Below, in pieces: positions 1-64,000 of a DNA stretch of 64,000 nt. Made by a program: the position numbers and the translations under genes. Location: assembly GCF_006345805.1 (NCBI RefSeq), contig NC_043009.1, positions 35,340,001 to 35,404,000 on the forward strand. Direction: 5' to 3'. The notes beneath the pieces were generated by a model. That model had not been told where the DNA came from and did not search any database. It saw only the letters and a program-made list of their open reading frames with translations. This stretch comes from Octopus sinensis. Lineage: Eukaryota. Each line of letters begins with the position of its first letter. The first letter of the stretch is position 1.

Positions 1-73
1 AATACACATACACATACATACATATACATACACATATACATATAAACATATACATACATACACACACAGACAG

Positions 74-104
<31 letters not shown>

Positions 105-770
105 CAGATATATATATTTGTTTTCTCTATGCTTCTATATCTCTCTATATATATATGAATATATACGTGTGTATACGCGTGTTATATTTGTGCTTATGCA
201 ATAATGTATAGATACATATTGCACTAATTCATGTAGAAAGAAATTGTGTGTGTATGTGTATTTGTATGAGTAAGTATGTGTTTGAGTGTGTGTGCTTGTG
301 AGCGTGTGTCCGTTCGCGCGTACGTGTTCATTTAAGAGTGATGTTGCTTTAAAAAGACCTATCTTACTAATTCGACCAATACATCGGCTAGAAATATGTA
401 TATATTTGATGCGATCGATTGACCCCTTGAAGGAGGTAGCAGAACATGGCCGTAGTTCAATGGTTGAAACTATTAATAGAATAGAAAACACACATTCAAA
501 TACGCATACATGTTGTGTGTGTATATATATATATATAGATAAAGATAGATATGATATATATGTATGTATATATATATGTATATATATGTATATACATATA
601 TATACTTATATATATACATATATATACATATATATATACATATATATATACATATATACACATATACATATACATATATATGTACATACATATATATATA
701 TACATCTATATATACATATATGTACATATATATATACACAAATATATATATATATATGGTTATAGACATC
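1..770. repeat. Compound (CA)n/(TA)n/(TACA)n microsatellite field
   Basis: Directly visible; source of the YI/HT-repeat pseudo-ORFs at 135-812. Confidence 0.95.
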
Positions 771-1389
771 GTCTTGTGTAATTGCTATAGACAACGCTGT
801 ACCGGAAATTAAATACTGATCTTACCATATATCACAAAATAATACTGTCACCAAAAGATTATTGCAGTAATTTACTTCGGGCAAAATGGAATTGTCCAAT
901 TAATGGCTTATGAAGCAAAATATAATAATAGAGAAGGACCAATTCTTAAACAGACCTGACGTTGTCCCTACCCCTTCTTTAGAGCTATATTGGGATGATG
1001 ATGATAATGTTAATGGTAGTAGTGATGCTGCTATCGCTTAGGGTAGTAGTGTGTGTAATAAGAATGATGGTAATATCAGTAATTTTGGGTATGTTGGTGA
1101 AGGTGATATTGGGCGTGGTAGTGATGATGATGATATGATGATGATGATGATGATGATGAAGAGGAGGAGGAGGAAGATGAAAATACTAGCATTACTTTAT
1201 CTCACAGAGGTCGCTAATGATGATCACAATGAACGATGATTGTGAAGCTTAATCCCATCAAAACCACGTTTATTAAAATAATTCTGGTGAGTAAAAATAC
1301 AATAAGCATAATTGTGCCAATGATGATGATGACGACAATGATGACTAGTTAATACAGCATTTCCCAGAACAGCAAGACAGAAATTAAAA

Positions 1390-1920
1390 CAATGGCTATG
1401 ATACGAATGACAGCAACTGCAGAGAAGTATCGTATAGGCACACGCCAGAATAGGTCACGGAAAATGAGAAAGCGGCCATAATTTGGGACATACTAATACA
1501 CACAGATATTAAGGCATGTAGTCCGGATGTAGTCATAAGAGATAAAAACAAAACATGCTTTCTACCCGCTGTATCAATACCAACAGATGACAATGTTTTT
1601 TTTAACAAAACGGAGAAACCTTCAAAATACAAAGATCTGGAAACAGAGGTAACTCGAATATGGATTCGAAAAGCAGAAACAATTCCTATCATAGTAGTCT
1701 CATTACGGTATGATAAAAAGTAGTCAGAAATATACATAACAAAAACACCAGGACTAAAAAGTATATATGAGATACAGAATACTGCACTAAAAGATACTGC
1801 ACGCATCCTATGTAAAACACTTACAATACAGTAAAAATAGGAAATCACAACAAACACAGCACATATCAAAGGCACACAGAGCTGCATTCAGTGAAAGTCC
1901 GTGATTAAATGAAACTTCTG
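1390..1920 (+). mobile_element. Diverged 3' fragment of R4/Dong-clade non-LTR retrotransposon (RLE domain + 3' UTR)
   Basis: Collinear with 4760-5310 of the younger copy (TATAGGCACACGCCAGAA, GTATCAATACCAACAGATGACAA, AAATACAAAGATCTGGAA, GGCACACAGAGCTGC); ends in (AAT)n. Confidence 0.85.
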
Positions 1921-1987
1921 AATAATAATAATAACAATAATAATAATAATAATAATAGTAATAATAATAATAATGATAATAATAATA

Positions 1988-2049
<62 letters not shown>

Positions 2050-2339
2050 TAATAATAATGATGATAATAATAATAATAATAATAATGATGATGATGATGA
2101 TGATGATAATAATAATAATAATAATAATAATATTAATAATAATAATAATGATGATGATGATGATGATGATAATAATAATAATAATAATAATATAATAATA
2201 ATAATAATAATAATAAATAATAATAATAATAATATAATATAATAATAATAATAATAATAATATAATAATAATAATAATGATAATAATAATGATGATAATA
2301 ATAATAATAATAATAATGATGATGATGATGATGATAATA

Positions 2340-2380
<41 letters not shown>
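1921..2380. repeat. Long (AAT)n microsatellite with (GAT)n interruptions
   Basis: Directly visible; tail of the preceding Dong copy. Confidence 0.95.
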
Positions 2381-2383
<3 letters not shown>

Positions 2384-2709
2384 TGCCCTGATGCAGTATC
2401 AGGCACTGAGTGCCATGATGCAGTGCCAGGCACTGGATGCCCTGATACAGTACCAGGCATTGGATGTCTTGTTGCAGTACCAGGAACTAGCTCTCATGGC
2501 TTCTGATTTTAACAGACTGGAAGTGTTACGATGCACATTGTTTTTTCTTGGTTATAAAAGATGGGAAACAGAAAATATTCTGCTGAATACCACAGATTTC
2601 CTTGTCCGTTGTTTGACCATAACCAGTTGAGCATGTAGCTTAGTGGCTGACTATAAGTATGTGCATCTCTGATCACGAGCAGAAGCAGTAGGGGTGCATC
2701 ATAACCATT
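2381..2709. mobile_element. Unclassified interspersed repeat fragment with 4 x 27-bp internal tandem repeat, flanked by (AAT)n on both sides
   Basis: 27-bp units start at 2384, 2411, 2438 and 2465 (consensus TGCCCTGATGCAGTACCAGGCACTGGA). Non-coding body; orientation unresolved. Confidence 0.55.
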
Positions 2710-2716
2710 AATAATG

Positions 2717-2791
<75 letters not shown>

Positions 2792-2800
2792 GAAATAATA

Positions 2801-3063
2801 AACAGAAACAGAAACAATTCCTATCATAATAGGCGCATTAGGTATGATAACAAAAATATTCAGACAAATATATAACAAAAACACCAGGACTTACAAATAT
2901 TTATAACATACAGAAAATTGCACTATTAGGTACTGCACAATCCTACGCCAAACCTTTTCAATACAGTAACCATAAGAGCATCTCAGCAGACAACAGCATA
3001 TACCCAAGGCACACAGAGCTGCGCTCGGTAGTGAAGTGAAAGCACGCTTTAAAAATAAAACCA

Positions 3064-3068
<5 letters not shown>
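2801..3068 (+). mobile_element. Short 5'-truncated Dong 3' end (end of ORF + 3' UTR) with (AAT)n tail to 3180
   Basis: Near-identical to 5048-5310 (ACAGAAACAATTCCTATCATA...GGCACACAGAGCTGCGCTCGGTAGTGAAGTGAA...CTACTGA). Confidence 0.9.
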
Positions 3069-3127
<59 letters not shown>

Positions 3128-3145
3128 TTAATAATAATAATAATA

Positions 3146-3180
<35 letters not shown>

Positions 3181-3182
<2 letters not shown>

Positions 3183-5310
3183 CGCAAAGGCTGAACAAGC
3201 ACCTGGACGAAAACAAACTGTTCCCAGAAGAGCAGAAAGGATGCCGCAAGGGCACATATGGCTGTAAAGATCAACTAATGATTAATAAAGCCGTAACTGA
3301 AGACAGCCACAGAAAGAAGAAAGGCCTCAGTATGGCCTGGATTGACTACAAAAAGGCGTTTGATAGCATCCCCCACACATGGATCCTCGAAACACTAGCC
3401 ATTAACAAAGTAGCACCAACAATCATAAAATTCATAGAGCACTCTATGAATAAATGGCAAACAGTCCTACACCTCCAAACAAAAGAGGGACTCATGAAAA
3501 CCAAAGACATCCCCATTAGAAGAGGAATATTCCAGGGAGACACGCTCTCTCCACTCCTTTTCTGCTTGGCACTGTCACCTCTATCTGATATGCTAAATAG
3601 AACTGGATGCGGATATAAATGTTACGGCAAAACGATCAGCCACCTTTTATATATGGATGACCTAAAACTATACGCTGCAAGTGACAAACAGCTGGAAACA
3701 CTATTAAAGACAGTTCATGGATTTACCAAAGAAATAGATATGAAATTTGGATTAGAAAAATGCGCCAAAGTAACCATGAAAAGAGGAAAACTAGTTAAGA
3801 GTAACAACATCACACTAGATAAAACCAATGAAATAAAAGAATTAGACAAAAGCCAAACTTACAAATACTTAGGAATCCATGAACTAGGTAAGACACAACA
3901 CACACAAATGAAAGAGAAAATAAAAAAAGAATATTATAGACGAGTTAGATCAATACTAAAAACAGAGCTCAATGCTAAAAACAAGATAATAGGTATCAAC
4001 ACTTTAGCTGTCCCAGTTATAAGTTACAGCTACAATATCCTTAACTGGACACGAAATGAACTGTCCAAAATAGATAGGAAAACAAGAAAAATACTGACAG
4101 GATCTAGGATGCATCACCCAAAATCTGACATAGAAAGACTATATATACAACGTATAGAAGGTGGTAGAGGCCTTATGCAGCTGGAAAACTACTATAAAAT
4201 AACCACCATAGGACTGCAAAAATACCTACTTCAGAAGGAAGGAAAACTGATCCAGATAGCGGCAAAACACGAGCAAAACAAAAAACTGTTCTCAGTATTT
4301 AAGGAAGCTGACAAATGCAAACAAGAAATCATACCACCTAATAAACACAAAGAAGAAGAAGAAGAAGATGATGAAGAAACAACAAAAGCTATAAAACAAA
4401 TGAAATCCAAACTAAAAATAGAACAGCAACGAGCCATGATAAAACGATGGCAAGAAAAACCCCTTCATGGTAAATACTGCACTAAACTAAACGCAAAAGA
4501 AATAGACAAAGAAAAATCCCAGCAATGGTTGAGAAGCTCAGGACTCAAAGCAGAAACAGAGGGATTTTTAATTGCAGCACAAGACCAAAGCCTCCCCACC
4601 AGAAATTACCAAAAACATGTAATGAAAAGAAATATTACAAGTAACTGCAGAATATGTGGAGATGGACAAGAAACAATAAATCATATTATCTCTAGCTGCC
4701 CAGTCCTGGCTAAGAAGGAATATATTCACAGACATGACAGAGTTGGAACCTACATACATTGGAAGCTATGCCAACATTATGGAATAACAACAGAAAAAAG
4801 ATGGTATAGGCACACACCAGAAAAGGTCACAGAAAACGAGAAAGCAACCATACTCTGGGATATGCCGATACACACAGATAGAGAAATTAAGGCAACAGAC
4901 CAGATATAGTTGTCAGAGATCATGAAGAAAAAAAATGCTTTCTAATGATGTATCAATACCGTTGATGACAACGTGTCTCTAAAAGAAATGGAGAAACTCT
5001 CAAAATACAAATACCTGGAAATAGATGTAACTAGAATGTGGAATCTGAAAACAGAAACAATTCCTATCATAGTAGGTGCATTAGGCATGATAAAAAAATA
5101 TTCAGACAAATACATAACAAAAACACCACAACTTACAAACACATATAACATACAGAAAATTGCACTACTAGGCACTGCACACATCCTACGCAGAACACTT
5201 TCCATACAATAACCATCAGAGCATCACAACAAATCACAGCATATACCCAAGGCACACAGAGCTGCGCTCGGTAGTGAAGTGAATGCACGCTATAAAATTA
5301 AAACTACTGA
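3181..5310 (+). mobile_element. 5'-truncated R4/Dong-clade non-LTR retrotransposon (RT + CCHC finger + RLE endonuclease, 3' UTR), (AAT)n tail 5310-5370
   Basis: RT motifs IDYKKAFDSIPH, GIFQGDTLSPLLF, YMDDLKLY and YKYLG; CRICGDGQETINHIISSC zinc knuckle; RHDRV; RLE PDIVV...LIDVSIP...EKLSKY; ORF stop at 5212. Confidence 0.95.
3182..5212 (+). pseudogene. Dong ORF remnant: RT/zinc finger open 3182-4909, RLE disrupted by three single-base deletions (~4893, ~4946, ~4960)
   Basis: Frame is open from 3182 (SQRLNKHLDENKLFPEEQKGCRKG..., upstream of the ATG at 3278). Comparison with the duplicate at 5372-5830 locates the three deletions. ORF 4973-5212 is in the same frame as 3278. Confidence 0.85.
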
Positions 5311-5316
5311 ATAATG

Positions 5317-5371
<55 letters not shown>

Positions 5372-5375
<4 letters not shown>

Positions 5376-5928
5376 GGAAACTATGCCAACATTATGGAAT
5401 AACAACAGAAAAAAATGTGGTATAGGCACACACCAGAAAAGGTCACAGAAAACGAGAAAGCAACCATACTCTGGGATATGCCAATACACACAGATAGAGA
5501 AATTAAGGCCAACAGACCAGATATAGTTGTCAGAGATCATGAAGAAAAAAATGTTTTCTAATTGATGTATCAATACCAGCAGATGACAACGTTTCTCTAA
5601 AAGAAATGGAGAAACTCTCAAAATACAAAGACATGGAAATAGAGGTAACTAGAATGTGGAATCTGAAAACAGAAACAATTCCTATCATAATAGGTGCATT
5701 AGGCATGATAAAAAAATATTCAGACAAATACATAACAAAAACACCACGACTTACAAACACATATAACATACAGAAAATTGCACTACTAGGCACTGCACAC
5801 ATCCTACGCAGAACACTTTCCATACAATAACCATCAGAGCATCACAACAAATCACAGCACATACCCAAGGCACACAGAGCTGCGCTCGGTAGCGAAGTGA
5901 AAGCACGCTATGAAAATAAAACTACTGA
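5372..5928 (+). mobile_element. Second young 5'-truncated Dong copy (RLE + 3' UTR)
   Basis: Near-identical to 4757-5310; begins at HWKLCQHYG; retains RPDIVV and LIDVSIPADD coding; has its own indels in A-runs. Confidence 0.92.
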
Positions 5929-5945
5929 ATAATGATAATAATTTG

Positions 5946-7212
5946 TGGGTATAGATATTTAGGGATTTTGGAGCTGGATGACATTCTACACAAAGAAATG
6001 AAAGTCAAGGTCGGCGGCGCGTATCCAAAAAGGGTGAAGATGATGCTGAAATCGAACCTGAATGCAAAAAAATTGATAAATGCGATGAATATCTGAGCAG
6101 TTGCAGTGGTCAGATTTTGTGCGTCCATCCTCAAACGGATTAAGGAGGAAATATCAACACTGAATAGAAGGATGAGAAAGTTGATGACGCTGCATGGGAT
6201 ACTACACCCCAAGGCAAAGTAAATACACTGTATATGAAGAGAAAGATTAGTGGCAGAGTATTAATTAGTATAGACCATTGTATAAGGAGTGAAAGGAGGA
6301 TGCTTGCCGTGCATTTGATAAAAAGAGATGAAGACCTGCTACAATATGCCGCGAAAGATATGGGTGTAAATGCAGATGAAATGATGAGCAGGGAAGAGTT
6401 TAACCAAAGAGCATATGAGAAGAGAAAAGTAGACCTCCTTGAAATGAGAATGCATGGGCAGTTTGAAAGAAATAATAGAGTCGTACAAAATTTATATGTA
6501 AGAGACCAAAATGTACGTACGCCGCTACATATAAAATACAATACTGGGACAAGAACGCAAAACATCCAGACATCGGGCACAATGAAAACAAAGACGGGCC
6601 ATTCGCAGTTTTCTATCCTCAGTCGAGTTCCAGATTATCTTTGCAATTTCGGCTGGTTATACTCGAGATTGCTCCAATCTGGCCAGCCCCAAGGTAAAAA
6701 TACTTCCACACACGCCAGCTTAATTTAATTCGTCCTTATCAGTCGAAAAACTGATAATACAGACTTATAAGGACTGTATTATTCGACTGTTATCAGTCGA
6801 AAGACTGATAACACACCATCGTGGGCATGAATTGAGCGAGGTGATCTGAAGCGTACCACCGAAAGCCTGATCCTTGCCGCTAGACCAATCTCGTGCTACC
6901 AATTCAGTGAAGCATAACATCTATAAAACTTCTAACACCCATAAATGCAAACTCTGTGGAAAGAGTGTGGAAAATGTGACCCACTTTGTAAGTAGATGTG
7001 AAAGCCTTGCGCAAAAAAGAATACAAGTGCCGCCAAGATAAAGTTGCGTGTGTATCTTCATTGGCTCTTATGCCGTAAATACCAACATGAAGTAATGGAG
7101 AACTGATATGAGCATGTACCAAGTAAAGATATACAGGACGATGGAAAAGTAATGATACTCTGGGACTATGATTTTCAGACGGATCGTGTAATAGAACAAC
7201 GTCGGTCGGATA
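5946..7212 (+). mobile_element. Degenerate R4/Dong element of a different family, split by an insertion at ~6481-6790
   Basis: Translates (with stops/shifts) to YRYLGILELDD...LHPK...LYMKRKISGRVL...MRMHGQFER, then TESLILAA...CKLCGKSVENVTHFVSRC...ILWDYDFQTDRVIEQRRSDI. Confidence 0.8.
6481..6750. mobile_element. Fragment of a dispersed repeat (probably Penelope-related) with an internal orientation switch at ~6694
   Basis: 6481-6693 matches 13768-14000 (same strand) and 22130-22290 (opposite strand); 6694-6750 matches 21975-22015 on the same strand. Confidence 0.65.
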
Positions 7213-8021
7213 TATACAATGTAACTTCGAAATTTGAAGAATTTGAACTCAAAGCCCGTAAGGATATAACTGGATGGAAATGAGGCATTAGCCGATAACA
7301 CACTCTATAGCACGTTTAGAACAAGTCATCAGAGAAATTATGATAATTACCAGAATAAACATAGAACATTTTCACAGTAAAAGGATATATTTAAATAGCG
7401 TACCAAAACTTGTTCGTTCTGATACGTATTTTATTGTTCACAGAATTCTCACAAAATAATATCTATTTAGATTTCAAAATTTGAAACGAAAAATTACGGA
7501 GTCAGAGTATTCATAAACATGTACATCCCCTATTAAGTGAGATTTTACTTTTTCTATAAATCATATACTATAATAGATTTAGTAGTTAATGAAATTTTAC
7601 AACAAATGTTAAACATTTCTTACAATACAATATCGTTATTACAAACATTTTGTCTTTCTTACTGTCAAAAACAAACAAAAATAGTGAAGTTGTAGATGTT
7701 ATAATTACCAATAGTTTTGGAAAAAATAAACTTTTGAACATAAAACTGTTTATTTATTCTTGCCTTTGTCTCCCAAAGTGAGGAAAAAAGCAAAAATAAT
7801 ACAATGAATCTAGTAATGATATGAAATAAATTTTATGATAAATGTGTTTACAAGTATGTAGCAAAATGAATACAAATAACAGAAGACCAAGAAATAACGC
7901 AGGGCGAACAAAATTAATATTGAAAATCAATTGTGAAGCACTATATATTAAGCACTACATAAGCATTATATTTAACACAAAAAATTAAATATATATATAT
8001 ATATATATATCAGTGTATATA

Positions 8022-9055
8022 TTTGGTTGTCCGGAAAGTTCGTGCCGATATATATTAGCTTGCCTTTCGACTTATTTTAGAACATAGTTGAGTCCATAAA
8101 ATAGGATTTGACTACACCTCCATTTAGGGCACAGTTTAAGCAATCTTTTCGTGGAACAAGGTTTATGTTCCTATAACCTGTGTTAATTCTGCACTTCTTT
8201 AAAATGGAAGATAACAAATTTCATTTTCGGCACTTGATGCTTTTCTTTTTCCGTAAAGGGAATAATGCCTCACAAGCGACCAACAAAATATGTGCGGTGA
8301 TGTTTCTTTATCCGAAAGAACTGCACCGAAGTGGTTCGCAAGGTTCGGAGCTGGAGATTGTAGCCTTATTGATAAAGAGCAATCAAGCAGGCTATCCACT
8401 ACAATGACAGGTGATGAGAAATGGATTATCTACCGAAATGTTCAGAGAATGCGATCCTGGAATAAGCGACATGAGCCACCCTTAGCCACACCAAAAGCGG
8501 GCCTTCACCCTAAAAATGTCTTGCTTTGTGTATGGTGGGATTGGACAGAAATTCTGTACTATGAACTTCTCCCAAGGAACCAGAAATTAATTCTGACAAA
8601 TACTGCATACAACTGGACGGGTTAAAAACAGCAATTCAAGAGAAATGTCCAGAATTGGCCAACAGGAAGGGTGTTGTTTTCTAACATGATAATGCAAGAC
8701 CGCACGTTTCTTTGGGAATCAGATAAAAAATACTGCAGCTCGGCTGGGATGTGTTACTCCACCCTCCATATTCACCAGATATTACTCCTTCGGATTTCCA
8801 CTTAATCAGGTTCTGCAGAATAGTCTTAAAGATAAAAATTTCAATTCTTGGATGACGTATAAAGATACCTTGATGAATTATTTGCCATGAAACCACCTCA
8901 ATTCTAGGAAGAGAGTACTTTCAAGTTTAAGGAAAGATGGAGACGCACCGTGCAACAAAATGTTTCATATATGGTTGATTAAAAATGTAATGGCAAATAT
9001 TTATTGACCTTTGTCTTTCCTTTAAAAATCGGCACGAACTTTCCGGACAACCCAA
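8022..9055 (+). mobile_element. Mariner (D,D34D) transposon, internally deleted and frameshifted, both TIRs present
   Basis: TIRs TT(T/G)GGTTGTCCGGAAAGTTCGTGCCGAT at 8022 and inverted ending 9055; TA flanks at 8020-21 and 9056-57. Transposase MEDNKFHFRHLMLFFFRKG, TGDEKW (~8407), HDNARPH (8685), YSPDITPSDFHL (8769). Confidence 0.93.
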
Positions 9056-9076
9056 TACATGGACACACGCACAGGC

Positions 9077-9112
<36 letters not shown>

Positions 9113-9134
9113 GCATACGCATACATACACACAT

Positions 9135-9200
9135 GAGTGGCTGTGTGGTAAGAATCACGCTTCCTAACCACATAGTTCCGGGTTTAGTCCCACTGCGTCA
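9135..9200 (+). mobile_element. tRNA-derived SINE 5' fragment (same family as 31806)
   Basis: GAGTGGCTGTGTGGTAAG...GTTCCGGGTTTAGTCCCACTGCGT; A-box and B-box-like motifs. Confidence 0.75.
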
Positions 9201-10119
9201 CTTTGAAACCGCAACGTGTTTACTAACAAAACATCGTGCTGCATCACTTTTGTAAAGTTTTGTCGGTTGCATCACTTCTGTGAAGTTTTGTCAGTTTCAA
9301 AGCGACAAAAATATTTTGTCACAAATGAAATTTAAATGTTGCAGTGTAACTGCTTTTGTGTTCTTGAATGACTTTAAACAATGAAAATAACTGAGTAACG
9401 GAAATTACATTTCTTAATACAATGCGCAGAATGTAAATAAGAAATGTTTACAAAAAATAAAGTATTCTACGAGTCGAAGCGAAATTTGATGCATAGTGAA
9501 CCAAAGGCCCAGTATAGAAGGAAGCAGAAAAAAGTCGTGAACAACAGAAAAACACAAAACCGTTGGAAATGGAAATAAGACAATTTAAGGAAATGAACTA
9601 AGTGTACGGTTTTAGATTAATTTTTTGAAGTTACTTCTGTCAGTAAATTATGAACTTACTTTTATCAATCATTCCGTCAACAAACACGCAAGAAAAGAAC
9701 ACAAAATATTGCAAAAGTAAATAAGAAATTTGTAGGCAAATTTAAGGAAGTGTACGGATTGAAATGAAATGTATGAAGATATTTACGTCAGTAAATTATG
9801 CATGAGATTACTTTCATCAGTAATTGAGAACTTCTTTCTGTTAGTAATTTGTCATTTTTGTTTGTAAATAGCGATTGAGAACTTACTGTGAAAACAATAG
9901 CTATTGAAGTTAAAGTTAAAATAATAGAGAGTGACTGAGATATATATAGAGAGATAGCTAGTTAGGCAAATAAGATAGATATAGATAGATACGATATAGA
10001 CAGATGCAGAGAGATAGATAGATATAGAGACAGAGATGGATAGAGATATAGACAAATAGATATAGAGAGATAGAGATAGATAGAGAGAGATGGATAGGGA
10101 GATATAGATAGTGACATAT

Positions 10120-10346
10120 GGACGTCATTGGCGCTAGAAAAACGGAAGTAAATATTTTAAAACACTTTCAAAGACGTGAAGCTAATATAAAGAGCAATAT
10201 ATTAAAATTTCTAATAAAAGAATCAAATGAGGAGCCTGACATGTAACGGAGATCAAATTAGTCACGCATCACAAGTATGGGAGCAATTGGTGAAGCCATT
10301 TTCGCGTGAAAAGCGAATACACATACATATCCGTTTTATATATTAG
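10120..10346 (-). mobile_element. Possible non-autonomous Helitron-like element 5' part
   Basis: Minus strand starts CTAATATATAAAACGGATATGTATGTGT...TTCACGCGAAAATGGCT, resembling Helitron 5' ends; resemblance only. Confidence 0.3.
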
Positions 10347-10618
10347 TTGAGATTGTGATAATTTTTTTGATCAATGGATTAAGAGAAAATATCAATTTCT
10401 GAAAGTTACTTCACAAAGAGTTACCTCCCTTCTCCTCGTAACCCAGGAACTTGTGTTTTCTGCCCCCCCCCCAGGGGACCGGTAATATATAAGTAATATA
10501 TGTTGCCAGTTTGGAGAAAATCAGTTGAAAACTATGTCGGTTATCATCTTTTATACCCCCCCACACACACGCACAGAACGAAATTTATATTCTAGATACA
10601 CATGTATATATATACATA

Positions 10619-10654
<36 letters not shown>

Positions 10655-10715
10655 TATATACATATATATACGTGAATATATATTATAGATATATATATAT
10701 ATATAATATATATAT

Positions 10716-10830
10716 TGGCCTGCTCGCTTAGCTAGCGGGTGGAGTCATTTGAAGGCTAAAACAATGCGAACGGATTGTGACCAGCGATGTGTACCAACAT
10801 CTGATAGCCTGGTCGGTCACGGTGATCACG

Positions 10831-10836
<6 letters not shown>
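10716..10836 (+). mobile_element. SINE-like 3' fragment (family shared with 43855-43975)
   Basis: TGGCCTGCTCGCTTAGC...TGTGACCAGCGATGTGTA...GGTCGGTCACGGTG is repeated at 43855; both copies run into (TA)n. Confidence 0.7.
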
Positions 10837-10875
<39 letters not shown>

Positions 10876-11485
10876 GTATGCGCATATTCGTACTTATGTG
10901 TTTGCATGCGCTCGTGAGTGTGACCATGAAATTGGATAGAGGTAGATAGATAGGTAGAGAGATGGATAGAGAGAGAGACAGCCAGACAGAGACAGAGATC
11001 AATGGACAGTCATATAGGCAGACTGGTAGACAGATACGTAGATAGATTGAGAGATGGTTGGTGTCCATAGTAATAATATTTAATATGATTTATTTGTATG
11101 AATAATTTTTTAAAATTCTAATAAGGGTGGCGCTCTCAATTCTATTTATGGTAATCATTGAACAAGCAAAATATGAATTCCCGCGAAATGTTTGCAGGAA
11201 ATTATTTAGTTTCTAATATTTAAGACTTCTTTTAACTTAACTGAGGAACAATTAAATTCTGCACTATATATCTGGAAATTTCGTTTTAACTTGCATTTGG
11301 AGTTTTTTTCTTTATTTTATCTAGATTATGGTTTTGTCAAAATTCGATTTTTTTTATTGATTACTTTCGCCAATCCAGAAAGAGATACTTCAGAAGTTTA
11401 CAAACAATTCTTTATATCTTACTCAATGAACCTGCGTATCAAATTTCATAGAAAGTGAAATTTCAACTGATAAAAAATGGAAATG

Positions 11486-11499
11486 GTAGTGGTGGTGGT

Positions 11500-11551
<52 letters not shown>

Positions 11552-11567
11552 CAGTAGTAGTAGTAGT
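11486..11567. repeat. (GTG)n/(GTA)n microsatellite
   Basis: Directly visible. Confidence 0.95.
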
Positions 11568-11684
11568 ACAGATACTTGCAATTGTTATATATTTGATAAA
11601 TCTTTTCCAATAGCTATATTCCGCAAAGGGAATGTAGTGTGAACGACTATTAAATATCAGAGAACCACTCTAAAGTTTTTTTAC

Positions 11685-11840
11685 CTTCTCCATTGACATA
11701 TAAACACATACAAATAAAAGAAGAATGGAATCCAGTATGTGTTGATAACTATTCTTAAGAGAACGTAACATATCTTCGATCGCTGCAGGAATAACTTTTT
11801 TACGTCGAGAATATGTATCAGATGTTCGACAATTAAAATA
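11685..11840 (-). CDS. Candidate internal coding exon of an unidentified gene (129 or 156 nt)
   Basis: Pyrimidine-rich acceptor TTTGCTTTCATTTAG; open frame YFNCRTSDTYSRRKKVIPAAIEDMLRSLKNSYQHILDSILLLF; donors GTATGT (exon end 11712) or AAG/GTAAAA (end 11685). No homology recognised. Confidence 0.25.
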
Positions 11841-12543
11841 CTAAATGAAAGCAAACGTGGAGATGATAATGTGAAACTTGATTTCATTCATAGAAGGATT
11901 ACTAAATCTATATATATAAACTCACGTCAGCAACAATATTTGGGTGCTAAATGCTTCAAATTTTCATTAAAACCTCAATGAAAAATAACACAAAGCTGTC
12001 GTTGTAGTTCTTGTACTTTATAATGACAAGTGAGATGTTTGCAGTTGATATCCAGTTCAAATATTAGCTACAGGTTCAAATTCTCCAAGCACGAATGGAT
12101 GAATGCCACATGTTTATCACTCACGAAGATCAGGATCTGTTTGTTATGCTAGAAAGGGCAGGCTTTCTGAAAGGAGTATTTATATTCTGACAGTATTCAC
12201 TGTTGCCTATGGAACTAAATTTCTGAAATAATGAATGTTATTCTCTGAAAATATCAAATACAGACTCACGCTAGACTCTAGAGATTTGAAAATTGTTGTA
12301 ACGATATTAAATCGAATAAAGCCGCATTAAAGAGACGAGAGAAAGAATAATGTTAGATGCTACACAAATTTCCCCTTACATTACAAGAGCAGAATTATAA
12401 CTGTATAATTTGGAGCAAAAGAGAGTATAAAAAAGCACAACTTTACCCTGGAAATATGCAGATTTCTTAAATACAAAGATAAACTCTTGTTGCCCACCAA
12501 AATTATAATGTCTCTTTTCCTCTGCTTTGAATATTTGTATATA

Positions 12544-12597
<54 letters not shown>

Positions 12598-13390
12598 ATG
12601 TGAGTGTATGCGTGTGTGTGTATATGTGTGAGTGTGCAGTGTGTACGTGTGTGTGTGTCTGTGCAAGTATGTATGTAAAGAAGGGCACATCCACTTCCTT
12701 CTGACCAGAGAAATAGAAACAAATTACATTTAGTAATTGTACTGATGTGTAAAGGTAGCTTTTGAACATATTTCCCGACTTTTGGAATAAGCATTGAGAC
12801 CTCTGCGTCAAGATGACAGTACAGATATGTGGCAAATATATTATACATTATCAACAAGATAGAAACATAGATGGCGACAATTACATTTACATATTAATGG
12901 AAGTATCGCCTTAGGATTATGTCTCATAAATTTTTACGAGAGATGCATTTAGTTAGTACACTTATAATATATTAAATTCCATGTAGGTTGGGATTCGTGT
13001 CATTCTGACGAAAATGTCTGTGAAATTACATTCCATAGTGTGAATAGAGATATTTGATTAAACGAATAGATTTTTGTCGATATCGTTAAAGTAGATAATA
13101 TCGCCTATTTTGTTAAAGTAAAGCGTATAAATATTTCTGCTTTCATTTCAAATTCCTTCTTATTTCGAGAAGCAATTATCGAGGTAAGTTTATTGCACAC
13201 ACGCGCGAACACACACACACATACGCACGCACACACACACACATACACACACACACAGACACACACACACACACACAGAGGCACACATACTCACACACAG
13301 AAACTCCGCACACATACATTCTTATATATATATATGTATATATGTATATGTATATGTTATATGTATATATATATATGTAATATATATATA

Positions 13391-13447
<57 letters not shown>

Positions 13448-13453
13448 ATATAT

Positions 13454-13649
13454 GTGACCGCGTGTGTACCGTTGGCGATTTTTTCTCTGTCTTCCCTTCT
13501 CTGGATCTTTCCTTCTCCTATGTTTCCGACGAAGAGCTCCGCTCGAAACGTTAGACCCTCCTTCTTTCCTTCTTTCCTGAGACGTCCAATAATACTATAT
13601 TTGTTCCACGTACTCGCGTTGTTGGTTTTTTTGTGCTTTCATGTGGGAT

Positions 13650-13653
<4 letters not shown>
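13454..13653 (+). mobile_element. Penelope-like-element-derived short repeat carrying a minimal hammerhead-like motif (family A)
   Basis: Inverted near-copy at 43120-43318; motif TGTTT-CCGACGA-A-GAGC-TCC-GCTC-GAAA-CGTT-AGAC at 13521-13556; embedded in (TA)n. Confidence 0.7.
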
Positions 13654-13698
<45 letters not shown>

Positions 13699-13767
13699 TG
13701 TATTATATATATATATATATATATATATTAGATATATAATATATACATATACGTATACACATACATA

Positions 13768-14520
13768 AGACCAAAGTGTACCTTACGCCACTATTGTAGA
13801 TACAAAAGAGGGCAAAAAGTGGGACAAGGACGCAAGAGGCGACAAGACATCCATGCAGTTAGATGATACAAAAAGGACAAGAATAAACAAGCACGGGTCA
13901 TTCGGAGTTTTCTTTCATCAGCCGAGTTCCAGATTATCTTTGCACATTCGGCTGGTTATACACGAGACCGCTCCAATCTGGACAGCCCCAACGAAAATTT
14001 AATCTAAGAGCACTAGATTTCTTGGAAGAAAGCAGTGAATGTCTACGAAAACAAGGACGGAAAAGAACGGAAAAATAGTAAACAAATACAAATGCAAACA
14101 ACAGGTCATTAACAACAGGTGTCTTTTGACTGAGGACGAATTAAATCAAGCTGGCGTGCATGGAAGTGAAGCCTTACGGCAGGGACATAAGAGGTGCCAG
14201 GCATGGGAAGGAATATAGATGTTTCACGGATGGTAGTCGAAGCAAGAAGGAAAGGTCAGGCTTGGCCGAACACCGATAACGTGGTAGGAGAGGAGAGGTG
14301 TAGAAGCAGAGGGATAGAAGAATTAAGGATGGACGAGAAAAAACAAAAGGGACAGAGTGAAGTGAAAGAGGAGGGAAGCTGAGAACGAAGGGAAAGCCAG
14401 GAAATGTGAGAGGGGGGAGCGACAGAAAGAATAGTGGAAAGAACAAAGTAAGTGTGAAGAGGCTGGAAAGAAAGAAAGAAAGAATGAAAGATTAACGCAA
14501 ATTCACACACACATTGAATA
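13768..14520. mobile_element. Dispersed repeat, probably Penelope-related terminal region
   Basis: Reverse-complement similarity to 21690-22295 and direct similarity to 6481-6693 (e.g. GAGTTCCAGATTATCTTTGCA..TTCGGCTGGTTATA). Confidence 0.65.
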
Positions 14521-15276
14521 CGTAGCTTTAGGAGAGAGGGCTAGGTAGTTTTTCTGCTGTTCATCGTAAAGAAACACACGCAAACACACATACAGACACG
14601 CATACATAATTACATACATACATATACATACGTACATACACATATGCATACATACATATATCTACTACAAACCATTTTAAAGTCGCGATTACCTACGTGT
14701 ACGTTTGTAAATGTGTGTATGTGTCACGTGCTATAACTGTCTGTCTCTTTACTTTTGTATTGCCTTCCCTGTTCCTATAACATATTGTAAGATCTTAAAA
14801 ATTACATAAATATTTTCGAATTTGGTATACTGAAATAATTTTCCACGTTAAATCAAATTTTTGTTATTTATTTGTTCCAGTAAAAATTGCCGAAAATTAT
14901 TACAGAGGTTAAAATTTTAATCAAGTTTACCCAATTAGAAAACAGGATTTGAAAGCTGGCATTTCCTTCATGATAGCTGGCATTTTCTGTATGACAGCTG
15001 TTTGTCAGGAAATGAAAGCAAAATTATTGAAGAAACAAAAGCAAATCATAACGATGACCAAAGTTGTAATAACGTCTAAAGTTTTAAAGAATGAAGTAAT
15101 CTGAAATGATCGAACAGACATGTAAATAATTTAAAAAGGAACAAATCCTCAACGAAGTGTTTTGGCGAAGAATTGCACAAATCTGTCCTGATCAAGAGGC
15201 CTATCTGGATATAAATAAAAATTTATATAAGACATCCTACTGTAAAAATTACCTGGCAACACGGGCTATTCAGCTA

Positions 15277-15325
<49 letters not shown>

Positions 15326-15382
15326 AATATTATATTATAGTATATTATATTATTATATTATATATATTAACATATATTATAT

Positions 15383-15422
<40 letters not shown>

Positions 15423-15423
<1 letters not shown>

Positions 15424-15590
15424 CGGGAAGGTTTACGAAAATAAACAAAAGACGAAGGCAGGTGGAGTACAAACAAACAATTGTATTAGTATGGCGCTCA
15501 GGAATAGAAATAAAACAAGTATTTTACGTTTCGAGCCTACGCTCTTCGACAGAAAGATACACAGAAAAGAAACAAGGAGAAAAACAAGAA
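15423..15590 (-). mobile_element. PLE-derived short repeat with hammerhead-like motif (family B)
   Basis: Minus strand TTT-CTGTCGA-A-GAGC-GTAG-GCTC-GAAA-CGTA-AAA (15519-15560); related copy at 48430-48560. Confidence 0.65.
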
Positions 15591-15694
15591 TATTTATTTA
15601 TCCATTTCAGTCACACGCACGCACGGACACACAGATACACACATATTATATTGTGTGCTTGCGTCTGTGTGTTCGCAGATGTGTGTGTATGTGT

Positions 15695-16075
15695 GACTGA
15701 ACTGGATACTCATCGCTCAATAGTAGGCCTTAAGATGAACTGCTTACAAACAAAATACGTGTGGCGCGACGAAAGAAAATACAAGTCGAATAGAGAAGGG
15801 AAAATGATGAAATTAGAGAACATGAGGGATAGAAGAAATTCACTCGATAAATTTTGTGCTCAAATCATAGTCTCACATGACCCTCCTTGTCAGTCACTTT
15901 GATGGATTGTCTTACCCGCGTTCTTATATGCAAGTAAGAGTTAGATGTTGGATTATACGCAGAAAGAAGAACATTGATTGGTTATGAAACAATGGGCCAT
16001 GAAAAGATCCATGCTAGGAGCATTATTACGAGAACATTTTGGAAATGAATTGATTGGAAAGCGATCTAGAAATAA
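15695..16075 (+). mobile_element. Degenerate RTE-clade LINE fragment (late RT/C-terminal region)
   Basis: SIVGLKMNCLQTKY and VLPAFLYAS...QWAMKRSMLG...NELIGKRSR resemble RTE motifs VGLxMNxxKTK and QRAMERxMLG. Confidence 0.65.
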
Positions 16076-16181
16076 ATGGGAGTGAATTTCGGTGTATAAC
16101 AAGCGATAGTGTAGTCGATATAAATATAAATATAATTATAAATATAAATATATATATATATATATATATACATACATACAC

Positions 16182-16241
<60 letters not shown>

Positions 16242-16246
16242 CACAC

Positions 16247-16287
<41 letters not shown>

Positions 16288-17244
16288 ATATATATATATA
16301 TATATTCATAAAAGAGGTTGCAAAATACCACCTGTAATTGCTAGAAATGGATATTGGAATTGTTTAATTGATATAGCGAACAATTTCCGCTGCATTGCGG
16401 TCCATTTTGACTATATCAGATAATATCACTTGATTAATTTTTTTCTTGTCTGTTTAATTTGAAAACTTCAAACAAACAGAAATAAACAGCAGAAGCAAAA
16501 TCATACCATTAGCATAAAATCAGTAGATCGAAATTTGCGCATCAATATGATTTGCTACATGAATTAAGTTAAATTAAATTCTATTGCAAAATTAGAATAA
16601 AAATTTAAATGACAAAAACCTTAATAACATTTGTAGCAAACTAATAATGAAAAGCCGAGGAGTTATATACACACCATACAATACTTTTATGATGTCGGCT
16701 TATTTTGTGGAGAGCAGTTTTAATACAACAGCAAAATAAATGCAAAATATAACACTATACAGATTAAAGAAAACACACAGAGTTGCGTTCAGTTATGTCG
16801 TGAAAGCATGCAGCAGAAATAATATTTTTGAAATAGCAAATAATTAAAATCATTCGTTTTATATTCAGAATAGTGAAGACTGTTAGACATAACACATACA
16901 GTATTTATTAAATACCGCAATAAAAGTACTATTCATATTTTCAATTTCTTTTGTAATCATATTTACTAAAAGAGAAGTTATATCATTTACATTACAATTT
17001 GATAATGAAAACAAGTATTAAGTAAAGCATTTTGCACAGAGAGAATGTTAAATAAACGGCAGTAACTTTGTTAAATTTGTGATGTTCTTCATTTCATTGA
17101 TTCTATATTATATTCATAACGATTTCGTTGGGTTTGAGATTCTGTTAATTGCAAATTAACCATAGCCGTCAGGTGAAAGTGGGAAAATGGGTATCACTGC
17201 ATGAATAAAAAAGTGACTAGTTGGATACACACACATGCACAGAC

Positions 17245-17341
<97 letters not shown>

Positions 17342-17656
17342 ATGGTTGTGGACTTGTGACCCAAAAAGACTGTTGCTGATCGTTAAGAATATTGGGAACT
17401 GGAACAAATTTATACTTTACACTCATGGCTCTGCTGCCAACTAATGAGCTCAATCTTTGATAAACATACACCACGGATTTTGCAAAGAAAGCTTCCCACT
17501 CATTCATTATACGGTGCAGTTTCTAGGAGGTATCTCAAAAACCTGTCACTGCTGACCTGTTTATTTCGTAGCCCGATGAGTTGAGAATTGCGCAATATAT
17601 TACATATTATGGATGTTGAATATACTGTATACTATGATTACGTCACATTAAGACCA

Positions 17657-17696
<40 letters not shown>

Positions 17697-17697
17697 C

Positions 17698-17738
<41 letters not shown>

Positions 17739-17927
17739 CACACAACACACAACACACACACACACACACACCATATATATATATATATATGAACATACAG
17801 AGAGTATGGTAATAATGCTTAATCGCTCAATTGATTGATCAGCTTACCGACCAACTTACGGAAGATTAAAGTTATGAACAATTCTCGTCAGAGCCTTTAA
17901 AGTAGATATCGAACATTTTACAAGATA

Positions 17928-17978
17928 AACTAACGTGGAATGAGATAGTTGATAACTAACGTGGAATGAGATAGTTGA
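17928..17978. repeat. Perfect 25-bp tandem duplication (period 26)
   Basis: AACTAACGTGGAATGAGATAGTTGA at 17928-17952 and 17954-17978. Confidence 0.9.
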
Positions 17979-18140
17979 CAGTTGACATAACAGATTTCAT
18001 CGCATTTATTGTCCCTATGTAATCTTCATCATCTTGGGTGGTATAGATGTTGCGAGATTTTGCTTGTAAAAAACTGTAATGTAAGATGTAAAAATTATGC
18101 TCAGAAATAACATCTGCTTGATGTCTATATATCCATAAGT

Positions 18141-18530
18141 GGAGGCGCAATGGCCCAGTGGTTAGGGCAGCGGACTCGCGGTCATAGGATCGCGGTTTCG
18201 ATTCCCAGACCGGACGTTGTGAGTGTTTATTGAGCGAAAACACCTAAAGCTCCACGAGGCTCCCGCAGGGGATGGTGGTGATCCCTGCTGTGCTCTTTCA
18301 CCACAACTTTCTCTCACTCTTACTTCCTGTTTCTTTTGTACCTGTATTTCAAAGGGCCGGCCTTGTCACTCTCTGTGTCACGCTGAATATCCCCGAGAAC
18401 TACGTTAAGGGTACACGTGTCTGTGGAGTGCTCAGCCACTTACACGTTAATTTCACGAGCAGGCTGTTCCGTTGATTCGGATCAACCGGAACCCTCGTCG
18501 TCGTAACCGACGGAGTGCTTCCATTTCCAT
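18141..18530 (+). mobile_element. Apparently full-length tRNA-derived SINE
   Basis: A box TGGCCCAGTGG (18151-61), B box GGTTTCGATTCC (18194-205), ~390-bp GC-richer body, (TTCCAT)2 tail. Confidence 0.85.
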
Positions 18531-19109
18531 ATTAATTTGTCAGCAAACCATGGCATGTAGTGGATACAGCTTATTGAATAATCTGGGTGGTAACTAAGAC
18601 AATAATATAATCCTTCATTATTTATTTGCTTATTATTATACTCTGTGGTTAATATATCATCTACTAACTAATGAAGAACTTCGAATATAAAACTTGCATC
18701 AGGCACATGGTATATATATACATTCTCTTAGCTGAGATATTATTACTCGGAATGCTTACCATGGTGCTTGTTTAGATATATTTTACCCTTATTTTCTTTC
18801 ACTATATATATATATATTATATATATATTATATATATATTGATAAAAATGGTAAGACAATTATGTAAATAGAGGAATTTATCTGTAAATGTAATATGTGA
18901 CAATTATTCGGCAGCCATGATAAAAGTCCGAGTTTCGGATGCCGAGGTGGAAATCCACACTGCCATCTCTTCAGTTATCCGGCCATCAGAAAAATGCTAT
19001 GAAAATGACCGTTATACAAAGGGAAATTACTGTGTAATTCACACAGTAGTTTTCCACTATTCGAAGCATCACTCTTGCGAAATGATACCTTTTAACACCT
19101 CCGTTGATT

Positions 19110-19310
19110 TTTTTTCCTCCATGAAAAAATTTTGAACGAAGAATTGCGAATGAAAAGACCTGCAGTAAAATTTGTGCCTCGCTTACTCACGGAAGCACAA
19201 AAGCAGTCACCACTGAGTGCGTGTCGTGAACTGAAAGAAAAGTTGATTCAGGCCTTTTTTCGAAGGTCATCACTGATGACGAAAGCTAGTGTTACGGAAT
19301 TTGCCGTAGG
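19110..19310 (+). mobile_element. Mariner transposase remnant
   Basis: ILNEELRMKRPAVKFVPRLLTEAQKQ...SKVITDDESW-like (WVPHEL-linker and first catalytic D region). Confidence 0.7.
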
Positions 19311-21520
19311 CAGCTGAGTGATGATTGACCAAGTGCTTTATATTGACAATGAAACACGAATGTCGGAATGTTTATACGAATACATATGCATGCCAACAAT
19401 ACAAACATCCACATAAAAACATGTCTAGGTCCTGACATATATATACAAACAACATTAAAAAAAAATGTTGGATGCATAATAATAGAATTCGGATAAAAGG
19501 CATGCAAAATTGAACACCCTATATATGTGTGTGTTTGTGTGTGTGTGTGTGTATGTGTGTGTATGTGTGTGTGTGTGTGTGTGTATGTGTGTGTGTATTG
19601 TTATAAATGATAAATTTCAGCATGTGTGATTACGTCTGGATGCATATGTATATCCGTGCCTGTCTCTATATATCTATTTATCTCTGCTATTAAGTATATG
19701 ATATTTCTCTATTATATATTCTCTTGCTACGTTAACGATATATCTTTTGAGTACTTCCATTCACTCAGTATCAGTAACTATACTTATCTGTCTGCACGCC
19801 TCACATCTGGCAAATTAATTTATGTGAGCTTCCATCTCTTTAACTTCTTCGGAGATTTCTAAACGTACGAAATACCACCGGCGAACAACTCCCGAAACTC
19901 TTGTTTTCTTAATTGAAGAACGACGAATTGAATGTCCAATGAATTCATCTTCTGTATATGCCACACAAAAAAGTTATACATGCGTGACATAGAAGAAGAA
20001 ATACTCACTCGCAACACTTTTCAATATTAGATAAAGAATTCCGATGCTTTGAATGGAGCCTGGGGAGTTGATATTCTTGTATATGTCAGTTATATTAAAT
20101 TTGAAGAATATTAGATTACGAAATGTATTTCTAAATCTATTTGTTATAAATTAAGTAATCTCTGTTTGGATCTATATAAAGACACATTTCTGCACTAAAT
20201 TATATATCGTAAGTTTAGGAATATATAATAAGAATATTATGTAAAAAGAAAAATGCTGCCCAGTTAAACAGTAGGACTTGAGAATTGGATACCTTTAGCA
20301 GAGTTCGCTCTGTTGCTAGTATTTAGATGAGGCAGTGATCGCCACCTCTTGATGGATCATGTATTCGTTAATCTCCATAGACTGTGTTCCAGCCATTATT
20401 CCATTCATCGTATCTTACAAACTCACAAACTGCACAGCTTTGTATTCTACGAGACACAAAAAAATTCAACTTGTGTCTATTGTATAATCCGAGTTTGTTC
20501 TTCAGGTACAGTATCAAATTGAACATGCACCGAGAGCACCAATTTACATCTTGTTTTTTTTTTCTCCCATCTGCAATAAGGATATACATTTTCTCAAGCT
20601 CGGACTCACTCCTCCTTCGCCCCTCTACATAAATTCATTCTTGCTGCCTCTCAACTAATGACTTGAATAACCAGCAATACTTCGACCGTATTTCCTCCTG
20701 TATAGAGGACATATATCACACTTCACTCCTTTGTGAAATCATTGCCTCCGGGTAAATTCAATGCTCACAACTTCACGTCTCCTATCATTGGTTTAGCAAC
20801 TGATTCATGTCTACTGTCCTCACATTTTGATACCACTAAATTCGAAACTGAGCTCTGCAACTTATTTAATCACGTTCATGCATATTTGCTTGTTCATTGA
20901 TTTTTCAACAAATCCTCAACTTTCGCTCCTTCAAACTAGAAATGAACTGCTTCTGCACCTACTGAGTCACTCACACAGCACAATTTAGAAACAATAATAT
21001 AAGTAACTAAGGCATGTCCCTGTACATCTCAAACAACAAAACTAAACCTACAATTCCCTGAAGTGGTTGCACTGTGGCAATTCACGCAAAAAATTAGAGT
21101 CAAAACTGCATGATGTTTACACAGTACCAACAAACTTACAAGATCAGTATTTAAATAGTGAAAGATGTTGCTGAGCTTCGGGCAGACCACATTCTCTGCT
21201 GCCTCCCAAATTGCAGCTTATTCTTCTCATCTCTTACCAAAAGTATTTTCGGCAACTTTTCTCCGAAAACTGCTTAGACATAATGGTTCTATTAGCAGTA
21301 TCCCAACGGAGAAACTTCCCACAGTCGGTTTTGGATTGTTAATGAATCTCATCAGTTGGTAGTAGAGTAAAACAGCGCGACAGGTGTATGTCTACCACCT
21401 AAAAAATTCAGTAAGTAAACGAGTGGGGCTTTTCCTGGCGGCTTACGTTTGTTTGAGGAACCTATGAAACTAGAGTTCGCAGACAATTATTAAACAATGT
21501 CGATCTCTCTCTCTCTCTCT

Positions 21521-21600
<80 letters not shown>

Positions 21601-21660
21601 TATATATTACATACATACACACGCACACACACACACACACGCACACACACACACACACAC

Positions 21661-21689
<29 letters not shown>

Positions 21690-21711
<22 letters not shown>

Positions 21712-22295
21712 CTCTTGTTCCCCTTCTTTCACATTTCATTGCCTTCTCTTCATGCTCACTTTCCCTCTTCTTTTCACTTCACTGTGTCCCTGTCATTTTC
21801 CCCGCCCATCCTTATTGCTTCTGTCCCTCTGCGTCTACTTGTCTCTTATCTCTCCACATGACCGGTGTTCGGCCAAGCCTGATCTTTCTTTCTTGGCTCG
21901 GCCGTTGTCAGTGCAACATCTATAGTCTTCTCTGTGCCTGTGAAACCTTGTATCCCTGCCGTAAGATTTTACATCCACACACGTCAGCTTAATATAATTC
22001 GTCCTTAGTCGAAAGACACCTGTTGTTATGTCCTGTTATTTGTATTTGTGTAACTTTTTCCCATCCTTGTTTTCATATACATTCGCTGCTTTCTTCCAAG
22101 GAATCTAATGCTCTTAGCATAGTTTTTCCTTGGAGTTGGCCAGATTAGAGCAATCTAGAGTATAACCAGCCGAAATTGCAAAGATAATCTGGAACTCGAC
22201 TGAGGAAAGAAAACTCCGAACGAGCCGCCCTTGTTTTCTTTGTATCGTCTATCTTTCTTGTATCACCTAAATCTGGATGTTTTGCGTTCTTGTGC
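21690..22295. mobile_element. Dispersed repeat, inverted copy relative to 13768-14520
   Basis: Shares GTGTTCGGCCAAGCCTGA, GTCGAAAGACACCTGTTGTT and AACCAGCCGAAATTGCAAAGATAATCTGGAACTCG blocks in reverse complement. Confidence 0.65.
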
Positions 22296-22317
22296 TATTT
22301 TGTATGTATATATATAT

Positions 22318-22362
<45 letters not shown>

Positions 22363-23699
22363 TATATATATATATATATATACAGCTATCCTCTAAGTTA
22401 AAATGTAAATTTCAATTATAGTAAAATACCTGAGTATAAGCATTTTCCTTGCTCAAGATGAGACCACAAAATCTTTAACTTACATGCTGTAAAAGGCATC
22501 ATAGTTGCACTGAAAATGTTTCGAATATCAATTATTAAAAGAACAAATTAAAAACACAAGCATCATTGTGAAGGGTTTTGAAGGGTTTTTCAAAATTTTA
22601 AAACACATTTTTCGCAGTACATATTTTTTTCGAATACTGAAAATACAGAAAAGAAATTAGAACATTGGCTTTATATTTGTAAAGCAAGGGAAAAGTATAG
22701 AAAAAGTATTGATTTATTTACCCGTCATTAAAACGATATCAATGAAATCTTAATTAAATTATAGAAAACTAAAATAAGTTCTTTTTTCTCTCTCAGAAAA
22801 TATATGAAATGGCCTCAATGTGCCGAAAGGAAGATTGACATCGTTTGAAATTTTTCCAATTACAGGTAGGTTAAATGCCTATATATGCATATATCGATCA
22901 ATTCGAAAACACATGTAATATAGAAATATATCTTGTAAGATGTTTATATAAATATCTTACAAGAGATATTTCTTATAAATACTTTTCAAAGTCATCTCGT
23001 AAACCTAACACATGCCATAGAGCACCTAACGCAACTTATAATATAGTTCAAACCATCGAATACTCTTTCAAAATTAATTTCATTTTCAAATACAATAAGT
23101 CGTTTATTACAAGCGTATTAAGCGTGACGTTTAAGATGCCAGCCAGTATTATAAAAGACAAAGTTTTAAAAAATATCTGCTCGTTGCATGTCGTTCTGAG
23201 GAATTAATCACCTAAACTTGAATTTTCTTTTGATTTCATTAGCGTGCGTAAAAAGAAAGCAGTTTATTAGTCACACCTGGTTTGTCTTCGCATGCTGGAA
23301 TGTTTTCTGGTGCCTTTGTATTGTAATCACTGAATTTCTTATGAGTATTTTTGTTCTAAATGTTGAATGCTCTTGAGTGAAACAATATCAAAAGAAAACA
23401 AAGATTACAAAAAGAGTAGAAGGAGAGAAATGTTGCGGAATCATAACGACTTGCACTGTTAACTTTACAAACTATTATTAACCAATCTGATTAAAAAGTT
23501 AGTATAGAAAATTAAAGTGAGCGTGTTCCACTAAGTCGAACATGCAATATGGAAAATACGTAGAATATATTACTTCCGTATTTCAGCGTTATTCACCACA
23601 CTCTCATTCCATTATCCAGGGGAAAAAACGTTAAATTTTATTGCAATAGGTAACGCCCATGTATAATGCAGAAACTTATTTATCATTCTGATACTCAAA

Positions 23700-24230
23700 G
23701 AGTAAAGAAAGACATATCTCCCCTTGTTCTGACTCTCATTTGGAAATCTTAAAAAATCATTGCGTTGCAAAGGTTTTTCGTGAATATTTCATTAAACATT
23801 TTTTCGCACGGCCTTCAAATATTACTGTGAGAAAAATAATTTGCATCACGAAGCATTTATGATTATGGACAATGTCCATGACCACTCTTCAGAACATGAA
23901 ACCATGCAAGACTTGGTGATTATTGAAGCTGTTTTCAATTCAGATTTGAAATTAATAAAGTGTCCCTCCAAAATTGATTGCTTATTGACAGTTTGCAGCA
24001 AATTGGAATTCCCTGATACCGTTTCAAGTCGGTTTACAATCTTCCACCCGTACTTTCATTATACAGGCCTAGACCTTCGAAATAGTTTCATTTCAATGGT
24101 ATGTTAACACTTTATGTTGGTCGATTACACAAGTAAAGATGAATGTCAGCCCATCAAAGAATGCTGGAATATTACAGTATTATGCAAGTTATAAAAGATG
24201 GTGTTGACACCTGGGGAGAAAGAAAAGATT
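23700..24230 (+). mobile_element. Highly degenerate Tigger/pogo (DDE_1) transposase remnant
   Basis: KVFREYFIKHF...YCEKNNLHHEAFMIMDNVHDH resembles TIGD1-like F.EWF..F...YC...LL.LDNAP.H; IKECW..Y.IMQVIK.GVDTWGE at ~24145. Confidence 0.55.
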
Positions 24231-24632
24231 GTTGAGACACTGAGGTTTGGAAAAATTATATCCAAATGATGAGATGAAACTTATTTAAGTTTACTTTGTA
24301 AGAATGATGCATGCTTACAAGTTAATATATGGAGATGTTCGGGACTAATTCGGTGGTAATAACGATAGCCTCCCATGTAGGAGAGTATAGGACCATATCA
24401 GTTTGTTCACATTATAAGGATAGAACTCTCCTATCACTGGTTTAGTAAAAGATATCATGTCTAAGAGTCATCATGAAATAATTTGTGGTGTTCAAGAAAC
24501 GATGTAGAATTTTAACTAAGAATGAAAATTGAAAGATGTGGAATTGTATCGCTGAATTAAAATAGGAAAGTGTTGGAAATCTGTTAAAAAACAGCAAACA
24601 AATCTCCCTCGCTTCTTGTGTCTTTTTCTCTT

Positions 24633-24663
<31 letters not shown>

Positions 24664-24679
24664 GTATCCACCACAAAAA

Positions 24680-27600
24680 AAGCCCAATGCCGATAGTATC
24701 GCGGACGCCGGAGGCAGGTCTGGAAAGCTGGAAGCCTCTAGTCCGTGACCACATATTGGCCACGAATGTTAGAACGTCGCTCTACAATGAATAGCCGTGA
24801 CATTGGAGTTCGGCAGTTGGACTCGTGACTAGGCTGGCCTTTTTAGGATTACCGCAGCCCACCCCTTAATGGGGATCCCCTAGAAAATGTGGAGTGAACA
24901 TCGAACACAGCGACTCGATGTGGCTAGCATACCGCAGCTGGCATACCTCTCACTCATTGGTCGGAATTCATCCATCATTGACTACTAAATCCACACTCTC
25001 CAGCACAAGAGTGACATTTATCGTCCGGAACGACATACAGTCCTCGTCTGCAAGGAACTTGCCCGCTTCAACATCGATGTGGCAGCCTTGAGCGAGACTG
25101 GGCTTCCAGGAGAAGGCAGTATCGGAGAAGCTGGCTCAAATACACCATTTTGGAAAAGGAAGAATTCTAACGAACCACAAATCTATGGAGTTGGCCTTGT
25201 CATCAAATTGAAACTTTTGGATCAACACAGACTTGTCCCAACTGCTGTCAGCGAGCGCCTGATGACACTGAATCGGCAGTGACCATTGTCTGTGGAACAG
25301 CATTCTTGGTCACCACGGCATTGGGAAATGCGATGCTAATGGCCAGCTCTTCCTTTGCACCGAGCCTTTGCACCGAGCACGAACTCGTCATCACTAACTC
25401 CTTCCTTCGTCTCCCAACCAGACAAAAGACGATCTAGAAACACCTACAGTCTAAAAACTGGCACATACTTTTGACTACGTTCTGCCAAGATCCAAAGACA
25501 GACGAAATGTACGAATCACCCACTCCTTGCCTGGTGTTGGTCAGATCCCCTCTTTCTTATTTCTCACCTTCACATCAAAATCCGCCGTCCACCAAAGCGG
25601 GTCTCAGCAAGCATACCTTGCCGGCACATCGACGGCGCCAAACTCCGGAACTCACAGGCATCCCAAGACTTCAGGGAATCCACTGATAGACACCATTGAG
25701 GATCGCTGGACGAGCCTTCATGATGCCATGGCTGCTGCCACTGAGGAATTTCATCTTTCTCGTCAAACCAGTCTTGGTTTGACGGGAATGATGAAATCAT
25801 CTCCCGTCACATCGAAGCCAATCGCCTTTGAGAACTATACTACTGCGGAGAACAAACGAAAACACCAGGTAGCATCAGCGGAATGGCAGCGAGGAATTAG
25901 AGAAGCTCAGAACATTTGGTGGCAGAGAAACTCAGAGGAGGTTCAAAATTATGCGGACGAACGAGACTTGCGTCGCTTTTATGCCGCAACCAAGGAGATC
26001 TTCGGCCCACAACATCATCAGTGAGTGACCTGAAGAACGCAGTTGGCTCCACAATAACCGACACTAAGGAACCCTCGATCGCTGGAAGTCCCATTTTGAG
26101 AGCCTTCTTAATGACCACTCACGCACTTCAGACGAACTCCTCCAAAACACCCCACAGCTTCCCATACGCTATTGGATGTGCCTGCCGCTCTTGTCGCATA
26201 AGTTCAACAAGGCATTTGGGCAGATGAAGTCGGGAAAAGCTCTAGGACCAGACAACATCCCGTTTCAGTTACTCACGCACTGATCACCTGAGCTGAGAAA
26301 TCATCTGACGCTCCTTATCCTCAAGATCTGGGAAAGCAAGACCTTCCCGAATGACTTCCGCGATGCAACTATCATCACCATATACAAGAAGAGAGACCGA
26401 GAGGACTACAGCAACTATCGGGGCATCTTACTCCTGAATATTGTAAACAAGATCATCGCCCGTATCCTAGAGAATCGCCTCCTCATCCTCGCGGAAGACG
26501 TCCTCCCCGAGTCACACTGTTGCTTTCGATCTTTTGTGCCCGCCAACTTCTGGAGAATGTCAAGAACAACATCCTGCAATACTCATCTCCTGGGATCTAA
26601 AGAAAGTCTTTGACAAGGTCCACCGTCCTGTAATGTGGGTCATCCTTGCGCGGTTTGGATGTCCGGAAGAATTCATTGCCCAGGTTCGCTCCCTCTACGA
26701 GGTATGGTGGGTAGGGTATGCCATCAAAAAGCCGTCTCAAACCCGTTACCCGTCACTGGGGGTCTTAAGCAAGGATGTGTCCTGGTACCAACCTTTTTCT
26801 CTTTGTATATGGCCGCCATATTCAACGAAATCCCACTGGATTCACCTTCCATCAACATGCGCTATCGCTTCGATTGCAGATTTTTCAATCTCGCACGTCT
26901 CCGCGCAAAGACGAGGACCTCTATCATCTCAGTCCGTGAGATGCAGTATGCCGGTGACAATGTCACCCATAGTCGGACCATAGATGGCCTACAGACGACG
27001 TTCGATCTTTACAACGCGGCTTATGAACGATTCGGGATGCAGGTAAATATAAGGCCAAGACTGTGATGCAACCTACACCGGGCCAGAACAGTCCACCTAC
27101 GAATACTAGCTTCAACGGCCAACCGCTTGAAGAAGTTTAACACTTTTAATATCTTGGAAGTACTCTTTCGAAGAACCCTGCGTGTGAAAAGGACTTGGAG
27201 AACCGGAGCAGGGCGACCCTCACCGCCTTCGGTAGACTCAACCATTGTGTATTCTTCGAACACGCACTGACCATCCGGACAAAGATCATGGTCTTCCGTG
27301 CTATTGTCCTGTCAACTCGTCTCTACACTTGTGAGACTGGCCCGTTGTACCGCCGTGAATTCAAGCGCTTGAATGCTTCCAGCAATCCAAGCTACGACAT
27401 ATCCTCAATATTCGATGGGAAGATCATATTACCAACAATGAGGTTCCTCGCCGCACCTCACTACCAAGCGTCGATGCCACCATTCTACGCCATCGCGCCC
27501 GCTGGGCAGGTTACGTCCAGCGTATGGTGCCCTCTCGTCTCTTGAGGATCTTGCTCTACGGATAACTTGCAATCGAAACAAGACCCAGCGTAGGCCCGAA

Positions 27601-27945
27601 ATTACGTTTTAAAGACCAACTCAAACGGACCCTGCCTCAAACAAACATCCAGCCATACTCATGAAAACAGATTGCCATGTAAAGGATAGTCTGGAGGACC
27701 GCTATCCGCAATGGTTCCAGTTCCTTCGAGTAGAACAGACAAGAGTATGAGGAGGTAAAACGCAGAAGAAGGGGCGTCTTCAACATCCTCGACCCGCACC
27801 GACCATTCTATGCGAATTTTGCCCACGACTCTTTCACCACCGACTTGGACTCTAAACTCACATTCGGCACAAACACCTGCTGAGGAGACTGGATGGTGAC
27901 TGACGAACCCAATGCTTGGATACGAGCTGGGACCGACGGATATAT
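24680..27945 (+). mobile_element. Near-full-length degenerate RTE-clade (BovB-like) LINE: APE endonuclease + RT
   Basis: PERHTVLVCKELARFNIDVAALSET (APE N-term); GKCDANG..HELVITNS; KSGKALGPD; DYSNYRGILLL; DLKKVFDKV; GLKQGCVLVPTFF; QYAGD; AFGRL...KIMVFRAIVL; C-terminal CEFC...H...H. Many stops, frameshifts and an internal deletion in the EN region. Confidence 0.9.
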
Positions 27946-28049
27946 CCTTATATATATATATATATATCCTTACATACATACATACCTACATACATATATG
28001 CATACATACATGTATACATACAAACACACACACTTACATATATAAATAC

Positions 28050-29040
28050 TAGCGAAGGCACCCGCTTAAGCTTTGGAAGAAAAAAACAAAATAAGTTGTA
28101 TAGAAATTTTTTATTCTAAATTCAATTAATTTTTCAATTGGGTTACAATTTATTCTTCCACTGGGAAATCATTTCTGAATTCATAATACAAAAATAAAAC
28201 AAAATAAATTAAAAATAATAAAAGAAAGCGACTATACAAAATTTACCACTTTTCTGAAGGCAGAAAAATTCTATCACATGTTGAATGCAATTGCTAAAGA
28301 GCTTCTGAGTAAACAACATTCTTTGTGTTCTAGTTTGGATCATAGACAAATAAGTCTTGCTAACTACCAACTCTGGAGCAATTAACATGACGCTGGCCAT
28401 GAGAAAAGCAAGCTCAATTATGTGCAAGCCAGTATATTTCAACAGTTGAACTTGAGCTTTATAAATAGACATTGCGAACAAAGTCGCACTGGAAATTGTG
28501 TTCGTTTGAACACAAATGGCTTGTCTGTTGGTTTGATTGAAAATCTTGGAATGAAAATCTCTTCTCCAGAGGTACATACAGTGATGATGGTAGCTTCTAT
28601 CACATTAGGTGATAATGCCTTCACAATCAACATTGCATAATTGTGGAGGATCTAAATTTCTTAGAAGCATTATTAGGACTTCTACCTTCAGAAAAAGTTT
28701 GTGAAGGAGTTCCAGATGACTCAACAGAATTAAGGAATTCTGTTGTGTAATGGACAGCTTGATTTTCATCACGGGCTCTGTCAATTGATTTGTACTCCTC
28801 AATGACCGCTGGAATTTTATCCATTGATTCATAGTTAATCCTTGCTACTGTCTCATTTTTTTTAGCAAGAATTGCCCTTTCAAACAACCATTTATGTGAA
28901 ATATAGTCTGAAAATACCCTGTTCTTCAATTCAGCTGGGGAATTGATAGCAAAATGAGCCAAATTGATATCACAATTCCCATCAAATGGCACTTGCCTAT
29001 TTCCTAATTGGAGGAAGTATTTTATTCCTATTTCTATGTA
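28050..29040 (-). mobile_element. Helitron 3' part: degenerate RepHel PIF1-helicase C-terminus plus CTAG terminus
   Basis: HKWLFERAILAKKNETV; EYKSID..YTTEFLNS; LKVEVLIMLLRNLDPPQLCN; IVKALSPNVIEATI; FKRTQFPVRL; FAMSIYKAQ. Minus-strand end ...GCGGGTGCCTTCGCTAG at 28050. Confidence 0.9.
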
Positions 29041-29689
29041 GGTGTATCGGCATACTTAGACATTATATGATATTATATTGTATCTAATATGATTTGCATC
29101 TCAGAATTCTTTAAAATTACCACCGCGAAACTCTGATTTACTTGTGACTACAGAAAATGTTTATAATCTTCTATATTGAATACATTTCCCTCTTTGTAGG
29201 CATACCTATACACACACATACACACGCATCATACTCATATACACACACATCATAAATCACACACACATACATAAACACACATTTACATATTATCTGGGTA
29301 TTCACATACATAATTGTGCGTGTGAGCAGAGATCGAGGATAGCAATGAAAGTCATACAACAACGCAGAATACATTAAACATTTCATCACCATACATATAA
29401 AGAATACAAAGAAGAATAATGTAAATGCAGATATACGTCTTATTTTTACTATATTTCACACGACTGCGAAAATTATTAATGCTTTCTGGTAGTGTTCAGA
29501 GATGACGCTTATGATCTTGTTTTGTTTTTTCTGTATTTTTGATTTATAAAAATGCTAGTCATATCATAGAAGTACCTTATCAAGATATACAACCTTCCTA
29601 ATTTCCAAGGATCATTAAAAGATGATTTATGATTATTCAATCGTAATTTAAGAGGGGTCTGCGTGCAACCTATTTAATGAAACCAAGAG

Positions 29690-30190
29690 AGATATTGTGT
29701 TGTAATAGTAGTTTATTTCATTTTACAATTACCTTTAATCTCACAGTTGTTAGGGTTTCTACAGTTACAGTTGTTACTAATATTAGACGTAGTTTTGTTA
29801 TGTGTATGCGTGTTGATAGAGGTAGAGTTTGTGCGAGTATGCGAATCGTTGGTAGAAGATATAGAACTATTTGAATAATTGGGGTTAGTATTAGTAGTAG
29901 TGGAAGTTACATTCTTGGAGTAAAGATTTAGTTTTCTATTGTTAAAGGCAGAAATAATCTGTTAGGAGAAACAGAAAATCCAAATATAATTATTCTGTTA
30001 TTGAATATCCTAATATACCAAGATTTACTAAAATTTGATTTAATAATAGAACAAATAGACTTTATAAAATTAGACTTCAAATGTTTAGCAAAAGGAAATA
30101 TAATCCAAATTAGGTTATTGTATTTCTTATTGGTATGGTGGTTTTTATTAGATGGGTCACCCATTCGAATAAATGGTATAGGTGACATTT
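29690..30190 (-). mobile_element. Penelope-like element fragment (RT-EN linker and Cys-rich start of GIY-YIG domain)
   Basis: Minus strand gives IWIIFPFAKHLKSNFIKSICSIIKSNF...FNNRIIIFGFSVSPN and NNCNCRNPNNCEIKGNCKMK (CNC..CPLxGxC-type motif). Confidence 0.65.
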
Positions 30191-30238
30191 ACACTATCAT
30201 TAACATTGTTATTGTTATTATTGTTGTTGTTGTTGTTG

Positions 30239-30304
<66 letters not shown>
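30190..30304. repeat. (GTT)n(ATT)n microsatellite
   Basis: Directly visible. Confidence 0.95.
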
Positions 30305-30305
<1 letters not shown>

Positions 30306-30384
30306 ATGTATTGGACATCATTAAAATTGGTTATGCACTTGTGTGGGGAATTTTGAGTATCTGAAGAAATAAGAGATTATATAC

Positions 30385-30415
<31 letters not shown>

Positions 30416-30939
30416 ATTGTGTGTGTTTGTATGTGTGTCAGTTGTCCATTAAGGAGGAAAAAAGCTGGCTCTAAAATAAATTTTTAGTAGTTATTTTTGT
30501 CATGTAGTGCAGCAGAATATCTTTGGTTTTGGCAAATAACTTGTAAGCAAATTACCATAGATTTCACGTCGATATAGTACTTGACAATATAGGCAACTGA
30601 CCAGACCTGCTGGTTGGAAACACAAGGACACCTTATTAGTGAAGGTCAATATACAACCATGATCACTTTCTTGGTGTTTAAAATTGAATCCCAAAAGACT
30701 TTCCGAGATGGAATGAACTACTTGCACCATCACTCTTAGAAAAAATATTTGGTTTGTTTTTGTTTTTTCAGTACCAAATTAGCAAGAGCACATATTTTTC
30801 TCCATTACCAAAGAGTTTGTGTACTTCAAACACAGTGGTCTGATAAGTGTGATAGCAGACGTGAAATCAATGGTAACTTTCTGACTTGTTATATGCCATA
30901 GCCAAGGATATACTACTAGACTGCATATAGCGTATGTAT

Positions 30940-32029
<1,090 letters not shown>

Positions 32030-32756
32030 AAAAGGCACAAATGTATAGTTTAGAGAATGTTTAATATTTTTGTAACAGTGAGTGATTTAAAATATAACCG
32101 GTTTCGATGTATCCATCTTATCAAATGTTAAAAATAACTTTTTAGGAAGTGAAAGAGAAAAAAATTGTTGTGTTAACAGTTTGTACCCATGTTTTTAGGG
32201 CAAAGTGAAATTCCATACATACATTGCTTCAGGCAACATAGCATAAAGCTTGGAAGTAACGAATGTATAAGTGAAGGAACTTTATCGATTTTCACCATTC
32301 AAAAGGTTCGTTAGGTTATGTGGGCAGTTCTATGTGTAGGGAAGAACAGGTGATGGAAAGAGAGAGAAGAATGCTAATGATTAAGGAGAGGGAGGAGTGT
32401 GTTGTGTGGCTAGACTCGTTTTGATACTTGTGTGTGCACATGTTTGGATGGGTAATATAGGTCATTGGTGTGACATTAGTCACAGAAGACACTTCCTCAA
32501 TGTATTTAGATGTTGTAGGGCCAGGAAACAAAATTTGTTCTGGTGTTGAAGTTCGTTGTTGACAAAACGCTTGACCATACAAGGAACAAAAGGAACAAAA
32601 GAACAAAAATTAAAAGGACCTTGTAAGGGAATATTAGTTGTCAACAATGAACTTCAACACCAAAACAAATTTTAATTACTCCTGGGGTACAGTGATATAG
32701 CAGAGGAAAATAATAGGTTCTTCTGTGTTTAGTTTTGTTCTTTTGTTCCTTTAGAT

Positions 32757-35653
32757 CAGGGATGGGCGAACCTTTTTGATCGCGGGCCGCATAGTGCGTC
32801 TTTGAAACCTTGGCGGGCCTCATTTATAAAAATCAAGGGAAAATATTTTTAAAGGCGGTTATAGACCTATAAACACACAATTGATTGAAAGGAAATTTTG
32901 TGAAATATTCCTGGTTTAAGTGATTTAATTTATTTTTTAGAGTATCGGGTTCATGTTTTTCGGTTATTTGCTCCTATAGTTGAAATTATTACAGGATCCT
33001 CGGTTATTTTGGACAGCCTGTTATTGCTTACAAATTGCCAGGAACTGAATTTTCCTAGTAAAATCTGCACTAATTTTGGACAACCACCTCTTAATATTAT
33101 GGACAACCATGATGAATATTATACTTAAATTCTAGGATACCCAAAATAAAAGATTTTAAAGAGAAATAACAGTTTATTAATATGAATTGATATATGAAAT
33201 TAGAAACGTCACCTGAAGCATTTATTTGAAAAACAAAGCGGCTCTGTAAATAACAATGTCAATGAGAATGATGCAGCTGTCTACTGTCATTTACCAGTTT
33301 GTCAAAATTAGGTGTCAAGTTGCTTGTGCTGATTCTTAATACTGACTGAAGATTTGAGTCTGTGAGAAGTGATCGATTCTTCCCCTTGTTAATTTTCATG
33401 ATGGAGAAAGTCTGCTCACATATGTAAGTTGATGCAAACAACACAAACATCTTTCTTGCAAATATTTTTAGATTTTGAAACTTTTTTGAATGTAGAGAAG
33501 CATAAAACTCGACCAGTGGTTTACTTTCAAACATCATCTTTAAAGAATTGTCGGCTTGCAAATGAATCAGTTCTATCTGCAGTTCCTCGGTAGTTGTTTC
33601 AATGTCACAGGCAAGAGGTGAGTTAAGCAAATCGAACAAGCCTTCAACTGCCTTGAAATCAGCAAATCTTCTAATGAATTCCTTTTGTAAAGCCATCAAC
33701 TGGGAACTGTACTTGTCCGATGATTCTTGTGTAACAGACTGTGTTTTCAGCAGAGGGAAGTGAATAAATTTTTGCTCATTCAGCTGCTTGGCAAAAAGTC
33801 CAAGCTTCCATTGAAAAGCTTTCACTTCCAGGTACAATTCATGAGCAAATATACCTTTGCCTTGCAGTTTTGTGTTAAGTTCATTCAGCTTCTGCATTAT
33901 GTCCACAGCAAATGCAAAATCACAAACCCATTCGTCACTCTCCAGTTCGTTTAAAAAGTCACAGGATATGTCTTGCATTTTGTGAAGCATAAGAATCTCT
34001 GCTTTGAGGTCCCATTCTCTCTTAAGAACTTTTCCAATGCTTAACCAGCGGACATTTGTGTAGTACAGCACATCAGTAAAATCAGCCTCCACATCCTCGA
34101 AGAAACTTCGGAATTGCCTGTGTTTCAATCCCCGTGATCTTATTAAATTCACTGCACGCACCACAGGTTCGATGACATGTTTGAGTTTTAAAGATGACTT
34201 ACAAAGGCTTTCTTGATGTATGATGTAGTGAAAAGACAACACACTGTGTAGTGGAAAATCTTCTTTGATTTTGTCATTCAACAACTTCACAAGGCCGGAA
34301 TGTTTACCGGTGAGTGAAGGAGCTCCATCGGTTGTAATGCCGGCCAGTTTATTTAGGGTTAATCCAGACCTGATTGAAGTGTTAATGACACTGTTGAACA
34401 AATCTTTTCCAGTAGTAGTGTCTTTGAGAGACTCCATAGATAACAATTCCTCTGTAATTTCAAAGTTTTCGTCGATTCCTCTGATGTAAATGAGTAACTG
34501 AGCAGTATCCTAAATATCAGTACTCTCATCTAAAGCAATAGAAAACCACTGAAATCGACCACTGGCTGTTAACAGCTGTTCATGAATATTCACGGCAATT
34601 ACATCAATGCGACGAACAATAGTTCTTCGTGATAGGGAAATGGCTTCTACTTAACTTCAGGACACACAACGCTGACAGCATCAACCATAGAATCATTGAT
34701 AAATTCTGCTTCTGCGAATGACTTGTTTTGCTTTGCAATTTTGTTGGCCAATATAAAACTTGCCTTTGTCGCGTTCCTTTGTAAAGAGGAAGTTTTATCA
34801 AACACATTTTGCTGTTGCTTCAAACGTTTTGTCAGATCATTTGCTTTCTTTTGCAGTTCTTGTTTTGATAAATTGTGTCCAAAATTGGCGTGCTTCGTTT
34901 GAAAGTGGCGTTTCAAATTATATTCCTTGAACACAGCATCTGTTTCAGAACAAATCAAACATGCAGCTTTCACTCCAACGTCGGTAAAGAAATACTTTTC
35001 AGTCCAATTTTCATTAAAAACACATTCCTCTTCAATTTTTCGCTTTTTAGATAGCTTCGAACAACTCATTTTGAGTAAATTTTATCAGACAACAAAAGCT
35101 AGTTTGAAACACTCGTGTCTGTACTAAATTCAAATAATCGATAGAGTGAATGATAACCAACCACAGCTCTGTGTCCAGAAAAAGCTGGTTCAAGCCCTTT
35201 TATTAACCTGGCCGGTTTCTTCATTGGAACGAAACGCATCGTCCATCATGCCCTCTTCACCATCTATCACGTGATTTATTTATTTGAATGTTTCAAGCAT
35301 ATCGATTGACTCGTTGTATTGCCACAATACTTGTTTCATTGTTCTATTAATTTTTGAGTTTGTAGGGTCTGACGAGAAAACACAGAAAAGATATCTTCAC
35401 CCGGAAATGTGTTTTATTATGATGTCATGGGAATATTTCTCGAAATGTTTCATCGCTTCACAGTAGCTGAAACAAACAAACAGCGGACAATTTTGTGAAG
35501 GCGCGAAACAGTGAACTGAAATAAAATGCAAACTATTGTGAATTACCGTGCAACTGAAACAGTTACGAAGTATCTGCATAGAAGTTGGGATTCATAAAAG
35601 CTCTCGGCGGGCCGCATGAAAACCTATGGCGGGCCGTAGTTTGCCCACCCCTG
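32757..35653 (-). mobile_element. Complete hAT DNA transposon (Buster/Charlie group), 2897 bp
   Basis: 15-bp TIRs CAGGG(A/G)TGGGC(G/A)AAC; perfect 8-bp TSD CTTTAGAT at 32749-32756 and 35654-35661 with central TA (Buster-type NNNTANNN). Confidence 0.96.
33259..35069 (-). pseudogene. hAT transposase (~604 aa) with one frameshift (~34650) and one nonsense codon (34510-34512)
   Basis: Zn-BED-like CLICSE...LKRHFQTKH; ALDESTD (D1), TTDGAP (D2), HYIIHQESLC (CxxH with C>Y), NVRWLS, FASTYICEQTFS (E). Frames join as VCPEVK / VEAISLSRRTIVRRI. Confidence 0.92.
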
Positions 35654-35689
35654 CTTTAGATGCTATGATGGTTAGCGTTTCTCTGTTTC

Positions 35690-36090
35690 ATAATGTTTTG
35701 TTCCAATTCTAGGAAGAGTGCCTTGATCTTACGTTTGCATGATACAATTACTATTAATTACGTTTTCCTTGGATGTAATGATCCTTGGGCCATCCTGTAG
35801 ACTTGGGCTACATACCAGTGATGTTCTATTGTATGGTCAAGCGTTTTGATTTTTAATTGTAGACCAGTTGGTTGTATACTCTACTCCAATCCCTTTGAGC
35901 CTCTAGATGAGGTTAGATAAAGATGTGCAATATCTTTTGTTTTCATTGGAAAATGACGTAGGATGGTTACGCAGACAATTTTCTTGGTGTCTCTTGTTTC
36001 ACCAATCTGCAGATATTTTAGTACACCCGCCTTCACTTCACATATGTAAAGAACGTTCTTTACCATACAGTTGTTCTTAAATTTGCACAC
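35690..36090 (-). mobile_element. Penelope-like element GIY-YIG endonuclease fragment
   Basis: CKFKNNCMVKNVLYICEV...QIGET, then after a shift KRLRNHPTSFSNENKRYCTSLS..I*RLK...W..IKNQNA*PY; matches the PLE pattern NVIY..YIG.T..KKR..NH..SF..T.LS..IW.LK. Confidence 0.75.
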
Positions 36091-36154
36091 ACTCACACAC
36101 ACATACACACACATTCATACAAACACACACAGAGTAAAATATATATCCTTTCTT

Positions 36155-38760
36155 CAAGTTCCTTTGACACTTTTTTCTAAACCAAATCACATGTCGAATC
36201 TTTAGTAAATCCGTGAACGGCCTGTAGCAATATTTCTACTTGTGTACAATTTGCAGCTTATAACTTGAAATCATACCATATACGAGAGATCATTGATTGT
36301 TTTGTTCTGTTTAGCATGCTGGTTAAAGGCATCAATGCTGGGGAAGGGATGTAATAAACAAGGTTCCTTAGTATACAACTCTTCTAACGTGAATGGCTTT
36401 ATTTTGGGTTTATATTTTTGTTGTTTGTCTGAAGCGGTTATTTATTGTTTGTTATTTACTCATCAGATGTTTTGCGTATTCTGTTAGTGCTGGTGCTACT
36501 ATAGTAAAGGCTAGTTTTCGTGGTCCATTTGTAGGGAATACTGTCAAAAGCCTCCTGGTAATCAATCTATACCATTAGGATTTTTCTTCTGACAGTCTTC
36601 AGTTGTGGTTTCGTTGATCAATAATGGGTCATTACAACGTCTCTTTTGCTTTTCCAAAAATAAATCATTTTCTTCTGGTGTGTCTGCTCAGCATCTGTGA
36701 TTTTATTGCAGCTTAGGCTTTGCTTGTAGTTTTCGTAACTTTGTGTGATAAGATCATTCTTTTCTCTTCTGTGAGACATTCAGGTGTTGTTCATGTCTCC
36801 ACCAGCATCTCATCAAGCTGCTCTTTATGTTTCAGCTGTGTGTCCCTGTAAAATATCTTAACCAGAAGTTTGGATACTGTTGTATGAAGGTGCCCTGTAG
36901 TTGTTTGATTTTTGCAATACCTATGTTAGCTCCTCTGTTGTTATGAGTGTCCAGAGTCGTTTAGGAACAATGTGTATTGTTTTGATTAATCTTTCTTTTC
37001 TCGGGTAATTCCTTTGAAGCCCGTAATTCTTCAAAAATCCTTTTTATTGCTCTTGCGGCTTTTGCTTCCTTATCCGTTATTATATTTTTACCAGCTTCTC
37101 GGTAGAATCTTTTTTAGGTGAAATCAAATCGTTTTGTTCAAGAAATTGTTGGCTTTTTTCATGCCGACGATATTTTATAATTTAACGAGTATCTCTTGTT
37201 TTAAATACTGCTTTATTTCTGGCACCTCTTTGCACTATTATTTTACATTTTTATGGTATTTTTCATTCTTTCTTATTTAGTATCGCTGTTTTGTGTCTGT
37301 TTTCACAAAGGGTTGACAGGTACTTTTTCTTATACTCTTTTTCTGAATATTTGTTTTCTATAGCATTTGTTTGGTTTTCAATATTTCTATTTGGGTGAAT
37401 CTGGGGAAGTATTCACTGTAGTTGTGATTCGAAACCGAACTGATAGATAACCTGTCAGACATCATGATCAAACCACACTAGTTTCAGGGGATCGGTATTT
37501 TAAGCAACCAATCATCGTGTGATACAATTCTCTAGAATCTTCTTCTTGTACCTTATATAAGAGCTGCTTTCGGTACCTAAAATCGTTGCAGAGTATTGAG
37601 TCCTGCTGACTCATTCACACATCTCACCTTTTGCGAAGCAAATTGTTGAAAGATAACTGAGCGATAAGCGCCTCCTCTGTTACCAGATGGCCAACTCAGG
37701 CCGAATCATCCACATTTCTAAATTCTTGCCATACAGAATGTTGAGGCGGCTGCACGTTGTCTCCATTCTCGTCACAGGCACACGGTTAAGACAAATGGCA
37801 GATAGTCGATAGAAATCTTCGTCACCATGAATAATATACAATTCTTTCTAGTTATGATGAACTAGTCACATGTTGCTGTAAACTCCATGCAGTACATCTC
37901 TCCTATTATGTAATTACTGCTGTTATTATTTTTAAAATGCCAAGACAGTTAAACTTTATGTTAAATCATAAAATCTATTTGTTCGCGAGTGTTGTAATCT
38001 ACTTCTTCACGTTGCCCAAGAAACATGTTTTCATTTATCTGCTCAAACATTTAGCACTTCACAAACCAACACACTAATGACGTCACTTTCGTCTGTGGTC
38101 ACAGAAACTGCTGCATATATTTTATTTCGCTTTGTAACTTTGATATTTGCACCTGTCATAATTCATTCTGAGGTAGCCAAATTCATGTTTCAACAGTTGT
38201 TGCAATCTTATCATTAAATCTTGTTTGCAAAGGGCAAAATTGTTTTCAATTTTTGAATTATACTGAAGTTTAGAATATCTTGATCATGATCTACGATTGT
38301 AGAATTTTCTGGTTCTAGATCTGCTTCATATACCTCCCCATTTATACATTTGTTTGTGCTGTTCTGGATAGCTATCGTGTGGATATTATTGTGCAGCCCC
38401 TGATGTTGAGTTTGTTGTGTTTCCTTGTTTACTTCGTTTGTGTAAGGTTTATCACTGTGTTTTCCAATCTCAGTACTTTTATTGTTGTTCGGTATTTGCG
38501 AGCATTCACTGTGCTCTTCTAATACATTGAGATGTTTTCAATTTCTGAAAGTTTTTATTTTTGAGAATTTATCTCTTGTAGTTAGTTTTATGGGGTTCAG
38601 CGGCTTCTTTACATCTGAGTTATTTTTCTTCTAGACTTTATACAAATATGTTATTTTACGTTCGCTTTGTAGATAAAGTCCCACTGTAAAACTAAGCGTG
38701 TAGTTTAGAAACATATACCTTTCGTGTTCATTTACATTTATCTAATCTTATTCGCAACAA
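36155..38760 (-). mobile_element. Old, heavily degenerate R4/Dong LINE (N-terminal part + RT)
   Basis: Minus strand is collinear with 3270-3780 (LLINETTTEDCQKK..IDYQEAFDSIPYKW; ...AVHGFTKD...FGLEK); upstream extent approximate. Confidence 0.6.
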
Positions 38761-38894
38761 GTGAGACGTAACGCTCAGCTCTTCATTTAGTTTGTTATCA
38801 CTTTGGTAGAGGACTAGCCCATTATTTTCTTGTCCTTCCAAATATCTCTTTATAGTGTCATTGCGTTCAATTAAATAATTAGAACACGGAAAAG

Positions 38895-39200
38895 CTCAGA
38901 AATTAGGAAAGTTCGTTTGTCAGGGTTGTATTCTTTCCCTATGCCTCTTCAACATCTACGCTGAGTGGATAAAGCGAGAAGAAATACAGGAAGTTTTGAC
39001 ATTAAAATACGTAGTTTGCATATACGTAATCTAAGGTATGAAGACGATACTGCTCTACTGGCCAAGACTGAAGCCGGACTAAAAGAAATGATAAAGAGAA
39101 TCGAGAAAGTATCAAAAACGCATGATCTTTATCTCAGCCATAAGAAAAAAATCATGGTAGTAGGAAAAGAGAATGTACGGAAAATACTGTATCAGAAAAT
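38895..39200 (+). mobile_element. RTE-clade RT fragment
   Basis: QGCILSLCLFNIYAE...IRNLRYEDDTALLAKTEAGLKEMI. Confidence 0.8.
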
Positions 39201-39836
39201 CATGATTTCTAAGAAAGATTGAAAACTAGATTTGATATAAGGAGCAATTGATTGTATTGACCTTAATACTTCATTGGTATTACTTTTATCGACCTAAAAC
39301 GCGCGATAGCGGTGGAACGACACTGAATTTGATGCAAAGAATACAAGGCACTTTCTGGCTCTTGTAAAACTAATAACACCTCAGCGAATCGACACACGCA
39401 AGTTTGTTCGAGTGTGTGGGTGTGGAGTGGGTGTAGATGTGAGAGAGACAGGGAGAGAAAGGGACAGTGTGTTAAGTAGAACATATTCCTAGTCTACAAA
39501 ATTTTATGAAAATACAATTTTTCAGACAAATTTCATAGCTAATATAGAGGCGAGATAATTTATTATAAAGAACCAATGGAAGAAGACGAACATTGTTAAA
39601 CTTTAAGATATTTTAGCTTGATGACATTTCTAGAAAACGTTGTTTTGTTTCCATTATTTCTCATTATTTAACTTATTAAAGTTTGAAGAAACTTTGGTAT
39701 TTAATCAAGAATGCTTCATTTAAATGTGATAAACATTGCACCTTTTCCATTCACTCATTATTAAGGGACAAAACACGCGAACACATGTGTGTATATTATC
39801 GATTTGCTTATGTAATATGTGGATTTATATCAGCGT

Positions 39837-39980
39837 AGGCAGTCTGTGTGGTAAAAATCTTGCTTGCCAATGTCATGACACGAGTTCAGTCGTGCTGCCT
39901 GTATTCTACTGTAAGCTCAGACAAACCAAAGCCTTGTCAGTAGTTTTACTAGATGGAAATTGAAAGTAGACCATCGTATA
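39837..39980 (+). mobile_element. Degenerate tRNA-derived SINE (31806 family)
   Basis: CTGTGTGGTAA..CTTGCT, GAGTTCAGTC, CCAAAGCCTTGT, TAGATGGAAATTGAAA. Confidence 0.6.
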
Positions 39981-40090
39981 TATATATATAATATTAATTA
40001 GAGGCAAAACCACTATTATGCAAATCAAACAAAGAAAGACTTAATCCAATACATAAAAAATTTTATATAAATTAAATAAAATTAAGTTAT

Positions 40091-40136
40091 CCACTACAAT
40101 TGTTTCTTGTCACTTCTAAGGACATTCATCAGGGGG
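40091..40136 (-). ncRNA. Mirror copy of the hammerhead motif on the minus strand, stem I carrying a mismatch
   Basis: Left arm of the palindrome; stem I reads CCCC/GTGG. Confidence 0.55.
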
Positions 40137-40206
40137 TTTTCAGACCTTCTATTCAATTTTATATTATGAAATAATATAATATAAAATTGAATAGAAGGTC
40201 TGAAAA

Positions 40207-40252
40207 CCACCTGATGAATGTCCTTAGAAGTGACAAGAAACAATTGTAGTGG
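40207..40252 (+). ncRNA. Minimal type I hammerhead ribozyme motif
   Basis: Stem I CCAC/GTGG; core CTGATGA (40211-17); stem II TGTC/GACA; GAAA (40237-40); stem III AC-AATT-GT; cleavage triplet GTA (40246-48). Confidence 0.7.
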
Positions 40253-41408
40253 ATAACTTAATTTTATTTAATTTATATAAAATTTTTTATGTATTGGATT
40301 AAGTCTTTCTTTGTTTGATTTGCATAATAGTGGTTTTGTCTCTAATTAATATTATATAATATTTTACTATAAAATTGGAATCAATCCTAAATCTGATTTT
40401 TCCCTGTAAATTTGGATTTATTCCCTAATATTTATTATTATTATATATATATATATATATTATATATTGTTACTTAGATGGATCGGGACCTCTGTGTTTG
40501 GGTGGTGCCTTGGTTGTAGGTTGTCCATAATTGGACTATTAGCAAGTTACTCTAATTGCATACTACATCACGAAAATAGTTAAAGACATTTGAGAAATTA
40601 GTGGACTATGCACCACGCTACCAAATAACCAAACTCTTTTGAGAGAATAGTTGACTTGAACCTCGTGTGTCTATATAACATGTCTTTGGTAATAATTTAC
40701 TTTATATTATCTTTTAAACAGTTATATATTTTGCTATAATCGTAACAAGGTTTTAATAATAATAATTGCTAAGTATAGATATTCTTTTATTAGTTTCTGA
40801 TTTATTAAGGATATTTAAGTATTATCTATTAAATAACTGGTGTAAATCTAACAATAAAATATGTAAGGAAAGCGACTAATACGTATGGAGTGTTTTAATT
40901 ATTAACTTTTGGGATATGATATAGTGTAATTCACTAGAATTATATTATTAGTTAACTTAAGTTCAATCGAGTTTGTTTCGTTTTGGAAGGAACAGAATAT
41001 TAAATCTTTCACTGTTATATTAGCAACTATGGAAGAATGGTGGGAGAGTAGTGGGAATATTGTCTGTATGGACTTCAAGTTAGAAAATTTAGGAGTTATT
41101 TATAGGTTTGCTTATAGAATTATTAATTAAACGATACTGTGTTTGTACGTTGGATAAATCTAGTTTCTTTGTTGTAGTTTAATTATTAATAATAGTGTTT
41201 AATCCTTCCTAGATTTAGGATTGGATGAATGTGGTGATATCCAAGGTATGTTTGTTCTCAAACAACACTTATTTCAGTGCTGTTAAGACTGCCAGATTGA
41301 ATGGTACTGCCCAGGTGTCGAAACCATATTGATATCCGATACTGATGATGGAGGTCTGTTGGATTGTTAGTATGGCTGTTATTGTGCTGAATAGTTTTAT
41401 AAGACATC

Positions 41409-42973
41409 CTGAGAATGTGTGTCTGCCTCTCTGTCTATCTGTGTTTCCCTAAAACTTGAGAACTACACAACCAATTTCATTCAAATTTTACACATGCCTT
41501 ACTTAGGGTCCGGGAAGTGTCATCGGCAAAAAAATGTTCAACTTCTTGCCTAGAGCGAGCCCATAGCAATGTCATATCTTCTCCACTATTTCAGTATTAC
41601 GTGTTAAAAGTGAAACAAAAACATTTCTCTATTTTATGTCAGATGCTTTCACATTAATAATAAAAATTAGAGATAATAATAACAATTGAATTATATGTAG
41701 TAAGTAATAATTAAAATCAAACTAAAGTATAATATAATCGTAACATAACAAAAGTAAAAATAGCAATTGGTATAAAATTGCATCAAAGACTTGAACTTGA
41801 AAAAGTGGTTTCACATGAATAGGAATAAATTAAAAATAAAATTAGCGTGCAGAAATGGAATAGTCCAGATGGATGTGTGCGCATACCGTTTACCACGGCT
41901 TTTACATTAGATTATCTGCTAATTAGCTAGCATTAAGTATCTATATGAAGTTTGGCTGTATGTAATGTCTTTTCTCGAACAGCCGCTTCTCCTGAGTATT
42001 GTTGTTGGTATATTTCTTATACATAAAGGACTATAGCTTCAACTGCGTACTGCTTTTTGATTCACCGTAAGGTTTGTTGTTATTATTATTACTGTTTAAC
42101 TATTGTTATCATGTTTGTTAGTTCCTCGTAAGGGAAATGTTGTTGTGTTGCATTTGTTAAATAATTGTAAACTGTAACCCTCCTCCTTTAGGAGGAGGAG
42201 CTTTTGCTATTGTTTAAAAATTGAATTCTGTCCCTGTTTGGGGAAATTGACAATGTTTTCACCGTTTACACGGAAGCATTTTTGTTTGAATGCCTTCGAT
42301 AGAAGAAAGTCCAAAAATGAATTTCGCTGCAGCCGTCGGCGGGCGCGAACTCATTAAAATTAAAATGGAAGAAATCCAAACCTATTTCGGATTGATCAAC
42401 GACAAAGACGGTGAATCTAGGATAAAAGCACCAAACGAAATAAAAATTAAATTAGAGAAAAGACTATTGTCTATAAAGTATACAATGTAGAGAAAAAAAA
42501 GGAAAGCACCATCGAAAAGTGTCTTGGTGCGACTATGAAAGATATATAACCAGAGGCGGTAAATCCGCCACAACACAAGCAAGTTTCGAGTCAAGGGAGC
42601 GTGCAAGGGAGTACTCGACTCGAACCTTGCAAAGTGGAAATATTTTACTTTTACCTTTATATCTGGGACGTAGGACGTCCCGGATAAAAATTTAAAATGT
42701 CCCCCCAGCAGTAGAGGTAGGCTGGATTGTAGCCACACTTCTATACAAGAGGGAGGACAAGATACAATTGATCGAAATTGCAAGAGACGGGCCTACAATT
42801 CCGGTCTATATTTTGAGTATTGTTATCACTAGCGATATCAAGATATAACTTTGTATTTTGTATTTTATGTGTAGATGTATATATATAGATGTACATGTAA
42901 TATGTACACATATATATACACATATATACATGCACTAGCACTGTGGCCCGGCAACGACGGGTCATAATGCTAG
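41409..42973 (+). mobile_element. Non-autonomous Helitron
   Basis: 3' end CCCGGCAACGACGGG hairpin followed by ATAATGCTAG|T (CTAG 42970-73); inverted related copy at 61812-62850. Confidence 0.8.
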
Positions 42974-43071
42974 TTTATATATATATATATATATATATAA
43001 TACAAACTCAAATTAGGCAATCGACTTTTATACATAAGCATATCGTTATAAATTCGATTTCAAATGCCTAT

Positions 43072-43119
<48 letters not shown>

Positions 43120-43121
<2 letters not shown>

Positions 43122-43315
43122 TAATCCAAGCAAGAAAGCACAAAAAAGACAACAACGTGAGGACGTGGAACAAATATAGTATTATTGGACGCTCAGGAAA
43201 GAAGGAAAGAGGGGGATTCAACGTTTCGAGCGGAGCTCTTCGTCGGAAACATAGGAGAAGGAAAGATCCAGAGAAGGGAAGACAGAGGAAAAAATCACCA
43301 ACGGTACACACGAGG

Positions 43316-43318
<3 letters not shown>
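43120..43318 (-). mobile_element. PLE-derived short repeat with hammerhead-like motif (family A)
   Basis: Reverse complement of 13454-13653; motif at 43215-43251. Confidence 0.7.
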
Positions 43319-43398
<80 letters not shown>

Positions 43399-43584
43399 TA
43401 ATACATATCGACATATATCAATATTTAAAAAAATAATCTTAAAAATATAAATATATATACATGAAAATACATGTAAATAAAATCCTTGTGGGAAGTATAT
43501 GTATGAGAAATTTAAGAGCAGTTATGATTTTCAATTCAAAAAACAATAGAATTCAATGTGTTTCTTATACATACATACATATAT

Positions 43585-43641
<57 letters not shown>

Positions 43642-43809
43642 TAGAAATCTTACAAAACATGCGGATAATGAGCCCTTCAACAGGAAGTGTATCCTCCAAA
43701 ATAACATTCTTGTCATATATATATTATATATATATATAATCTAAACTGGTCGTATGCATACGTGCATATATATGTATGTATATGTTCGTATATGTAAGTA
43801 TTCGTATGT

Positions 43810-43854
<45 letters not shown>

Positions 43855-43857
<3 letters not shown>

Positions 43858-43975
43858 CTGCTCGCTTAGCCAGCGAGGTGGCGTCATTCGAAGGCTAAAC
43901 CAATGCAAACGTATTGTGACCAGCGATGTGTAACAACATCTGATGGTCTGGTCGGTCACGGTGCTCATGGTGATA
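43855..43975 (+). mobile_element. SINE-like 3' fragment (family shared with 10716)
   Basis: High similarity to 10716-10836. Confidence 0.7.
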
Positions 43976-43979
43976 TATA

Positions 43980-44023
<44 letters not shown>

Positions 44024-44627
44024 ATTTATGTGCTATCTACGTATATTCCACTGATGATGCAGAGCATCTCTTATGTAGATCCAGAAATCTGGAATTATTC
44101 CGCAATTATTTTTTGCTAGTTTATTTTGTCTCTTTGTCTTCTCTCATGCTGCTGTTTGAATATTTAAAGTCGTTTCAGAGTTAGGTTTTGGCTGCTATTT
44201 CTAGCGTGGTGGTATCTCTTAGATGCCATTAATTATAATATATATATATATATAATATATATATATATATATGGAGAGAGAGAGAGAGAAAGAAAGAGAG
44301 AGAGAGAGAGAGAGAAAAAGCGAGAGAGAGAGAAAGAGAGAGAGATAGGCAGAAAGAGACAGCTGGTCGTGCAAACACACATACACAGCCACACATTGAT
44401 TCTAGCTGCAATGAATACATTCGCTGGCATCGTGTTAACTGAATTACTGCGAAAATGTGTGTGTGTGTGAGAGAGAGAGAGAGTGAGAGAATGTGTGACA
44501 GTGTATGTTTTGGTTAGTGGTAGGAGTTATTTTGATATCCCCAGAGGAATTCTGAGACAAATTCATGCCGTGTGTCATTGTATTGTGTATCTCCTCGACA
44601 GCATTTCAGCATTTATTTTCTCATACA

Positions 44628-44669
<42 letters not shown>

Positions 44670-44839
44670 CAAACACACACACACCACACACACACACACA
44701 CAAACACACACAAAGAGAGAGATGGACAGTCACTGTATATATTGGTACATATGTGTATGTATGTTAATACATATAAACATATATATATGTGCACACACAT
44801 GTATATATGTATATATATATACATATGTATATACATATG

Positions 44840-44894
<55 letters not shown>

Positions 44895-45827
44895 GCGTGT
44901 GTGTGTGTGTGTACGTATATTATATGCATATATTTATAAGTTTTAGTCGACTTTCATAAATGAAAGCAATATCGACTCTTTTATCTAACACAGTGGCGGA
45001 AATCCTTATGTTTTCTTTGCCTTGTCTCCGCTCAAAAGGAGTATTAATGATGTGCTACCTGCCTTTAGCAACTTGTAATGAATGGCGTTAGATATTATTT
45101 CCTTATAGTCACGTTTTTGTCAGATCAATTTATCATTTGAGCAGCATAACACAATGACGTATTTTTCTGACCTCTTCAGGAACATCTTGACAACTGAATA
45201 TGCGCAATTTTTTATTTTAATCATAATGTTCACCACCAAACTTGTTTATCAATTCCAGAAACTAAACCAAAATGTCTATATAAAGCTCAATCACGCAAAC
45301 TTTTTCTTCTCTCTTTTATGTTTCCATACACATGAAGAATTGTGAAAGGAAATAACTGGATGACATCCTGTTTTCTAGTTAGTTGTATTTTTACTATTTC
45401 TGTTGGTATCAAACTTTGCACACTACGCATTTCTAAACATTTTCATTTCTAATTATGTTACTTAGCCGATGATAAATTCCTTAGAGCCTGGTTGCAGAGA
45501 TGAAAAGCGTAAAAAGAAAAACAAGTTAGTATGTGGCTCATCAATGACATTAGATGTTTACAATTGTGTAGACTATGGTTTGCTTCTTTCCTGTACAACC
45601 ATATAGGTTTGCTAGTCTTTTCATTTTTCCATTACATACAAAATACAAATATCAATTGTATTAGCGTTATCATCTCCTTTCCCATTATATTTCTTTAATA
45701 CTATCTCCCTTGTGGCCGACTCTCAACTCAGTGTTTGATTCCTCTTGTGCTTCATGTCTTCTATCAAATTATTATGGCTGTTATCGTCTTCATCAAAGTA
45801 ACAAACGTGTACTTTAAGTACGAAGAG

Positions 45828-45993
45828 CAGTGATTCCTAACCTTTTCACTACCACGGACCCCTTTTATTTAAATGAGTTACCCTCACGGACCCGAGGTTA
45901 TTGTAAGGTATGTCAGCTTAACATTTTCACGGATTCCCAGTACTACCTTGGCGGACCACCAGGCATCCGCGGATCACAGGTTGGGAACCACAG
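45828..45993. mobile_element. hAT (Charlie-like) MITE, 166 bp
   Basis: Imperfect TIRs CAGTGATTCCTAACCT / AGGTTGGGAACCACAG; degenerate 8-bp TSD ACGAAGAG / ACGTAGAA. Confidence 0.65.
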
Positions 45994-46165
45994 ACGTAGA
46001 ATAAGGGCTCTGTAACATTGATTACTTGATTGTAGATAAATACACTAATATGAAGCATAATTTCTATTTTAATAAGACAGAGATGAGTTAGCTTTAAGTC
46101 TTTGTTTATATTTCATAGAAGATTACTTCCAAAAGATAGTGTGAGAGTATGCACATGAAGTTTAT

Positions 46166-46281
46166 GCGTCCCCAAAGTCCATCCCCTCCTCTCCGTGGCG
46201 GGGACGCTGGCAACAGGTAGTGTCAGAGCTATGCCGTCGGGAACTTCGGTTCCCGGTAGGGTCACCCAAGGCGGATTGGTC
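46166..46281 (+). ncRNA. Putative HDV-like self-cleaving ribozyme at the element 5' end
   Basis: Helices in nested double-pseudoknot order: P1 46166-73/46200-07; P2 46179-86/46270-79 (bulged); P3 with L3 TCTCCGT 46187-99; GG 46209-10; C(UUCG)G hairpin in P4; CCAA 46266-69. Confidence 0.45.
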
Positions 46282-46860
46282 CGACACTAAGTGGTATTAG
46301 GGCCACAACCCGACAGACGGGGCTCTTGTGGAAATCCTCGGAGTGTCTTTTTCGGCAACCGGCGGCTCATCGGTCCCTGCGTCTGCGGACAATCTGCGGC
46401 AAACAGGATGTCACTACATGCGGGATTGTTGGCGACCGCTTGTGAAATCCATATTCCCACGATTCTTCTTCCCACCGCCAATCTCCGACTTCGCCTGTCT
46501 CTGCGGCCCCTTCCATCTGTCCTTCTGCAACGGCGCTTGCGGTGGTTTGGCCATGCATGTAGGCGTCCGGTGGGTGAACTGAGCCGTGATGTCCTTCTCC
46601 CAACTCCACTTCCAAACTGGCGGAAACACGCGGGCGGGCAACTGAAGACCTGGGCTACGACGATCAAGGAGGACCTCTCAATGCTCACGGGTCCGCAGGT
46701 GGTCAGCCTGCGCCGATGGAACCGTGACTGGCTCGCTATCTCCAGTGAACTGGCGCAGGACCGTCGTGCGTGGGCTGTCATGGTTCGAGATGCCTCGAGG
46801 GTGGTAGAAGAAGCCGACTCAACCCGCCCAGCGTGAATGTCGCCACAAGTACAAGTAAGT
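46166..46860 (+). mobile_element. Bipartite non-autonomous RTE derivative (RTE 5' UTR fused to 3' end of ORF and tail)
   Basis: TSD AAGTTTAT at 46158-65 and 46861-68. The 5' part has RTE/Bov-A-type motifs (CGTGGCG..GAGCTATGCCG..AGGGTCACCCAAG). The 3' part encodes RRLRWFGH...AQDRRAW, stop at 46836, tail CAAGTACAAGTAAGT. Confidence 0.85.
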
Positions 46861-47052
46861 AAGTTTATGATTAATATCGAGTGGCTGTAAAGATAGTCTC
46901 CTCCACTAAAACTCTACAGTATTTCACTATTTCTAATCTATTTCATGTCAGAGATTATACGGAAGGTGCAGCTCTTTTTTTTCTCTTCTGGAAAAAAACT
47001 GGATTTTAGCCGATATGAATCTTAGGGGAAGGTGGGAAGAAGAGAGATACAC

Positions 47053-47096
<44 letters not shown>

Positions 47097-47350
47097 AACA
47101 AAAACGTGCTGGATGAATATCATATTCTCTAAAATACACTCTTTGTAATAAAATTTTGCAGCGATAGGCTTTTGGTGGAACAGATTGCGACTATGTTGAT
47201 AAAAGTTTTAAACATATTAACGTATAATAGTAACATTATTATCAGTTCGAATATACTTGAGATATGTTCGAACCGGTGAATAAGCAACTCACTGCCTTAT
47301 GTCACGGAAAGTATAACCCGTTTGTTGATAAACGGTGTTTATAGACCTAA

Positions 47351-47648
47351 ATCAGCTCTAAGCGCCACCTACCTAGACCGTGAGATGCAAGCATTTCGGA
47401 GTATTTATCTCCTCTTCGGTCGCAGACACCAGACAGGCGTGCCTCAAGCATATCCGGACTGAAATTTACTTACGGTGAGCTGCCGCACAGCGTTATCTAT
47501 CGCCGTATGGTAACTGGAAAAGCATAAGAGAATTAGTCTCGTAATTTAGCTCGTAGCGCCCCCTATGTGGGGGCCGTGACCGAAGAAGAGATACCTATTC
47601 TGAATTGCTTGCACATCACGGTCTGGGTAGGTGGCACTGTAAGCTGAT
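47351..47648. mobile_element. MITE-like element with ~70-bp imperfect TIRs
   Basis: 47351-47422 (ATCAGCT..GCGCCACCTACCTAGACCGTGA...CTTCGGTCGC) is the imperfect reverse complement of 47576-47648. Confidence 0.7.
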
Positions 47649-48429
47649 ATAGCTGACAAAACGCAGTGAGTAGCTTGTTACCCAGTTCGAACGTGCCTCA
47701 AGCATATTCGGACTGATAACAGCATTACTATTTTACTTATCACTGCTTAGCGCTCCCGCTCAGTAATATTAACGTATATTAACGTATTGCTAAAACGAGG
47801 TGGTATGAAAGAGTTCCCGGTCTGGTTATGATTAATAAAAAATAAATTATTTACTTTTAGCATCATCTCCTTCGAACTGGTTTCGTTGCACAGCTATACA
47901 CCAGCCCCAACGTTCTTGTCACTTTTAGAATCCGGCCTGGAAGTCAATTTCCTTAAGCGAGTCGGAGACCTTCTGTTCTTGCTGTCGACAACGATGTTAA
48001 AACGGCAACCTTTGCGTCAAATGGCTTTTGTACATAGTAAGTATATCCCAAACATAGGTGCATATATCTAAAAGTTAATTTGTTATAATCATATGTGTGC
48101 GTGAGCATTATGACTACGGATGCATATATGTCTGTGTCTGTGTTGTGGGGGGTTATGTGTGTTGTATGTGTGCAGTGGGTGTTGTCTGTTTTGTATGTGT
48201 GTGTGTGTGTGTGTGTGAATGTCAGTGTCTATGTGTGTGCATGCGCGCCTGCATTTCTCTGACTGGACTGTCTTCAATGCACACAGTCACACAAACTGTC
48301 TCATTCAATATTTAAATCTCATTTGCCAAGATATTTTCGTCGCTTTGAGACCGCGACCTGTTCACTGACAAAATTGGAAATAGATGCGTCGAGTTCAATT
48401 AAATAATAATGAATATATATATATATTCT

Positions 48430-48560
48430 TCGCCATGATAGATCGTTAGCCGCTACACACATTTTTCCTCTCCTTTTTTTTCTGTGTCCCTTTCTGTGGA
48501 AGAGCGTAGGTTCGAAACGTAAAAGACTATTCCTGAGCGTTATACTAATACATCTGCAAA
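48430..48560 (+). mobile_element. PLE-derived short repeat with hammerhead-like motif (family B)
   Basis: TTT-CTGTGGA-A-GAGC-GTAG-GTTC-GAAA-CGTA-AAAGAC at 48491-48527; related to 15423-15590. Confidence 0.65.
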
Positions 48561-48567
48561 CTCTCCC

Positions 48568-48575
48568 TATATATA

Positions 48576-48620
<45 letters not shown>

Positions 48621-48621
48621 C

Positions 48622-48657
<36 letters not shown>

Positions 48658-48702
48658 GATAGATAGATAGATGATAGATAGATAGATGATAGATAGATAG
48701 AT

Positions 48703-48755
<53 letters not shown>

Positions 48756-49425
48756 GTAGATAGATAGATAGATAGATATACATGCATATGTGAGTACTAG
48801 ACGTCACCAAACGGTGCAAATAACATGAAACAAGTAAACAACGAGGAAAAATGGGAAAACAGGACAAGTAACCACAGAGAAAGGACGCTTCATCACTTGT
48901 CGTGTATCTATCTGCTCCCCATTTCAACGATAGTATGAGATTTCCCATAAATTTTACGAGAAAATTTAGAATTTATAGAGGGTCAAGTTGGGAAGGAAAA
49001 CATGATAGTGGAGACAAACAAAAAAACTGAGCGAAAAAAAACATGGAGTATCGATAGAGCTGAACGAGAGTAAAATAGTGAACGCTGGGAGAAACATTTT
49101 TTTTTTTGAAAACCGAACAGATAGAAAAGAGAGATAAACACGTCCGCATTTTTGAACATCCGTGCAGGAAAAATGGTCACGGGAGGATAAGATAGATGGA
49201 CGATTTGTATATATATATTTATACTTACCTATAATGTCTACAAATAAAATTATATATATTTTCCTGCTTTGTAAGGGTTATTTTACCAATATCTGTGCTG
49301 AAAACAATTATCATTTTGTTTCTATCTTACAATACATATTTCAACGCTTATAAAAAACAAATGAAAACAAATGATTGTTTATATATATATATATATATAT
49401 ATATTGAGAGAGATGGATAGATATG

Positions 49426-49482
<57 letters not shown>

Positions 49483-49493
49483 TATATATATAT

Positions 49494-49539
<46 letters not shown>

Positions 49540-49540
49540 G

Positions 49541-49575
<35 letters not shown>

Positions 49576-49585
49576 ATATACACAC
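48568..49585. repeat. (TA)n, (GATA)n (48610-48780) and (TA)n (49380-49585) microsatellites
   Basis: Directly visible. Confidence 0.9.
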
Positions 49586-50280
49586 GTATACACACATTAC
49601 TCTAAATCCCATTGAAATGAATTATAGTTTAATTATAAAATTATTACTTGCAAAATATCGTGAAAAGCCGTTAAGCCTTTCATTTAGAACACTATTTCTT
49701 TAACATAAAAATATGAAAGTAGTATATCAAGATAATACTTTCCTTACACGAAACAATAAACAAACATTAATGGAAGCATTAATAGACTTCAACAGAGACG
49801 ACTTCGTCTAGGGATTTATGATTCTTTGACAACTTCTGAAAATTCTCAACAAAGGAACTACAATAAAAGGCTCAGTTAATTCAAGAATTTGAATTTCATG
49901 GAAACTAAGATAACACGAACATTTCCTACCAACAAATATATTAAATTACAGTTTTGTAAAATAGATTAGCAGAGATCAAAGGCTCAAGAGAAGCATAAAA
50001 ACTATGAATATTAAATAGATTATTGCCACTTTAAATTAAGGAATTAAATTTTCCGCCACAGTGCCTGAAGCCTAATGGAAATGACTTGTAACCTCTCTAT
50101 TTTCATATATATATATATTTATGTACATATACAAAACATATACATATGTGTATGTACTTTATAATGAAATTACAGAAAAACAATTATAAAATCAAAATTG
50201 ATTCTGAAAGTATAACCGAATTTAAATAGATATTCTGCTATACAAGCGAACAATGTCAGTTTATTAATATTTGAATGTAT

Positions 50281-50382
50281 GAAGGCGGCGAGCTGGCAGA
50301 AATGTTAGCACGCCGGGCGGAATGCGTAGCCGTATTTCGTCTGCCGTTACGTTCTGAGTTCAAATTCCGCCGATGTTGACTT
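50281..50382 (+). mobile_element. 5' head of another tRNA-derived SINE family; degenerate inverted copy at ~51785-51950
   Basis: GAAGGCGGCGAGCTGGCAGAAATGTTAG (A box) ... GAGTTCAAATTCCGCC (B box). Confidence 0.75.
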
Positions 50383-50539
50383 ATTAAAAATGTTATTAGT
50401 GGGCTCTTTAGAAGAATGTAAAATGTGCAGTTTCTATGATACAATAAAGAAGTTTTAAGATTTCAGATTTTCCTTATAGAAAAAATTCAGTTCATTTCTA
50501 CCGAGTGAAAGCAAGGTTGTGACACTTCAGCCCGTTCCT

Positions 50540-51060
50540 AATTCAACAGAAATATGTAGTTCAGAAAGTCTTGCCAATGCAAGAGCTTTTATGCCAGATT
50601 ATATTCCAGAGTTCTTGAAGAGTTGTCAAATATGTACAAGAATCTTTCCTTGGGACTCAAAGAACCTGGGAAAATATTGCAATGAAAACATTACTAACAT
50701 CATCGCCACCTGAAGCAACAAAGGAGAAAAATTTGTTTATTCTAATAGTAGAAAAAACAATTTTGTTCATTGCTGGCAAATTCCTGGACAAAATTCTGCC
50801 TAAAAGGCTAGTACAGTCCGTATTAGACAATCTTACACAATAGTCACATTGTGACTTTTATAGAGACCAGATACGGAGTGAACAGAACCTTTGTTGTTAG
50901 GCAACCCCAGAACAAATGCTGGTAACAACACCATGATCTGTTCATTGCATTAGTATATCTTACAGATGCTTTTGATATAGTAAGCAGAGGATTTCTGTAG
51001 GATGTTGCTGGAAACTTTGCTTTCCCACCCAGATTTGTGAATCTATTATGCTAGTTCCCA
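50540..51060 (+). mobile_element. Degenerate RTE-clade RT fragment
   Basis: FIAGKFLDKILPKRL...SHCDF...FVVRQPQNKC..QHHDLFIALVYLTDAFDIVSR...FPPRFVNL. Confidence 0.65.
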
Positions 51061-52284
51061 AAGAGAGTAAGTACTCATGCTTCGGAATAAGTAATATGAA
51101 GCAAAGAACACACACACTGATTAAGTTGATACCTGTTTAAGGTATAAAAAAACAACCAATCCGGCAACAAAGCGTTACTAAATGTATAATGCAAACCATA
51201 AGGGAACTATATCTATTAAATATAGAATATAAAAATATAAATAAGATAAATTATTTTTCCTAAACTATAAAACAAAAACAAACTAAACTTAACAAATTGA
51301 AGTTACTAGCATAAAATCCAATTAAATATAGTTACAAACATTAAAAATCACCGGGAAAATATAATCAAAAGAATAAGATACCTCCATTAAGAAAATCAGC
51401 CACAGCGAATGGACTGCCGTTACGAAACATATTAATAAATTAATTGTAAGGGAAATAAATAAAAGGAACACTACCAACTAAAAAGTTTTCAAACATAAAT
51501 AAAATGAACTAAACGTACCAAACTAACTCACAACATGAAAAAGTTCTTAAGTGGTCCCAGTTAATCGCTGTCAACGACAGACGGCTCGTAAGTTTCAACG
51601 GAAATCCTGCAACGGAAAACCGAAGAGCAAGTGACGACGTACACAGTAGGACCTGACGACATGCGAAAAGAAAATAACGTTCCAATATAGGAACTTCAAA
51701 ACGCAATCTGACGAGATACACCCCGTTGCAAAACATCAACACTTAATGTCAACGTAAAGGGAAATTATACTTCTCGAAGATTTACACTTCGGGTGAGGGC
51801 GCTAGTCAATTACAACGACCCCAGTTCTCATCTAGTACTTATTTTACCAACGCCGAAACGATTGAAGGCAAAGCCCCAATTATCGGAATTTGATATCAGA
51901 ACGTAGAAACGGACGAAATGTGGAGCATATTGTTCGCTGTGACCGTGCCTTAAATTTTCTTAATATATTAGCATGTCATTCCTGGCCGCAAAAGTTTTGA
52001 TCAAGTTTCTTCAGGCATCTCTGCCCCTTTCCTCCATACGCTTCGCCAATGGCTTAAATTTATTTCTGAATAAATCTGCAGAATTTGGTATTCTGCCATA
52101 CTTTATAACCTGATTGGAGAGAGCGTTATGCTTATTTTTAATGCAATTCGACTCATTGCTCAGGGCATAGATGCAAAATGAAAATCGAAGATATAAGTTT
52201 TATTATAAACATCGGATACATTTTTGTTACACACACATAATTCAATCAAATATATTCGAGTTGAATAAAATACACACACACATG

Positions 52285-52355
<71 letters not shown>

Positions 52356-52360
<5 letters not shown>

Positions 52361-52579
52361 TACGTATGTGTGGGCGCATGTATGTGCAATGAATGTTGTA
52401 TGTATGTATGTATGTATGTATGTATTTGTAAATTTATTAAATACACTTGTATATTTTAATATAGTGTTCATTAGCGATATTTCCTAACCATTAGGTAGGT
52501 AGCAAATGAGGAAATGAGATGAAAGCAACACTCCCATGTTCATATATAAATATATGTGTGTGTGTATATATATATATAT

Positions 52580-52648
<69 letters not shown>

Positions 52649-52885
52649 GTGTGTGTGTGTGTGAGTACGTATGTGTGGGCGCATGTATGTGCAATGAATG
52701 TTGTATGTATGTATGTATGTATGTATTTGTAAATTATTAAATACACTTGTATATTTTAATATAGTGTTCATTAGCGATATTTCCTAACCATTAGGTAGGT
52801 AGCAAATGAGGAAATGAGATGAAAGCAACACTCCCATGTGCATATATAAATATATGTGTGTGTGTGTGTGTGTATATATATATGT

Positions 52886-52923
<38 letters not shown>

Positions 52924-53116
52924 GCACATTGTACGTGCATGGGAGTGTTGTTTTCATTTCATTTCCTCATTTTACTACCTACTTATCGGTTAGGAAATAT
53001 CGCTAACGAACACTATATTAAAATATACAAGTGTATTTAATAAATTTACAAAAATACATACATACGTACATACATTCGACATTCATTGCACATATATGCG
53101 CCCACACATACGTACA
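52356..53116. repeat. Local tandem duplication (period ~305 bp) followed by a more diverged inverted third copy
   Basis: Unique block GAGTACGTATG...CACTCCCATG at 52358-52538 and 52663-52838; reverse complement at 52937-53116. Confidence 0.9.
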
Positions 53117-53830
53117 CACACACATATATACCTTCAAATACACACGCGTGCGCACACACACAGACTCCTACACACACAATCACATACACATAAACAAATG
53201 TAAAAATAAGCACCAAGAAAATAACCCTGCAATAAATATTTTAAATTACTCTTCAGAACATGCCGGATTTTTTATTTGATAATTAAATAGCAATATCAAT
53301 CTTCACTGATCATTTTACCCCTTCTCTCTCGCTCACTCTCAGTCTCTCTCACTCTCGCCCACTCTCAGTCTCTCTCTCTCTCTCTCACACTTTCTCTCTC
53401 TCTCTCTCTCTCTCTCTCTGTCAATCTATCTCACTCATTCTCACTCTCTCCCTCACCCTACATGTGGATCTAGTGAGCGTTAGAATTAGTTTAGAATCAT
53501 CAGTTAGCATCACTGTCTTTCTCAATAACAATCTCAGAAGGACGTTCATAGAGTAAAAGTAGAATGTGAAGCCCCTAAATAACATCTCGTTCCTGTTTCC
53601 TCTCCCCACTTCCCAGAATATTTTGGGAGGTGGACACGATCCGCTTTTTATCTCCTTAATCCAGTCAATGAAATTATCTGGTATCAAAGAGCTGCGTCTA
53701 GGGGCGAAGACTAACATCACAAAAGCTAAGGTCCTAGAGGCAATTATGAGCTGAAATGTGGCAAGACTGATGCTTAGTCTGAAATTCGGCCTGGGATAGT
53801 AAATTCCTTCAATAAAGAGGGTATTCTCTG

Positions 53831-54700
53831 TACGAGGGTGGGATGAAAAGTTCATTGACTAACTATGAAAGAATGATAGAAGAGTTATGAAATATTGAAT
53901 GCATTAATTCAACTTCTTTTCTCAATAATTTAACTTCTTTTCTTAATTGTTACTTTACAGGTAAACTGATACCTGACTGTTCAAAAAAGACTTCAAATGT
54001 AACTCGTAGCGACTTCTCTTGTTAATAGGCAAAATTTCGCATCGTAGTGTTATCAAGTACCTACATAAAAAGGTTTTAGCCCTCCAACGACATTCATGAT
54101 CATATAATTGCCATATTAGGGGATGATGATGCAGCTTTATCAATACTGCAAAAGTGGGAAGCTTAATTTAGAAGACAGGAGCTCCTTTAAGAACATCCAA
54201 GATACGGACTTCCTGAACCCGCTACCACCGAGAAAGACCTTGATCGTGTTCGCCACATACTGATGGATAACCATTACTATTAGCATGTCCTATACGAGAG
54301 TAGCGAATATTCTGCACAATGAACTTTTCACTACGGTAGGTACCACGTCTTTTGATACTTGATCAGAAGTGTACGAGGCTGATCACATCACGAGAAAATC
54401 TGATATCTTTTCAGTAAATTTAGCTGGTTTCTTTCAACGGTTCCTATCCCAGGATGAGAGATGGGTTCATCACTTTGAGCCAGAGACAGAGACAATCCAT
54501 ACAGAGTAAACACTACCAAAGACTTTACATCTCCAGGGAAGGTGCTAGCTCCAATTTTAGGGATACAAAAGGCATATATTAACTATATTTAAAAGAGCCA
54601 CGCAATCAACGGAGATGCTACATAACCAGACTCTACAGCAAGTCTTCTTCAAGAAATCGTACAAAAACTGCCAAGTGGTATGCACTTGTTTTGCAGGCAA
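53831..54700 (+). mobile_element. Degenerate mariner transposon (left TIR + transposase remnants)
   Basis: TIR-like TACGAGGGTGGGATGAAAAGTTC at 53831; HRSVIKYLHKKG; VPRLLILDQKCTR; FLSQDERWVHHFEPET. Confidence 0.75.
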
Positions 54701-54704
54701 TGAA

Positions 54705-55040
54705 AAGGCATATTACCTCGTGTTGTGGAAGTTGTGTGGAGAGTGTTTCAGGAGTTTGAGATTAATGCACAATTTTTAGTTGCCGTGAATTCCCTAAACA
54801 AATTCCCAGTTGTTTGCCTTCGAGTAAATGATGCTAGATCGAAACCTTTCTACGTAAATTTTGGACATCGACAGGGGTACGTATTTTTAACACATATCTT
54901 CCTAATTTTTATTCATCGTTGTGGAAGTGATATCACAATCGGTGGTTGTAGAATCGGCTGATATTTGCAGAAAATACGGTGCTACATGGCTCATCAGAAG
55001 ATAATCTCCAGCAAGCACTGAATGGATTCGCTGCCAATCC
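54705..55040 (+). mobile_element. Degenerate RTE-clade RT fragment
   Basis: VVWRVFQEFEI...CLRVNDARSKPFYVNFGHRQGYV...IFAENTVL..SEDNLQQAL. Confidence 0.65.
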
Positions 55041-55269
55041 CACAAGGTAAGGATAGGAATGACGTTATATGTCTTTTAGGGAAAATGACCTCTACATCTA
55101 GCAAGTGAAGCGATGAGTAGAGGTTTGATGACGAGTGATGCGAATGAGAAGAGATATGAGTGAGTACAGAAAAAAAAACAATGGCAATTATAATTAAGAT
55201 TAAAACGAATGAAATAAGATAAACTAATTACTTACGGAAAGAAAGCAGGAGACAGTAGAAACAGACAGT

Positions 55270-55450
55270 TAGACAGGAAGAAAGAAAGAAAGAAAGAAAG
55301 AAAGGAAAGAAAAGACAAAGAGAGGAGAAGGAGAGAAAGAATGAAAAGCAGGAAGAATAAAAGGAAAGGAAAAGAAAAAAAGAGAAAGAATGAAAAGAAA
55401 AGGGGAAGAAAAAGGAGAAGTGAAAGAAAGAAAGAAAGAGAAAAGGAAAT
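55270..55450. repeat. (GAAA)n/GA-rich low-complexity tract
   Basis: Directly visible. Confidence 0.9.
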
Positions 55451-55978
55451 GAGAATGCTTTGAAGAATATAGTTTTTCCCTAGAATTTCTCTGAAAAGCA
55501 AAGATATGACCACAGTTGAAGCATATTATATTATTAGTGTGTCCAATAATGGTTGGAGAGCAAAAACATAAAGAGCGAACAAGGAAGCGTCAATATCACA
55601 GTTCAACCTGCCAGTAATAGCAGTCAATTTTCTCAATCATACATTGACCACTGGAATTTACACGTTGGATAATTTAGTACTTGTGGGTTACAGCTGGAAG
55701 ATCTTTGCAAAAAAAAATATTCCCAGTCATGATACAACAGGGGGTTACGCGCCGCCAAAAGCAACAACAACTACGACAACAAGAGCAATAACTTATTTCA
55801 TTGCATATATGTCTTCAGCGAGCCTTTGATCACTACATTGATCTTATGCGGTTAAATGCGTAAACAAAATAAAATGTAGACCCACAAGAAGAATGAAGCC
55901 ACAGCTATCTGTATGTTTGAGCACATGTTTATATCGTAATTAATGCCAGCTTATATACATTCATATAAACACATACCC

Positions 55979-56016
<38 letters not shown>

Positions 56017-58420
56017 TTGCATACATATATACATACATACACACATACGTATATTTATGCCTTTATATATACATACGCAAATATATACAGACCTAAAGAT
56101 ACAAATGTATGATTAACAGCTAAGCAATAAACCTAGAAGCAGCTTCAAAGCTTCCAACTAGTTGTTACTTGAAACATTAAATTTTCTGCTTGTTTTATTA
56201 TTCTTTATGTCGTACCGTCAGAATCCTAAATCCACAAGCTTATGAACAAAATAACACTTTTAATAATTCACGCATAATTCACACAAGTTTACATATTTAC
56301 ATCTATGAATCATAGATTTTAATTTTAACGGAGAATAAAGGTATGTCTGATGTTCAGCACATTTATCGCGAAAAAGTTTAGTAGATTTGTTACTTGACAT
56401 TCAAAGTATGAAGATATGAATAATTACATGACTAACTGTAAACACAGAAAATTGTATCAATTAATGGCTTTGCTGATAGGTAATGAGATGAATCATTAAA
56501 TAAATGCCAACAATATAGTGGCATTTATTACCATAAGGAACTCTCATATATTTTATGCTTATATTTATTTTTTATCATTTTCACAACAGCCATTTGTAAC
56601 TAACTTCTAGGTGCTACAATTTATAGCTCTGATTTAAGAGATGATATCAAATGCAAATTGAATTAATCTTTGATGCACACATTTACACACACATGCACAC
56701 ATTGATTAAAGATTCGTTAAGGGTCGATTACATCCCTCTCTACTTTCCCAAGTCCAAAAGTTCTCATTAATAATATAAGCTATTTGTCACAAGAGTAACG
56801 AAATTAATTTACATAATGTCACATTGCTGCCATTCAGGAATTAATGGTAAAAGTATCAATAAAGTGTGGTTATCAATAAATACGTCTACACATATCACAT
56901 ACGGTTTAATAAAGAGGTGCAGGCTTACTGTCATGGCTAAGGTGGTATCGAGTTCAGTTCCATTGCCTGGCACTTACGGGGAGTGTCTTTTGCTGTTATT
57001 CCCAACCACCATACTTTTTGAATGAACTTGGTAGACGGAATTCGACCCCTCTTCGTATTGAAGATGTATGTGTTTAATTTACATGACCACTGAAAGGTGG
57101 AGGACATTGATGATGAGGGAATCCATTAGAGACTAGAACTAAACTGATAATGAAAATCAAAATTGACGAGGTAAAATAGCTCTAGTCACGAGTGACAGAT
57201 AGTAGCTTCAAATGCAATCACTTCAACAGGGAATATCATTGAAGTGTAAGTTTCTGCAGCCGTAGCAGACGTGATGGTGTTAAAAATACCGAAACAAGAT
57301 GTTCTATGGCTTGGGAGACTAACGGATGCTTCTGTGTGAGTATGTATGTATGTGTGCGTGTGTATGTGTGTGTGTGTGTCAGTGGCTAAATTTGTAGCTG
57401 TGTATGCGCGCCTTTTTTACCTATCACTACTCGAGAACCGCAGTAGGTTTGTTTACGTCCCTGTAATGAAATACTTCGAATAAAAGACACTGATGAAAAT
57501 AAGTACCAAATTTATAATTAAGTACTAAGGCTGATTTGAGTGCATTAATTCTTGAAGGTGAAGCTCTAGTATGGTTATAGTTAAATGGCTGGAAAGAGTA
57601 AAAGAATATATTTAGCTTCAACAGCTAAAATCGAAGAACACTCGACTAGTTTCGACTCTTATTAAAGAGTCGATATTGATCGACTACCTAACCTAACAGT
57701 TGCAGTTATGTATACACAATGAAAAATATTGCGTGTATGTGTATGTGTGTGTGTGTGAGAGAGGGGTGGAGAGTGAAACGAGAGAAGTGAAAGAGAACAT
57801 AAATTGGCAAAACCGTAAGCGTATGAGAGTATTTGTGAACATGTACTTGGTATTCCGTTTCGTTACTGTCCATAATGCTGAACACCATCACCTGTTGCGA
57901 AATACAGATAACGATAAATAAATTGCATCTACCTAACTCTAATGAATTATTCATTGACACTATGGTATTCCTTACTGAGACTAATTTGAACACAAATTAA
58001 TAATGTGTTTTCCTTTGAGGTACGCCAGTAGCTTTTAACACATACTAATTATATGCGCTTTGGTCGCAGTACCATGAACGATTCTTCGCTAATTATTCTT
58101 TTGGGACTTAGTTTATTTTGTACTAAGTATTTTGTCGTACGGGGTAAATAGATATCCTCTAAGGATTATGGAAAGTTGTAAATAGTCGGTGATGTTTAGC
58201 TTAAAGTCTCTCACTGTTCGTTAAGTTCTGAACTATGACGCTCTTATTTTATTTACCAACCACACACATAGACATACACACACATACACACAGATAGTAC
58301 TAGGAAGAATTTTCAAAATAGCTGTCATCCTGAGAATACTATGTGATTAAATAAATACATCATATTTTTCTCTTGTACCTTCATGACCTTCAAAGAGTAT
58401 CTGTTTGTGTGTGCATATAT

Positions 58421-58527
<107 letters not shown>

Positions 58528-59394
58528 TATTATGTTTTCGCAGTTTCTGTCTATCTTGCCCTTCTCTGTGTAACTTTTGAAATATATATATAAATGCATG
58601 CATGGTTTGACAGGTACATGGGTAGAAAATAAGGACGTTTCTGTCTGGCCGCCAAGTTTCAATCTCTTCAAATACTGCTCGAATTGATTTCCTATTCGGT
58701 GTAAGGATATAGTTTTATGTGCTAATCACTGCTTTGAAATTCATTTTCGCTATAAATCAATAACTAAATAGTTATTAGCTTTTAAAGCGTGCATATTCTG
58801 GGTAATTTTAGCCAATTATAATCCACCAACCCATTCATGCCTACTTCCATAGTAACATGTCAAACATGAGAATTCTTTTGTCAGCGAGATAGAACATGAT
58901 GACAAATATATTCTACGCGAAAGCATGTGCGTTGAAGCTGCAAGTGCCTAACTCTTTCATATACACTGGTCGAGAGATGTGCTAAAAATAACAGCTAAAG
59001 AAGCCTTAAATCTCGCACCCGAAATCTTTTTTTTTTTTGTCCTATTTTTGCATGATCGTATTAATTTCCGAGTGTAGAATACAAATTCGCAAATATTTTC
59101 TGAAAATTCAAAAAAAAAAAAAACGTATTATGAGTGGTTATACGTCGTGCGTAAAACAGAAGTTGATTTATTAAAACATGTCACGCAAAAAATGACAGCT
59201 TCCAAATCCAGTTTTTCAGACTGGGTGAAAATTATCAAACTTTAAACCTGTTTAATTTATTTAAACATTTTTCTAAAAAATAAAATCTCCAAAGATTCAT
59301 CCTGGAAAACTACATTATTGTATAATTTTAAAATTTTCAATAAATATTGAATTTTCGAACATGGGCAGCCAAACTGAAAAGTTCCAGAAATAGA

Positions 59395-59532
59395 TAGACA
59401 GGCAGATAGTGAGACAGATACGTAAAGTGAGTGAGTACCAGAGAGAGGAGAGAGGAGTGATGCACAGTCAAAAAGTCAGACGAACAGTCAGAGAAACAGA
59501 CAGGCAGACAGACAGATAGGTAGACAGACATT

Positions 59533-59607
<75 letters not shown>

Positions 59608-59642
59608 GCAGACAGACAGACAGATAGATAGATAGATTGATT

Positions 59643-59719
<77 letters not shown>

Positions 59720-59760
59720 CACGGGCTGATAGACAGACGGAAAGAAAGGCAGGCAGAGAA
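59395..59760. repeat. (GATA)n/(GACA)n microsatellite
   Basis: Directly visible. Confidence 0.95.
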
Positions 59761-61304
59761 CCGCTCTGTCTAATAACACACAAACGCATGAAGCTGCACC
59801 TTAGTTTAACAGTGAAAGCATAGATGCTCTACACATAAATGGAAGAAAATATCGAGGAACTTAGCATATACCTATACGTTCATAGTTATGTTAAAATAAC
59901 CCGTCTGATCATTTACAGGATTCTGCAACTTTTGACCATCTTCAGTTGGTGTAGAAATAAGATGGGTTCGCGGCTTGACTCTTTATCATAACTATTAATC
60001 GACAGTAGCAAATGGATGTAAAACGACTAGCTACCAAACGTTCAGAGAGCGAGTCTATTTATATATAATGTAAAAGAGAAAAATAATTTCTAGCACTTTG
60101 GAGCGATTTATGCGGAATCAAGAAACACAAAACCCTTACTAGGCACAATTTAATTTGGCTTATTAAGATATTTATTGAACATGGAGAGCTACGATTTATA
60201 CAGACGTGAAATAAAGTATAGAGAGATTGTCCGTTTCCTTGCGTTATGTATACAATTAAATGGCAGACTTTCAGGCAATTTTCTGGAACACAATTTCGGA
60301 AACAACGCTTGTGTCACCCACGGCCATGCTAGAAGGTTTTTGCCATACAATGTGAGCGAAGTCAGTTGCTCATTTACACAGCGTGTATATTCAGATAAGT
60401 ATGCATACATACATATCTACCTCCATACACACACAGACATGCACGCGCACACATACATACATACATACAATGGCGACCGTTGTGGTCAATCTGATACTTG
60501 GACTTGTGTAATTACTGCTCCTATGAAGGCTACATAGCAAATATTGGAAAAGATGAGCTACAAAGTGCAGTGAGATTAAATACAAATATTTCGACATAAG
60601 TGCTTTAAACATTACATATATCGATATAAACGCTACATACATCTTAACATTTATATAAACAAAGCTCTGTAACCAAGTCACGTTTCAAAACAATTCACAC
60701 AAAAAAAAAAATAACCTACTGACTATACATGTTTAAGTAAAACTGTAGAATAAAAGATTTGAAAGGAAAGATAACTAAGCCATGAGCAACTCTAAATCTA
60801 TTTCTGATAAAACCTTGTCTAAACTTATAAAGAAGATCATTGTCTATTTTGAAAAACAAATGCAAATACCAGTGAAGAAACATAATAATCGTGGCTAAGC
60901 ATATAAGTTTCTGACCAGATCGTAATAATTACTGTATACAATGAACCTACGAACTTAATATATAAAATTCCGTTAATGCAGAGGTTAACAAATTTGTGGG
61001 ACCTCAAACACTGGAAATAAGACTTTTCCCCAGAAAGTTCAGTTTTATGTAAAGGCTCACAAAGTTGTGTTACCTCAAACACTCAAAATTAGATTTGTTC
61101 CAAAAACATTTAAGTTATCAAAGAAAACTATCATTAAATGTAAACTGATACATCTAACGAAAACGTTGAGTTCATAGCAGGGTGATACTATAAAACCAGC
61201 CATTGAAGATAATCATTCTACTTCCATAGATTGACAGACAGAATGGTCGTCTAAATCTAGCAATAAGCAACACACCAACAATTTAACTGAAATCCATACG
61301 TATA

Positions 61305-61492
61305 CTGTTTTACTTGTTTCAGTCATTTGACTGTGGCCATGCTGGATCACCGCCTCTAGTCGAACAAATCGACCCTTGGACTTATTCTTTGTAAGCCTAG
61401 CACTTATTCTATCGGTCTCTTTTGCCGAACCGCTAAGTTACGGGGACATAAGCATACCACCATCGACTGTCAAGCGATGTTGGGGGGATAAA
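61305..61492 (-). mobile_element. SINE body/3' part; degenerate plus-strand relative at ~57430-57500
   Basis: Minus strand TGTCCCCGTAACTTAGCGGTTCGGCAAAAGAGACCGATAGAATAAGT...GCATGGCCACAGTCAAATGACTGAAACAAGTAAAA; family recognised from memory of mollusc SINEs. Confidence 0.65.
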
Positions 61493-61773
61493 CACACACA
61501 CAAACACACACACACACACACACACACATACACACACACACACACATATATATATATACATATATACGACGCAAAAATCGACGAGTATGGTAAAAGCACA
61601 GCAAAACACAGACGCACTACGTTGTAGTACGACCTCAGCGGACGACGTCGGTAAGAAGAGTGATGCCAGAGGATCGCATCAAGTGACTTCTAGCGGTGGA
61701 GCGTGAACTACAAAGGGCTTGTCCCACAAAAATACAAAGAATGTTTCGTCTTACTTTTGGGTAGCCCCTCGTA

Positions 61774-61811
<38 letters not shown>

Positions 61812-61812
<1 letters not shown>

Positions 61813-62850
61813 TAGCATTATGACCCGTCGTTGCCGGGTCATAGTGCTAGTGCATGTATATATGTGTATATATATATGTGTACATATTACATGTACATCT
61901 ATATATATACATCTACACATAAAATACAAAATACAAAGTTCTATCTTGATATCGCTAGTGATAACAATACTCAAAATATATAACAGACTGGAATTGTAAG
62001 CCCGTCTCTTGCAATTTCAATCAATTGTATCTTGTCCTCCCTCTTTTATAGAAGTGTGGCTACAATCCAGCCTACCTCTACTGCTGGGGGGGGGGGGTTG
62101 AGGGCATTAAAATTTTTTTCCGGAACGTCCTACGTCCCAGATATAAAGGTAAAAATTAAATATTTCCACTTTGCAAGTTCGAGTCGAGTACTCGCTTGCA
62201 TGCTCCGTTGACTCGAACCTTGCTTCTATTGTGGCGAATTTACCGCCTCTGGTTGGATATCTTTCATAGTCGCACCAAGACACTTTTCGATGGTGCTTTC
62301 CTCCAGGTGTTCAAATAATTTTTCTCTACATTGTATACTTTATAGACAATAGTCTTTTCTTTAATTTAATTTTTTATTATCCATCTGGACTATTCCATTT
62401 CTGCACGCTAATTTTATTTTTAATTTATTCCCATTCATGTGAAACCTCTTATTCATGTCCAAGTCATTGATGCAATTTTATACCAATTGCTATTTTTACT
62501 TTTGTTATGTTACGATTATATTATACTTTAGTTTGATTTTAATTATTACATACTACATATAATTCAATTGTTATTATTATTTTTATTGTTAAAGTGAATG
62601 CATCTGACATAAAATAGAGAAATGTTTTTGTTTCACTTTTAACACGTAATACTGAAATAGTGGAGAAGATATGATATTGCTATGGGCTCGCTCTGGGCAA
62701 GAAGTTGAACATTTGTTTTTGCCCATGAAACTACATGTAAGGCATATGTAAAATTTGAATGAAATTGGTTGTGTAGTTCTCAAGTTTTAGGGAAACACAC
62801 AGACAGACAGACAGACACACATTCTCAGTTTTATATATATATATATATAT
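61812..62850 (-). mobile_element. Non-autonomous Helitron, shorter relative of 41409-42973
   Basis: Reverse complement of 41409-41874 plus 42439-42973; 5' (TA)nAAAACTGAGAATG start; 3' hairpin and CTAG at 61812. Confidence 0.85.
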
Positions 62851-63550
62851 AAGTTTATGAACTTGAGTTACAATATTCCTGATGCGAAACCGTGTGTTGA
62901 AAATAGATATTGTATTTCGGAACCGTCATTTTGTTTCTTTTTTTTTTTGGTTGGCTGGATGCAAATAAACACACGAACGATTTCCCCTCGTTTATTACTA
63001 TTCTTCTTTTAAATCATATCCATTGTTCGGAAATCTTCCGTCACACATGTTTGACTTCTTCAGCGACACTGTCCTCGTGTGTGCTCCTGCTCTGCTTAGT
63101 CCATTTTCTTCTTCTATAATGTATATCATAATATGCGCATGCGTTTGCGTCTGTATTTGTGTGTGTATGTATCTGTAAGTCGTTGTTCTTCGTAGCACTA
63201 TGACCCTCCCTTCACGCCAGCCGCTTCACCCGTAGCCGCTGTTGCTGCCCTTGACTCCGACTTTTGATACTGTTCCTGTATCTCTCTGTTTGTGTGTTCG
63301 CCCAAGCTGCTCCCATCGTTATAGCTGCTGTTGCTGTTGATATTGCAATTGTTGCCGTTGTCGGTCGTGTTGCTGATGTTGTTGTAGCCATCTGTGAAGT
63401 TACTGTATGTGTGTTTATGTCCTGTACCCATATATGCCTGTATATATACATATAGATGTAGGTACGTACATATATGTATGTATATATGCATATGTTTATA
63501 TATTATTTATATTATATGATCGAACGCCACGCATCCTTTGCCAAGTAAGT

Positions 63551-63585
<35 letters not shown>

Positions 63586-63616
63586 ATATATATATGTATG
63601 TATGTATATATATATA

Positions 63617-63750
63617 TACGACGGGCTTCTTTCAGTTTCCGTCTACCAAATCCACTCACAAGGCTTTGGTCGACCCGAGGCAACAGTATGAGACATCTGA
63701 CCTAAGGTGCCACACTGTGGAACTGAACCTGAAACCGTATGGTTGGGAAG
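63617..63750 (-). mobile_element. tRNA-derived SINE (31806 family), partial
   Basis: CGACGGGCTTCTTTCAGTTTCCGTCTACCAAATCCACTCACAAGGCTTTGG is the reverse complement of the 31806-family 3' end. Confidence 0.8.
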
Positions 63751-64000
63751 TATATATAGCGTAAGTGCTGTAGTTGGTCGACCATTAGGTTCCAAGATCA
63801 CAGCTAAGGCTGGATCTGGGGATACGTGTTAGGATTCCGTTATATCCTGTATATATTATATGAGAGGAACACTCAAAACGATGGCAAAACGAGTATCTGA
63901 AGTCAATTAATATAATTTAATTTGTGTAAGGTGAATTTGAATTCTTACAGCTGTTTCTGGGATAACTCAAGTTGTTGTTTAGCATGTCCGTGTTCTGAGT

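What the first reader, a model, noticed from the sequence alone, without database searches (positions are those of the whole stretch)
46158..46868. Mini-retroelement whose TSD-defined 5' end is exactly the first base of an HDV-like ribozyme fold
Seen: an 8-bp TSD (AAGTTTAT, 46158-65 / 46861-68; the next G also matches, so the boundary is +/-1) brackets a 695-bp GC-rich insert. Its first base G46166 opens a perfect 8-bp helix GCGTCCCC/GGGGACGC. Downstream helices fall in HDV order: P2 CCATCCCC (46179-86) / GGCGGATTGG (46270-79); P3-L3 (T)CC-TCTCCGT-GG(C); GG for P1.1; a P4 domain with CGGGAAC-TTCG-GTTCCCG; and a CCAA J4/2 candidate. The 3' half is only the last ~110 codons of an RTE ORF plus tail. 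Established: RTE-clade LINEs carry HDV-like ribozymes in their 5' UTRs, and bipartite 5'+3' RTE derivatives (Bov-A type) exist. Inference: this is a young, full-length, ribozyme-processed non-autonomous retroposon that needs no internal Pol III promoter and may be undescribed in this lineage. Deviations from the canonical fold: P1 is 8 bp rather than 7, P3 has a T-C mismatch, P2 is bulged, and an alternative stem TAGTGTC (46218-24) / GACACTA (46283-89) could compete as a folding switch.
Basis: partly seen in the sequence, partly recalled or inferred. Interest (0 to 1): 0.78.

Follow-up and report, generated by a model that had tools for sequence, protein, structure and literature searches.

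The report
Ribozyme-headed, internally deleted RTE retroposon copy
A 695-base jumping-gene remnant sits between duplicated target sites and begins exactly where a hepatitis-delta-like self-cutting RNA motif would cut; this layout is already known from other such elements, and only this one copy could be found.

Summary
A 695-bp GC-rich insert (46166-46860) lies between two copies of AAGTTTAT(G).

The 5' half of an HDV-like ribozyme (P1, P3, L3, P1.1, J1/4) is well supported. A covariance model built from 16 phage and gut HDV-like ribozymes, without the window sequence, gives one hit in the 64 kb: 46166-46214, E about 7e-5, starting at the TSD boundary. Rfam RF02682 aligns from the same base but scores below threshold (18.4 against 44 bits).

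The 3' half (P4, J4/2, P2) is not better than chance (p about 0.17). A second candidate exists, and a more stable hairpin competes with the proposed fold.

The last 121 codons and a 24-nt repeat-ended 3' UTR come from an RTE-type element. Their divergence from relatives (15/16/60 % by codon position) indicates a recently coding parent.

No second copy, parent element or related ribozyme was found, so "non-autonomous family" is untested. A one-off deletion, including one after insertion, explains the copy equally well. The architecture matches the SIDEs described for R2 and CR1. I rate it a new member of a known kind, of moderate to low interest.

The parts
46158..46165 (+). 5' target-site duplication AAGTTTAT (G46166 also matches, so the boundary is +/-1)
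   Evidence: D10
46166..46860 (+). The inserted element, 695 bp, GC about 0.6 in an AT-rich flank
46166..46214 (+). HDV-like ribozyme 5' half. P1 46166-72(73) / 46200(01)-07; J1/2 46174-78; P2 5' strand 46179-86; P3 46188-89 / 46197-98 (46187 x 46199 mismatch; alternative outer pair C46185 or C46186 with G46200); L3 UCUCCGU 46190-96; P1.1 G46209-G46210; CAAC 46211-14
   Evidence: Rfam RF02682 alignment starts at 46166. Independent CM R1: the only hit in the window, 26.9 bits, E 6.7e-5, model positions 1-46. Pattern statistics. The same L3 and J1/4 occur in 17 phage and gut HDV-like ribozymes.
46215..46265 (+). P4 domain of model A: weak basal helix GGU 46216-18 / ACC 46064-66-equivalent at 46264-66, plus a perfect 7-bp hairpin with a UUCG loop at 46238-55
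   Evidence: The basal helix is not predicted by energy minimisation.
46266..46279 (+). Model A: J4/2 CCAA (candidate catalytic C46266 or C46267) followed by the P2 3' strand GGCGGAUUGG 46270-79
   Evidence: Duplex -7.9 to -8.7 kcal/mol; chance p about 0.17. CCAAG resembles the C(U/G)AAG of the phage and gut ribozymes.
46218..46289 (+). Competing long hairpin (UAGUGUC/GACACUA closing stem, CCGUC/GGCGG inside) that sequesters the model-A P2 3' strand
   Evidence: I3
46314..46332 (+). Model B alternative: J4/2 CAGA(C) with C46314, and P2 3' strand GGGG 46319-22 ... GUGGA 46328-32 with a 5-nt bulge
   Evidence: -10.2 kcal/mol. Compatible with the MFE hairpin but needs a non-canonical 24-nt J4/2.
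46290..46467 (+). Linker of unknown origin (presumed 5' UTR or leader of the parent). ATG at 46408 is in frame with the RTE tail, giving a 142-codon ORF. A 15-nt imperfect tandem duplication lies at 46447-60 / 46462-75. Weak nucleotide similarity to relatives begins at about 46428.
   Evidence: no protein homologue in any frame; D4
46468..46836 (+). C-terminal 121 codons plus TGA stop of an RTE-type ORF
   Evidence: tblastn 59 % identity. HMM positions 232-363 of 396, 203 bits. 109 homologues. Codon-position divergence 15/16/60 %.
46837..46860 (+). 24-nt 3' UTR ending in short repeats (ACAAGT ACAAGT AAGT AAG), no poly(A)
   Evidence: The same short tail is present in all aligned relatives.
46861..46868 (+). 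3' target-site duplication AAGTTTAT

Best explanation
The insert is one retroposed copy of an RTE-type non-LTR retrotransposon that has lost its entire endonuclease and reverse-transcriptase coding region.

What remains is the element's true 5' end and its 3' end. The 5' end is about 260-300 nt that begin with an HDV-like self-cleaving ribozyme. The 3' end is the last 121 codons plus a 24-nt repeat-ended 3' UTR. This is the architecture called a SIDE (short internally deleted element).

Proposed mechanism: the element has no promoter of its own and is transcribed by read-through from upstream. The ribozyme folds and cuts just 5' of G46166, which sets the RNA 5' end. An RTE endonuclease/reverse transcriptase supplied by an autonomous copy recognises the 3' end and nicks an AT-rich target. 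It then copies the RNA to its very 5' end by target-primed reverse transcription, leaving the 8-9-bp duplication.

Shown: the boundaries and TSD, the RTE origin and recent coding history of the 3' part, the ribozyme 5' core, and its coincidence with the 5' boundary.

Inferred: self-cleavage itself, the 3' half of the fold, the origin of the linker in the parent's leader, mobilisation in trans, and the timing of the deletion. My split for timing is about 0.35 for a propagating mini-element, 0.25 for a one-off event during retrotransposition, and 0.25 for a deletion after insertion.
For: - TSD and composition step.
- Two covariance models align an HDV-like core with model position 1 at 46166. 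Rfam RF02682 scores 18.4 bits and was the only family with E<10 in 46000-47000. Model R1, built from 16 phage and gut ribozymes without the window, gives a single hit in 128 kb searched: 26.9 bits, E 6.7e-5.
- The core pattern occurs once in the window and in 0 of 100 shuffles.
- L3 UCUCCGU and GGCAAC are identical to those of bona fide F. prausnitzii-type ribozymes, which also show the U or A spacer after P1.
- RTE tail: 109 homologues; profile alignment of 203 bits that begins sharply at 46468; a short repeat-ended 3' UTR shared with 8 aligned relatives.
- Divergence from relatives is concentrated at third codon positions, 15/16/60 %. The tail was therefore under coding selection until recently, and an autonomous partner exists or existed.
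- No tRNA, 5S, 7SL or other RNA head.
- Literature: cleavage at the element's 5' junction is reported for RTE ribozymes (PMC3774820). R2 SIDEs consist of a 5' ribozyme plus a 3' end (PMC3414825).
Against: - Rfam scores are far below the gathering threshold, and nothing in the window passes gathering.
- The J4/2 plus P2 assignment is matched or beaten in 17 % of shuffles. A rival site exists.
- The drawn fold is about 9-10 kcal/mol less stable than a competing hairpin, and its P4 has no predicted closing helix. P3 has only two clean pairs.
- No covariation could be tested, because no homologue of the 5' 290 nt was found in proteins, metagenomes, genomes or viral contigs.
- All 10 RTE relatives fetched are 5'-truncated, and none carries a ribozyme.
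- Model R1's training sequences were fished with a pattern partly derived from the window, so its invariant columns favour the window.
- There is only one copy in 64 kb.
Confidence: 0.62

Rival explanations
1. A full-length, ribozyme-headed RTE copy inserted here, and about 2.6 kb of its interior was later lost by an ordinary genomic deletion. The 695-bp unit was never an RNA and never moved.
For: The TSDs would be identical in this case. The element is a single copy in the window, and no other copy was found anywhere. A 15-nt tandem duplication and a 12-nt gap lie at the junction, as expected near a repair scar (D4).
Against: The junction lies where several independent relatives also begin (L001, L002, L003, and the repeats in L007). 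That points to an RNA- or RT-level event rather than a random DNA break. Full-length RTE insertions appear to be rare: 0 of the 10 relatives sampled.
Confidence: 0.22
2. This is a one-off, dead-on-arrival chimera. During reverse transcription of an RTE RNA, the enzyme jumped from about 435 nt upstream of the 3' end to the 5' leader of the same or another RTE RNA. The result is a single bipartite insertion that does not propagate.
For: Template jumps by non-LTR reverse transcriptases are documented, including U12 and tRNA sequences at R2 5' ends (PMC3414825). 5' ends and tandem repeats cluster at the same ORF position in relatives. The element is a single copy.
Against: Nothing rules it out. 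It predicts no other copies with the same junction, and that cannot be checked without the genome.
Confidence: 0.22
3. The ribozyme resemblance is a relic or a coincidence, and the 5' end is set by something else, such as an internal promoter start site as in L1Tc Pr77, or the end of an unrelated RNA captured by a template jump. No self-cleavage occurs.
For: Rfam score is sub-threshold. The 3' half of the fold is not better than chance. A more stable competing fold exists. P3 has a mismatch. L1Tc shows that one 5' segment can be both promoter and ribozyme (PMC3383444).
Against: The 5' core is highly non-random and starts at the TSD boundary to the base. No known RNA family other than HDV-like matches the head. 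Active R2 ribozymes tolerate comparable deviations (PMC3774820).
Confidence: 0.13

Closest known systems
R2 SIDEs (short internally deleted elements) of Drosophila (Eickbush & Eickbush 2012, PMC3414825)
   Same: The architecture is the same: a 5' HDV-like ribozyme joined to the 3' end of the parent non-LTR element, with the ORF lost. Mobilisation would be by the parent's machinery, and the 5' end is set by self-cleavage of a co-transcript.
   Different: R2 elements insert site-specifically in 28S rDNA and use a restriction-like endonuclease. This element is in AT-rich unique DNA with an 8-9-bp TSD, has an RTE-type tail and keeps 121 codons. R2 SIDEs were shown to have many copies with variable 5' junctions. 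Here only one copy is known.
[quoted passage not shown] 2011, as cited in PMC3774820 and PMC6765202)
   Same: A ribozyme lies at the extreme 5' end of a promoter-less non-LTR element, and its cleavage site coincides with the element's 5' junction.
   Different: Those are autonomous elements. I could not read the primary paper or compare sequences, and none of the Rfam drz-Agam or CPEB3 models matched.
Faecalibacterium prausnitzii-type HDV-like ribozyme (Rfam RF02682) and its phage and gut-metagenome relatives
   Same: L3 (UCUNCGU), the P3 CC/GG pairs, P1.1 and J1/4 (GGCAAC) are identical. P1 is a 7-bp helix starting with G, followed by a one-base spacer. J4/2 is C-N-A-A-G.
   Different: The bacterial and phage forms have a short regular P4 and a clean 3-bp P3 and 7-8-bp P2. 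Here P4 is a 50-nt irregular domain, P3 has a mismatch and P2 is bulged. The score is 18.4 bits against a threshold of 44. The host and genetic context are unrelated, so the similarity is of the functional core and says nothing of descent.
NARTc / L1Tc of Trypanosoma cruzi (PMC3185411, PMC3383444)
   Same: A non-autonomous truncated derivative shares the 5' HDV-like ribozyme of its autonomous partner.
   Different: The L1Tc head is also an internal promoter (Pr77). The clade is different (ingi/L1Tc) and the host is a protist.
Perere-3/SR3 (RTE clade) with 5' twister-variant ribozymes in Schistosoma (PMC8501958), and the CR1 SIDE Persaeus (PMC6740152)
   Same: An RTE-clade element uses a 5' self-cleaving ribozyme next to the TSD. 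SIDEs also exist outside R2.
   Different: The ribozyme class differs (twister against HDV-like). No ribozyme is reported for Persaeus.

Membership tests
HDV-like self-cleaving ribozyme | P1 helix of about 7 bp whose first nucleotide is the cleavage site | tested here: met
   8-bp perfect helix 46166-73 / 46200-07 (I9). Both CMs place model position 1 at 46166.
HDV-like self-cleaving ribozyme | P3 (3 bp) closing a 7-nt L3 with conserved U...C.CG, and P1.1 formed with GG of J1/4 | tested here: met
   CC-UCUCCGU-GG and U-GG-CAAC are identical to 17 phage and gut ribozymes. The third P3 pair is a U-C mismatch, or C46185/86-G46200 with a bulge.
HDV-like self-cleaving ribozyme | Catalytic C in J4/2 (C-N-R-A) directly followed by the 3' strand of P2, closing the double pseudoknot | tested here: inconclusive
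   CCAA 46266-69 plus an 8-bp bulged P2 exists, but 17 % of shuffles do as well. There is a second site at C46314 and a competing hairpin.
HDV-like self-cleaving ribozyme | Score at or above the curated Rfam threshold for an HDV-like family | tested here: not met
   0 hits at gathering in the whole window. RF02682 scores 18.4 against 44 bits, E 0.98.
HDV-like self-cleaving ribozyme | Compensatory changes in P1, P2, P3 and P4 among homologues | not testable with these tools
   No homologue of the 5' module was found.
HDV-like self-cleaving ribozyme | Mg2+-dependent self-cleavage abolished by mutating the catalytic C | not testable with these tools
   This needs a bench assay.
RTE-clade non-LTR retrotransposon (origin of the 3' part) | ORF C-terminus homologous to elements that carry a non-LTR reverse transcriptase | tested here: met
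   Relatives L004, L008 and L320 carry RVT_1 directly upstream of the same tail.
RTE-clade non-LTR retrotransposon (origin of the 3' part) | Very short 3' UTR ending in short tandem repeats, with no poly(A) (from my own knowledge of the clade) | tested here: met
   24 nt after the stop, ACAAGT/AAGT repeats, and the same in all aligned relatives.
RTE-clade non-LTR retrotransposon (origin of the 3' part) | Placement inside the RTE clade by RT or APE phylogeny | not tested
   Only indirect evidence: named hits include an 'Endonuclease-reverse transcriptase' and flatworm proteins at 33-50 % identity. The C-terminal LRWFGH motif is not clade-specific.
SIDE / non-autonomous LINE derivative | 5' end and 3' end of the parent LINE joined, with the coding interior missing | tested here: inconclusive
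   The 3' end is from an RTE-type element, and RT/EN is absent (HMM positions 1-231 unmatched). Derivation of the 5' 300 nt from the same parent could not be checked.
SIDE / non-autonomous LINE derivative | Several dispersed copies sharing the internal junction but with different TSDs | tested here: inconclusive
   One copy in the window and none in the public collections reachable here. The source genome itself was not searchable.
Classical SINE | Head derived from tRNA, 5S or 7SL RNA with an internal Pol III promoter | tested here: not met
   No tRNA. No Rfam family other than HDV-like in 46000-47000, even at E<10.

The most novel reading that the evidence does not exclude
The 695-bp unit is a member of a propagating family of RTE-derived SIDEs. 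Such a family would be a promoter-less, non-autonomous retroposon that relies on read-through transcription plus an HDV-like ribozyme to define its 5' end. Its ribozyme would have an unusually elaborate P4 domain that can switch into a competing hairpin.
Probability: 0.3. Interest if true: 0.5.

Novelty: new member of a known kind. Interest (0 to 1): 0.34.

Why it matters
If cleavage and copy number were confirmed, this would extend the rare SIDE class from the site-specific R2 elements to a dispersed RTE-type element. SIDEs have so far been reported for R2 and R2/R1 in fruit flies, for a few cases in Anopheles and Trypanosoma, and for CR1 in Lepidoptera (PMC6740152). It would also give a compact natural substrate for studying how RTE enzymes recognise a 3' end of about 430 nt.

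It does not open a new principle. Ribozyme-defined 5' ends of RTEs and ribozyme-plus-tail mini-elements are both already described.

Tried and rejected
1. Rfam at gathering threshold on the whole window gave nothing.
2. Other copies in the window: blastn and tblastn found none.
3. A six-frame translation of 46166-46455 against 5.8 billion proteins gave no hit at E<=10. The 5' module is therefore not conserved coding sequence, and no called ORF overlaps a relative of it.
4. An exact 27-mer of the ribozyme core in JGI metagenomes gave 0 hits.
5. Degenerate core patterns in viral, metagenome and GTDB genome contigs gave 0, 117 and 76 loci, and more than 117 for the looser pattern in viral contigs. 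After filtering for P1 complementarity, the real ribozymes among them were bacterial or phage F. prausnitzii-type. None lay near an RTE reverse transcriptase.
6. Ten RTE relatives were fetched through protein hits (ENA ERZ21867824, NCBI GCA_052426985.1, Logan SRR8281668). All were 5'-truncated and showed no HDV-like hit. The parent's 5' end could not be recovered.
7. The idea that the ribozyme region is a diverged duplicate of the C-terminal WRRDW...SSELAQ coding segment came from weak tblastn and HMM hits. I rejected it because the nucleotide alignment scores below every shuffle.
8. A short-P4 reading (GUAGU/GCUAU hairpin, then GCCGU as J4/2) was rejected. It has no A-A after the C, and its P2 partner is locked in the UUCG hairpin.
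9. Identifying the source organism from accession numbers in the literature found nothing. Ruminski 2011 and Webb 2009 are not in the held library.

Full report
**1. What is in the sequence**

The stretch 46166-46860 is a 695-bp block with GC of 0.50-0.62, set in DNA with GC of 0.30-0.40. It is bracketed by AAGTTTAT at 46158-65 and 46861-68, and the next base (G) matches as well (D10). The element ends in ACAAGT-ACAAGT-AAGT-AAG with no poly(A). Because the AAG of the TSD could also belong to this tail, the 3' boundary is uncertain by up to 3 nt and the 5' boundary by 1 nt.

The element occurs once in the 64-kb window.

The window is repeat-rich eukaryotic DNA. It also holds an L1-like reverse transcriptase ORF, a hAT transposase remnant and another non-LTR reverse transcriptase fragment. 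It contains no tRNA near the element and no RNA gene that passes Rfam thresholds.

**2. The 3' module**

The frame ending at TGA 46834-36 encodes an RTE-type C-terminus, LQRRLRWFGH...AQDRRAW. A search of 5.8 billion proteins returned 109 homologues, all 213 aa or shorter, with a best identity of 68-72 %.

Ten encoding loci were fetched, from ENA ERZ21867824, NCBI GCA_052426985.1 and Logan SRR8281668. They are ordinary 5'-truncated copies, about 70 % identical at the nucleotide level to element positions 306-695. Several continue upstream into an RVT_1 domain.

A profile of 88 relatives aligns to the window from 46468 only. It covers HMM positions 232-363 of 396 and scores 203 bits, and nothing matches the reverse transcriptase part. 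tblastn gives the same start. Weak nucleotide similarity may reach back to about 46428.

All aligned relatives share the very short 3' UTR that ends in short repeats. To my knowledge this is typical of RTE elements. I did not test clade placement by phylogeny.

Against the consensus of the ENA copies, the window differs at 15 %, 16 % and 60 % of first, second and third codon positions. The tail therefore evolved under coding constraint for nearly all of its separate history. The loss of the interior is recent, and an autonomous relative exists or existed recently in this genome.

**3. The 5' module: the ribozyme core**

In 46000-47000, Rfam at E<10 reports one family, RF02682 (the F. prausnitzii HDV ribozyme). 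The score is 18.4 bits against a threshold of 44, with E 0.98. The alignment is full length and starts at 46166.

The pattern CCTCTNCGTGG-N8-12-GGCAAC covers P3, L3, P3', P1' and J1/4. It occurs once in the window and in none of 100 shuffles.

Scanning public collections with this pattern recovered 17 clear HDV-like ribozymes in phage and gut contigs. They have the form GCUGCUC...CC-UCUNCGU-GG-U-GAGCAGC-A/U-GGCAAC, then a short P4, then GGC(U/G)AAG, then the P2 3' strand.

A covariance model of the 5' half, built from 16 of these without the window sequence, finds a single hit in both strands of the window. The hit is 46166-46214, 26.9 bits, E 6.7e-5, covering model positions 1-46.

One caveat applies. 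The training sequences were fished with a pattern partly taken from the window, so the invariant columns favour it. The P1 pairing and the spacing are independent of that.

Two models that know nothing about the TSD thus place ribozyme position 1 on the first base after the TSD. This coincidence is the strongest evidence that the RNA template of this copy began at a ribozyme cleavage site.

**4. The 5' module: the 3' half of the fold**

The sequence CCAAG resembles the C(U/G)AAG of the phage and gut ribozymes. P2 is CCAUCCCC/GGCGGAUUGG, which forms 8 bp with two bulges and abuts both P3 and J4/2.

In dinucleotide shuffles of the downstream 126 nt, 515 of 3000 contain an equally good C-N-R-A site with an abutting P2. 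A second candidate, model B, uses C46314-AGA(C) with GGGG...GUGGA at 46319-32 and gives -10.2 kcal/mol.

The minimum-energy nested fold keeps P1 but folds 46218-46289 into one long hairpin (UAGUGUC/GACACUA with CCGUC/GGCGG inside). That hairpin buries the model-A P2 strand. It reaches -51.5 kcal/mol with z = -2.1, against about -42 kcal/mol for model A including P2.

Model A's P4 has no predicted closing helix. Only GGU/ACC can be drawn, although the domain contains a perfect 7-bp hairpin with a UUCG loop.

None of this is disqualifying. Active R2 ribozymes have P4 regions that range from absent to elaborate, mismatched P2 stems and, in one species, a P3 mismatch (PMC3774820, section 16). Still, the 3' half is unproven, and this particular copy may or may not cleave.

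**5. The linker**

The segment 46290-46467 has no protein homologue in any of the six frames and no Rfam match. It is probably untranslated leader sequence.

An ATG at 46408 is in frame with the tail and gives a 142-codon ORF. Frame 2 is open from 46291, but at this GC content that is not significant (my estimate is p about 0.15).

A 15-nt imperfect tandem duplication lies at the junction (D4). Independent relatives L001 and L002 begin at about this ORF position, L003 begins about 20 nt further in, and L007 has three tandem 27-nt repeats there. This suggests a preferred point of RT stalling or template switching. I could not resolve it further.

**6. Interpretation**

The robust reading is a TSD-flanked RTE-type copy that keeps the element's genuine, ribozyme-defined 5' end and its 3' end but lacks EN and RT. 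How the interior was lost cannot be decided from one copy. There are three possibilities:

- a single deletion or template jump during retrotransposition;
- a later genomic deletion inside a full-length insertion, which leaves the same TSDs.

I put these at roughly 0.35, 0.25 and 0.25. The remaining 0.15 goes to readings in which the ribozyme is not the cause of the 5' end.

**7. Comparison with what is known**

[quoted passage not shown] The primary paper was not available to me.

R2 SIDEs are exactly "5' ribozyme plus 3' end" (PMC3414825). NARTc shares the L1Tc ribozyme head (PMC3383444). RTE-clade Perere-3 uses a twister variant in the same position (PMC8501958). SIDEs are called rare (PMC6740152).

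This find is therefore a new member of a known kind at most. The claim that it is an undescribed family is not established.

**8. Verdict**

- The ribozyme 5' core and its coincidence with the insertion boundary are well supported.
- The complete fold, the catalytic activity and the family status remain open.
- Interest is 0.34.

Nothing in this work called for a referred step.

Noticed in passing
Alignment A1: L001:~2990, L002:~3095, L003:~3085, L007:5580-5680; window ~46428-46475: In several independent RTE relatives the 5' truncation points cluster within about 25 nt of one ORF position, roughly 435-450 nt from the 3' end. L007 carries three tandem 27-nt repeats there. The window element's internal junction, with a 15-nt tandem duplication, falls at the same place. 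This may be a hot spot for RT stalling or template switching.
   Followed up: partly
window 3278-4909 (+): A 543-aa ORF with RVT_1 and zf-RVT domains. It is an L1-like non-LTR reverse transcriptase, unrelated to the RTE tail.
   Followed up: partly
window 27168-27556 (+), with ORFs 26534-27545: Fragment of another non-LTR reverse transcriptase C-terminus (LYTCE...RARWAGYVQRM), with an in-frame stop. It belongs to a different family from the element studied.
   Followed up: no
window 33259-34446 (-): A 395-aa ORF with a weak hAT C-terminal dimerisation domain, probably a DNA transposon remnant.
   Followed up: no
window 45830-45995: A GC-richer repeat-like block just upstream of the insertion. 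It contains repeated CACGGACCC motifs and the palindromic ACCAGGCATCCGCGGATCACAGGT...GGTTGGGAACCAC. It is single-copy in the window and looks like a SINE or MITE fragment.
   Followed up: partly
window 47041-47092: A (GA)n microsatellite about 180 bp downstream of the element.
   Followed up: no
L007:7200-7244 and 7815-7859 (-): Two weak type I hammerhead matches (19.9 and 21.3 bits against a threshold of 34) lie 615 nt apart in an ENA contig that also carries an RTE relative. This could be a retrozyme-like tandem.
   Followed up: no
L008:9104-9218 (+): A 5S rRNA-like match just below the Rfam threshold (36.6 against 38 bits). It may be a 5S gene or a 5S-derived SINE.
   Followed up: no
L035 (10050-10075 and 13174-13199, - strand) and L049 (5391-5416 and 8515-8540, - strand), among other IMG/VR and gut-metagenome loci: F. 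prausnitzii-type HDV-like ribozymes are common in phage contigs. Some contigs carry two copies about 3.1 kb apart, with L3 position 4 and P1 varying in a compensatory way.
   Followed up: partly
window 46157-46237, frame 0: Translating the ribozyme region gives SSPWRGRWQQVVSELC. This weakly resembles the RTE C-terminal RWRRDWMKVSSELAQ segment (tblastn E 1.4). The nucleotide comparison scores below all shuffles, so I judge it chance.
   Followed up: yes
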